This document shows positions 1 through 64,000 of a stretch of DNA of 64,000 nucleotides, piece after piece. Position 1 is the first letter of the stretch, and each line of letters opens with the position of its first letter. Below the pieces are notes generated by a model. It had not been told where the DNA came from. It ran no database searches and was given only the letters and a program-made list of their open reading frames with translations. The stretch is from Trichodelitschia bisporula (taxonomy: Eukaryota), in assembly GCA_010356995.1 (NCBI GenBank), contig ML996691.1, positions 1 to 64,000 on the forward strand. The letters run 5' to 3'. Both the position numbers and the translations under genes were made by a program.

Positions 1-2
1 CA

Positions 3-809
3 ACCGGTTTCGCCCCGTTCGAGGCCACCAAGGGTTACGTGCCACGTTGGGGAATTGAGCCGCCAGAGCCCGGCGACCAGGACTTGACAGTCAAGGACAA
101 GCTGTCACGACAACAAGTTGACCGCATCATCAGCCGCATCATCAAAGTCCGCGAAACACTCAAGCATCAAATGGCCTGGGCTCAGGCTGTGCAGAAGGAG
201 TACGCGGATCGACATCGCATCCCAGCGCCCGAGTTCCGCGTTGGTGACATGGTTATGCTCGATGCAAGGAATGTTGCAACAAACCGTCCAAGCCGCAAGC
301 TCGACCACCGCAACCTGGGCCGGTTCAAAGTGATTGACATTGGAAAAAACGGTAGCGCTGTCAAGCTGGAGCTACCTCCCTCGTTCAAGATCTTCCCATG
401 GTTTCATCCGGTGCTCCTGCACCACGCGGATCCCCCGGTTTTGGGCCAAGAAGAGGAAGAGCCTGGCCCGTTGGAAGTGCACGAGGGGGAAGCGGAATGG
501 GAAGTTGAAGAGGTCTTGAATTCGCGGGTGTTCAAGGGGAAGAAAGACCCGCTGACGGGCAAAAGAGAGTACTTGCAGTACATGGTGAAGTGGAGAGGCT
601 GGCCTGATGACCGGAAGTGGTACGACTGGGATGACTTGGTGGGATGCCCGGCGTTGATAGCGGCTTTCCACCGCACATATCGATCCAAACCGGGACCACA
701 TGAGTCATTCAAGAAGTATACCTCCGAGACTTGGGATGCCTGGGAGAAGGATGTGGAGGACAACATTGCAGCAAGATTGGCCCTGATGGTGTTAAAAAAG
801 GAGGTTTGA
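3..809 (+). CDS. pol: Retrotransposon Pol C-terminus (integrase plus chromodomain), partial
   Basis: Frame open from base 3 to TGA at 807-809; GPY/F-like module and chromodomain motifs. Confidence 0.92.
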   Translation, partial: TGFAPFEATKGYVPRWGIEPPEPGDQDLTVKDKLSRQQVDRIISRIIKVRETLKHQMAWAQAVQKEYADRHRIPAPEFRVGDMVMLDARNVATNRPSRKLDHRNLGRFKVIDIGKNGSAVKLELPPSFKIFPWFHPVLLHHADPPVLGQEEEEPGPLEVHEGEAEWEVEEVLNSRVFKGKKDPLTGKREYLQYMVKWRGWPDDRKWYDWDDLVGCPALIAAFHRTYRSKPGPHESFKKYTSETWDAWEKDVEDNIAARLALMVLKKEV

Positions 810-913
810 TGGGATTTTGGAGTGGGATCTTAGAGTGGGCATTTGGGGGTCCTGAGGGCGGCGCAATAGGTGTAGGGCTGGCTCGCAGGAGCTCGCCCCT
901 TAAGGGGGGATCG

Positions 914-1145
914 TGTCGTGGGAGACCAATGCGGGGCCTTAACCTCATTGGCTCCCCGCGATCTTCCCCCGCGGCTGCTGCCACGTCACGCCAGCCTTCC
1001 CGCACCCCGCTGTGCCTTAGGCAGACGGCAGCGCGATCTGCTCAAGAGTCTGGCGGCTCGCTCTTCAGATAGATCTTTGTGGAAGTAACTTGTTCATGCC
1101 TGCACCATACCCATCGTGACTTCCACACTTTTGCACGCCCTGACA
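914..1145 (+). repeat. 3' LTR (~232 bp) of the Gypsy element
   Basis: Starts TGTCGTGGG three bases after the PPT and ends GCCCTGACA, giving imperfect inverted termini TG...CA. The end could alternatively be 1149 (second GACA). Confidence 0.75.
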
Positions 1146-1207
1146 GACAGAGCTTGAACTATTATCTGCCTCGCGATGTACCCTGTCCGCCGTACGCACT
1201 ACCGCAA

Positions 1208-2501
1208 TTAGACCCTCGTCCTCAGCTTCCGCTCCATTTTCAGCCTTAGACCCATGATCAGAAGGGCCGCGGCCATAGCCATGCCACCGGCATAAAACAT
1301 CGCCGGCCGATATGAGACGAAGCCCTTCTCGGGACCCCCAAACGTATCAAGCAGATACCCCGCAATAGGCGCCCCCATCAGATACCCCCCGGCCCACCCA
1401 GTAACCACCATGCCCATAGCTACTGCGACTCTGGCACTACCAAACACACTGCCAACAACGGTCGGCATCGTCGCAAAGAACGCCCCATTCGCCGCCCCAT
1501 TAACAACCACGAATACGACCAGCGGACCAAGCGTATGCGTCAACGGCCACAGTGTCAGCATACTTACAGCCCCAAACACCAGTCCAATGAGTAAGGCATG
1601 CAGCGGGCCGAGAACATCACACACCACTCCGAACCCGACCCGCCCACCTGCACTCGCGATGTTGAAGCCTGCCACCAGCGCCGCACCAGTCGCGGCGCTC
1701 AGCCCAATGGACTCACAATACAGCGGGAGGAAGAAAGGCGGCACGAACAGCGGGAATGTGCCAATTGCGCCAGCAGCGAAGAGCAGCGCGAACCGCGGAT
1801 CACGAAACAATGTCCAGTCGATAAGCGCTCGGCGGGGCACGGCGCCAGCATCTCGCACAATCCATGCTGCGGGCAAGGCCGTGGCAAGCGTAGAGAGACC
1901 GAGAATCCGGAAGGTCCACGCCGGGCCGGACCGCGCGATGATCTTTTCAGCTGTAAAGGAGGTGAAGGCGCCACCGAGTCCACTGCCTGAGAAGATGATT
2001 CCATTTGCGAGGCCGCGGCGTTCAGGTGGGAAAAAGGCGGCTGGAACAGTAGCGATGACCATGAAACAGAGGCTTCAAGGTTAGGCCGGTTCGACTGATG
2101 TGCGGGACGCACCTCGATCCGTAGCCCGTAATCAATCCGATGGTAATGAACAAGCCGGAAATGCTCCGCACGGCTGCACTGGCAAGCAACTCCCCCACCA
2201 CGAGGAGCGACACCCCTAGCAAAGCCGCCCGCTGCGCACCAAGCGCATGTACCACACGAGCGTTAGGGATCGCAAATACGGCAATACACACGACCCAGCA
2301 GCCGCCCACAAAGGAAAGCAGGGTGGGATCGCCAACTCCGTCAGTGACGAGTGCAGCCTGGATCACGCCCCAACTGTAGCTAGTGCCGACGCACCAGAAA
2401 GTGAGCACCGTTGCCGCGGCGATAACCCAGACGGGCGAAGGTGGCGAACGGGAGGGGGAGGTGACGGAGGTGACGGAGGTGACGGAGGTGACGGAATCCA
2501 T
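1208..2501 (-). CDS. MFS transporter, monocarboxylate porter (MCT/Mch) family
   Basis: Exons 2501-2113 and 2072-1208; 40-nt intron GTGCGT..CTAAC..AAG joins GSS-LCFMVIA. Motifs YSWGV.Q, RRGLANGI..SGSGLGG, GRVGFG..CD..G and about 12 hydrophobic segments. The N-terminus has an SVT x4 repeat (9-bp unit, ~2457-2494). Confidence 0.9.
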
Positions 2502-2763
2502 GCCGATCAACTTGTCGATCAAAGTCGAAATGATGGTGGATGAGGTCGTCCGACCTGTATGGTTTTTATCCACCGGCTGTCGGCGTCGGCTTCAGCTTCA
2601 TGGTGTCGATACCCCGCATCACACTGTCTACCAGCCTGCCTAATCCAGTAAGACCGTGCCGCCGTGACCTGCAAGGCGGGATGCTTATCTCAACATCGGG
2701 AGCTTGGGGCGGCGTGGGGCGGCTTTAAACCAGCTCCGACCCCTCAAGGTGGGTTCGTCAGAG

Positions 2764-4493
2764 ATGTCGGAAAAAGGCGCCCTCGATTTCTCTCCGCGGC
2801 CATTGCGGCCATCGCGGCTCAATTATGGAAAATATGCCATTCTCATCATCGCCGCAGCATTCTGGCTGGTTTATGTCAGTGCACAGCGGCAAGCCTCCCG
2901 GGTTTCCCCACTTTCCGACTGTGCGCAGGTTCCGCCGGTCCTTCCCACCACCCTGCCGGAGCTTGACGAGCACCTGAAGAGTTCGGCATTTCGCAACACA
3001 TCCATCGCGCGCCTTTCCAACAGCGTCAAGATTTACACTCCATCGTTCGATGACCTCGGTCCCGTTGGCGAGGACCCTCGATGGGATGTCTTCCCGCCGT
3101 TCGCAGCGTACCTGAACGCCACCTTTCCGCGGTTGCACACCGCGCTGACGGTCGAGCATGTCAACACCCACGGCCTGCTGTACACCTGGGCCGGCTCCGA
3201 TGACGCGCTCAAGCCCATCCTCTTCATGGCGCACCAAGACGTGGTGCCTGTCCCGGACGCAACGATTCCGGACTGGACATACCCACCTTTCAGCGGCGCG
3301 TACGACGGCAAGTTCATCTGGGGCCGTGGGGCCAGCGACGACAAAAGCCAGTTGATTGCGACGCTCTCCGCGCTGGAAGCACTTCTTGACGCGGGCTTCT
3401 CTCCGCAGCGTACAATCCTCGTGGCTCTCGGCATCGATGAAGAAAGCATGGGCTTGCAGGGCGCGGGAAAGATGGGCCCGTTCTTACTGGAGCGCTACGG
3501 GCCAGACGCGCTGGCGGCGATTGTCGACGAAGGCGCAGGATTTGTCCAGAAATGGGGCACGACGCTTGCTCTGCCTGGTATTGCGGAGAAGGGGTACCTC
3601 GACGTCCAAATCGTGGTCCGCACGTTGGGCGGGCACAGCAGCATACCGCCGGCACACACGGGGATCGGGGTCATGAGCAAGCTGATTGTGGCGTTGGAGA
3701 ATGAGCCATATCACCCCGAGATTAGCGCGGAAAACCCGATCACAACGCTGCTCACCTGCGGCGCTGCGCACGGTGATGACTTCCCAAAGAAGCTCCGCCG
3801 CCTGTTGAAGGTGGGAAAGAAGCAAGTTCTCGCTCATGAGGTTGCCAAGGATCCCCAGGCAAAGTACCTCATCACGACGGCTCAGTCGGTCACCGTCATC
3901 AACGGCGGCATCAAGGCCAACGCGCTGCCGGAGAAGGTCATCGCGAACATCAACTATCGTGTCAACATCGGGTCGACAACGGACTCCGTCAAGCACAAGC
4001 TCGAAGGCATCACGCGCCGCATTGCGAAGCAGCACAACATGACGGTCGTCCCCATATCGGAGTCCGCGCCAGGTACAATCAGCATCCTGTACCACAGCGC
4101 GCTGGAGCCGGCGCCGGTATCGCCGACAGAAGGCCCTGTATGGAGCTTGATTGCGGGGACGACGCGCGCGCTGTACGGCGAGGAAGTCATTGTTGCTGGA
4201 GGTCATATGACAGGGAACACGGACACGAAGTACTTCTGGCCGCTGACAGTAAGTTTGCCTGCGTGTTTGTGGGCAAGGCTGACCGTCAGAAACACATTTT
4301 TCGCTTTGGCATGGGGTGGGATGGCTCCAGTGAAGGGTAGGTCTTCTTATTACGTGGACGATGCAGGCAGGCTAATGAATGCAGTATGGGAAACATTCAC
4401 ACCGTCGATGAGAGGGCCAGCGTCGCAGGTCATCTCAATGCCATTCGTTGGATTAGCATGTTTGTGCGGAATGCGGACGCGGCGGAGCTGTGA
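2764..4493 (+). CDS. CPS1: Vacuolar Gly-Xaa carboxypeptidase S (peptidase M20A), type II membrane anchor
   Basis: Exons 2764-4248, 4290-4336, 4385-4493. Motifs MAHQDVVP, GRGASDDK, DEES, VDEG, GGHSS, GNTDT and IHTVDE after splicing; N-terminal TM segment. Confidence 0.92.
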
Positions 4494-5411
4494 TGTGTTG
4501 CCGAAAATTGTGGATCGGACATCTCTGAGTGCGGCAGAATAGGCAGGGTGGTGTTTGTCGGAACGAGTGTCTTCCTCAGTTGCCTTAAGAGGTCGCCGTG
4601 CTAGACAATTGCTGGCGGTGGTGGCTAGATGTACGGTACCCAATCCACCGGCTCCAAGCCCTTCTCTTCACCGAACGCTTGGGCCAAGCTTCCCCGTGTG
4701 AATGACTTTCTTAGCAGCTTCAAACTCAGTCCCCATCTCCTTTCCGGCTCCATCATCCTCCCTCTGTAATCAGCCTCCGTACTGTCCACATCCCTTTCCT
4801 CCTCGTAAGTTCTCCAACCACGGTCCCCTAATCTCGCAGGTCCGTATCACTGACTTCAGTAGTGCCTACCAATAGTCGCCTAGCACCCGCCGTCGTCCGA
4901 TATCTTCTTTGAAATCCACCACAGCAGCACAATGTTCAGCATCACTTTCACGGCCCCGCGGGGTGTACCGTTCCGCGTCCGCGCCCGCGCCCGTCCCTCC
5001 CTTCCACGGCACCGGTCCGGGGTCGCCCATCTGTGACCTACACTACAGACAACGGCAGCGGCCGTAATTAGCCGTCATGCTGGGGCTATGGCATACGGTC
5101 AGCAACCGCTCATGCTGAAAGGCTCGAGATTGGGCAGTGGGGGTCCACGGATTTTAGGCTGCCTCACATCTGCGAGTTAGAGTCACAGAACAACGCTACC
5201 TGTGGAGATTACAATTAATGGGAAGCTGTTGTACTTAGGTATCTGACAACGTATGGTGACATTTCGCATGTGAATAAAATAACTACAAGTCATTTGCCAT
5301 GCATTGTGCGGCTTGTAAAGGCCTTGACTCTCCCCTCCTTTCATTCGCCACCGCCATCCCTTTGAAAGGCCGGTTTAGCCCCTGATTCACCAGTTTTTCT
5401 GCGCCTGACCC

Positions 5412-5810
5412 TCAATACTGCAGAGTGCCCGCCGTCCAGCGAGTGATCATATGGTCTCGCAGGGGCCAGGTCTTCCTGATGGCAAGACGGCGGGCACTCA
5501 TCATCAGGAAATCCCAGTTGAACGGGAGATACCCTGCCGCCACGGCCGCCCGGTTGAGCTGTGAGAGCTGGTGTTCCTCGCGCCAGTACAAGCGGCGCAT
5601 GGCACGCTTCAGCTCCCGGACAGACTCAACCGGGACGAGCGGCAGGCTATCCACCATGTCCTTCCAGAAGACCCCGCGCGGGTGCGGCGGCGGAATTGAC
5701 GGCCATGTGAGCTGTGATGCATTAATATATGTGCCGACGAAGTGCCGGAGAGGCTGTATTTTCCGGTACCAATATGGGGGGGATATTTACGAATTGACAT
5801 TTCCGCTCAT
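5412..5810 (-). CDS. Orphan small-protein family, copy A (5' structure unresolved)
   Basis: Frame reads QLTWPSIPPPHPRGVFWKDMVDSLP...RRLYWREEHQLSQLNRAAVAAG...MSARRLA...W...RW.AG..Y*. It aligns with the copies at 6058 and 6981. A putative first exon ATG(5810)..GTC AAT TC|gtaaat mirrors copy B, but I could not splice it in frame. Confidence 0.55.
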
Positions 5811-6057
5811 TGTGAAAAGCGCGTTGCTAAACGAAAGCTATGTAGCTGACTTTTTGCGATGCAACTCGTGCAGACCGGATTATGACTGCAGGGATTATGC
5901 GATCCTACATGCAAATGTCGCTCTGCAAAGGATGATGACAATTGAATTTGGTCTCAAGAGTAAATCATAGCTCAGCGCGACATACACGCTCCTCGCTGCA
6001 TTGAACCCCAACTTGCTTCCATACGCAACGTTGCAAGACTCAATACGTTGGTTCAGT

Positions 6058-6263
6058 TTAGTAAATTAGGGCTCCCGACACCCAGTGCTCCAACATGTCG
6101 TCTCTCAGCGCCCAAGCTTCGGCCACCACCAGACGGCGCGCAGACATAACAATGAACTCGCTACCGCGAGGGATGTGACCTGCAGCAACAGTGTCGCGGT
6201 CAAGCTGCGAGAGTTGCTTCTGGCGCCGCCAGTAAAGGTGATTGTAAAGCTACGGAGCAAAGA
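6058..6263 (-). pseudogene. Orphan small-protein family, copy C, 5'-truncated at an LTR
   Basis: 6249-6058 translates LYNHLYWRRQKQLSQLDRDTVAAGHIPRGSEFIVMSARRLVVAEAWALRDDMLEHWVSGALIY*. By hand count it has 31/59 ungapped identities to copy A. An in-frame TAG at 6252-6250 and the LTR at 6264 lie immediately upstream. Not in the ORF track. Confidence 0.75.
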
Positions 6264-6408
6264 TGTCAGGGACTGCGGGTAAGTAGGCCTAGTGTGTGAG
6301 TGTGAGTGCGGCGGCTTGGCACAGCGCCAAGCCCCACATAAACCCGGTGATGGTGCGAACCCATGGAGCTGCAGAACCGGGTGTAATACCGTGACACCCC
6401 CCCCCCTT
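6264..6408 (-). mobile_element. Short 3' LTR (6396-6264, 133 bp) with polypurine tract; remnant of a second LTR element
   Basis: The minus strand reads AAGGGGGGGGGG|TGTCACGG...GTCCCTGACA (PPT, then TGTCA...TGACA termini). Internal hairpin GGCTTGGC-N5-GCCAAGCC at 6313-6333. No partner LTR or pol found. Confidence 0.75.
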
Positions 6409-6980
6409 GCCTATATCGGCGAGAAGCCCGAGTACTCGGGCCCTACATGGACGTACTGTTAGTTTAGTCCTTCAGACACTTGTCCGGCGAAATTTGATTC
6501 TGCTGGCCACCCCGACTCAAAGCGGGACGCTTAAGAGATACTCGTAATGGAAACTCGACAGAGATGGACTTAAGAGACGCAAACAGAAGAGCGCGTAAAG
6601 ACGCCGGAGGAGGACACATGCAAAAAGGTTCAAAGAATGTCGCTCACAGAGAAGCTCAGGAGCGACACGTGCAGAGACGCTCATAGAGACGCTCAAGTGT
6701 TGCTCGAAGAGGAACGCATAGAACGCTCATGGAAGGACGTACAAAGACGCATCCCTTGCGTGCTTGCCCGAATGCACGCACAAAAGGGTTTCAACACGTA
6801 CGAAAGTTTAGCATGCAAGAAAGTCGTCGACGCGTAAGACAGTCTGATTACTGAAATTTTTTGACGACTCAATATTCATCAAGACGTAAACTCCTCATGA
6901 GTAAAAAGACGAGGGTGGTGTAGAGCAAGGTCCTCCACCGTGCAATGAAGGGGCCGACAGTGTCGAGGATGACACGGCGG

Positions 6981-7578
6981 CTACGAAAACCGATGTTTCA
7001 TCCCAGCCAGAACCCACCTCCCGTACATGACGTTCACCTCATGTGCAGTCGCAATTGCGGCGAGGCGGCCGGCATCCTTAGCAATGACGTCGCGAGGACG
7101 CGCCTGCCCACCCTCCGCCACAATGGCCGCGTTGATGGTGGTAAGTTTCTTGCGGATGCTCCAGTACCACCGCTTCGAGGCGAGGCGCGCATCGTTGACG
7201 AGATTGTGGGGGAAGCTGGCGGGGAGACTGTCTCGAATCGCGGCCCAGCCGTTGCCGCGGGCGGGAGCCGGCGGAATCACTGGCCAAGTGACCTGTAGGA
7301 TATCAGTGGATATGCCGAAAGGGGTATGCCAAAAATGATACGCTGAAAAAGCGTGCCGCGTAACTATGGTCAGAAAGGCGCAGCGGTGTAGGTGTAAAGA
7401 GTGCTGCTAAGATATTTATCGACCGCGTGTGTCATGTAAGAGAATATGTTTGATTTGTGCTTACTCCGTTGGCCGGGCTATATATGTTAGCTTCTGATTC
7501 CCGGCCCTATAACTATGGGCGTATTTACACATTAACCGGTAGAAGGCTCGCTGGCGGACCGCCCTGAGTGGAGGCCAT
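6981..7578 (-). CDS. Orphan small-protein family, copy B (~124 aa, best intact candidate)
   Basis: Model: exons 7578-7529, 7477-7465 (13-nt micro-exon) and 7292-6981; donors GTAAAT/GTAAGC, acceptors CTAAC..TAG and CTGAT..CAG. Gives MASTQGGPPASLLPVNVPANGVTWPVIPPAPARGNGW...DSLP...RWYW...INAAIVAEG...AGRLA...RW. The second acceptor could instead be at 7407/7404. Confidence 0.6.
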
Positions 7579-7591
7579 TGTAAGGAGAGAT

Positions 7592-7778
7592 TGTGTGTTG
7601 ATTGTGTTGTGTGTTGTGTGTTGATTTTGTGGTATGGAGGGTGCGTGGTGTGGAGGGTGCTGTGTGTTGATGGTGTGGTGTGTTGATTTTATGGTATGTT
7701 GATTTTGTGGTATGGAGGATGTGTGGTGTGGAGGGCGTGTGGTGTGGAGGGCGTGTGGTGTGGAGGGCGTGTAGTGTG
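7592..7778. repeat. GT-rich minisatellite
   Basis: GTGTGGTGTGGAGGGC x3 exact (7721-7768), TGTTGATTTTGTGGTATGGAGG x2 (7619-7640, 7697-7718), plus degenerate units. Confidence 0.9.
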
Positions 7779-8038
7779 CAGGTGTAAGGTCTAGGAGAAC
7801 TATTCATTTGTCAAGAAGCTGTATGCTTGATGGCCAAGCCGTGATGGCGGCGCTGGAACCACGGCTGCTAAAGGACAGTCGAAAAACCCCGCCAAGAACC
7901 AGCTCTCCGTCCCCTTTTCAATGGCCCAAGCCCTTTCCTTGAGACCGCAGCCTTGCCGCAAGAATCCAATCAAACAAGAACACCTAGATATGACGCCTAG
8001 AACTTCCAGCCTACTGTGACCACGCAAAGGGTAAAGCT

Positions 8039-9495
8039 TCACGCTTCTTTGCTCAGCACGTCCTCCTCATCCAGCGGCTTCGGCTTCAGATTCGCCAAAC
8101 AGGGCGCGTGAAACAGCTTGCCCGTCCATACGCCCTTGACTGTGCCCGCTGCAACGACAAACCAGAGCAAAATGACGCAGCAGTTGAAGATCTGACTCCA
8201 TTAGCTCGTCTGCCAAACAGCGCCCAAGCAGCGTCACTTACCATCCCCAGCACGCGGAAGAAACGCGACGGGAACTCCTGCCCCAGCAGCACCGTGCTGG
8301 CCGCATACACACCGAGCGGGAACACAAATCCCCACCAGCCCATGTTGAACGGAAACCGGCCGGACTGCAGGACCGTTGCGAGCGCGAAGAACAGCCACAC
8401 CAACCCAAAGGCCCACATGATGAGTGAGAGGAAGAAGCCGAAGAGGTACGCGAATTGCCCAGCCATTGGGTCGACGGCGCCGACCAGCGGGAACACCTTC
8501 TGCGCGACCTTGCCCAGGTACAGGATCCTGCGACGTCAGCCTCCCTTCCTTCTTGGTTCATCTTTCTTGACCCACCCGAAGCCTCCGAAGCCCAGCGGCC
8601 CCAGCGGCAGGCAGCAGCTCGCAATCGCTTCGCGCGGCGGCAGCTTATGCACCGCCAGCCGTTGATAGTAGATTACGAGAATCACCAGCGCCAGCGGTAG
8701 GCCCATGCCCCACAGGATGTACGACGCGACGAGCGTGCCGAACGCACGCTGCGGATGGGGCAGCACCTCGGCGACGCGCGCTCCAACGCCGCCGGCAACC
8801 ACCATCGCCGCTACCGGCAAGAGCTGTACAGCAGTAATACGCTCGAGCGACTTGATGTAGTTTGTAGACATCCTAATCATCAGCATGGCTCTTCTCAAAA
8901 AAGAAATCGGGCACTAACAGTAGGAACGGCAGCATGACGGCGACAGCTACAGCCACCACCGCGTCAATGATCCATACCCCCCACACAAACGTCACCGCCC
9001 AGGGGCCCCATGCTGGCACGCATACGAGCGTCCACATCTGGATCAGGGTCGCAAGGCCCATTGGGACGGTCCCGAGGAACAGCGAGTTGACCGGGTCGCG
9101 GACCATCACGCCCCAGCACTCGGGGTACAGTGTGTAACGCAAGATAGAAATGCCGAGAGCTAAGCCGAACAACAGCGCGTTGAGAGCGAAGAAGACAATG
9201 GACGGATAGTAAAGCTCGTGTGCGCCGTACGGCATGTTGTGTAGTAGGACGCCGACAATGCCGGTGCCCATGATGACGGAGAACCATCTACGCGATTAGC
9301 CCCATCTCAACTTCCACAATAAACCTACGAGGGCGTGAAGTTGCGCACCACGCGCCGCCAGCCGGCATCGTATTTGGCGAGGGGCATGAGGGGCTCCGGC
9401 TCCGGCCAACTGGACTTTCGGCCACTTGGGACTGCATGGGGCGGTACGGCCAACGTACTCTCGGGGAGGGGCATAGTGGGTGTGTTCGTCGCCAT
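8039..9495 (-). CDS. SSU1: Sulfite efflux pump / TDT (SLAC1, C4-dicarboxylate) family transporter
   Basis: Introns 9288-9328, 8873-8918, 8528-8575, 8192-8241. Motifs FTPSWFSVIMGTG, QRLAVHKLP, LPLGPLG, FNMGWWGFVFPLG, LFHAPCL. Start could be 9504, 9495 or a later ATG; TATAAA on the minus strand at 9535-9530. Confidence 0.88.
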
Positions 9496-10091
9496 CGCTT
9501 GCATATTTTTCAGGGCCGCCACCGTGAGCTTTATAGAGGCGGAATCAGAGCACGAAGGCGGAGCCCTTCAGGGACGGAGCTGCATCACGGCGGCATCAAA
9601 GGCGGCATCAAGGCGGCAGGTGCCATTGCGTAAGCGACTTCGCTGCAGGTGAGTCAGCGGGCAGCGGCGCATTTCCGGGGGAGTTCAAGCATTTAGAGGA
9701 GGTGAAACAATGCAGAGAGATGAGGAATCGAGCTGACTATTGATATGTAGATGAATTTTCCGATGCCCCAAGAGACCACCGTCGTTGTCGTTGCAACAAG
9801 CTAAGGAATCCATAGAAGCTAGACCGGACGCCTCAGGGCCTCCAGATGTGGTCAAGCACCAGCAATAATGTTGGCCTAATGTGCCTGGCTTGAAGCCGCC
9901 GCCATGGCTGACAGTGTCAAAATGTCTTTGCTCAAAACCCCGGCAATATGTGTGGCGAGGGAGGCAGTCAATTTTGTACAGTACCAGCCCGGCTGCAGAC
10001 GCCAAGCCCACACCAAAATTCACCCAACTTTTCTCAAGCCAAATTTCTCCACCACCTTCAACCGTCACCTCCACCTCAAATCACCCACACC

Positions 10092-10127
10092 GACCGGAGC
10101 GCCGATAATCACAGCGCAGAGATGGCC
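10092..10127 (+). promoter_or_regulatory. L30-binding kink-turn RNA element overlapping the RPL30 start codon
   Basis: GACCGGAGCGC-N11-GCGCAGAGATGGCC closely matches the S. cerevisiae RPL30 autoregulatory element as I recall it (GACCGGAGUGU...ACGCAGAGAUGGUC), with stem changes that preserve pairing. Confidence 0.8.
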
Positions 10128-10611
10128 CCCAAGAAGAGCAAGAAGACCGCCGACTCCATCAACTCGCGCCTGGCGCTTGTGATGAAGTCCGGCAAAGGTG
10201 CGTGTGCTGTCCGTCTGACCATCAGTAACTTACGTTCGCAGTTACTCTCGGCTACAAGAGCACGCTCAAGGCGCTGCGCTCGGGCAAGGCCAAGCTGGTC
10301 ATCATTGTGCGTTCCATTGCCCTCCTCTGCCTCCATCCCACTAACAGCGTAGGCCGGCAACACCCCCCCGCTGCGCAAGTCGGAGCTCGAGTACTACTCG
10401 ATGTTGGCCAAGACCAACGTTCACCACTTTTCGGGCAACAATGTAAGCCCCCCCGCGCGGCGGCCCTGCGAAAAGCCTGCGGGCTTGGAGGGCGTATACT
10501 CACATTTGGCAGATCGAGTTGGGCACGGCATGCGGCAAGCTCTTCCGCTGCTCGACGCTGGCCATTATCGATGCCGGTGACTCGGACATTCTGGCGACGA
10601 GCACGGCGTAG
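10122..10611 (+). CDS. RPL30: 60S ribosomal protein L30 (eL30)
   Basis: Exons 10122-10197, 10242-10306, 10353-10442, 10513-10611: [35 protein letters not shown]...[13 protein letters not shown]...[11 protein letters not shown]...DAGDSDIL. Confidence 0.97.
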
Positions 10612-11148
10612 GGTGGTGTAGACTAGCAATCGAACGACTTGAACGTGGAGCATTTGCTCGTGACTGTGACTCGATTGCTTGCGATGCGGTGACGATTGAT
10701 ACTGGATTACGACTCCTCCCAGTCCCACTGGCGCACGTATCGGCGTGCAGTTGTACCGCACGGCAAGCAATTGGGCCGACGTGTGTCATTCCGCCCATCC
10801 ATCATCTCTGTATAGCGCGTCTCCGCGGACCATGCGGCAACTGCGGTGTACCAACTGCGGTATACGCTGGGTGCTTGACATGTTGCGGTGAACCGTTGCG
10901 TACAAGCGTGAGGCGGCATCATCAGCGGCAAAAGCGGCTCATGGGTGTGAAGCACATCGATAAATTGCTGTCGGGCGAAATGCTGCCGTGGCGCCTTATC
11001 CCAAATCAGGCTGCCAGCGCCAAGCGATGACAAAAGGGCGAATTTGTAAGCGAGTGTGTGTGTCGAAAATCCGCCGCCCCCGTCAGACCAAAACCCGACC
11101 ACCTCCCACTCTCAATCGCCAACTACCAGTCCTCCAACAACCGTCGAA

Positions 11149-11961
11149 ATGGCGCGCCGTCCTGCGAGATGTTATCGTTACTGCAAGAACAAGCCGTACC
11201 CGAAGTCGCGCTTCAACCGCGGTGTGCCTGAGTACGTTTTCACCTTCATGTTGGTGGGAGTGGCGAGCTGACCGTTGCAGTCCTAAGATCCGCATCTTCG
11301 ACCTCGGCCGCAAGAAGGCGGGCGTTGACGACTTCCCGACCTGCGTGCATCTTGTCTCCAGTGCGTTCTCCGTCTCACAATTTGTGTCCATCCGCTAAGC
11401 GTCTGCAGACGAGTATGAGCAGCTGTCGTCGGAGGCTCTCGAAGCCGCCCGTATCTGCGCCAACAAGTACCTCGTTAAGATTGCTGGCAAGGAAGGTTTC
11501 CACATGCGCGTCCGCGCTCACCCGTACCACGTCATCCGCATCAACAAGATGTTGTCGTGCGCCGGTGCCGATCGTCTGCAGACGGGCATGCGTGGTGCGT
11601 TCGGCAAGCCCAACGGCACGGTCGCTCGCGTGAACATTGGCCAGATCATCCTGAGCGTGCGGACTCGCGACGCGCGTGAGTATTGTTCTTCTCTATGCTG
11701 GCAAAAGCTGACATCGCAGACCGCGCCACCGCCATCGAGGCTCTGCGCCGCTCTCAGTACAAGTTCCCCGGCCGCCAGAAGATCATCGTGTCGAAGAACT
11801 GGGGCTTCACGCCTCTGCGTCGCGAGGAGTACATGGCTCAGCGCCAGGCGGGCAAGGTCAAGGTGGACGGTGCCTACGTGCAGTTCCTGCGCAACAAGGG
11901 CCCGATCGCGGACAACATACGTCGCTTCCCGGATGCTTTCGGCAAGGAGGCAGAGGCTTAG
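11149..11961 (+). CDS. RPL10: 60S ribosomal protein L10 (uL16)
   Basis: Exons 11149-11231, 11281-11360, 11409-11675, 11720-11961: [22 protein letters not shown]..., [24 protein letters not shown]. Confidence 0.98.
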
Positions 11962-12115
11962 GTCTGGGTTAGCTGGCGTTGACTAGGAATTGACTTTGAG
12001 TGCTTGACTGGTTGCGTGATTGTGGTCCGTGCTATGGGGTCGTCTGGACAAGGCTAGACAACTGAACATTGCCTGCATTGCAATTTTGTGTGAATTCTTC
12101 TTCCCTGCAACCACC

Positions 12116-13192
12116 ATGACCTCCATCTCGTCCCTCACGACGCTCACAACCGCCTTGCCACCCAGCTGCATTTCCTTCTGGCCCCTCGACAAGAGCTACT
12201 TCGTAGTTGGGACGTACCTCCTTGAATCGAACGAAGATGCCGCCACCACGGATTCCCCCACCACAGCCCCGCAATCCCGCCGTGGCTCCCTCGACCTCTT
12301 CTATCTCAGCGCCGACAACACCATGTCCGCCCCCTCTATCACTCCCCAACCTTTCCACTAATCCCACAGTACCCTGATTCAAACCCTCTCCACAAACTAC
12401 GCCATCTTCGATCTCGCCTTCCGCCCTACTGATCCTTCCTCTCTCGGCACAGCAACGTCAACGGGCCTCCTCACATTCTTCACACTCTCCGCGTCCAGCC
12501 CTCACCCCGTTCTAAGCCTTACGCTGGAAATACAAGTAACAGATGCGCTGCTTACAAGCCTGGCGTTCCCACCAGCTTCCTCACCCGAAGCCGAGGCAGG
12601 GCTCGTGCTCCTAACTGACTCCGCGGGAGGTGTGTCGGTCCTTTCGCTTGCCCCCAGGGTGGAGGTAGAGGCCTGCAAGCATGATTGTGAGGCGTGGTGT
12701 GCTGCGTTCCTAGAACTAGATAAGGGGATTCTGTCCGGTGGCGACGATGCGGTGCTGCGGTATTCCTCGGTGGAATACGGGCAGGTGTGGGCGAACCGGA
12801 GGGCGCATGGTGCGGGTGTCACTGCGATTTTACCGCTGGAGGAAGGAGTGGTGCTGAGTGGGAGCTATGATGAGCAGCTACGGGTTTTGGATGTCTCGCC
12901 CATGGGGAGGGGGCGGGTATTGGGTGAGCTGGGCTTGGGTGGAGGGGTGTGGAGGCTGAAACTCATGAGGGTGGAGGAGGATGCGTGGGTTGTGCTTGCT
13001 GCTGTCATGCATGGGGGGGCGAGAGTGGTGAGAGTGCAGAGGGAGGGGTGGGCGATTGAGGTGCTGGGGCGGTTCGAGGAGCATCAGAGTATGTGCTATG
13101 GAGCGGACTGGGCGGAGAGTCAAGGAGGGATAAGGATCGTGTCGACGAGCTTTTATGATCGGCTGGTTTGCTTTTGGAGGATGGAGATGTAG
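12116..13192 (+). CDS. DPH7: WD40 diphthine methylesterase (Dph7/Rrt2)
   Basis: Exons 12116-12324, 12370-13192. Motifs VVGTYLL, HDCEAW, SGGDD, HGAGVTAI, GSYDE, LGGGVWRL, MHGG, HQSMCYGADW, TSFYD. Confidence 0.88.
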
Positions 13193-13372
13193 ATGATATC
13201 GCTCCCCGGAGATGACGATCCCTCGTCGCTTGTCACAATGTCATTCCGCAATATCATGCCCATCACATTCGTCATGTCCTAGCAGAAGCGCTGTGGATTG
13301 CTACGGACTACCCGATGCACCATGCCGTCCAGTCCCAATAACAACCGCCGCGCCAGCCATCCCGCGAGAAAA

Positions 13373-13839
13373 CTAGAACACGAGCGCCGCACCCTTGGTC
13401 TTCTTGTCGCCACTGCGTCCGTTAGCAATTGTCCCAAATCCGATAGAGGTCCACGGGCGCCATACCCGAGCTCAAAGTGCTTGCAGCGCTTCAGCGCCAG
13501 TTGTGCCTTGGTCTTGCAAGATGTGCATTCCAGCCGCAGCACGACCTTCTTCGTGGTCTTCGCCTTCTTGTGGAACACGGGCTTCGTCTGACCACCGTAA
13601 CCCGACTGCTTGCGGTCGTAACGACGCTTTCCCTGGGCGAACAGCGAGGCCTTTTCCAATTAGCACCCATTGCGACCATCAATAGCAAAAACCCACCTTG
13701 CCGGCCTTGTACTGCGTCACCTTGTGCTGGGTGTGCTTCTTGCAGTCCTTGCCCTTGCAGTAAGTCCGCCGCGTCTTGGGAACGTTGACCTGTGGCTATT
13801 AGCCTGGAATCCGAGCGCGGGTAACGGGTGACGAACCAT
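13373..13839 (-). CDS. RPL42: 60S ribosomal protein L42/L44 (eL42)
   Basis: Exons 13839-13837, 13789-13697, 13650-13466, 13412-13373: [17 protein letters not shown]...[19 protein letters not shown]...[17 protein letters not shown]. Confidence 0.97.
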
Positions 13840-14436
13840 CGTGACGGTGTTGTGGTGGTTGTCGAGTGGTGATGTTGTCGAAGTGCGGGATGTGAGGTGT
13901 GAATTTGGCTGCCACTTGTGTGCGCCTTGGCGTCCGGGTCCCTAGCGTGCGGGGGGTCCGTGCAGTTGGTGCCTTTGAGCCTGATGATGATGATGGGAGG
14001 GGACGACGACAACATCACTCGATTTCGCTTTACAGCCACAACACAATTTCTACCTTGATTCATTTCTTTGAGATCTGTGCTTTGCTTTCCCGAAGCCCAT
14101 TCTGTCTTTGTAGTAGCCGTATCTGTTCTCTTCAATTTATCTATGCTTTTTCAACGCTACCATCACCATCAAACCGGCAAAGCATCCGCGAAGTCACCAG
14201 TCCATCCCGCTCCCCTCGGCATGCCCTGCACCTCTTGCTTTTTTCCCTCCCATCGGCCTCCAATCCCAAGCGGCCTCACCCAGTCCTTCTAGCTGCGGAT
14301 TCCCCATCCCTCTTCCAGCCTGGCGCGCTCCGACCCCGCATCAGCATTGATCACAGCAGTTCCCCTCACCTTCGCGACAACATCCATAACCATCACCATC
14401 CTCAGCGCCCTCCGTTTCACCACCGACGAAATCACC

Positions 14437-15512
14437 ATGGAAGTCTCCGCTCTTTACCTCTATCCGATCAAGTCCCTCCGCCCCGCCGCCGTCCCGTCCC
14501 TAACGCTCACGCCTACCGGCCCCCTCCACGACCGGACCTTCATGCTCCTCCGCGACCATGGCGACACTCCTCGCGACGGTGGGCGCTACGAAAACATGCA
14601 CGTCGTGTACTTCCCTGCGCTCACCCTATTCACTACATCCCTCTCCCTTCCCACTTCCACGTCGCCCGGGAGTATAGCCGTAACTCATGCTCCGCCGGAC
14701 GGCGAACCGTCCACGCTCTCTATCCCCTTGGAGCCAGACACCGCATCTTTGGACCAAATAACCGTGAATATGCACTCCTCTCCCACGCCCGCCTACGCCA
14801 TGCCACCCGAGTTCAGCGCCTGGTTCACAGCCCGCCTTTCCTTCCCCACGATCCTAGCCTACCTCGGCCCCCACCGGCGGCGCGTCCTCTTCGGCAAGTC
14901 CAGCGCCCCCGAGCCCAAGTCCTGGCTATCAAGCCTGTCCTCTCGGTCCCCCTTCGCCGCTCCCCCGCCAAAGTCCATCTCAGACCACAAAATCTCCTTT
15001 GCCGACTGCGCTCCTCTCCTCCTTGCCTCCGCCACTTCCCTCGCAGACGTCAGTTCACGGCTTACGGATGGACACGGGGTGGATATAACCAAGTTCCGTC
15101 CAAACATTGTGGTTGCCGGCGCACAGCCGTGGGAAGAAGACTTCTGGGCCTCAGTCCAGCTCACTCCCGCTGACGGTGCAGAGCCCACGGTTGTGAGTCT
15201 GGAGCGTAATTGCGTTCGCTGCGCGAGTGTGAATATCGACTATGCTACCGGGAAGCCGGGGGAGGGAGCCGTGGGAGATGTGCTCAAGGTGCTGCAGCGA
15301 GATCGACGTGTTGATCCGGCGAAGAAGTGGAGTCCGGTGTTTGGGCGGTATGGATTCTTGGTGGATGCTAATGGGGACGGGTGGGAACGGGTGGTGAGCG
15401 TGGGAGATAGAGTTGAGGTCAAGGCGAGGAAGGCGGAGAGGGATGTTTGGGGTGAGTTTCCCGCTACTTTTTGGGTGCACGACCTGACAGCACAGATTGG
15501 CCGGGATTGTGA
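14437..15512 (+). CDS. MOSC-domain protein (mARC/YcbX-like)
   Basis: LYLYPIKSL...DRTFML N-terminal barrel, FADCAP, KFRPNIVV..G..PWEEDFW, CVRC. Intron 15452-15495 gives the C-terminus WDWPGL*. Confidence 0.9.
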
Positions 15513-15600
15513 GGGTTACACAACAGCGCCTTCTAGATCAGGAAAATGCAGTGGCCATTTTGCGGTAGGAGTAAATGGTGCCGCGGGTTCCTCGCTGCTG

Positions 15601-16284
15601 ATGCTTCTGGTGGGGTCTACCTGCTGCTGCACGGGAGCATCAAGCCCTGGCGACGATCTTCGTGTGAGAGCTGGTATTGAGCACTTTACACCTTACCATG
15701 CTGCTCCGGATGCGTCGCCCTTTTGGAGAGACACTAAGAGTAACCGCTACAGCATTCGAAAAAGATCCGAAGCATGTGAGCAGTTCCGGCCAGCCCCGGC
15801 GTTGTATTTGCGGTTCAGCAGGCACATCATCGAATCCTGAAATGGGAACGGAAGGAAAGAGAACCTCAACACGCGCTCTATGGTTCTCAATCCGAATGGG
15901 ATTTACACACTCAAGAAGGCTGCAGATGAAGAGCCCGGTCGGCTCAAAATCTTCCTCAACAGCCCGCACCAGGCGAACCTATCGATGAAAATAAAGCAGA
16001 CCATCAAAAATTGTGCCAGTAAGCCCCCCGAAGGAGACTTATACCAGTACCTCTCCGCACTGTGCAATGCAGGAGGTGCCTGGCAGGCTTTCCGTATTCT
16101 TGAGCGTGGAGAGCCCCGACTGGTTTGTATGAGGAAAAGAAGTGGACAAGTGAGGGAAGAGGGCGATACTTATACCCTCTGGTGGGAGGCGTACGTTGCG
16201 GTTGACGTCTTGTCTGTGGCCTTCGAACCTAAGGAAGTGAGCAGCCGCGGCCTCATTGCTTCCTTGAGCACCATGTTTTCTTGA
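15601..16284 (+). pseudogene. Hypothetical ORF or pseudogene
   Basis: A single reading frame 15601-16284 interrupted by one TGA (15838-15840); the 134-aa ORF 15880-16284 is its 3' part. No recognisable motif. Confidence 0.25.
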
Positions 16285-17606
16285 AGTTGTGATGGGAGCA
16301 TAAGCGCGATGACAGGTAAGCAGCAGCCTATGGGGCAAGGGAGGTCTTTCTGTAGATAGCGTGGCGGCTGCCTTTGGGATAGGCGAGTACTGCTATGTTG
16401 AGTCGGCGCGTACCGGTGCCTGGAACTTAAGAAGACTTCAGATGAGGAACTCAGTTATGCCCGCCCTCGATGTGCCCCTCCAGCAAGTCAGGCGCCTTCA
16501 TCATGTCCTTCTCCTTCCCACGGGACTCAGCGCAGAACAGTAAGGTCATTCTCTCCCTCCTTTCCACGTCCTCTCCCCTTCCTCGTTCCTTACTCGAGCG
16601 CGCCCCGTCCCTCCCGGTCTGCAGTCTACACCTAACAGCATAACCACAACACACACCTACCAAAAGGTACAGTATAAATACCACCTCGCCCGCCCTCTTC
16701 TCCTTTTGGCCATATCTCCCGCCAGGGCTCTCCGCGCTCAAGAAAACGGAAAAGCATGCCAGGGGCCTCCTGCATTCTACAGCGTGGAGAGGTAACTGGT
16801 ATAAGTGTTCCCTTTGGGGGTGCTTACTGGGACAATTTTTGATGGACTGCTTCTTTTTTTCATCGATCGGTTCGCCTGGTTGCGGGCCATTGAGGAAGAA
16901 TTTTGTGTGGTAGTAATGAGAGGGCGAATGTTGTCAAAACTAAGATGGGGAGCAGTTGTCCTGCCTCGAGCACCATGTCTGGTGAAGTTGGAGATGAATG
17001 AAGGTGCGGCCTTCGCCCGACGTCATTCAGGCACCAAAGCTGCCTGATTGGTCCCAAGCCCTCCGCCAAGCCCATAAAGCTCAAGATGGAAATCCATGAT
17101 CCTCACCACCAAAACCCTCACGCGTCCATGACAGTGCATCAAACGCCGGTTGATCTCGCAGACGACAGCAAATCTCCCGCAGGAAACACAAACATCGGCT
17201 CCAAAGATAGCATCCCCTCGCCGGGCCTTCATGCCTCCAATCCCCGCCGCCGAGCCCGCAGCAATCTTTCTCCGGTCTCACAACCGCGCCCCGTGAAACA
17301 CTTCCCCTCAAGCCCAATCAACATCCCTCCATCACAGCTGCATGAAACTCCTCCGCGCATACGCAGACCACCCACCTCCCGCCCATGATGGGTTGTGAAA
17401 CGGGTCTCCGAGGGGGCAGTTCCACCTCACGATGGGCCTCTTGGACCGGAGAGGAGTACTTAGACGCGTCAAACCCGCCGTTCCTGACGCGCTTTTGGCT
17501 CCCCTACGCTCGTTCCCGCCCTCGCGTGCTCTTCTCTTCTCCGCGTGCTTCTCTTCGCGTATATCCGTAGATCGGATGCCTATTACTATAACATAACTGT
17601 ATCTAA

Positions 17607-18846
17607 ATGCGCACCTCGCTCCTCATCGCGCTGCTGGCAGCCGCTCCCGGGCTCTGCACGCCCATTCCCGCAAAGTGCGTCCCTCTTACCATGTTTCCTT
17701 CATGTCTAACAAAGCAGACTCCCCTTCTGGCGCACCCTCCACCCAAACCATCGCGCCGCTGAAGCAGCCGCCGATGCCGGAAACGCGATAACCCTCGTCT
17801 TCCCGGACGGTAGTCCCGCGGTCACAATCGCCGCCTCGGACCTCGCTCGTCCATCTCCCACCTCCACACTCACAATAACCGAAGCCCAACCCACCGGCCC
17901 GGCCTCCTCGGCAAACACCCCGACCACGGGCGGTATAATCGGCCTCGTGCCCGCCGTGCCCAACGACCCGGGCGCGTCAGGACAACTGAACGACTTTCCA
18001 GCCGTCGATCTCCCAGCAGCCCGGTCCTCTCTGCTCGGCCCGGCCGCATCGCCCTCTGCATCTGCCTCCGCCGCACCGCGGCCGGGAAGCTCCTCCACCA
18101 ATAGCACCGTACCCCGAAGTGGCCAAGGCACCGCCGCACCCGCGGCATCCAGTGGGAACAGCACAGCCGGAATCGTCGGAATCGTCCCTGCCGTGCCGAA
18201 CGACCCCGGCTCAAGCCCGCCGCTAAACAACTTCCCCGCACCAGCCCCACCAGCCGTGGCGGCTCCTTCCTTGTCTGCCGTCACTCCTTCTCCATTCACA
18301 GCATCTCCTTCCCCGTCCGCGGCTGCTCCGCCTCCGCCTCCGGCCTTGGCCCCCGCGCCCTCAGCGTCTTCCGCCACCCCTTCGGAATTTTCCGTCCGCC
18401 TTTCTGCATCTTCCACCACCTCCTCTGCGTCTTCTACCACCGCCTCAGCCTCGCCCGCCACCTCAGCATCCTCTGCCCTGCCGGCCGAAAAGCCCGCTCC
18501 CGCCCCCGCCGCCGGCGCCGGCGAAACCATAACCGTCCCGCTAGGCCGGCCCTCCAGCACGCCTCCCGCCGCCGCACCTACTCCATCCGCCGCACCTGCG
18601 CTCGCGCCATCTGGCCAGCCATTGGTGTTTACGAGCCGGCCTGCCGTTACGTTTTCTGTGCCTGCCGGGGCCGGGGCCGGTGCGGGGGGTGGAACGGTGA
18701 CGGTGACGACGACTGTGATTGCTTCGCCCAGTCCGGTGGGAGCGCTTACCACACCTGGCTTGGGACTTGCGATTCCGAGCGCGCGGGCGAGTGGCGGGGT
18801 TGTGGCGACTATTACTATTGGGGATCCATTGGGGGGTGCTTCGTGA
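17607..18846 (+). CDS. Secreted Pro/Ala/Ser/Thr-rich (mucin-like) protein with a duplicated 24-aa motif
   Basis: Signal peptide MRTSLLIALLAAAPGLCTPIP. Intron 17675-17714 or 17717 (GTGCGT..CTAAC..AAGCAG) joins the long frame ending at TGA 18846. Confidence 0.75.
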
Positions 18847-19036
18847 GGAGGGACTTAGGGTGGAGTTAGTTTTGGTTGTCTTGTGTATAATTACAATTGA
18901 ACTACATTGTCATGATCGCGCAAAGAACCGTGCTTGTGCTTTTGCTGCGCTCTTGTTGTGCTTCCGAGTCCATCTCTGAAGAATTCCTCTCCTCACGCTT
19001 TCGTCCGCAAGGTTTCGTAGATTGAATCTCGTGAGG

Positions 19037-19611
19037 TCAGGGGGAGAGCAGAGACATATGAAGCCAGGCCCTGTCAACCAAAGCTGTATTCCTACCATCC
19101 TCAGTCAACATTGAGTGAGCTGCCTGACAGGCCGCCTCTAGGCGCCGCTTGATCTCCACCATCTCCGCATGCGCCGCGTCGTACTCCTCAGTTTTCTCTT
19201 TGGCCACATCCATAGCCTTGCAGGCGCGATCCCCCCGCTCCTGCATTTCCTTGTCGAAGTGCGCCTCTTGCTGCTCCCAAGCTGAGGCCGCGTCAACGAC
19301 ATCGAAAATGAGGTGGACCGCGTTCTGCGGGTCTGTCTGTTCCTGGATCATGGCTCCCTCGCGGATAGCCTTCTTGAGATCGGCCCAGGTGGCTGAGTAC
19401 CGGTCGGCGAATTCCCAGGGATTCTCGGTTACTTCGTCGGCGAACGTTGAGGCTTTTGTCTTAGCTTCCAGGGCCGCGCGATACTTTTCTCTGGCTATTA
19501 AAAACGCTTGGAGGAGTCTGGGATGTTAACTCGATCTGGCGCGCGTGGATCCACATACGTCGGGATATACGCGGTTGTCGAAACATTTTGTTGTCGAAGT
19601 GGAACATTCAT
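19037..19611 (-). CDS. Hypothetical alpha-helical/coiled-coil protein
   Basis: Exons 19611-19559 and 19517-19037 joined by a 41-nt GTATGT..TTAAC..CAG intron in the correct phase; A/E/K-rich. The 3' end is uncertain. Confidence 0.55.
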
Positions 19612-20630
19612 GGAACTTATATCATCGTTGGTAGAAGGCATTATGTTCGGGAAAGTCAGCGATGATCAAATGTATTGAGAATATGACGAGACTGTGCTCG
19701 GAGAGCGTGAGGAAACTGTGGAGGAACTTGTAGATGGTAAAAGAGTGTGGGCGAAGTCATGATGAGGATGAGAACTTGTGGTAGAAGTGTCGGGAAAGTG
19801 TGGTCATCGATGGCGGGGTACGTCGGAAAGTGGAAGGAGCGCATCTGAGAAGTGGAAGGAGCACCCGAGGGTCGGTATTATACCCCACATGAGCTCACCC
19901 CGCCAGCCTTGGAAGAAATTGACTCTGTCCTCAATTCCTCACTGTCTGTAGACAAAACTCATGATCAGTCCAATATCATCCGTGATGCGGCTCATGATGA
20001 CGGAATTGACACGAGGCTGGCATAAGTTAGGGCAAACGTTGATTGGCTCGCTTTTTGGGAGCCGATAAACGCGTGGTTAGGTACGTACTCCTCGTTTGAA
20101 CCTCATTCATCACGATGCAGCAGAAAGAAGACAACATTGATTTCGAAGATTTCAGGCTGATTATCTCCTATCACTTTCTAGTTTGCTGCTGAGATGGAAG
20201 AGCTTTTGCAGCCCGTCCACGCGTACCTAGCCGGACGAGACTTTGTCCGAGATCCATTGCTTCAGCTTCTTCAAACCCTCAGGCTTCTGCTTCGCGCTGA
20301 GGAAAGTGCCAGTAAACCGTCAGTCCTGTTTACGTCAAAAATGTGTGCCTCGTGTCCCCGGCTTTATCCTTCGCGTCCACGGTATCTTGGAGGGGGCGTT
20401 TTTCGGAACTCGAGGTATCATTGTGCTTGCGGCCGCCGGCTAGCTCACGGTCGCCCGGTGGTGGCGCCGTGTCCGATGAGTATGGAACATCATTGTGGAG
20501 TATCGATGGTTGATCTTGCAGTGGTGTACCTTGCTGTGTTAAATAGTAGAATCCTTGAGGTGACTTGCGGTTCGACGATGAATCCTAGCTTCACATTCAC
20601 GAATGTCCGACACTGTCAACTCGTAACCAC

Positions 20631-21560
20631 CTAGTTCCCACCCCCGAGCTCGCGAAGGATATCGCCCTGGGGATCCGGCTCCGGCAGAGCAAAATGCTCC
20701 ACCCCCTCCAGCCACATTTGCACTGACTTGCGCTTATCCGCCAGCATCGGGACCTGCGTCCCCTCGGCATGTTTGGCCGCCATGCGCTTTGCGTACATGC
20801 GCTTCTGCTCCTTGACGTGCTGTTCCTTCACATGTTCCTCCTTTGAGCGTGGCTCCTCTTGTGCGCGCTGCTCTTTTTGGCGGATTGCCGTTATGAGCTG
20901 TGCACTCAGGCGCTTCTCGGCCTCGAGCTTTTGGAAGCTCGCGGTTGCGTGCCCAGTCGTCATTTTGCTGCGTTGTTGGATGTTCGGAGTTTCGGTAATC
21001 GTCGGTTTTCCTTCAGTGTTGCCGTAGCTCGGACTCTCTGGGGAATGTCTCTCCGGCCAACGGCTCGCCAAAGTGTCGTCAGGGACCTGAGAGTTCAGGG
21101 TCATGCTCTGTCGCCAGTTTGGGGAAGCGCTGAGACTTTTCCGCTTGCTCGGGGAAGGGACAATTGGAGAATGGACGCTTGTCCGCTTGTTCAGGAGAGC
21201 GCCAGCGGAGTGGATGCCTGCCCGCTTGTTCGGGGTGATGCCGGTTGCGGGCACGCTTGTCTGCTTGTTCGGAGAAGCGCGAGTTAGGGGTCGACTGGTC
21301 CGCATGTTCGGGGAGGCAGCTGCTGGTGGGACGCTCGTCCGCGTGTTCGGGAAGGCCACGACTGGAGGAACGCTGGTGCGCTTGTTCGGGGAAACGCTGA
21401 TCTGGGGTTTGGTCTTGGAGTAACGTGTCCTCGTGTCCGGAAGGCCGTCGACAATGTCCACGGATTTCTTCCCGAGAACTAGGTCTTCTACCCAGTTGTG
21501 GCCACCCGTCACGCCCGGGGATTGGGCGGCATCTCCAAGGCGTCTTGAGGGCCCTACCAT
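20631..21560 (-). CDS. Hypothetical disordered protein with 13-aa SPNKRTS repeats and a C-terminal coiled coil
   Basis: Uninterrupted 340-codon frame with likely start MVGPSRR (21560); 39-bp tandem units at 21186-21396. Confidence 0.65.
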   Translation of the reverse strand: MVGPSRRLGDAAQSPGVTGGHNWVEDLVLGKKSVDIVDGLPDTRTRYSKTKPQISVSPNKRTSVPPVVAFPNTRTSVPPAAASPNMRTSRPLTRASPNKQTSVPATGITPNKRAGIHSAGALLNKRTSVHSPIVPSPSKRKSLSASPNWRQSMTLNSQVPDDTLASRWPERHSPESPSYGNTEGKPTITETPNIQQRSKMTTGHATASFQKLEAEKRLSAQLITAIRQKEQRAQEEPRSKEEHVKEQHVKEQKRMYAKRMAAKHAEGTQVPMLADKRKSVQMWLEGVEHFALPEPDPQGDILRELGGGN

Positions 21561-21956
21561 TGTTGAGGAGGATAAGGTCGTTGAAGGTGAAGAGGGGAAT
21601 TGGATTTTGAAGGTGTGTTGTTGCAGAAAGATGTGTGTGGAAAGTTGAAGCATATGTTTGCCGTGGTGCTACCAAGGAGAGCAGAGCACCGTGTAGTTCT
21701 AAATTCTGAAAAGGATGTTCATGATGCTTTCGGCCGAACTATTTGATTTGTCAACTTGGTCCGCTTGAGATGGGCCTACAGCACGAGCACGCCGCATAGA
21801 AATGCACATCACAGTGCGCATCGGGTTCTTCTCCATCAGCAAGTTCGGGCGCTTGCTCCTCGAATTCGTTTTGGGCTCTTTTCTCACATGGAAACAGCCT
21901 TCCGCGCTTGTGAGACCAGCTAGCCAGCACTGCACCAGCCTCTCCCCTTCATTCAG

Positions 21957-22308
21957 CTAGAGCTCATGTCTCCGGGCTCGCGGGCGTCTGACCTCCGCAA
22001 TCCTCGAAATCACGGCTTTATCCGCCCAGCCCAAATATGCAATGAGCGTATCCACGCGCCACTTGTACAGCTTCAGTTTGCTAACGAGCGTGTCCGAACC
22101 CTCGATAGTATCAGCTGCCACTTCGATAGAGAGGCTGAGACGCTGACTTTCGGCGAGAAGCGCATTGCGGATCTGGCATATACCGTGCGCGTGATTGGCT
22201 AGCATCCATGCCTGGGCGTGGCGCGCGGCGGTCTGCTTGTGTGTTAGTAGGGAATACGTAGACCGACGGTGAGAAGAGAAACCATACTCTGTCGTATCTT
22301 TGACCCAT
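21957..22308 (-). CDS. Hypothetical small protein (~98 aa; may have further upstream exons)
   Basis: Exons 22308-22288 and 22232-21957 joined in phase by a GTATGG..CTAAC..CAG intron. Confidence 0.4.
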
Positions 22309-23483
22309 TTTTAGCTTGACACTGGTGACTCTGCTGAAGATCGGGGGACAGGTGTTAGAGTGTTTGAGGACGTATGATGCAAGCCCAGATTGTGGAAATG
22401 TTGCGGTTTTTATTCTCCGTACGTCGAAATTGCGGTTCTAGTTGCCTGCAACCCGGTCTGCTGTCACCAGAAAGCCATTCTTTCATGCGACAAAGAGGGG
22501 GTATATGTGTCCAAAGCTGGGTAGACTTTCTATTCAAGAAGGGTAGGATCCAGATCCCCGTCTGAGACAGTCGCAGAGCGGACGCTTGTCCCAAAAGAAT
22601 CCGGAAGAACTCACAACCGCGATATACGTTTGTTCGGCAGCCTAGACATTCTTAGGACCCAGAACAGTCACCAGAAAGTTGTGGCCGCCTCTCAGAGCAA
22701 CTTTACGCACAAGTGCGGCCACGACCTTCCGGTGGCCTGACATGTCGGCCTGACGATATTTTGATATCGACTCACATATGCGTTCCAGGACCCGTTCGAA
22801 GCTTTTCTTCGCAGAACCCCGGTCGTGTGCGTATCCGGAACCAAGTATTCCAGAACGTTGGCTGGACTGCTGACGCCAGAAACAACGGAAGCTTAAGGAA
22901 GCGGAGACGGAGTGTGTCGATTTTGATAAAGAGATTTAGCAGCTCAACCCTGAACAGGAGAACTTCAAATTTTAGCCGTAGAACAAACAACAGTGCTTTG
23001 TGGTCGAAGTTCAGCGAGGAGAATTGGTGACGTTGAGCCTACCGTAGAGAACGTTCGAAGGGGATCCGATTCCAGCTTAGGCCCCGAGATCGCAGTCGCC
23101 ACGATAGGGAATATTTGCTGAGATGGTGTACCTAGTCCGTTTGCCTTCACGGCGGTGCATAATGGGGAGCCACAATTCCATGACCTTTTCGGTATGGACA
23201 TGGCGTCGACGCAAACAGTGCATCACTCTTCTAATGTTAGCTTCCAAAGTTAGCTTCCTCCTGTCTGAAGTGCTCGGGTCTCGCTCACCGTTAGGACCCT
23301 GAAGTTGACGGGTCTGAACAGTCCTCCACGAAGCTGGGACTCCGATTTCCCCGACATGTCGGGTCCTGCAAGGCCTCGTCCGAGAGTATATAGAATCCTA
23401 TCACCCTTGCCATCAACACACTCGACCTTCCATCTGCTCCACATCAAGTCTCAATAAACCATACAAACCTGCATCGCAAGAAA

Positions 23484-24742
23484 ATGCCAGCTGTCAGACA
23501 CGCTCTCAGGGATCCCACCCGCCACAATTTTGACTTTCAACACTCGCGATGGGCGTTGCATCCAACACCCGCCCCATACTCTATCCGGTCCTTGAAGAAC
23601 CGCCGCCGAAGTTCCGGACCGCTGCTTCTACGATATGCCTGGTCCAATGGCCGGGGATTGTATCGCAGAGATGTTGAGCCGGAGCCACTACCCGAGTAAG
23701 CCCATCGCCCCGGACGACCGCCTTGACTGACGTAGTCAGCGGTGCAAGCAGCGATACCGGATATGACGCTGACGTGGAGGACTTCGCATGTCCCACGAAT
23801 ACGGGCAACGCATGTCCCGCAAATACGGAATATCCATGTCCCACGAATGCGGACAACGTATGTCCCGCGAACTTCGACAACGGGCAGCACACCGATGACC
23901 CCGCCAACCCGAAATATGACTGGAAGCGGATCTCGCGTCCTTCAGCCCATGAAGATTCCTACGCCGACCGCGTTGGCTCGCCTGCCGAACTCGACCTGGG
24001 CGGATACTATCCGCCAAGTCAGCTTCCTCGACTGCAGCAAACGGTTGCTCCCCCGACTCAACCTGCAGTTGGCGTGCAAGTTACGCTCCATTTTAAAGTT
24101 TCAACACCCGCCGGGGCCGGGGATTTCTCTGTGAACGCAGCCAATACGCTCGGTCTCCACGTTACGGTACAGATTCCTTTGGCACCAGCCGTCAACACGA
24201 GCTCTGCGCAACAAGCCGAACCGGCGAATGTTCCAATCGGACATCCGCGTCACATTTATGGAGTGTTGGACACGTGGACCGCAGATGGTGTGAGGTGGCA
24301 GGCAATGAGAAGACGCTTCGCTGAGACTGATGATCTGGGAACCAACAACGATTTCGCCTCTTGGGAAGAGGAGGTGGTCCCTGCAAATGGGCTTGGAACT
24401 GTTGCGGGTATCGAGGGGGACAGCCACCCAACGGACCCGGAGGAGCCTCAGATAAAGGTGGAAGGTGGAACGCCGGACGGGGTGAGGGATGATGAGGATA
24501 ACAGCATACCTGGGATTGCGCCGAGTACCAACGGGGAAAGCCATCCGTCGGGCGCGGAGGAGACTCCGATAAAGGTGGAAGGTGAAACGCCAGAGTGGAT
24601 GCGGGGTGATGAGGGTGATGGCATGCCTGGGACTGTTAGGAGTACTGAAGGGGACAACCATTTGCCGGTCTCGGAGGAGCTCGACCCTCAGATAACGGTG
24701 GAAGAGGAACTGCCCGACTGGTTGAACATTAAATTGAGATAA
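23484..24742 (+). CDS. Hypothetical acidic protein with CPxN repeats and 39-aa IKVE repeats
   Basis: Exons 23484-23695 and 23740-24742; 44-nt intron GTAAGC..CTGAC..CAG, phase 2 consistent. Confidence 0.65.
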
Positions 24743-25684
24743 TAACATGGCTGGGTCTTCCGACGCTTGACTTGATCGGCGTGCGGAAAGCAGTGGACAG
24801 CAAGGTCAATCAAATGTCTCCTCGAGAGCAAAGAGGATGAAAATGAACTTGCATATAGGCTGCCGATGTGCGGTATGGCTTTATGCGAGTGCTCTCGTGT
24901 TGCCGTCCGCTAGAGGCTTCATAATCCATCAAACGACCTATTCAAATATCCATCGTGAATGAGACTATATCGCAGGCTTTCAAATCAGGCCTCGACGCGG
25001 ATCTGGCGCTTTCAACATCATAGAAGGCACGTACATGGAGGTGGAGAGGGCTTTAAATATACTTCGAGGCCTCGGAGGTCGGTGCTACTGGTCCGCCCGA
25101 GGGTTTGCGTTTCTATGCACCCATGGCACCCCGCTTATCTAGCCTTGATCATTCGAAGCAGACGGTGGGACACTCTGAGCTGTGGTAGTGGATAACTTGT
25201 GATAGTAGCATATTGGGCACAGGTTCGATACGAACTGAATTGACTATGTCTGAAATATATGCCCCTGATGCAGGTAGGATGCAATGCGACCAAAAGGCTG
25301 TCCAATTGAGAAGACAGTTAAGAGGGCCCCAAAAGGACACGTGGATCCAGAGTCAGTAGCATGAATTCTTGAGAATAATGTGGTGTTATGTGATGTCAGA
25401 AAATTCGTTGCAGGCTGTGGGCAGGGAGGTCGCCAAGAAGTCAAGATGCATGAGGTGACGTCGGGCGGCTAGCATTTTCGTTGCTCGGCAACGACCCCTG
25501 CAACATCAAACATCGAACACCCAAGCTCACCGCTGCACACTACTACCACCACATCCCTCTCCATCCAACGAACCCCACACCCACACCCGCCTCATCTCAT
25601 CGCTTGAGATCTCGCCGGTCTCAACACCGTATCCTCACTCACCACCCTCTTTTCCACTTTCATTCTATCCATATCACCGCAATC

Positions 25685-27685
25685 ATGAGCGTGCGCGTCG
25701 TTGCGCGTATCCGGCCGCTGCTGAAGCAGGAGTCCGCAAGCGACATCATCGTCCACGCTGCACCGGCTGGTGCTGACCCGCACGGCGCGCCTACAGTCGT
25801 GAAGATTCCGAATCCGAAGAATGATGCCGAGCAATTCAGCTTCCAGTTCAACAGCGTGTATGGCGCAGACGCGACGCAGCAGCAAGTGTTCGATTGCGAG
25901 GGTGAGTACTCGTCTCTAGTCGCTGAAAATACGCTAACTCGGATAGTTGCTCCTACCGTCAAACACCTTTTCAACGGCGGCGATGTCACCCTCTTCGCCT
26001 ACGGCGTAACCGGCACCGGAAAGACGCACACAATGCGCGGCGGCAAGTCGCTGGCAGACCGCGGCGTGATCCCTCGTCTTCTCAGTGGCATCTTCCGGCG
26101 CGGACGCAAGGTCATGTCCTCGGGCACCCACATCGAAGTGCGCATGAGTTATTATGAGATCTACAACGACCGCGTCTACGACCTTTTCGAGCCGCCGGAG
26201 AAGCGCACCGCGGCGGGTCTGCCCATCCGCGACAATGGCGGCAAGAGCGTTGTCGTCGGCCTCACGGAGCGTCCGTGCGAAACGCTTAAGGACTTTGAGA
26301 CGCTGTATGATGCTGCTAATATCAACCGTTCGACATCGGCAACGAAACTCAACGCGCATTCATCGCGCTCGCATGCCATTCTCTGTGTTAAGCTGCACCA
26401 GACAACCGGCGAGACGACGACAGTGAGCACAGCGTCGGCCATCGATCTCGCTGGATCGGAAGACAACCGACGCACGGAAAATAACAAGGACCGCATGGTT
26501 GAGTCGGCCAGCATCAACAAATCCCTCTTCGTCCTCGCCCAATGCGTCGAGGCCATCTCACGCAAGCAGCCGCGCGTCCCCTACCGCGAATCAAAAATGA
26601 CACGCATTTTGAGTCTTGGCCAGAACAACGGCCTGACAGTCATGATCCTCAACCTCGCCCCTGTGCGCTCCTACCACCTCGACACCCTCAGCAGTCTCAA
26701 CTTCGCCAACCGCACCAAGAAAATCGAGGTCGCGGCCCCACCCTCGCCCGAGCGGAAACTCCTCAACCGACAGCCTCTGCGGCCTCTCGCTGTTAACGCC
26801 CCCGTAATCGTCAACCCGGAGCGCAAAAAACTAACCAAGTCGTTCGCTGTCTTCACGGATAACGCGCGCGACCCGCCTCCGTCCTCGCGCGCAGCCCCGC
26901 GCCCGTTCAAACGCCCCAGCACGATGAGCAGCAACGCGAACACGAGCACGAGTAAATCCTCCGAACCCACCATCGCAGGTATGACCAAAGCCGACATCGA
27001 AGCCATGATCGAAGCGCGCCTCGCCCGCATGGCAGCCCCCCCAGCCCCCGCCCCCTTACCCGTGGAGCTACAGACCCGGTTAGCCAAACTCGAGGCCCGT
27101 GTCGCGGAAAAGGAGGACAGCGAGGGACTGCAGCACCTCCTGCTAGCGCGGCAGGCTCAAGCCCGTGGCGACGATGTCACGGCGCTGAGATTGTACACGC
27201 GTGCCCGGCCCTTCTTTCCCGGAAATGAGAAGTTACTCGCGCGGATTCGGGGCCTGGAGGAGAAGCTCAGGGATGTGCCTGGTGCGACGCCGGTGCGCCG
27301 GAAGAGGAGGGTTAGTGAAGCGAGTGAGTGGGCGCCGACGCCGGAAGTGGACGAGCGGCCGGTTAAGAGGGGGAAGTTGACGATTCATCGGGATGAGGCT
27401 ATTGAGATGGGGGCGAGGCCTAAGGTTAAGATGATGATTCATCGGGATGGGGAGGGGGAGGGACAGACGCCGCGGACGGCGAGTGTGTTGCGGATTATTA
27501 ATTCTCGCGACACTGGGATGATTCGTGGGCTGCACGGGGTGGGCGCGAAGAGGGCGGAGGCGATTGCGGAGGAGTTGTGGGCGCAGGATGAGGGGGAGAT
27601 TCGGGATTTGGCGGCCTTGGGACGGGTGAAGGGTGTTGGTGCGAGGTTGGTGGAGAAGTGGCGGGAGGGGGTTGAGGAAGTTTAG
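25685..27685 (+). CDS. Kinesin with C-terminal helix-hairpin-helix DNA-binding domain (kinesin-10/KIF22/Nod-like)
   Basis: MSVRVVARIRP, P-loop GVTGTGKT, NAHSSRSH, DLAGSED, VPYRESKMTRIL; HhH motifs LHGVGAKRA and VKGVGARL. 45-nt intron 25902-25946. Confidence 0.92.
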   Translation: MSVRVVARIRPLLKQESASDIIVHAAPAGADPHGAPTVVKIPNPKNDAEQFSFQFNSVYGADATQQQVFDCEGEYSSLVAENTLTRIVAPTVKHLFNGGDVTLFAYGVTGTGKTHTMRGGKSLADRGVIPRLLSGIFRRGRKVMSSGTHIEVRMSYYEIYNDRVYDLFEPPEKRTAAGLPIRDNGGKSVVVGLTERPCETLKDFETLYDAANINRSTSATKLNAHSSRSHAILCVKLHQTTGETTTVSTASAIDLAGSEDNRRTENNKDRMVESASINKSLFVLAQCVEAISRKQPRVPYRESKMTRILSLGQNNGLTVMILNLAPVRSYHLDTLSSLNFANRTKKIEVAAPPSPERKLLNRQPLRPLAVNAPVIVNPERKKLTKSFAVFTDNARDPPPSSRAAPRPFKRPSTMSSNANTSTSKSSEPTIAGMTKADIEAMIEARLARMAAPPAPAPLPVELQTRLAKLEARVAEKEDSEGLQHLLLARQAQARGDDVTALRLYTRARPFFPGNEKLLARIRGLEEKLRDVPGATPVRRKRRVSEASEWAPTPEVDERPVKRGKLTIHRDEAIEMGARPKVKMMIHRDGEGEGQTPRTASVLRIINSRDTGMIRGLHGVGAKRAEAIAEELWAQDEGEIRDLAALGRVKGVGARLVEKWREGVEEV

Positions 27686-28155
27686 GGATGGGATTGATGA
27701 GCTTGGATGGAACTGGATACGATTACAGCTGTTGAGTGCTGTCTACTGTCTCCTTCCGTGTTGGAGATGTGCACTGCCTGGAAATGGAGTTTGCGGAACA
27801 GCGTGGATGGGTTTCGAGGGAGGGTCTCACGGTCAGTGGGGGCTTACTCTCTGCGTCGATATGTACACATCTTGAGATCGAAGTGTGCATAGGGACATGG
27901 ACGGCGGCATCAGCGTGGCGTTAGGCGGTGGTTCACGGGATCTGATGGGGGAACGAGGTCCGGCGGCGGCGTTTGAACATTACCAATTGCAACACACTAC
28001 ATGAACTACATACGGGGAATCATGCTGCACCCATGAACGTAACCAATTCAAACCACAGAAAAAAAGTCAAAACGCCATCCAACACTCCATACACCTAAAC
28101 ACCCCTTCCTCCTCCTATCCTTCCCCCTTCCATGCTCCCCGCACTATTTTTCCCT

Positions 28156-30112
28156 TCACCGCGCAATAAACTCCGGCTTCCGCGCCAAATTCACAACCGG
28201 CGGCGGTCCATCCGCCTCCGGATATGGCAACGGCCTGCGCCCCCCGCGTTCCGGCGCATTCAACGGCGTCTTCGGCGGCAGCGGCGGCGGCAAGCCCGTA
28301 GGACCCCCTGGCGGCCCAGCAAGCGGCATACCTGGCACCATGCCCTCCGGATGCTCGCCCGAATACCGCGGACTCCCACCCGGCGGACTCGGACGCTGAT
28401 ACTGCGCGCCCACACCCGCGGCGCCCCCCTGCGGGACGAGGTCGCCGCTGTGTCGCGGACTGTCGTACACGAAGGGTTCGTCGGCCGTGACTACGAATTT
28501 GTCGTCGTCGGAGGGCGTGTAGCTGTTCGCATGCGACGCCGGGCGGCTGGGCACGGGCGCGGTGCTCGTCGGGCGGCTGGGGGGCTGGAGCGTAAAGAGC
28601 GGGTTCGGTCTCAGGTGCGCGAGATTCTGTGGTGGGAGGTCGTTGGCGGGCAATTCGATGGCGCCGGGGACGCGGGGCGGGACCGGGAAGCCGGGGTTCA
28701 GTGGGGGTGATTCCCAGCTATGCCGGCGGTTGGGCACGCTACCCGACTGAAGGCGATTCCAGCGGGCGTTTTGGCGCTGGATACGGGCGAGACGTTGGGC
28801 GGAGCCGAGGGTCATGGCTTGCACGTCTGGGGAGGCGAGATACAGTCTTGTGTTGGTGCTGATGTCGCCGAGGCGGTTCCACTCGTTCATGCCGAATTCG
28901 CCGACGCCGACGTCGACGTTCAGGCGGAAGTAGTTACTCGGCAGGACGTTGCGCTCCGCCAGATGCGTGGAGAGCATGTACTGGTGCGTCTCCTCACACC
29001 CCTCGATTTTCGAAATCAGCCTTCTCCGCGCTTCAGCGAAGTCGCCCATTCCGCCGCCGACGAAGCCCTCCCACCAAAGGTGTTGCTGGGCGTTTGTGCC
29101 AGATGGCCGCTTGCCGGTGCCGATGGAGACGAAGACGCCGATTTCGCGGCCAGGCCATTCGTTGCAGACTGCTTCGTCGAGGGCTACAGGGGCGGGGTTG
29201 TATTTCCCCGAGCCTTCGTCGAGGAATTCGCTGTGGCCGATGCGGATGGGTTTGAAGGCGAGGGCGGTGGCGGAGGTTGCGCGGCCGGCTTGCCATATTG
29301 TACAGCGGCTTTCTGGGGCGGGCTCTTTGCGCGAGTCGTAGGAGCGGAGCAGGATTGCGGCTCCTCCGCGACGGGTGCCTTTGTAGACGGCGGTAACGGC
29401 GCTGGGATGTTAGTCAGGCTGAAAGGGGAGGGGAAATGGAAACATACGTTTTCGTCCGGTTCTCACGCGTATCGTAAAGCAGTGCATTCGGGTCACCCCA
29501 TCCGCTCACGCTGCCACGCACGCTCTTGACGCCAATCTGGCTATACCGGCTAGCAACGCTAGGGGAGCGGTTTGGGCGACCGAATGCGCTCCCGGGCGTC
29601 ATGGGCAAGTCATCATCGCCCTCAACGTCAAGGGTGTCATTCCCTTCGTCCGCATAGACAGTGTGCTCGCGAACGCAGTCGCGGATCGCTTCCTCCAGCT
29701 TGCTGGCCTTGAACAGGGTAGAGCGGTACGGGATCCCAGCGATAGTCTTGTCGGTCTCGAAGACGCGCTTCGTCATGCGCACATACACGTCCTTGCAAGT
29801 CTCGATGCTAAGCCGCATGCGCCCCAGCATCAGCGCGATAAGCCCACCCGTCCCCGTACCGACGATGAGGTCGAAGTGATCGCAGGGCTTCGGGACTTCA
29901 TTCCGCTTCGGCGCACGCCCCTCGCTCTCAACGAAGGTCCGGTGCATGATTTCTTGCAGGATAATGAGCATCGAGTAGCCCCGCACGCCGCCGCCATCTA
30001 AATTGTCAGTGGTGTCAGAGGGTTAGGGTTAAAGTGGAGTGATGAACGTACCGAGTGAAAGCACCCGTAGCGGGGGACCCTTGGTGGTGTCTTTGCGGCG
30101 CAGGCCTTCCAT
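28156..30112 (-). CDS. Patatin-like (FabD/lysophospholipase-fold) protein with a Pro-rich tail; catalytic Ser absent
   Basis: Exons 30112-30052, 29997-29448, 29401-28156. Motifs LRVLSLDGGGVRG, PCDHFDLIVGTGTGGLIA, GRATSA, FLDEG..YNP, FVSIGTG, YFRLNV. Confidence 0.9.
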
Positions 30113-30421
30113 TGTGCCTTGTGAGTTGTGGTCGGCGGGGTGTAGAGGGATGCCAGCAAAGTTCTAGGAAAACGATCGTGAGGTGTAGAGTGTTGATGTG
30201 TAGAGGTGCAGTGAAGTTGGTGATAGCTGACGCCTTGAGGTTGCGTCACCCACCGCCACCGACGCATTTAGCGCCGGCCAAGCACAGCCACTTTGTTGAT
30301 GCCCCAGGCATTCAAGCATCACGGTCATCGAAGGTCATCAAATGGTGTGACAGTAAGCATCACCGTCTATTCAGTGCATCTGTAGTTACATAATACATCA
30401 AGAGTTACTTCGCTCGCTGAA

Positions 30422-31739
30422 TCAACGCCGGAACCGCCCCTTGCCCTTCGCCTTGGTGTTCTGGTTCTTGATCTTGAGCTTGCGGAAGTTGCTCGCCGGC
30501 TTCGCCTTGCGCTTGATCGCCTTGGGCTTCTTGGCTGGAGTCTCGGGCGCCTCAGTGTCGTCGTCCACCGCCTCAGCCGCCCCGACCGCCTCGGGTTCCT
30601 TCTCCGCCTCCTCCTCGCTGTCGACTGGTTGCACCACAGGCGCCGCCTTAACGACGGGGCGCATATTGACCCGCCGCGTGGTGCGCTTCTGGCCTTTCTT
30701 CTTCCACGTTCGCGTCTGTGTCTCCGCTCCCGTCTCCGCTTGTTCCTCCTCCGGCTGCACAAAGCCCTCAGCATCTAACTCGCTGCTGCGTTCCATCGTC
30801 GTGTTCTTAATCATCTCGACAAGAGGATTCTTTTTCGCCTTCTTCGGCGGCGACCCGCCCTCCATCTCGCGCAGTATGGCCTCGTCTTCCTCCAGCTGGG
30901 CTTCCTCCTGCTCGCGCAGCTCCGCAATCATCTTGCTCAGCGGCTTGGAAGAGAACTTCGGCTTCCACGGCGCCGGGTCGAGCGCGCGTTCGAACTCCTC
31001 AGACACTGTTTCCAGGGCAGCGTAGCGTCCCAGCCCCGTCTCGCCCTCCTTCTTGGGTGACATGAACATGCGTAGATAGCGCCCCTTGCTCTCCGATTGC
31101 GGCGTGCGCCCACCGCGCGCCGGCGTGGCAAACTCGTAGTCGTCAGAGTTGCAAGTGCGCGAGGGTGTGTTTTGAATCGGCTCGAGAGGCGCGCGGGGCG
31201 GCGTGTCAAACAGCGAGATTGGGATGCCATTCTTCTGAGGGGTGGGCCCGATGCGGTCCTTCTTGAACTTGGCCTTTGGCGTCTCAAACAGTACCGGCGT
31301 GCGTATCTTCTGCGGCGTGACGTCCGAGGTGACAGTGTTTCCCCGGAATGCCTCGTACTTGCGCTTCTGCGGCGTGCTGACAGCTGCTTCTTTGCGCTCG
31401 ATAGCGGAGTGGGTGGTGGACCGCTCGGGGCGGGGAAGTCTGCGTGAAGGTGTGCCCGGTTCGGCGTACACTTGTGGGGTAGGTGTCGTCGCACGACGTG
31501 AGGGAGTGGTCGGGTCCTTTGGCTTCAGCGAGTCCTGCAGCTTATGGTACTCAGTGTATTTGGCGGCTGGTGGGATCAGCATTGCACACTCTCGACTGTC
31601 GAGCCGGTGACTTACCAATGGCGGGATCAGCTTTGATGTCGGCTTTGGCCGCTTTGCGGTCATGCTGGGCAAGGAAAGAGCGCTCCCAGGCCTTGAGTTC
31701 AGCGCGCAGAGCGACGCTGCGCTGCGTAAGAGACTCCAT
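30422..31739 (-). CDS. SLD2: DNA replication regulator Sld2/Drc1
   Basis: Exons 31739-31616 and 31566-30422. N-terminus LRAELKAWERSF..RKAAKADIK..IAAKYTEY, IGPTPQKNG, many TP sites, WKKKGQKRTTRRVNMRP, NFRKLKIK. Confidence 0.9.
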
Positions 31740-31955
31740 GATGGAGTAAGAATGCAGGTGAGGATGTGTGCGTGATGGATGAAGATGAGTTAGGTGCTGT
31801 TGAGTGTGAAGGCGTTGAAGGTGAAGGTGGTGAGGAGGTGAAAATGGCAATGCTGGTGACGTGTTATGGAATGGGTGAAGGATCAATGTTGACTAGACAT
31901 GTAGGGAAATGGAGGAGAATACGTTAGAAGATGTGGTGGAAGAGCTGTGGCCCCA

Positions 31956-31982
31956 ACGCGCTTCGCGACATCGCGACGCGTT
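31956..31982. promoter_or_regulatory. MCB/CGCG-box cluster in the SLD2-IST1 divergent promoter
   Basis: ACGCGCTTCGCGACATCGCGACGCGTT, with an exact ACGCGT at 31976-31981, ~240 bp upstream of SLD2. Confidence 0.6.
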
Positions 31983-32174
31983 AAAGCCACATGTGAGCAC
32001 AGGCCACTCCGGCCACACAACCCCCACGACCCCGCCTGCGCCACCTCCACCAAGGTTCCTGCGCTGCCTATCACCAACTACACACAACAGCGAAGCTACA
32101 TCTCTTCTCTTCTCATCCCACCTCTCTACTCTCGACATTCTCTCTTATTACTGAACACATTCACTGCCGCCACC

Positions 32175-33112
32175 ATGCCGACGCCTTCCACCCTCGTCGT
32201 ACGTTCCTCCTGTCCCTTCAACCACCACTAACCCCGCAGTCCCGCCTCAAGGTGCAGCTTAAGCTGTCTATATCTCGCCTCCGCATGATCCAGCAAAAGG
32301 ACACAGCACTAGCCAAACAACAACGTCGAGCTATGGCACAGCTCCTCGAGGTGCAGTCGGCCTCTCTACAACCCTGACCCGTCTAACTCCAGCAGCAAGA
32401 CAAGCTCGAATCCGCACGCATCAGGGTGGAGAACATCATTCGGAGCGACATAACAACCGAGCTACACGAGATTCTGGAGCTGTACTGCGAGCTCCTAATT
32501 GCACGCTCGCAGCTCCTCGACCCGCCCACCAGCCCTCTCCGCACCGATCCTCCCACCGTCGACCCTGGTCTCGAAGAAGCCGTCCGCAGCATCATCTATG
32601 CGGCACCTCGCACCGAGATCAAAGAACTACACGCCGCACGGGCGTTGCTGGTAGAGAAGTTTGGGAAGGAGTTTAGCGTCAGTGCGGTGGATGGCGAAGG
32701 CGTCGCGGACCGCGTACTCAAGAAGCTGGCTATCACGAGCCCGCCGCCCGAGCTCGTCGATGCGTATCTACGTGAGATAGGACGCACGTACGGCGTGCGC
32801 TTCCCCGGTGATCCGCCGCCGACGGAGGAGGATGACAGTGATGAGGGTGATGGCGGAACGAAGGTCAAGGCCCTCGAGGCGCCGATTGAGGCTGAGGAGC
32901 TCAGTCGCGCAACACCTCCAACTGACTTGGGCGTTAGCAGTCCGGTGCGGATTGCGCCGGCAAGTCCTAGTACGGAGAATGTCACGCCCAAGATCAAGTT
33001 ACCTGGACAGGGCGCGGCTAAGGCGAGGAGGACGAGTGAGGGGCGGCTAGTGGGGGGGAGTGTGCCGGATGTGGATGAGTTGTCGAAGCGGTTTGCGGCG
33101 CTGAAGCGGTAG
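32175..33112 (+). CDS. IST1: ESCRT-III-like Vps4 regulator Ist1
   Basis: Exons 32175-32198, 32240-32350, 32393 or 32396-33112. Motifs LKVQLKLSISRLRM, ARIRVENIIR, ELYCELL, IIYAAPR, C-terminal MIM1 DELSKRFAALKR. Confidence 0.93.
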
Positions 33113-33844
33113 TATCGTGGTTAGGGTGCAAACTGATAGGCGTTTAGAGACGGTCGCTGCTGGGCGGTTATGAATTCATCATTGGCCATCATCAGCTTCC
33201 TTTCCACAGCGTGCCTTTCGCCATAGGACAGTGATCATCAGGCACGGCCTTACTGATGTTTTCCTAGTTCAAGGTCGACCAATCGGACAGGAAATCGTCC
33301 CTCACAGCCCTAGGTCTGGTGTCCCTGGGTTACTTCTCATCTCAGCCTTGGCGATTCAGCCTTGTCCTACAACCTCAACACTACAACGAACAATCACCAC
33401 AATTGGGAATTCCGAGCAAATGGCCGTCCAGCATTTCCGGCACATGGCTCCTCGGGTGCAACCAAAACGGGCAACAAGCTACACGAGCTAACGGTGTACG
33501 AAAGTCCAGTCCCACCCCGCACGAGCCGCCCTCAATCCGCAACAAGACACGGGCACGCCCAAGAACACCACCAAAATAGGCCACCTCGGCGACTACACCT
33601 ATACGGAGAGTAAATTGGATCATGCGCCGAACAGACGGAGCCCAGCCCTCCGGCACCAAATTTCCTGATTATTCCCAATTTGAGAGCCCTTCTAGACGGT
33701 TTCTCCGGAAGCTTATGCTCCGCTAACGGCCCTCAATTTATGTCCCATGTAGCACCCGTGGCGTTCAGCTCCAGCTCGTATATCACCTTCCCCACGCCCC
33801 AGCCGCACTCCTCACGACACGTCAAACTCCCCACCGTCGCCAAA

Positions 33845-35154
33845 ATGAAGTTCTCCCTCGCTGCGCTCCTCCCCCTCGCCGCCGCCGTCGCGGTCCCCGA
33901 GCCAACCGCTCCAGGCAACGCTTGGGATATGCGTGTCGTCGAGGAGCCCGCGGCGACAGCCGCGCCCGACGCCAGCGCTGCCGGCGGTAACCCCTTCAGT
34001 GGGGCCAAACTCTACGCGAACAAATTCTACGCCTCCGAAGTCGCGAACCTCGCCATTCCCAGCCTGGCCAACAAAGCGCTCGCACCCAAGGCGTCGGCGG
34101 TAGCCAAAGTGCCCTCCTTTTTCTGGATGGATACGATGTCGAAAGTGCCCATGATTGCGGATTTCGTGGCTGATGCGAAGAAGACGGGGGCGAATTTGAT
34201 TCCCCTGGTGGTGTACGACATGCCGGACCGCGATTGCTCCGCGCTGGCGAGTAACGGCGAGTTGAGTATTGCGGGCGGTGGCGCGGCGAAGTACAAGGAG
34301 TATATCGCGGCGATCAAGAAGCAGCTTCAAGCAGCTTCGAGCATGAAATTCGTGCTCGTCGTCGGTGGGTTTTCCCCTCCCTTCTTCATCAACCTCCCTA
34401 CTAACGCAAACCGCAGAGCCCGACTCCCTCGCGAACATGATAACCAACATGAACGTGCAGAAATGCTCCGGCGCCGCGGCCACCTACAAAGAACTCACCG
34501 TGCACGCGCTCAAAGAACTCAACCTCCCCAACGTGTCCATGTACCTCGACGCTGGGCACGGCGGGTGGCTGGGCTGGGACGCGAACATCACGCCCGCCGC
34601 GCAGCTCTACGCGCAGATCTACCAGCAGGCGGGCAAGCCGCAAGCGGTCCGCGGGCTGGCGACAAATGTGGCGAATTATAATGCATGGACGGCGCAGAGC
34701 TGTGCGGCTTATACGACGCCGAATAAGAATTGTGATGAGAAGAGATATGTACATGCTTTGGGGCCGTTGTTGGCGCAGCAGGGCTTCCCGGCTCATTTCA
34801 TCATGGATACCTGTGAGCCACCCGGGTTTTCACTCCTATTGAGTGCCTGCTAACCCCCCCTCCCTAGCCCGCAACGGCGTCCAACCCACCAAGCAACAAG
34901 CCTGGGGTAACTGGTGCAACGTCATCGGGACCGGGTTCGGCGTGCGGCCCTCCGCCAACACGGGCGACGAGCTGCTCGACGCCTTCGTGTGGATCAAGCC
35001 CGGCGGCGAGTGTGACGGCACATCTGATAGCAGCGCGCCGCGGTACGACGCGCATTGCAGCAGTCCCGATGCGCTGCAGCCGGCGCCGCAAGCGGGTACG
35101 TGGTTCCAGGCGTATTTCGAGCAGTTGCTGGCGAACGCCAACCCTCCTTTCTAA
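33845..35154 (+). CDS. cbh2: Secreted GH6 cellobiohydrolase II without CBM1
   Basis: Signal peptide; exons 33845-34364, 34417-34812, 34868-35154. Motifs YDMPDRDCSALASNGE, EPDSLAN, DAGHGGWLGW, NVANYN, WGNWCN, WIKPGGECDG, AGTWF. Confidence 0.95.
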
Positions 35155-35495
35155 ATGACGGGAATACGGGTGGTAGATGGAGACGGAGATTATGGAGCTG
35201 GAACACGTGGGGAGAACAAAATGTGACCATAGTGGAGGGGCGGGATTTTCCGAGGGATAATGCACCATCCTGGTTCGCGAACTTAGCCCGCGTTGTAAAT
35301 TTTCCGTGACTATAGGGGTGCTATATGTGATGCAGGGCAGTGGCGCCGCTTAAAGGGCTCTATTCTCCGACGGGCCGTGTAGAGGACGGTCTAGGCGTAG
35401 CTCGGTGCACGGGGCCAGCCTGTCGCGGGTGCCGTATATACACTTTGTAGCTAGCTGTCAGTAGCTCTCTGAAACCATCACCTACCCGTTCCACG

Positions 35496-36371
35496 ATGCG
35501 TCTCTTCCTCCTCGCGTCCGCGGGTTTCGCCGCAGCCGGCTCCATCCTCTGGGATGGCCGCTTCAACGACTTCGCCTCCTCCACCGATCTCTCCAAATGG
35601 AGCTGGGCCTCCCAAGTGGGTCCCTACCAGTACTACATCCACGGCGCGGGGCCAGTCGACAAATACGTCTCCCTATCCCCCAGCTACAAGAACCCCGCGG
35701 ACTCTGCCTCCAAGCAAGGCGCAAAGATCAGCATCGACCCGACTGCAAAATGGAACAGCGATATGTGGCGCACGGAGCTGATTCCGCAAACGAAGGCCCC
35801 GATTGCGAAGGGGAAGGTGGCGTATCACTTTAGTGTTATGCGGAAGGAGAAGAATGCGCCGAGTACGGTGCACGAACATCAGGTTTGCTTTTTGTACGTA
35901 GGACTGGGCTTCCGATATGATTCTGGACAAGGCTGATAGCCCGCAGTGAGAGCCATTTCACGGAGCTGAAGTACGGGTGGGTCAACGGCGAGCAGGGCAC
36001 ATCAAACGGCAATCTGCAGTGGATGGTTGGCGGGCAGTCGAAGTGGAAGACGGAGTGGAAGGCCGATGTATGGCACAACGTTGCTTATGAGATCGATTTC
36101 GCCGCGAATACGGTTGGGTTCTGGCACTCGACTGGCGGGGATCCGTTGAAGCAAACTGTGGCGCCGATGAAGGCGAGTACGAGCTCGGTAAGTGGAGTTT
36201 TGAGGGGGAATGATACAGCGCTGATGGTGGCAGAATGGTGCGGATTGGCATCTTGGTGTGTTGAGGCTGCCAAGGGCGGGACACGATAGTAGTGCGACGG
36301 AGGATTGGTATTTTAGTGGGGTGTATATTGAGAGTGGGCCGGTTACAACGGCAGTGAAGGGGCCGGCGTAA
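35496..36371 (+). CDS. Secreted GH131 beta-glucanase
   Basis: Signal peptide; exons 35496-35893, 35947-36187, 36234-36371. Motifs ILWDGRFND, QVGPYQYYIHG, RTELIPQ, HEHQVCFFESHFTELK, NGADWHLGVL, FSGVYIESG. Confidence 0.9.
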
Positions 36372-36883
36372 GGGTGAGCTGGTGCTGTTAGCATTGGTAG
36401 AAGGGATCCGGAGCCGGAAGAAGAAGAGTAAGCGGCTCATGATAGAGGTGTCTTGAGAGAAGCAAGATGCGGAGATGCATGATGTATATGATGCCATTGA
36501 ATGCCGTGATCCCGCTTGTTGAGTTACGCCCGCGAAGCCGGCGTAGACTGTCTCCGGTGATTTCGTAATTTTTTAGGTAGACAGGAGGGCATAAATTAAG
36601 AGGTTCCGTCGATCCGGCATGTATACCCGCGAGATGATGATGGATCATGTACGATGCCGTGATATCAAAGCCGCGATCCCCGCTTTGTTGTTGTCGTCCC
36701 CCCCCCCTGCCCCTTGCCGCGAAGTCACCGCGCCAAGCACACCCCACCACCCCGCGGCCCGCATCGCCATCACCAGGCACCTCACCACTGTGCTTGCGAC
36801 AACTCCCCCAATACCACACTCAACCTCTCCTCACTTCCTCAGACTCTTCAAAATCCTCCTCACGCACCTCCCGAACCACAACC

Positions 36884-37266
36884 ATGCTCATCAAGTAACG
36901 CGCCCTCCCCCGCTCTTTCCGTTCCTCACTAATACCCCGCAGAGTCCGCACCCTAACCGGCAAAGAAATCGAACTCGACATCGAGCCCGACTACAAGGTG
37001 TCCAAGATCAAGGAGCGGGTCGAGGAGAAGGAGGGCATTCCGCCCGTGCAGCAACGACTTATCTTTGGTGGGAAGCAGATGTAGGTCACGCCCTTTTCCT
37101 GGGAGGAGGAAGGGATGGCGGGAGAAAGAGATGGGGGGGGATGTAATGGGAGTCAGAGCCGGGCTAACGTATGCATAGGGCCGACGACAAATCCGCGAAC
37201 GATTACGGTCTCGAGGGAGGGAATACACTGCATCTTGTGCTTGCGCTGCGCGGGGGACGGTGCTGA
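36884..37266 (+). CDS. RUB1: NEDD8/Rub1 ubiquitin-like modifier
   Basis: Exons 36884-36894, 36943-37080, 37179-37266: [18 protein letters not shown]...[20 protein letters not shown]...[12 protein letters not shown]. Ala72 is diagnostic of NEDD8. Confidence 0.96.
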
Positions 37267-37676
37267 GACTCCGGGTCAAGAGACTCGGTGTGATGGGCGA
37301 GATCAGAGGACAAAGACGGGCGAGAAATGTGCGAGAAATGGACGATTGGGCGGTGGCGTGATGAGGTTGGTAGGCATGATAGGATGCGGTGTGGTGCATG
37401 CATGGGTGCGAAGCAGATGAATAAACGCTGAGGCAACTCGTTTCTTTCCACTGGTCTGATATCTTGTGAGTTCTCATATACCACCTGGCATACCGAGAAG
37501 CAAGTAAGAAAATCTCCATAGCCCGTTTCCCACATCCAGTTTACAAGAGAACAAATCAAGTTCCATAAGTGTCATTTCCAGCCAACCTCCCAGCTAAACG
37601 CCGCACACTATGCCCAGGTACACCGCATCCATATTCCATATCCCATATCCCATAAAACAAAGAATCAGATCAACCC

Positions 37677-38417
37677 TCACCGCCTCTTATTCGGCAACAG
37701 CACGTTCACCTCCCTCTTCCGCTTCCGCATCCCCCCGGATGCAGGTGCAGGCGGCGGAGCCGAAGGCCCCGGCTCCTCCACACTCTCAATGCCCTTCTGC
37801 CTCTCCACCCCCTTCTCCCTCTCCTTCCCCTCCCCAACCCTCGAAGTCCTAATCCCCCCAGCCCCAGCCGGCTTAACCAACGGTCCCCTCTGCGGGACCA
37901 TCGCCGCCGGCGCCCTCTCCACAACCCCAATCCTACTCACCCCAACCGGCGTCCTCCTAACCTGCCCGCGAAACCGATCCACCAAGCCCCTATCCGCGAC
38001 CCTGCGCCTCGAATTCGGCACTATAACCCGCACCGGCGCAGAGACTAAATTGCGCTCCCTCTCCGCCTTGACATCACGCATGCGCTGCGCAAGCACAGCC
38101 TCGGCTTTAGCCGCTTCCCTCTCAGCCTCCTTCTTCAGTTTCGCGTACATCCGGCCCCAGTTCGTGGGATCGCGGGGTGCGTGGGCCGCCCGGTTGTAGT
38201 GTGGGATGTCGCGTTTGCAGAGTTTGTGCCATAGTTCGGAAGTGTGGGGTTTTAGATGGGGAGAAGAGGTTTCGAGGGCACGGAGTTGGGCTGGGTTTTC
38301 GATTCGGGCGAGGAGGGGGGCGATGAGGGTGAAGGGGGCGTCGCCGATGTCGGTTATGTTGGCGATGTTGTGGGAGAGCCTTTTCAGTGCGAGGGAGGCG
38401 AGGGAGGGGACGGGCAT
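37677..38417 (-). CDS. ELA1: Elongin A (RNA polymerase II elongation factor SIII subunit A)
   Basis: N-terminal BC-box VPSLASLALKRL, ITDIGDAPF.LI.P.L, PAQLRALE..SPHL, LWHKLCKRD, WGRMYAKL. Confidence 0.85.
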   Translation of the reverse strand: MPVPSLASLALKRLSHNIANITDIGDAPFTLIAPLLARIENPAQLRALETSSPHLKPHTSELWHKLCKRDIPHYNRAAHAPRDPTNWGRMYAKLKKEAEREAAKAEAVLAQRMRDVKAERERNLVSAPVRVIVPNSRRRVADRGLVDRFRGQVRRTPVGVSRIGVVERAPAAMVPQRGPLVKPAGAGGIRTSRVGEGKEREKGVERQKGIESVEEPGPSAPPPAPASGGMRKRKREVNVLLPNKRR

Positions 38418-39100
38418 TGTGCCGGTGGGGGGGTTGGGTGGTGAGGTGGGTGAGGCTGGCGTCGAAGCCGAAGACGGTAATTGACGGCGTGACGGCGTGT
38501 GATGGCACTTCGTGTAGTGTGATTGCAGCGTTTAGAGCAGCAGTATATAACGTGTGAGGGTTGTAACCGTGGTGTATGGTGGTCGTAGAGTGGGGGCTGC
38601 GGTAGTCGTAAGCAAGGCGCAGAACCCTGAAATGGTGAAGTGACGACGTACAGTGAGTCCTTGTGCAGCGAAAATGCAGTTCAGAGAGCGTGTGTATCCT
38701 TTCGAAAGCAATGATCAAAGACGTACAGTGAATGCAAAGGCGGAGTGTAGAAACAAAGAGAGGCGACGTCGTCGTCATGAACTGGGGCTGCGCCCGCCGC
38801 CCAGGGCCAAGCCACCGGAGAAAGTCATAGCCGCCCCGGTCCGCAACCTGGCCGTGATAGGGCGGTAACAACTTTTGCGGTTAGCCCTGAAACACAGTGG
38901 CACAGCGGAGCACGTGGAGCGGCCAGGACACAAGGCTGACATTGACGGAGTATCACCATTGTCCTTAAGCGTAAAGCTTCACGAAAATCGTCATTGTTGT
39001 GGAATAACAAACTGGCCGCATTATCCATCTCTCGTTACCCACCTCGCATCGCTACTCAACGCCCAACTCCCGCTACGGTATCATCGCCCACTCTCCCACC

Positions 39101-42100
39101 CTAAACCACGCCCGTCAACCGCCTAACCGTCCTCCTAGCCCCCTCCCCAGCAAGCTGTACCTGGCCTTCAAGTTCAAGCGCCCGCAATACTTCCAGCACC
39201 TCCTGCCCCTCAACACTACCTCCACTCTCCCCCTCTGATAGGCGCCTAACCACATCTGCAACCCTGACCACACCCACAGCCCCTCCACGGAGCATATCAT
39301 CCAACAACCCCAACACCGCCGCCTTCAAATCCCCCTTGCGCCTCCTCTCCAACGCACTCCCCCCCTCAGTCAACAAGCCCATATCAATCAACCCCGTCCT
39401 TGCATCCGTCGCCGCCTGCTTAATCGCACTCTTAATCAACCTCACCGCCTCCTCGACATCGCTCGCCTCGACGATAGGCGAAAGACGCATCTTAGCATGT
39501 GCCTCGGACAGGCGCACCATGCTCTCGAGCTGCCGCGTCGTGGCCGTAATACGACGCTCGGCGGACCGGACGTCTGCGCCGAGCGCACGCATCGCGACGT
39601 ATGCGTCGACGAGGGCGATGGAGGCGGGCTCCGTGAGGCGCGGTTGGATGTGTTGCCGCGCGTAGGAGATGTAGGCGGTTAGGAACTCCACAGGCTAGTA
39701 GGCGGGGTTAGTAAGGTTAGGAAGGGAAAGGGATGGAGAGGACGTACCACAATTTCCAGCGCGGACGCATTCTCCGGTGTGTCCTCGAGGTACATGCTAA
39801 CCATGTGCCGTGCGAGCCGGCGATCACTCGCCTCGTCAATACGATCCAACACAAGATAGACCAGATCGAAACGCGAGAGGAGCGTTGGGGGGAGGTCGAT
39901 GTTGGCTGGGACGGGTAGGTTGGGGTTATACTTGCTGCCGATCGGGTTGGCAGAAGCGAGGATGCTGGTGCGGGCGTTGAGCGTGGTGATGATGCCTGCT
40001 TTTGCGATGGACACGGTTTGCTGCTCCATTACTTCGTGCAAAACACTGCGCGTCGATTCGGACATTTTGTCAAACTCGTCGATGCAGCAAACGCCCCCGT
40101 CGCTGAGTACCAGTGCGCCGGATTCGAGCACCAGCTGGCGCGTCTCCGGGTCGCGAGTAACGTAGGCGGTCAGACCGACGGCGGACGAGCCCTTGCCAGA
40201 CGTGTACACACCGCGGGGCGCGATCTTGTGCACGTACTGCAGCAGCTGCGACTTCGCGGTGGAGGGGTCACCGCAGAGTAGCACGTTGATGTCGCCGCGG
40301 TACTTGGGGGACCCGCCTTTCTCGAAGCTCTTGTTCGTGCCGCCGAAGAGCTGCAGCAGGATGCCCTTCTTCACATCGTCCATCTCGTAGATACTCGGCG
40401 CGAGGGAGCGGGAGAGTAAATCGTAAACGTCTGGCCGCGCGGCCGTAGCTTTGATGCGCGCTTCTTCTTCCTCGCTGATCTTGCGCACCTCGCGTACCTC
40501 CCCCGCGACCTGGTTGGCGAGTTCTTCTTCCATAGTGGACGTGTCGATGCCCATGCGCCGCTTGTCGACTTTCTGGATGTGCACGCCGTCGACGTACGTC
40601 TTGAAGATGTTCTTGACCGTGCGCATCCGCGGATTCACCCTCACCGCATTGCTCTTGAATATCCCCGTGATTTCAACCCGGTCGCCTGCCTTGCACACGT
40701 CCACCAATTCGTCGTACACGCACAGGGACACCGAGTGCGGCGTCTGCCCATCCGGCACGCTATCCGGCGTCTCCTGCAGCTTGATGACCTGCTTGTCCGA
40801 GAACGCAGAGCGGTTGTGCACGATCTGCATCGCATTCGGGCTGTTGCACCCGGGACGCGGACACGCCGTCGGTTCCGCAATCTTGCCGCGATCAAGATCA
40901 ACAACAATGGCGTGATTGCAGACAGCGCACTTGAAGAACGCGTTCTTCATGTCCGGGATAATCGGCGTCGTGCGAATAACTAGCCCCTTGACACTGACCA
41001 ATTTGTCCATGTCGCCGGGATTCAACTCGCGCAGGTTAATCGTGTGATCCAGCCCAAACGGCCGCACCATGTATCGCTTGTCGCTGACCTCAGACACCAC
41101 ATCCGGCACCGCAGCCAGCGCAGGGCCAACCGCCGGTGTGTCCGGTGCATCGGAGCTGGGAACCGGCATCGCGCTCGACTCGCGCTGCTCGCGCGCATTA
41201 TGCATTGCCAAAATCCGCTGGCGCTCCTCATGCATCTTCAGCCCCGCCAGGTCAATCATAACATCCTTAATAACCGTGTCGACAATCGGAATAATCTCCT
41301 CCGGGAACTGCTGCAGCTGGTACCACAGCTTCATCGTCGGCGGATAGGCCTTCAAGTTCCGCATGTCGAGATTAAGCGCTGTAACCCCAAACTCCAGCAT
41401 CATGCGGAGCATATCCATATACTCCTTCTGCATGGCGGGATCATCCTCCGGCAGGACCTCCTCCGCCCTCAACTCCCCCTCCTTAATAAGCCGATACCGC
41501 CGCTGGAAGTTCCGCAGGAAATCGTTAAACGCATACGCCGTATCCGCAAGACTGATATTCGTCCCCCAAACAACCATATTATCCCGCCCGCCCAGCGCAT
41601 CCGCGTCCGACGTTCCGGGGTCCATATTCGAAAACGTCGGCGCCTCGGACCCAGGCACAGGCATCCCATCTGCACCCACCATCATCCTGCGCCTCCGCTC
41701 GGCATTCGAGCCCCAGAAGTCGGAATGGATGTCCCCGCGCGTTGTCCGGGCGCCAGAACGCGGCTCGCTCAGCGCCTCGCGCACGAACAGCGCGCTGGAA
41801 CTCGATCCAGGAACCTCGGGCAGTGGAGCCGGCGTTGGCGGCGCGGAGCTATCATATCTAATCGGCGAAGATTCTACCCTATCAGCCACGCACCACTTTC
41901 ACACCACAGCACTTACCTCCATGCGCACCCGAGCGCCGCGTAGCGCGCGGTGTGGTCTCGTCCTCGTCCATCGGGAGCGGCGAACTCGTCGGCGGGGCGT
42001 CGCGCGGCGTGCCAGCGGGCGAGTCACGGAAGAAGAGCGGACTGGAGGCGGGGACGCCTTGCCGGTTTGCTGGGGCGCGGGAGGCTTCGGCGAGGAGTTG

Positions 42101-42202
42101 GGAGGAGGGGTCGGCGAGGGGGGAGGATTGGGCGGGTTGGTTGTTGGGGCGGCGGCGGCCGGGGGTGGAGGGGGTGCCGCGGGAGCGGTGGGGGGAGGAC
42201 AT
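39101..42202 (-). CDS. MCM4: Replicative helicase subunit Mcm4
   Basis: Exons 42202-41917, 41873-39748, 39694-39101. Zn finger C..C/C...C, KLQETPD.VPDGQTPHSV, GDPSTAKS, CCIDEFDKM, LLSRFDL, ATTRQLES; SP/TP-rich N-terminus. Confidence 0.96.
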
Positions 42203-42312
42203 CGTGTGTTTGTGGTGTGGAATATGGGAGTTGAAGGGTATCGTGATGGGGTGTCGTGATGGTTGTGAGTATCGTGGGGGAGTGGAGGTGGAGGAGAGGG
42301 GGGAAGTGCAAA

Positions 42313-42349
42313 ACGCGCGCGTCGCGCCAACGCGCACCCCGGTCGCGTC
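42313..42349. promoter_or_regulatory. CGCG-box cluster in the MCM4-TBCA divergent promoter
   Basis: ACGCGCGCGTCGCGCCAACGCGCACCCCGGTCGCGTC ~110-150 bp upstream of the MCM4 ATG; no exact ACGCGT. Confidence 0.5.
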
Positions 42350-42486
42350 TTTCAATCAAGCCCGAGTGGGACTAGCGCTTTATCACGACGGGCATGACGG
42401 AACTGCCTCCCCCACCAAGAGCGGTGCAGATATCACTACTTCTGCTTGATCGACTCCACAAACGAATAATTCTCTCGACTGAAAAT

Positions 42487-42938
42487 ATGCCTCCCCCTTC
42501 AAAGCTCGCCATCGCCACCTCCTCGGTCCAGCGCCTCGTCAAGGAAGAGGCTAGCTACCACAAGGAGCTCGTGCAGCAAGAGGCCCGTATCGCCAAGCTC
42601 GAGAAGGGCAGCGATGATGAGAATGCTGAGTACCAGATGAAGCAGGAGGTAGAGATTCTGTCTTTCGTCTTCTATGAATGGTGCTCATCTAGACCCTTCA
42701 GCGGAAAGCGCTCGAAGAGACTCGCGCCGTCATCCCAACCGTCAAGGAGCGCATCCAAGCGGCGCTCACCGCGCTGGAGCAGCAACTGGTATGCCCAAGC
42801 CCATCCCTACATCCATCCTCCATACTCACAACCCAGGAAATCAACAAGGCCGAGGGCGCCCCCGCGGATACGGAACAGGTGGCCAAAGCCAAGGAAGTCG
42901 TAGCAGCAGCCTACACCGCCATCCGCGAAGTATCCTAG
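42487..42938 (+). CDS. RBL2: Tubulin-binding cofactor A
   Basis: Exons 42487-42648, 42702-42788, 42837-42938: KLAIATSSVQRLVKEEASYHKE...ENAEYQMKQERKALEETRAVIP. Confidence 0.9.
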
Positions 42939-42951
42939 ACCCTAGATAAAA

Positions 42952-43897
42952 CTACTCGTCCATCTGTTCCCCCTCCTCCTCCTCCCCCTCCTCCAGCACC
43001 GAACCCTGTGACTCCGCGCCCGTATACTCCCCCATCTCCACATCCGGTGTATCCAGCTTCTCAGGCGCCGGGCTCGCCCTCGCCGACACCACGAGCGGCA
43101 ACGGCCGTCCCGGCGCCAGCATAGGCACATCCGGCAACGGCGTCGCAGCATCCCCATCCCGCGGCGTGCCCACCAGACTCGGGCGCGCGCTCTCATCGTC
43201 ATCGCGCCGCTCCATGCCCTCCTTCCGCTCCGCCTCCTCCTTCTCATCCCGGATAAGCTCCAGCATGCGCCGCCCATCCTCCACAATCCGCCCAAATGCC
43301 TCGCGGCGCTCAGCCCATGTACGTGCGTATTCTTGGCTCTCCTGCTCCAGCTCCGCGATCTCGGTGTTCAGTTTCTCGAGCTGTGCGGCTTGGTCTTCGC
43401 GCGGGCGCAGCATGCGGTTACTCGTGATCCGCTCCGCGAGTTCGTCGTACGTCTTCCTTAGCTGCATAGTCGTGCGCGCACCATCAAGCTGCGTACGCAG
43501 TTCCGTAGTGTTCGCGCGGATAGCATCAGCCGCCCCCGTGATACGCAGCTTCTCCTCGGCATATCGCTTGCGCTCCTGCTCGTTGCTCGTGCGCAGCAGC
43601 TGGATGCGGACCATTGTGCTTTCCAGGGCGGCGAAGTCAAGGAGCATTTCTTCGCGGAATTGTTCGAGGGTGGCGAGGGACTCTTGCCGTGTGGCTTGGG
43701 AAGTCTGGGTCGGTGTCTTTAGTACGGGCGAGTCCGGGGCTAGGAGGCGCTTTGCGACACGTTGGAAGGGACGCTGCTCGATGCCCATGAGGCGGTTGGT
43801 GTGGAGTTTGTCTGGTGGGTTAGTGGTGGTTGGTGCGGTAGTGGAGCGACGAACCTTCATCTTGCTGGTCGAGCAGCCGGTAGTCGTAAGTAGTCAT
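42952..43897 (-). CDS. THOC7: THO complex subunit 7 (Mft1/THOC7 family)
   Basis: Exons 43897-43855 and 43811-42952: LLDQQDEDKLHTNRLMGIEQRPFQRVAKRL, FREEMLLDFAALE, SNEQERKRY, RKTYDELA; coiled coil. Confidence 0.8.
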
Positions 43898-44090
43898 GGT
43901 TGTGGTGTGGGGTTGGTGTGGTTGTGGGAAATGTGGTACAGTCGGGACTCGAGATGAAGGTAGCGGAGGTTGGTGTCGCGTTTGACGGGCTTGGCAAGTC
44001 TGCTTTCAACCTCACCTCCGCGTTCCACACTTTGTCACCAACAACCATCGGCGCGATAAACACTCTCTCGATTACGGTAGACTCTAAGAT

Positions 44091-46044
<1,954 letters not shown>

Positions 46045-46338
46045 GTAGTAATGGTTTCGTAGTGCACAATATCCAAAACTATGGTGTTGAAATCGGGTGT
46101 TCGAATTTAGATGGTTAAATCGCCTTGTTTCCAACGACTTCAAAACCCGGCGTTGCACAGCCCTGCCATGCATCCCGCATGAACATCCCGCACATAGCGT
46201 GCCGCCACACCGACTCCTTGCACTGCAAGTCAAGGAGCCTCAGTCGCGCCCAGTGTACAACGGTACACCCCGCGATTCCCTGTTCTCTGCAAACTCAATT
46301 CCGACAGCAAATACCATTCTCTGCCGCCCTCGATCCTC

Positions 46339-47210
46339 ATGTCCTCCCGCGCCCGCACCCCCAGCACCTCCAGCGACTCCAAGGCGAAGAAGTGGCTGAA
46401 GCGCGGCAAGAGCGCCACAGCGCAGTCGGCGGGGGAGGCGTCGGACACCAACTCCAACGCTGCGACTCCGGGGACACCACTGCTGCCGAATCGCGACGTT
46501 GAGGCGGGACGACTGAAGAATAAGCCGAATAGGTATGTCCACCTGTCTCTCACAATGCCATCACTAACGGGGTAGACCAAACTTGCAACGCGTGAGTGCT
46601 GCGAAAAGCTTCCACACTGCCAGTGCATCGGATCGCGGTGCGAGCCGGACGGCTGCACTGAAGAGGCGGCTGAGCTGATAATGGACAGAACGCAGTTATG
46701 CCGCCGTTTAGCTTCTGGACGTTGGGGTGCATTTATGGCGCGACCAGTGTTGCTCTTGGAGCGTTCGGTGCACATGGACTCAAGCGTCGGATTACCGATC
46801 CGCAGAAGATTGCGAATTGGGGGACTGCGGCGCATTACCAGGTGCGCGAAGCCTCTCACCTTCCCCCTTCTACACCCATCGCCTTTCTGTAGCCTGCTGC
46901 TCGCCTGCCAGCTGCTGATCCGCTCTCCTGCTCGTCCCTTACCCGCCCTTTGCTCCCTCGCTGACCCTCGCGTACTTAGATGCTCCACTCCGGCATGCTC
47001 CTCCTGACCGCAAGCGTAGCACCCAAAAACACAATCGCCGCCTCTCTCTTCGCAGCCGGCATGCTCGGCTTCAGCGGTAGCATCTACCTGCTCGTACTCG
47101 ACCCGCAGCGCTTCAAGTGGCTCGGGCCCGTGACGCCGCTGGGCGGGCTGTGTCTAATTGGGGGATGGGTGGCGCTGGCGTTTGGGAAGCGGATTCCGTT
47201 GAGGATGTAG
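46339..47210 (+). CDS. TMEM256: DUF423/TMEM256 membrane protein (core starts at ATG 46698; possible N-terminal extension from 46339)
   Basis: Core exons 46698-46841 and 46980-47210: GAFGAHGL, W.TAAHYQMLHS, FSGSIYLL, LGPVTPLGG. Upstream exons 46339-46532 and 46576-46591 splice in frame to 46689. Confidence 0.8.
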
Positions 47211-48059
47211 CGCTGTGATGCGCGAATGAGTAGGTTGAGCAATTCTACTTCTTGAGTTAAGAGAGTGTGGCTGTGCGGGTGTGGCGGTGCTGTGATGTGA
47301 GGCGTGATGGGTGGACGACTTCACTTCTAGGCCGATATCAGCATCTGTTGATTGCCCGCTTTGGTCCGCGCTCTGTGGTCAAGTCTTTAGTCCTATCTGC
47401 TCTGTGCACATTGACCGTCTAGACTAAACATAGGCCGTCATCGTATCGCCGGCGGAGCCCATTCTCCGCGCGCAGATTGCCCGTTCGAGCATATTATGGC
47501 CAACGTCGCCAACGGTGCCAATGGCTGGACAATGCACACTATTCTAGGCATCATGTTATCTAGGCAAGATACTCGGTATCTCGGTAGAGGCTCTAGATAT
47601 CCGATAAACAGGTCCCCTCGAGTATCCGCATCGATCCCGCACCCCTACACTCACCTCCATAGATCACGACCCATCCGAACTAAATACCGACAAACAGCTC
47701 ATCCGTATATTTCGCAGCAATCAAGTCTGGGTAATCCCACAGGTACACTCCCATCCACTCCGCCCATGAAACGACCCCCCGAACCCCAGCGTCGCAAACG
47801 CACTCTCGAATAGATTACCTCGCCCAGCCCTGATTACCCGCATAATCCGTCCTACACCCAGCTATCAGGCAATATACCCGCGCCTGCATCCCAAATTGCG
47901 CACTCAAACGGATAGCCAGGTACCATTGGCGTAAAAGCGCAGGCGCCGGGCGCGGCACGCAGGCACGCAGTGCCTTTCATGCCGCCGCCACCCGTCCCCG
48001 TCCTCAACTATCACCATCCTTTGGCGTTGTAGGTGGTATCACTGTCCTTCACCGTCACC

Positions 48060-50638
48060 ATGGCGCCGCATCCCTACGCCCCCGTCACCGCAGAGGCCGA
48101 CCTCCTCATTCCCATGGACGAGAAGTTCGAGCCCCTCGAGGAGCGCCCCCGCTGGAGCCGCAAGGTCGCCGGAGTCTTTGGCGTTGCCACCCTCGCGTTA
48201 ATCGGCTTCTGCGCCGTGGCTGGAGGTACGTTTACGCCTAGCAGAGTAGCGAGTAAGGCTAACCGCCCCAGCACGCATGAAAAACTGCGCGCACCATCCC
48301 ACGCCGACCAAGTTCGCCCGCGTCGTGGAGGACATCGGCACCGCCCCGCCAGCCCCGCACTCGTCCGTCCGCCGGTTTGCAGACGCGAATGCTACGTGTA
48401 CCACTGCGACCTGCCTCGCCTGGGCCGCGGGCATGAAAGCCAACCTCGCGCCGAACTACACCGCCATCGACCCGTGCACCAACTTCGACGACTACGTGTG
48501 CGGCGGGTGGCGCGCGTCGCACGACTACCGCGCGTCGCAGAGCAGCGTGTCCGTCGGCAGCGTCATGGACGACGTGAGCCGCGACCTGCTGCACGCCATT
48601 CTCGAGGCGCCGTATGCGGAGAACGCGACGTTTGCCGGTGCGGCCAGGGCGGTGGATAAGGAGAACTTTGCCAAGATGCAGACTGCGTACAAGACGTGCT
48701 TGGATGAGGATAGGATTAGGGCGGCGGGGGTGGAGCCGTTGAGGAAGATTCTGGCGGAGTTTGACGCGGTGTTTCCGCTTGAGAAGCCGAAGGATGCTGG
48801 GGCGGATGAGTTGACGCAGACGCATATCTGGCTAATGCGCAATGGCGTTGGCGGCTTTGTGAGTGCTGAGCCTGAAGTAAGTCCCCCATTTTCCCCGCTG
48901 ATGCTGTGTCTAAGATACGTGCGCGTGCGAAGGCGGATGATAAGAGTCCGGATGAGAATGTGATTTTTGTGGGTGGGGGAGATGTTGGGCTGCCGAGTAA
49001 GGAGTACTACGATAAGAAGGCTGTGGTGGCGAATTACACCCGCACAATGGCGCAGATGGCGACGATTATCAAGACCGGCGTGCCGATTACGAATGAGACG
49101 ATTACGAAGCCGGTCGACCAGGCCCTGCTCGACGAAGCGGCCAAGATCGTCGAGCTCGAGGCACGCATCGCACGCGCATCGCCGGATCGGGACACGGTCG
49201 GCAAAGTCACAGTAAGTCCTCTCCCCCGTCGCGCCCGCCACCGCCGCTGACAAGCAGTACTACTACAACCCGTCCACGCCCGAAGCCATCGAAAAACTCG
49301 TCCCAGAGATCCACCTACGCACCTACCTCGCCGCCAACCTGCCCGCCAACTACACCGTGAAGCGGGTGATTCTCAGCGACCCGTGGTACTTCGGCAACCT
49401 CTCCTCTATCCTAACCAGTACGCCGCGGCCGGTCCTCCACGCCTATTTCCGTTCCCGCCTGGTGAGTTCCTGGGCTGGGCGCCTGCATAAGGATTTCAGG
49501 TACCCGGCGAAGGCGTTTGGGAATGCGCTCGCGGGGCGCAATCCGGATGCTGAGGCTGAGCGCTGGCGTACGTGTCTCAGCGAGGTGGACGGCACGCTCG
49601 GGTGGCTGCTTTCCGCCGCCTACGTCGAGCGGGCATTTTCCCCAGAGGCCAAGGAGCTGGGCGATCGGATTGTGCGGGATATTAAGAATATCTTCTCCGA
49701 GCGGCTGAAGGGGTTCGATTGGATGAGCGACGCGGTCAAAACGGCGGCGGCGAAGAAGGTGGTCAATATTATCCAGAAGGTTGGGTATCCGACTGCTAGC
49801 CCGAATGTCATGGATCCGGAGGATCTGCGGAAGTGGTATGCGAAGCTGGAGGTTGGCGAAAGCTACTTCGAGAATGGGCGCGCGTATGGCAATTTCGGCC
49901 GTGAGAAGGCGTGGGCCGACTTTTTGAAGCCGGTGGATCGGAATCGTTGGGGCATGGTGGGTACCCTCGCCCCCCTACTGTCTCTCCTGACTAACGTGCC
50001 GCCAGACTGCCCCGACCGTCAACGCCTACTACTCTCCCTCCGGCAACGAAATCGTCTTCCCAGCCGGCATAATGCAGCTCCCCGTCTTCGGCGTCGACCT
50101 GCCGGAATACGTCTCCTACGGCGCGTTCGGCAGCGTCGCGGGCCACGAACTGACGCACGGGTTCGACAACGACGGGAGCCACTACGATGAAACCGGGAAG
50201 TATGCGGAGTGGTGGGATAACACCACGCTGGCGAACTTCGACGCCCGCACGCAGTGCTTCGTGGACCAGTACTCGAAGTTCACGATCCCGGGGCTGGACG
50301 GCGAGCCGCTGCATATCAACGGCCGCCTCACATTAGGCGAAAACATCGCCGACGCTGGCGGGCTGACGGCTAGCTACAGTGCGTGGAAGAAGAGGGATGC
50401 GGCGAAGGCGGATTTACTGATTCCCGGGTTGGAGAAGTGGTCCAAGGAGCAGCTTTTCTTTGTGAGTTATGCGAATTGGTGGTGTGGGAAGGTGAGGCCG
50501 GCGCAGGCGGTGAATTATGTGTATACGGATGCGCATAGTCCGGCGGATAAGCGAATTTTGGGGACGATGGCGAATTCGAAGGGGTTTAGGGAGGCGTTTA
50601 ATTGCCCGACGAAGCAGCCTACTTGTGAATTGTGGTAG
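48060..50638 (+). CDS. M13 neprilysin/endothelin-converting-enzyme-like zinc metallopeptidase
   Basis: Introns 48226-48271, 48877-48932, 49212-49254/57, 49957-50005. N-terminal TM, DPCTNFDDYVCGGW, VNAYY, GHELTHGFD (HExxH), GENIAD, HSP, terminal CELW. Confidence 0.94.
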
Positions 50639-51034
50639 GGGGTGGTGGAAGTGAGGGAGGCGAAGAGAAGGGGTAGAGTGGTGAAGTAGAATTCCTAGCA
50701 GTATTCCTCGATTGATGTGTCTGAGTTCTCGTATTCTTAATATGCTGTCCAGCCCCGGACCGGTCGTATATGATCTCGGCCCGTGCGGTCGCCCGGCCTC
50801 GTAGCGATATTGCCCAGCCGAGCAGAGTGGTCACTGCCGGAATACGGACGTCTCCTAGCGAGCCGACGCGGGATCTAGGGCTGGCACTTTGGATCTATGA
50901 ACCGACACGCATCCCGGATTGCGGTTCGGCCGTACTGGCGGCGCATCTACTCCGCTCATATTCCAGTGAGTCCCATCGCGCGCGCGATGTAATCGTGGTC
51001 ATATGCATCCTCGACTTTCCCATCGCTCGTCGCG

Positions 51035-52827
51035 ATGCCCTCATGTACCGTCTTCCTCACGCTATCGCTTTTCCTACAGCTAGTAATTGCCCTAAAGCGA
51101 GAAGCTAAAGCCGTACTCTCTGTCCATCTCTGCCTCGCTCCCGAGCTAACAGCTTAGTACCTCCCTAATTCACCCCCGGAATCAGCTTGGTCCACCCTCT
51201 CCACCTCCCTCACCAACCCCCTAATCACCACCACCCTCCCCTTCGCCCCTTGCCATGCTCCTAATCCAGACCAGCCCACCTGCATCGCCGCAGCTCGAAC
51301 ATCAACCTACGACCACCCCGCCCTCATCCGCTCAGACTGGTGGACAGGCTGGACCTGTCCCACCACTTACTCCCCTATCACAAACTGCACCCTCGGCGCC
51401 TACCCCTCCCGCGTCGTTCGCGCAACCTCCGAAGCAGACATCATCGCCGCCCTCCGCTTCGCCACAAAATGGCGCGTACGCATCGCAATCAAAAACACAG
51501 GCCACGACTTCCTCGGCCGCAACATCGGCTACGAATCTCTAAGCATCTGGACCCACCACCTCCGCGGCATATCCTTCTCCGCCAACTGGACTCCCCCCTC
51601 CGCACCGCCGGACTGGCCTCCGGAAAGCGTAGTCCACGTCTCAGCCGGCGAACCCTGGCGCGCCGTGTCCCGCGCTGCGTATGCCGCCGGTAAACTCGTC
51701 GTCGGAGGCGCGAATCCGGATGTTGGTGCGGCGGGGGGGTGGATTTTGGGGGGTGGGCATAGTCCGCTGAGTACGGCGTTTGGGCTGGGGGTTGATCAGG
51801 TGCGTGCTATGAGGGTGGTTCTGCCTAACGGCACGGCCGTAACCGCGTCTCCGTTTAGCTGTCCCGATGTGTTTTGGGCGCTGCGCGGGGGCGGGGGCGG
51901 CACGTTCGGCGTGCTCACGCAGGTGACGTACCGCACGCACGACCCTGGGTCCCTACATGCCGTGCGGCTGGTGGCGACGCCGGGCGAGGGTGATTTTGTA
52001 GCCGCGATGGCATGGGTGCTTGGGTTAGCTGGGGAATGGGCGGAGAAGGGAGTGGGGGGGTATCCGATCCTGCACGCGGGGCGGTATGAGGGGGTTTTTA
52101 TCGCGCCGGGCGTGGAGAGGGGTGTGTTGGACTCCCTATTTGCGGAGGTGGTGGCGGGGTTGAGGGAGAGGGGTGTGCTGGCCAGTGTGACTCCGTTTGA
52201 TAGTGGCATTGTGAGCTGGATGCTCGGCAACTCCGCCATTCCACACGCGGGGACTGGTTTAAAGACAGGGACGGGGGTTATGGGCTCGCGGTTACTGAGT
52301 CGGGAGGCGTTGGCGGATGAAGAGCGTGTAGCGGAGGTGCTGAGGCGGGCGTTTGAGGGGGGGTATATTGTTGAACCGTTCGTTGTAGCGGGGGGCGCGG
52401 TGGGGAAGACCGGGGCGGAAGAGATGGGAATTAATCCGGATTGGAGGGGCGCGGTTATGCATCTTACGCTGCTGGATGGGGGGAGTGATGCGTACAACCA
52501 GACGGGGAAAGTGGTGGAGGCGTATGCGCGAATGCAGGATGATATGGTCCCGTTGCTGGAGAGGTTGGGGGGGAATAAGGGGGCGTATGTTAATGAGGTG
52601 AGTTGGACCTACGGGTGGGATAAGGAGGAGGCTGATGGGGACAGGCATCGTACCGCGAGCCGGACTGGCAGGAGACCTTCTGGGGCGCGAATTATCCGCG
52701 CTTGCTGGAGATCAAGCGCGCGTTGGATCCGAATAACACGCTGTGGTGTTATCCGTGTGTGGGGTCGGAGGCGCTGGTACTGGAGCCGGATGGGAAGTTG
52801 TATTACCCGGAGGAGAGGGAAGGATAG
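51035..52827 (+). CDS. Secreted FAD-linked oxidoreductase (VAO/BBE-like)
   Basis: Exons 51035-51112 (signal peptide), 51158-52597, 52645-52827. Motifs IKNTGHDFLGR, GGWILGGGHSPLS..FGLGVDQV, FWALRGGGGGTFG, YVNEA, FWGANYPRLLEIKRALDP. Confidence 0.88.
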
Positions 52828-52987
52828 AGGCAGACTCAGATATGAAGGCGTAGAGGCTGGATGGCAGATTAGCAGCACGAGGCAGTATTCACACCCACTG
52901 CCAACGACGGCGCTGAAACAAGGCGTATATATCCCTTCGCCTTCCGCTAGCCAACCCGCCACCCAATGCCCCAGAAGAGATATGGTA

Positions 52988-55900
52988 TCATACACTCGCA
53001 CTATACCCCCTCGGCCCTTCCTTCACCCTCTTCAGATACTTCCTCCCCTCATCCGCCCAAAAAACACAACTCGCCAGCACCACCAACAACCCCAAGTCCC
53101 CGAGCCCCAGCGCCTCAGTCTGAAAAATCCTCTGCAGCGGGGGCGCATAAATAACCAGCCCCTGCCCGACCAAACTCCCCGCAACGGCATAGTTGAACAT
53201 CTTGTTCTCGAACACGCCGATCTCGCCCCGAAGTACCGATTTGGCTTCGGACCGGCAGGTGAGCGCGTTGAACATGTCGAACAGCACGAAGCACGTGAAG
53301 GTCATGGTTGTGTCGCGGGCCGTGACTTTGCCGTCGGCGCTCATTTCGCGGATGTAGATGGCGAGCGTGCCGAGCATGATGATGGCGGCGGACTGGAAGA
53401 CGCGTTGCAGCAGGGCGCGGGTGAGGATGCGCGCGTGGCGGTCGCGGGGGGGGCGGGACATGACGGCGGGGTCGACGGGTTCGACGCCGAGGGATTGCGC
53501 GGGGGGGCCATCCATGAGGATATCTAGACGCATTAGCATGTCCAGTATCAAAAAGAGAGGGAAAAAACGTACTGATCCACAGAATCTGCATCGCATTAAG
53601 CGGATTCTTGAACCCAAACACCGTGCTAATAAGCACCAGACTCAGCGCCGCCGCGCTGGTACTCAACTGAAACGTCAAAAAGTTCTGAATGTTGTAAAAG
53701 ATCCCCTTCCCCTCCTCAATCGCATTGAGAATCGTCGAGAAGTCGTCGTCCGTGAGAATCATATCCGCCGCCTCCTTCGCCACATCCGTCCCCATTTTCC
53801 CCATCGAGATCCCAATATCTGCCTTCTTCAGCGCGGGCGCATCATTGACCCCATCCCCCGTCATAGCCACGACATCACCGCGCGCCTGCAGCGCCCGCAC
53901 AATCTTCAGTTTATGCTCCGGGCTCGTCCGCGCAAAGATCGTCGTCGTGGCAATCGCCTGCGCCAGCTCCTGGTCCGTCATGCGGTCGAGCTGGTCGCCG
54001 CGCAGCACGCTGTGACCAAGCGAACTGCCTACTGGAATACCCAGTTTGCGCCCAATTGCAATCGCCGTGTTCTCCGCGTCGCCCGTAATCATCTTGACCT
54101 TGACGCCGCCCGCCATGAGCCGGCGAATCGAGCGGTCGACGCCCTTGCGCGGCGGGTCGTTCATGCCCACCAGCCCCGCAAACACGAGCCCGTGGTACAC
54201 ATCCTCGTCCTTGGTGCCCTTGGCCGGCGTGAATACCGCGGACGCAGGCGTCGAGTTCCCACTCCGCGACGAGCGGATCGACGAGCTGACGCGCGAGTCG
54301 CGGATAGCCCCGCTCGCAAAGCCGAGCACTCGGAGACCCTCGTTGGCCATAGCATCGGCCGCGGCAATAGCCTCGGAGCGGCACTTCTGATCCAAAATGA
54401 TTTCGCGCCCGTCGGCGGCAATGTACGTATCGCAGCGCAGGAGCACCTGCTCGAGCGCGCCCTTAATGTAGGCAAAGTCCGAGCCGGAGGTGTCTTCCGA
54501 CCCTTGGATCACGACGCCCATCCACTTGCGCTCGGAGCTAAAGGGCGTTTCAAAGCGGCGCGTGCCGATGCGGCTGCGCACGTCGTCCTCGCCAAAGGCG
54601 TCTAGGAGGTCGAGGAGCGCTACGTCTGTGGGCTGGCCGGCCCAGCGGCTCTTTGCCAGCGCATCGTCGCCGAGGTTGGAGAGGACGGAGGCAGTCGAGC
54701 CGCTGCCGACGAGGCGGCCGTGGTTGACGATGTTGCCGATGCGGAGGATGGTGCGGGTGGGCGAGTCGAGCGATGTTGAGCCTTGCTTGTGCGTGACGTC
54801 CATGGGTTTCTTTTCGTCGAAGTGCCACAGCTTGGTGACGGTCATGTGGTTGGCGGTCAGGGTGCCCGTCTTGTCGGTACAAACTACGTTGACGGATCCG
54901 AGTGTCTCGACGCTGGGCAGTCGGCGCACGATGGCGTCACGCTTCGACATGCGCAGTACGCCGAGCGCGAGTGTGACGGTAACAATGATTGGCAGGCCCT
55001 CGGGAATAGCCGCTACGGCGAGGGAAACGCCAATCTGGAACATCTCGAGAAACTCCCATCCCCGCCACAGCCCGAGGATCATGATAAACGCAATGACGCC
55101 GAACGACATGTAGCTCAAGTCCTTGCCGAGACGGTCCATTGACAGCTGTAGCGGTGTGCGCGGGCTCTCGATTTCTTGCAATGATGCCGAAATAGCGCCG
55201 AATTCCGTGTTGCCGCCCGTGCCGATAACAATGCCCTGTCCGTAGCCGGAGCGAACTAACGTCCCCATAAAGGCGATGTTGTGCTGGTCGTTGAGCCGGA
55301 TATCGGCGCCCACGGTGCCCGTCGCTGGCGACGCGTAGAACGGCGTCTGTGTGCCGGAAGGGCCACTCGACGCCAGTTGGTCCGGCACCTTGTGGACCGC
55401 CTCATTCTCGCCCGTCAGGTTCGACTCGTCAATGGCAAGGTCTGCCGCGTGTGTGATGCGGATGTCGGCGGGGATGCGGTCACCTGTGTGGAAGAGTACC
55501 AAGTCGCCCGGTACCAGCTGCGACGCCGGGACCGTCGTCGAAAGGGTTTCGGCTGCCTCCAGAGACTCCTGTGTGTCGAGCACCTCCAGCTCAACATCCC
55601 CCTCTTTCGGTTGCGGCGAGCGCACGCGCAGTTGGCCGTCGTTGCGGATAATGTGGGCAAAGTGCGGCACAAGTGAGTTGAGCGCCTCTAAGGACTTTTC
55701 CGAGCGGTACTCCTGCACGAAGCCGACTGTGACAACGATGGTGACGGCTACGGCTATGCTGACTGCATCCTCGAGGTTGCCCATGAGGAAGGATATGGCC
55801 GCCGATCCGAGCAGTAGTAATATCAGTGTCTCCTTGAACTGCTTCACGAAACGTAACCAAAGCGGCTCTGGCTCCTCGTGCGGCAGCTCGTTCGAGCCAT

Positions 55901-56153
55901 GGGTGAGAAGACGCGCGGTCGCCTCCGAATGTGTAAGCCCATGCTTGAGGGAAGTCGTCAGGCGGTCGACCGTCTGCTGTGGGGTCAACTGTGAGAACTC
56001 GGATGTGGTGTTCTAGGCAGGTAAGCGGCGCGACGCGACGGAAAACGGCAAGCTTACAGAGGCGCCTGGCCGGCGCACGGCGGGCAGCGGCGACGACGAG
56101 CGCGAGGCCGAGGCATGTGGAAGAGGAAGACTCGGAGTTGCCGCTCTGGACAT
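52988..56153 (-). CDS. PMR1: Golgi Ca2+/Mn2+ P-type ATPase (SPCA)
   Basis: Exons 56153-56058, 56012-53573, 53523-52988. Motifs [58 protein letters not shown]. Confidence 0.96.
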
Positions 56154-56803
56154 TCTTTCATGCCTGGCGTGAAACTACGGGGGTGTATTGCGGCGAGTTT
56201 GCAGCAAAGGAGGTTGCGCAGGCGAGGCGCTTCCTTGAAGGGATGGGGGGTCGGTCAGACGGCAATTAGGTGCATTGGAAGGCAGGCAATGAAGAACAAG
56301 TACGAAAGAAGAGGTGGACAAGAAGTCGCGGGTCAATAGGGGCGTTCTATTCACAATGAAAGGAGATGTAACGCATGGTGTTGGAACGCATGAAGCAACA
56401 CATCTCACCCACCAAGCGCCGTTCTCGTGAATGCCTTAGGCATTACGTCCAAGGGGCTGTGTGTCTTGGCCCCGAGCTTATGTCATCCAGTGCCTTGCTG
56501 CCCTGAAACCGTGGCCGGGTTCGGCTCTTATCCCGAGGGGCACGTGACCGGCGCCAGCCACTGGCTCGCGGCCAAAACAACAAGTCGCCCATCGCCAACC
56601 ACCCACATCCCGTCGCATTCACCACCCTAAGACGTCGCGTCAACGTCCACGGCCACAACGTGCAACGCTCTTCTTAGCAGCATTAATTTAGCTGCCCCTC
56701 TTGCCTGCGCATACGCTTCCATCGGCAGCGGGCGTCTCCCGCGACTCATCGGTCCGTCGCGTCAGCCACACCAGAACGCGCCAACTGACCCCTCACCGCG
56801 ACC

Positions 56804-58785
56804 ATGTTCTATTCGGACACGCTCCTATCGAAGACCGGGCCGCTGGCTCGCGTCTGGCTTGCTTCCAACATGGAGCGCAAGCTCTCCAAGAAGGACTGCC
56901 TTCAGAGCGATCTCTCGGACAGCATTCACGTCATGGTCGACCAAGGATCCGCGCCCATGGCCCTGCGTCTCAGCGGGCAGCTGCTGCTCGGCGTCGTGCG
57001 TATCTACAGTCGCAAGGCGCGCTACCTGCTGGAAGACTGCAATGAGGCGTTGCTGAAGATCAAAATGGTGCGCATTGTGTGAGGTCATGTCTTGATTCAA
57101 ATCTAATCGTGCAGGCTTTCCGTCCCGGCAACGTCGACCTCCCGGCGGACCAATCACATACGGCCAATCCTACCACACTCATGCTCCCCGACGTACTCAC
57201 CGAGATGGACCTGCTCGCGCCAATGCCTGACCCGGAGCTGCTGTTCGCCGAGCCGGAGGTCGGCCGCGGTGGACTCGCCGACGCCACCCTCGACTGGGGC
57301 ACGCAAACCATGCTTACGAGCAGCATTGAGCACCGCTCCGAGTCGACAGTCTTGCCCATGGACGACCTCGATCTTGACCTCGGCGAGGATGAGCGTAGCA
57401 TTGAGATTGGCCGGCGTGAATCCCGCGTGCTGACTGACTACCCGGCCGATGAATCCATGAAGCTGTACGACGACAACCTCGACCTCGACCTTGGCGAAGA
57501 ACCTACCATCACTGAACATGAACATGCGCCCGAGCGGCTGCCCGAAATGGATGTGGACATGGAGGACATCGGGATGGAGCCTGAAACGACGCTCGGGCTG
57601 GGTGATCTCCCGGAACTTGTGGCGGACACGGGTGCTGAGCCTGGTCTTGCCACCTCCGCTGAGCCTGAGCCACGTGAGCGCGAATCCCTCTCTCCTCTTT
57701 CGGACATGCGCCCCAGCGTGGAGCGCAACCTTGAAGCTGCCTTCAATGAAACGACGGTTTCAATGTTTGAGCCCGCCGTGGAGGAGGAAGAGTCGCTTCA
57801 GGAAGCTGCTGCGCGCGTGAAGCGGCGCAAGGTGCTGCGCCAGGATGCGGATACAGAGATCCACAGCAGTCAGATTCGCGCTCAGCAAACCGACCGCTCT
57901 AAGATCCTCAAGGCCGCTTCCTTCCTCCCCCGCGATCCGATGCTTCTGGCTCTCATGAACCTGCAGAAGTCTGGTGGCTTTATTAGCTCTATCCTCGGTG
58001 ACGGTCGTGCTCTTGCTTGGGCCCCGGAACTGCGCGATGTGCTCTCCGTCGCTGTGGTCAAGCGCTCCGGCGACCTGAAGCGCAAGCGCGACAGCGGCGA
58101 GCGCGGCGCCCCAGCCGAAGAACCCGTCTCGCGTCAACAGACCCCCCGCCTTGAATTCGAAGAAGAACCCACGCTGCACTCACCCCCGCGCGACCTCGGT
58201 CTCGACACGACGGAAGACCTGCCAGGTCCGGTCGAGGAACTCCCGTCCGATCTGGGCGTACACGCACCCTCAGTCACTGGCAACGGCGACGACGGCCCTG
58301 GACATGCGCTTGAGGAAGAGATGGGTGCGCCCCATACGCCGCCCGCCGACTTCGACGAAACGACTATGCCGCTGCTGCATCCTGAGGACGATGGGCCGAT
58401 TAGCCAGGGTACGCGTCATGCTGTGCACCTTCTGCGCGATCACTTCGGACCTGGTGGGGCGGACAGCGCTGAGGAGCGCCGTGCTGTGAGTGTGCTTTTC
58501 CAGGACTTGCTGCCTGAGCGCCGGACTAGCAAGTCTGATGCTACGCGGTTGTTCTTCGAGGTTCTGGTCCTGGCTACCAAGGATGCGGTCAAGGTTGAGC
58601 AGGATAGGAAGGTGCTCGGCGGACCGATCCGCATTCGTGGGAAGAGGGGATTGTGGGGAGCGTGGGCAGAGGAGAAGACCGGTGGGGAAACGGAGACGCA
58701 GCGCGAGGATCAGGAGCAGGAGGTGAACACTTAGGCTCCTGTACTTGAGGTTGCGGACTGACAGCAGCAGGCGACTAATGCTTAG
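56804..58785 (+). CDS. RAD21: Cohesin kleisin subunit Rad21/Scc1/Mcd1
   Basis: Exons 56804-57067 and 57115-58722, plus a probable tiny last exon to 58785 (unspliced stop at 58734). Motifs MFYSDTLLSKTGPLARVWLA, ALRLSGQLLLGVVRIYSRKARYLLEDC, C-terminal ATRLFFEVLVLAT. Confidence 0.95.
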
Positions 58786-59560
58786 TCTTCTGTGCCACTA
58801 AGGGTGAGGACTGTACGGCTCAGAGCACTGGATACGTGCTCTCGCGGGCGTGGCGTTACGGACTGCTTAAGGGCAAGGGAGGCGTGTATGAGTTATGCGA
58901 TTGCTATGCTGTGGTGGTTTGCGGTGGTGGGGCTGCTTCCTTGTGTGCTGGGTGTGCTCTAGTTCTGGGGCCTAGGCGTAGGGAATGAAAATCGATGATA
59001 AGCGCTATCTTGCGGCGATGGTGACTGGGACGGATGATGGAGGTGCTTTAATCTATCTACTGTACTGACTCTCTCGACGCTTTTTCGCCATAGACTGACA
59101 GGCCAACGACAACCACAACCACAACGAGGAATAGTTAGATGCCCAAACTTGGTCTGCAGGTATGACTCAATATTTGGAGTTTGTCTAGCAAGATTGTTAG
59201 TCTGTTCTGTTCTGTTTTGTTGCAAATTAATCACCTTTTTCTAGTCCCAACGCATGATCTATTTTACTTCCGCCTGTGGTGCTCGAAACTGGGGGAGTGG
59301 ATAGAGAGCTGGATGCTGAGCATGAGGAACGGAATCTGGAGAGTCGCTATACTTCTAAGCAAGGTCTGAGAGGCGCCCTTTCACCTTTTACTCTCATTCC
59401 AGTGGTGAACAGTAACATGCAATATCAAGTAATGGCACAATGACCTAAGCGGAGTGGTGATTCACGTAGCAAGGCTGTCAGGGCCGGTTCAACGTTCTTC
59501 CGGGTCGCTAACGTCAACTGTGGAAACGGCCGTGTTCTTCACCAACACTCCACATCCTCC

Positions 59561-61359
59561 ATGCCACCCATCCTCACCAGTGCCCTTGCCCGGTGGCGCA
59601 TAGCATCTTTTGTTTGTGCAAGCCAGCGGCATGCCTCTACCCCGCCGCCGCCGCTCCGCAAGCAGTTAAAAGACGAAGCGAAGCGTAAACGGGCGACGCC
59701 TGCGCAAACCGCAAATCCGCACCGCATAAAGCCCGGCTGGGAGTTGACTGTCGGCATCGAAATACACGCGGAGCTCAATACCGCACGAAAACTGTTTTCT
59801 ACCGCCTCAGCAGAGCCAGCGGCTGAACCGAATACGAATGTTGCACTATTTGACCTCGCATATCCGGGCACCCAGCCGCACTTCCAGCCAGCGACGCTCG
59901 TGCCGGCGATCAGGGCAGCGTTAGCGCTAGGCTGCCAGATCCAGCGGAAGAGCGGTTTTGACCGGAAGCATTACTTCTATCAGGACCAGCCGAACGGGTA
60001 CCAGATCACGCAGTACTATGGTGAGTAAACGCCGCCTTTCACGTGCCTGTGCTCACAGAGCAGAACCATTCGCCAAAGACGGCAGCCTGACGCTGTATGA
60101 CTACGATGGCATCGCGCCGGAGGACGGCCAGGCCATCACCATCGGCATCAAGCAGGTGCAGATGGAGCAGGACACGGCGAAGACGCTGCAGCAGGGCTCA
60201 ACTTTCCTGCTCGACTTCAACCGCGTGTCGCACCCGCTCGTCGAGATCATCACGCTGCCGCATATCCACCACCCAGCCACAGCCGCCGCTTGTGTGCGCA
60301 AGATCCAGGCCATTCTGAAGTCCGTCAACGCCGTGACCGCGGGTATGGAGCTTGGCGGCCTGCGCGCCGACGTCAATGTCTCCGTGCGGCGGACAGATAC
60401 CACGGGTTCGGATACACACTCCTACCACGGCGTCACGGGGCTGGGCCAACGCACCGAGATCAAGAATCTTAGCAGCTTCAAAGCCGTCGAGGACGCTATT
60501 GTGGCGGAGCGCGATCGGCAAATCGCCGTGCTCGAGAAGGGTGGCGTTGTGGAGGGGGAGACGCGCGGGTGGACGCTTGGGAACAGTGAGACGCGGAAGC
60601 TACGCGGCAAGGAGGGCGAGGTTGATTATCGGTACATGCCGGATCCGGATCTTCCGCCGGTGATTATTGGAGATGAGCTGGTTGCCCGGTTGAGAGAGAC
60701 GCTGCCTGCGCTTCCGGACGAATTGAGCGACGAGTTGACGACCAAGTTTGGGCTCACGATTAAGGACGCGAAGACGCTATTGTCGCTCGATGATGGGGAC
60801 CGGCTCGACTACTATTTTGATGTGGTGGATCAGTTGGGTGGTCATGCGGACAGCGGCCGTGTCGCAGGCAATTGGTGAGTTCTCTTTCTTCTATGCTTCC
60901 GCCTTTACCGGGTTCAGCTAACATCTCAGGGTGCTTCACGAGTTGGGCGGCCTGTTCTCAAAGGCCGAAGCGACATGGGACTCGATACGTGTGCCATCAG
61001 CAACGCTCGCGCGCATCGTGTCTGGTGTGCTGAGTTCGACGCTCACAGGCGCATCGGGAAAGAAGCTTCTCAGTCTTATCTTCAGCGGGGATGCGCGCAG
61101 CGTAGATACCATTATTAAGGAGGAGGGCATGGCGGTCCAGCCCATCGACGACGCCGTGTACACCGCCGCGGTGGAGCGCGTGCTTGCTACCAATCCTGAT
61201 GTGGTCGAGGCAGTAGTGCGCAGGGGCCAGACTGGGAAAGTGATGTGGTTTGTGGGACAGGCGCTCCGGGCATTGGCCGCCGGGGGAGTGGCCCACGCCC
61301 GACCGGAACGGGTCAAGGAGGTGGTTTTACAGGCTCTGGACGCGAGCAGGAAGGAATGA
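59561..61359 (+). CDS. PET112: Mitochondrial glutamyl-tRNA(Gln) amidotransferase subunit B
   Basis: Exons 59561-60020, 60064-60874, 60930-61359. Arg-rich presequence, [58 protein letters not shown]. Confidence 0.95.
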
Positions 61360-61440
61360 GTTGCCTTCCTGCCTTATATGGTTTGGTATGTGCGTGGGCG
61401 GTGGCCTTGCGTTGCCGCCTGATCTTGCTGGTTATCGATT

Positions 61441-61524
61441 ATATACCACAGGCCAAGACCTGGACTCCGACAACGGGAGCGATATACAGCACAGGCCAAG
61501 ACCTGGACTCCGACAATGCGAGCG
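61441..61524. repeat. Tandem 41/43-bp duplication
   Basis: CACAGGCCAAGACCTGGACTCCGACAA exact at 61447-61473 and 61490-61516; partial third copy CTCCGACAATGGGAGCG at 61586-61602. Confidence 0.9.
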
Positions 61525-61711
61525 TCGATACCGGCCAATGGCCATATATTTCTGCCAGCGCTTGACGCCGGCTATACTCCGGGTCCTCCGACAATGGGAG
61601 CGCCGACAATAGGATCCCTGCCAGGGAGACTCCAGACGGAGAGTATATATCCTAGAGATCTTTCTCTCTTCTACTTCTCCGCCTCGTACGCAATACACAA
61701 CAGCGAACATC

Positions 61712-62896
61712 ATGGCTCCCACAAAGAACATGGCTCGCTCATCTCCCACCCCTCGCCCTAAGGCCCCTTCTCGAATGCCTCGCACTCGCTGGCACCATCC
61801 GAAGACCGGGTAAGTAAACTGCATCCACGATCTACGCCTAGCTAACCGCAAGAGCACCGTCATCTCGGCCGTGGAAGTGATCACCCTCCTCAACTGCACT
61901 CCTACCACCATTCCGACCACCACCAGCACCACCACGCCTCTCACCACCGCGATACCCACCACCGCAACCATCCCTCCCACCACGCCGCTCCCCAGCATCC
62001 TCTGCCCACAAGGCGCCGTCCCCCCCACGGAAAAACGGAAAATCGCCATGGTGCACAAACTCGGCAAAGAGGCCCTGAAGCGCGCTATCAAAGGCCACCC
62101 GGCCAAATACCGCGTAAACAAGCGCGTCCGCGAGGAAGGGTGGCGGGCGCGGCAGCTCTACGCGCCCAGTGCCTTTCCTGCCGGCTGCAAGTTCATCGAT
62201 TACCTGCCGCGACGGCCGACGCCTCTGTACCGCAGCGAGAATGCGCAGGGGGAGGTGAGCGTGGCGCAGGACTCGTGGCTTGCCGACCACGTGTGGGGGT
62301 ATTGTGCGGGGAGGTCGATTGTTCGCGATAGGATTCCCGGGGAGAGGGATCAGGTTAGGCAAGGTACGTCGGGCTGCTCGTTTTGCCCCTTTTCTACTTC
62401 ACTCGTCTCGCTTCGCCTCGCTTCGCTCCATTCGCTTTGCCCAATGCCAACGCCCGCAGGCCCGCCCAACGAGTACGCCGAGTCGCTCCCCATCCCCACC
62501 TGCCTGGAAGCCTTCCCCGCCAACGGCCGCATGCCCTGGGAGGCGGTTCACCCGTTCAAAATATATGCGCATGGGGACCGGTATCACCACAGTTCGGAGC
62601 CGCGGTGGGTGCATGGGCACGTGCGGCTCAACAGGGCGAGGTGGGAGGGGCCGCAGTTCGATAGCGAGCGCTGGGTGTTCGCGGATTGGCTCATGGAGCG
62701 GGTGGAGCGGCTTTGGCTTGCGGGGTAGGCGGGGTATGGGGCGGGGGGGAGCTGGCAGTTGGGGCCTGTGGTGGATGAGCCGCTGCCGGAGGAGGAGGGG
62801 AGGGCGCAGGATGAGGCGGAACGGATGGCGGCGGTGGAGACGGAGACTTGGTGGGATGAGTTAGAGGAGGAGGGGTGGTATAAGGGGGTGGGGTGA
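61712..62896 (+). pseudogene. Hypothetical gene, possibly pseudogenised
   Basis: 285-codon ORF with a Thr/Pro tract and intron signals at 61810 and 62364-62459. After TAG 62726-62728 the same frame continues open and coding-like to TGA 62896. Confidence 0.4.
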
Positions 62897-63161
62897 TGAT
62901 TAAAGGGTTTTGTAATGTGTATTGTTGTAACTGTGGATGTTGCTACTTGAATGAGTCCCGGAGTGGTCGCCAGTCTCACGCGGGAGTACGTTAGATGCCA
63001 GGCTGGAGTTTCGGGGAGGCTCTATGCGAGGCTCAGGAAAATACCATCACATCGGACACTAGTCATGTCGAGTCTCACCACATAAGCACAAAGCGCAAGC
63101 CGTTCACGGTCCCCTCACGAACAGTGCCTATTTAACATTATCGCACATTCTACCCCCATCT

Positions 63162-63995
63162 TCAGACAGGATCATCACTAAACGCTTCCTCCCCCTCCCC
63201 CTCCCCTTCCCCAACCCCACTCTCGGCCGCCCCCTCCTCCCTCAGCCTGATCTTCTCCATCCGTGCAGCCCACATCCCACTCCCCGCCGCCGACGTCAAG
63301 AGGAACAACATACTCAACCCCGGTACAAGCTGCAACACCAACGCCACAGTCCCAAACCACGTATACCCCCATCTGTACTTCTTCACCCACGCCCTCCTCT
63401 CCCGCCTTCCGAATCCCCGGAGCGCGAAATACCGGTGGTGTAAAAGCGGGCCCGCGCGATACCCGGTGAGGAGCAGGAACGCGGGGACACCGACGTAGGG
63501 CAGCAAGTTGAGCGGCAGGAGGAGGATAAACTCCGCGATCTGGCGGAAGCTGAACGGCGCGTACACGCACTTCATCATCGGTTGGCCGAGCCTCTCGACA
63601 TAATCCCCGTCCTCCGACGGCGCGACTGGGCGGCTAAGCGCAACCAGCTCATCCAGCCCGTGCGCCACGAGCACAGCGTCGAAGATATCAACCTGCGTTT
63701 CGTCCACGAGGAAGGCTTCGAAGAGGAGTGCGGCGATCGCAGCGCCCTCGGCGAGCACAAGGAAGGTCCCGTTTATCCACGCCGAGGCGCCGCGGCGGAT
63801 TAGGGCTAGGAAGGCGACTTGGGGGAGGTAGGTGAATGTGAAGAGGAGGAGGAGGATGAAGAGGGTTAGGAGGGTTGCGGGGAGGAGGCGCGCGCGGAGG
63901 AGGGGGTAGAGGGGGGGGTGGGAGGCGAAGTAGACTATTCCTATGAGGGGGTAGAGGCCGGGGGCGTGGACGAGGCGGGAGACGATGGTTGGCAT
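63162..63995 (-). CDS. RRT8: EI24/Lds1-Rrt8 family membrane protein (outer spore wall protein-like)
   Basis: LYPLIGIVYF, FTYLPQVAFL, LVLAEGAAI, DIFDAVL, LPLNLLPYVG, LHHRYFALRG, YTWFG.VA..LQLVP, SAAGSGMWA. Confidence 0.8.
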   Translation of the reverse strand: MPTIVSRLVHAPGLYPLIGIVYFASHPPLYPLLRARLLPATLLTLFILLLLFTFTYLPQVAFLALIRRGASAWINGTFLVLAEGAAIAALLFEAFLVDETQVDIFDAVLVAHGLDELVALSRPVAPSEDGDYVERLGQPMMKCVYAPFSFRQIAEFILLLPLNLLPYVGVPAFLLLTGYRAGPLLHHRYFALRGFGRRERRAWVKKYRWGYTWFGTVALVLQLVPGLSMLFLLTSAAGSGMWAARMEKIRLREEGAAESGVGEGEGEGEEAFSDDPV

Positions 63996-64000
63996 CGTGG

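Follow-up and report, generated by a model that had tools for sequence, protein, structure and literature searches.

One intact three-exon gene and two decayed paralogs of a small gene family in Trichodelitschia bisporula

Results

Three homologous segments between two housekeeping genes

The window, by which we mean the whole 64,000-nucleotide stretch analyzed, contains three homologous minus-strand segments, copies A, B and C, that lie between an M20 peptidase (database name carboxypeptidase S) on one side and a SLAC1/TehA-family transporter on the other (Table 1). The transporter family is that of yeast Ssu1; the original prediction had placed the array between CPS1 and SSU1. All three segments are at the predicted positions. 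Copies A and C align without gaps at 31/59 identities (E 9e-23), reproducing the predicted count, and have the G.L.Y-stop ending in common. Copy B is more distant from A (35/101 identities, one gap, E 2e-15), yet the N-terminal block proposed as common to the two, TWPxIPP..RG..W...DSLP, lies inside their alignment. B and C gave no direct BLASTP alignment and a tblastn E of 0.034-0.14 at best, so their kinship runs via A. A tblastn search for a further copy within the window returned nothing better than E 0.6, and the three copies show no similarity to one another at the nucleotide level and no common flanking DNA.

Table 1. Features of the array interval, in window positions
Feature	Position	Strand	Details
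Copy A exon 2	5412..5711	-	99 conserved-frame codons (5415-5711) and stop TGA 5412-5414
Copy A intron	5712..5790	-	79 nt; gtaaat...cacag; X1 and X2
Copy A exon 1, coding part	5791..5810	-	ATG 5810-5808; 20 nt; phase 2
Copy C	6058..6249	-	63 codons (6061-6249) and stop 6058-6060; start absent
Copy B exon 3	6981..7292	-	103 codons (6984-7292) and stop TAG 6981-6983
Copy B intron 2	7293..7464	-	172 nt; gtaagc...ctgat...cag; 7292 joined to 7529 with the micro-exon between
Copy B micro-exon	7465..7477	-	13 nt; restores the frame from exon 1 to exon 3
Copy B intron 1	7478..7528	-	51 nt; gtaaat...ctaac...tatag; spliced out in an X1 contig, with CT..AC at its ends on +
Copy B exon 1, coding part	7529..7578	-	ATG 7578-7576; 50 nt; ends in phase 2
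CA-rich tandem repeats, 16 nt	7591..7782		part of the copy B leader, in the gap that separates B from where the upstream transporter transcript ends

The genes around the array are housekeeping genes, and its description as lying next to retroelement debris proved loose. The sole retroelement signal in the window, a Chromo domain with a Tf2-type SH3 tail at 3-806, is ~4.6 kb away with two genes between, and none falls in the array interval. Homology to reverse transcriptase (RT), integrase, gag or chromodomain, as expected of an LTR retroelement protein, was found neither in copies A, B and C nor in the interval. Among 40 of the 46 ORFs of at least 50 aa in the interval, the best Pfam match was no better than E 0.035.

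Copy B is an intact, spliced gene

The RNA evidence consists of contigs of two runs, X1 and X2, from one sample of one study. We read them as transcript assemblies because GT..AG introns of the two flanking genes are likewise missing from these contigs; their RNA nature is thus a program's guess combined with this inference. Contig depth was 2-13 over the array and ~190-1160 over the flanks, values that are unusable for ranking genes or for expression level, and low or zero contig cover, such as that of X1 at 6938-7178, carries no evidential weight.

Both B and A occur in spliced form in these contigs, their introns having GT..AG ends when read on the minus strand. The V-N-x/gtaaat donors predicted for the two copies exist in the sequence and are used in X1 and X2 contigs, and both junctions predicted for B, 7528-7478 and 7464-7293, are matched exactly to the base. 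The exon 1 donor of B joins 7529 to 7477 in X1; in X2, the contig carries 13 letters between 7529 and 7292 that are the reverse complement of 7465-7477. It is this micro-exon that places ATG 7578 in frame with the conserved exon, giving a spliced ORF of 124 aa, intact across three exons and two introns. The start context is ACAATGG, with no upstream ATG in 222 nt. The 5' leader extends to at least 7741 (X1 record 2 spans 7548-7741), and contig cover of the 3' UTR reaches 6903 or further (6903-7292 is collinear in X2 record 6). The 141-codon open frame of B has a chance probability of ~0.006, its GC3 is 0.73 vs 0.74 in the carboxypeptidase, and its GC by codon position is gene-like. With a spliced transcript and an intact ORF in the contigs of one sample, copy B is probably an expressed protein-coding gene. 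The conserved exon of A, B or C is not covered by any protein in the profile-searched database.

As a separate observation, one X1 contig matches 6336-6396 alone; its flanks do not match there, and neither flank is present elsewhere in the window.

Copies A and C are decayed

Copy A is decayed: after the observed splice its ATG is out of frame, in contrast to the intact paralog B. Its start context, CACAATGAG, resembles that of B, and the joint from 5791 to 5711, present in both runs, is the sole junction seen. The loss of frame follows from the 79-nt intron having no micro-exon; reading the intron sequence, we found no canonical GT/AG pair that could supply a frame-restoring one. The conserved frame stays open after the splice, and the sole possible start in it is an internal Met (81 aa).

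Could copy A nevertheless be functional, either as an 81-aa hairpin-only protein from the internal Met or with its frame restored in an unseen isoform? Its 124-codon open frame (chance ~0.011), a GC3 of 0.80, the highest among the three copies, and an N-terminal block that is intact and common to B all speak for this, as does a Met two residues before LYW in both A and P0002, a same-species protein described below. Given the open frame and the high GC3, the break may be very recent, or A may be used by an unseen route. However, the sole junction in both runs leaves the first ATG, which has good context, on a 40-codon out-of-frame ORF overlapping the internal Met, and a canonical splice pair for a micro-exon is missing. 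We therefore regard a functional copy A as unlikely.

Copy C is a decayed 3' fragment that is startless and has no N-terminal block. Four codons ahead of its conserved LYW there is an in-frame stop (6250-6252). In a six-frame search across 4543-8085, a profile built on the A/B block matched just A and B and nothing for the N-terminal half of C. Contigs with the splice junction of A also cover C. With A frame-broken and C a startless 3' fragment, the array is one gene and two relics rather than three genes. The predicted divergent, locally duplicated family without recognizable relatives stands, but its count of three genes does not, the intact spliced ORF being confined to B; the birth-and-death signs it described are present as one intact and two decayed copies.

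Relatives of the family and a possible link to MULE transposons

Compared with all 24,736 Pfam-A models, the cores of A, B and C matched no family even at E up to 1, and the best sequence match in the PDB reached E 0.14 (profile A2, 177,635 distinct chains). A word-indexed protein search with the B core produced 20 candidates, 0 of them at E 0.01 or better, and none of 146 pattern matches to copy A in metagenome contigs was confirmed. The ESM Atlas was uninformative: recognition stayed below the usual mark, and unnamed clusters, bacterial or viral, filled the top rows. Three matches at E 0.001 or better came from a profile search of 1.84 billion protein representatives, of which P0002 is the sole true one. 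P0001 and P0003, both long and rich in internal repeats, matched in seven stretches each and were judged spurious on reading. No homolog outside T. bisporula was found among the 1.84 billion proteins, and among papers under the species name, titles and abstract openings mention no work on the array locus. The earlier statement that no family could be recognized is thus borne out for Pfam and PDB sequences, with the P0002 fragment as the one addition. Judging from these sequence searches, the family appears so far to be known from T. bisporula alone. In a database comparison the carboxypeptidase S exon in the window was 100% identical to T. bisporula, and the next relative was 53-55% identical; the host is thus phylogenetically isolated, and the orphan status may partly reflect few sequenced relatives.

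P0002, labelled 'MULE transposase domain-containing', is mis-modelled, and only its residues 1-34 are a family fragment, at 55% to C (E 2.6e-8) and 49% to A (E 4.9e-7). A fourth family fragment lies elsewhere in the genome, sharing its gene model with a remnant of a MULE transposase. This sole database match, with its MULE label on a protein that begins with family sequence, invites the reading that the family is part of a Mutator-like (MULE) transposon or has been mobilized by one, as an accessory gene or a captured host fragment, with the array and the distant fragment as footprints of mobility. Yet the MULE signal of P0002 comprises just 26 residues at E 0.0055, under the Pfam cut-off, and only its first 38 residues match near the array by tblastn, with nothing past residue 38. 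The array interval contains no MULE Pfam match, no TE domains and no terminal inverted repeats, beside the copies or elsewhere in it; the copies do not have flanking DNA in common, and the neighbors are housekeeping genes. Taken together, these points make a transposon-borne family very unlikely.

The copies are old and evolved under constraint

The comparison of dN/dS between copies, run as pN/pS, gave pN below pS in all three pairs: pS 0.72 and pN 0.33 for A-C (Fisher p 7e-6), 0.64 vs 0.49 for A-B (p 0.018) and 0.65 vs 0.47 for B-C (p 0.026). These values compare paralog with paralog, two of the three being broken, and describe the family rather than selection on B itself. Synonymous sites are saturated (pS 0.64-0.72) and exceed non-synonymous ones, which points to old duplications, formerly under constraint, rather than to a young expansion. 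The excess of pS over pN in all pairs indicates that protein-level constraint acted through most of the divergence.

This constraint also bears on whether all three copies, B included, could be dead relics of an extinct family, with the RNA as low-level read-through from the transporter in which old introns are still spliced. The upstream transporter transcript ends at about 7785-7790 and the B leader begins only ~45 nt from that end, so B could ride read-through transcripts without a promoter of its own. Copy A is spliced though broken, which means that splicing is no proof of function; two of three local copies are broken, P0002 represents one or more further copies outside the array that are truncated or mis-modelled, and the 1.84 billion proteins hold no homolog beyond the species. 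Against a wholly dead family, B still has an ATG in a good start context, its two introns, the frame-restoring 13-nt micro-exon and the 124-codon ORF; its 141-codon frame would rarely be open by chance, its GC3 is gene-like, and pS exceeds pN in every pair. We consider it improbable that all three copies are relics, about as much so as a functional copy A.

B is predicted to form a dimer of basic helical hairpins

The protein encoded by B is Cys-free and basic (pI 11.2; K+R 15, D+E 6). Its highest 19-residue Kyte-Doolittle mean is 0.86, and the three copies range from 0.86 to 0.96, bearing out the earlier statement that there is no transmembrane segment. Hydropathy predicts none in B, A or C, which sets them apart from wtf-type membrane killers. 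AlphaFold2 modelled B with a pLDDT of 80.5 and a pTM of 0.65, placing helices at residues 15-22, 29-59 and 67-102; the model rests on four sequences, and long helical hairpins are prone to over-prediction. The conserved 103 residues are thus predicted to form a short helix followed by a long helical hairpin, and the mostly helical model fits the expected Trp-rich helical protein. Foldseek gave 0 matches in the PDB at E 0.001 or better. In the VIA wide comparison the best Z was 7.1 and 225 chains reached Z of at least 5, all of them long-helix arrangements, for which values below ~13 are uninformative in helical models.

Modelled as a homodimer, B scored 0.71, a value that is the model's own confidence, vs 0.00 for the best of three controls; contacts agree between runs to 91% or more, and the partner pLDDT is at least 76. 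In calibration, the dimer mark was reached by 21/30 solved one-chain pairs and 0/23 solved single chains from microbes, and by 17/29 pairs (just 1/7 of those without an older solved relative) and 0/30 single chains from eukaryotes. B is therefore predicted to form a symmetric homodimer, a four-helix bundle in which the two hairpins contact each other mainly via helix 2 of the hairpin. As the protein seems too small for a catalytic site, such a dimer would most likely act by binding, and the net charge of ~+9 suggests nucleic acid, or else an acidic surface on a protein, as the putative partner.

The original prediction had also noted a pattern typical of conflict genes (non-self recognition, meiotic drive or defense against transposable elements), which would turn over rapidly. 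A small, lineage-restricted tandem family with pseudogenised members would fit, and self-association, as predicted, could serve recognition or a poison/antidote system. However, positive selection is absent, with pN lower than pS in each pair, the duplicates are old rather than recent, the copies have neither a transmembrane segment nor a signal peptide nor any known domain of the killer or HET type, and the neighborhood is housekeeping. A conflict role is thus even less probable than a transposon-borne family, though by little.

Discussion

On balance, the interval probably holds one intact member (B) and two decayed members (A and C) of a small gene family, in which B encodes a three-exon, basic, non-membrane protein of the dimeric-hairpin type and the relics are old. 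B would have split off first, and A and C would have separated afterwards. Copy A is transcribed and spliced with its ATG out of frame, and C is a startless 3' half found in the contigs that carry the leader of A. The B dimer, if modelled correctly, may act by binding nucleic acid or an acidic protein surface. A bolder version would have B found a new family of helical-hairpin proteins that are basic and self-pairing and escape annotation because of the 13-nt micro-exon, a family wider than the species and with a conflict or transposon-linked role that explains the duplication, the decay and the MULE-side fragment; we hold this to be rather unlikely, slightly more so than a functional copy A or a dead B.

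With B, the reference genome gains a real, previously unannotated gene and a clean case of a 13-nt micro-exon that makes gene callers overlook a small gene. The array as a whole records staged decay after duplication, from intact to frame-broken to truncated. If relatives were found in other fungi, they would define a new small dimeric helical module.

Lineage-restricted genes without a known role are common in fungi, and the family resembles the orphan small gene families of filamentous fungi in being short, intron-bearing, confined to a single lineage, arranged as tandem paralogs with pseudogenes, and missed by automatic annotation. It differs from them in being old within its lineage, with saturated synonymous sites, and in having a phylogenetically isolated host. 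With the fungal meiotic drivers and incompatibility genes (wtf, Spok, HET/HeLo) it has lineage restriction, multiple copies and decayed copies in common. Whereas wtf-type killer proteins have several transmembrane segments, the array family has no transmembrane helices, and also no Pfam domain or non-synonymous excess. As in MULE/Pack-MULE-like elements, a family fragment is fused with a MULE transposase remnant in one gene model of the same genome; unlike them, the array has no transposase, terminal inverted repeat or TE domain, and B has its own start and introns.

Rop/Rom of ColE1 plasmids is a helical-hairpin homodimer that forms a four-helix bundle and binds RNA. The likeness to B is one of possible working only: B is one helical hairpin, predicted to pair symmetrically into four helices, and its basic surface would suit nucleic acid. 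B is not a member of that family and has no sequence or specific fold match, its best structural scores being those of generic hairpins. In contrast to Rop/Rom, B is eukaryotic, about twice as long, and carries an extra Pro/Trp-rich N-terminal block.

One intact gene and two broken copies

Reading the minus strand of 5000-8000, with all stop-to-stop frames, recovered the three related segments predicted between the carboxypeptidase S and SSU1-like transporter genes (copies A, B and C). A and C align ungapped at 31/59 identities (BLASTP, E 9e-23), and A and B at 35/101 identities with one gap (BLASTP, E 2e-15), the TWPxIPP..RG..W...DSLP block included, which confirmed that the homology is real and far beyond chance. 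The relation of B to C runs through A, since BLASTP gave no direct alignment of the two and tblastn only E 0.034-0.14. DNA-level repeats common to the three copies were not found, and a tblastn search of the 64-kb window for a fourth copy returned no further place better than E 0.6. Antisense open frames overlie A and B at 5386-5970 (+) and 6924-7338 (+) (194, 124 and 121 codons); they have no Pfam match, splice-site orientation favours the minus strand, and GC-rich coding sequence probably accounts for them.

Contigs from two sequencing runs, X1 and X2 (one sample, one study; the label 'RNA?' is a guess), were compared with 2600-9800. They skip ten short segments, all bounded by GT..AG in the sense of the respective gene and seven falling in the two flanking genes, and we therefore read them as transcript assemblies. 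For copy B they support the predicted junctions 7528-7478 and 7464-7293 exactly: X1 joins 7529 to 7477, and X2 joins 7529 to 7292 via 13 letters that match 7465-7477 in reverse complement. Exon 1 and this micro-exon together make 63 nt, which keeps exon 3 in the conserved frame; splicing yields a single long ORF of 124 aa, with start context ACAATGG and no upstream ATG in 222 nt. Copy B is therefore the intact gene of the array.

Features of the array and its flanking genes
Feature	Position	Strand	Basis
Left flank, M20 peptidase	2668-4542	plus	family assignment
Copy A, conserved frame	5415-5711, stop 5412-5414	minus	stop-to-stop frames read
Copy C, conserved frame	6061-6249, stop 6058-6060	minus	stop-to-stop frames read
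Copy B, conserved frame	6984-7292, stop 6981-6983	minus	stop-to-stop frames read
Copy B, micro-exon, 13 nt	7465-7477	minus	X2 contig
Copy B, exon 1, coding	50 nt from ATG 7578	minus	X1/X2 junctions
Right flank, SLAC1/TehA-family transporter	~7785 upward	minus	family assignment

X1 and X2 alike splice copy A from 5791 to 5711, removing a 79-nt intron that begins gtaaat, so the predicted donors (V-N-x followed by gtaaat) hold in A as in B. Exon 1 of A has just 20 coding nt and the micro-exon is absent, and ATG 5810 consequently opens a 40-codon out-of-frame ORF; the conserved frame has no possible start but an internal Met (81 aa), which falls within that ORF. Contigs with the A junction continue collinearly to 6248 (X1) and 6253 (X2), crossing copy C with the stop codon kept. 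The conserved part of C lacks a start and has an in-frame stop at 6250-6252, and a profile of the A/B N-terminal block, run over all frames of 4543-8085, matches nothing beyond A and B. Because the ORF of B is in frame, the ATG of A out of frame and C start-less, the array comprises intact B, frame-broken A and the 3' fragment C: the original prediction of paralogy stands, that of three genes does not.

Age and constraint

Nei-Gojobori counts gave pS above pN for A-C (0.72 and 0.33; Fisher test for pS > pN, p 6.8e-6), A-B (0.64 and 0.49; p 0.018) and B-C (0.65 and 0.47; p 0.026), which speaks against the dN/dS near 1 of dead relics. With synonymous sites saturated or close to it, the duplications must be old, and protein similarity surviving such saturation implies, on these counts, that the protein was under selection during most of the divergence time. 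We consider it unlikely that all copies are dead and owe their RNA to read-through of the upstream transporter; the end of the transporter contig lies some 45 nt from the copy B leader. GC at third positions is 0.80 in A, 0.73 in B and 0.65 in C, against 0.74 in the carboxypeptidase. At the interval's stop-codon frequency of 0.036, the chance of the open frame is about 0.006 for B (141 codons) and about 0.011 for A (124 codons); given the latter, A may have been broken recently or have some unseen continued use. That A still functions, via its internal Met or an unseen isoform, we regard as improbable.

Relatives

Database searching brought up no described family. Pfam has none for the three copies, a word-indexed protein search with B and metagenome contigs gave no relative, the PDB no match by sequence, and the ESM Atlas did not place the family. 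An A/B/C profile run against 1.84 billion representative proteins had three matches with E values of 0.001 or below. None of them reached 1e-10; A, B and C are accordingly unannotated in that collection, where their conserved exons are covered by no protein. 'Orphan' here means lacking an annotated relative. Two of the matches, long repeat proteins, were rejected upon reading. The sole true match, the hypothetical protein P0002 (293 aa), is encoded on a different contig of the same species. Its first 34 residues clearly fall in the family (C: 55%, E 2.6e-8; A: 49%, E 4.9e-7), and its remainder has no match near the array. UniRef labels it MULE transposase domain-containing; the MULE signal in it spans 26 residues at E 0.0055, under the Pfam cut-off. 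P0002 is the one protein pointing to a MULE passenger or accessory gene, a very unlikely origin; it is likely a fourth, fragmentary, decayed copy absorbed by a bad gene model fusing unrelated sequence. Copy B thus stands as a genuine small gene, unannotated and restricted to its lineage, hidden by its micro-exon and accompanied by two decayed neighbours.

Genomic neighbourhood

The large exon of the left-flank peptidase matches 'carboxypeptidase S [Trichodelitschia bisporula]' at 100% identity, which assigns the window to this species or an almost identical strain. The lineage has no close sequenced relative, since the runner-up protein is just 53-55% identical. The family of the right-flank transporter we take to be that of yeast Ssu1. 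In a Pfam scan covering 85 of the 103 ORFs of at least 150 aa in the window, almost every match was to an ordinary cellular gene (MFS, ribosomal L10e, MOSC, kinesin, MCM, GH6, amylase, M13 peptidase, P-type ATPase and others). The sole retroelement trace, and the one transposon-like signal in the window, is an open frame at 3-806 (+), the tail of a Ty3/gypsy-type integrase (Chromo, Tf2-type SH3) cut by the window edge. In the array interval the scan took in 40 of the 46 ORFs of at least 50 aa, none with a Pfam match better than E 0.035; retroelement debris thus exists in the window, and placing the array next to it was loose wording.

At 4497-5286 (+) the carboxypeptidase S contig continues ~790 nt beyond the expected stop (a position estimated using the database protein of 546 aa) and leaves out a GT..AG intron at 4805-4862, implying a long spliced 3' UTR that converges on the 3' end of copy A. 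Between the transporter transcript end (about 7785-7790) and the copy B ATG lie CA-rich 16-nt tandem repeats (7591-7782; about 5 copies at 91% match, together with degenerate periods of 16 and 62 nt), part of which is transcribed as copy B leader (X1 contig 7548-7741). Another X1 contig matches only the 60 bases at 6336-6396, its 28- and 255-letter ends being absent from the window, which suggests either a dispersed short repeat or transcription of a related locus in another part of the genome.

Predicted protein and proposed function

The copy B protein (124 aa, pI 11.2, 15 K+R versus 6 D+E, no Cys) is Trp-rich and predicted to be helical, as first proposed, with 5 Trp and three AlphaFold2 helices (15-22, 29-59, 67-102; 4-row alignment, pLDDT 80.5, pTM 0.65), and has no membrane segment, its highest 19-residue hydropathy being 0.86. 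The model predicts a long helical hairpin after a Pro/Trp-rich N-terminal stretch. Searches with it returned generic hairpins alone: nothing in Foldseek at E 0.001 or better, and a best Z of 7.1 in VIA, a second structure-comparison search, which calls such a range uninformative for helical models.

Two exon-3 products co-folded with a score of 0.71 (best of 3 controls 0.00; partner pLDDT at least 76), at least 91% of contacts agreeing between runs, across a symmetric predicted interface of residues 42-49 and 77-103. In calibration this mark was reached by 21/30 solved homodimers and 0/23 solved monomers from microbes, and by 17/29 homodimers (1/7 where no older solved relative exists) and 0/30 monomers from eukaryotes. 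The modelling lends support to a putative four-helix-bundle dimer.

The copies had been proposed as conflict genes, which we regard as improbable; positive selection, a TM segment and a known domain are all absent. B is predicted to form a basic helical-hairpin homodimer. Such a dimer, small, non-catalytic and carrying a net charge of about +9, would most likely work by binding a nucleic acid or an acidic partner protein. A structural analogy is offered by ColE1 Rop: the likeness lies in the structure, and B is no relative of Rop.
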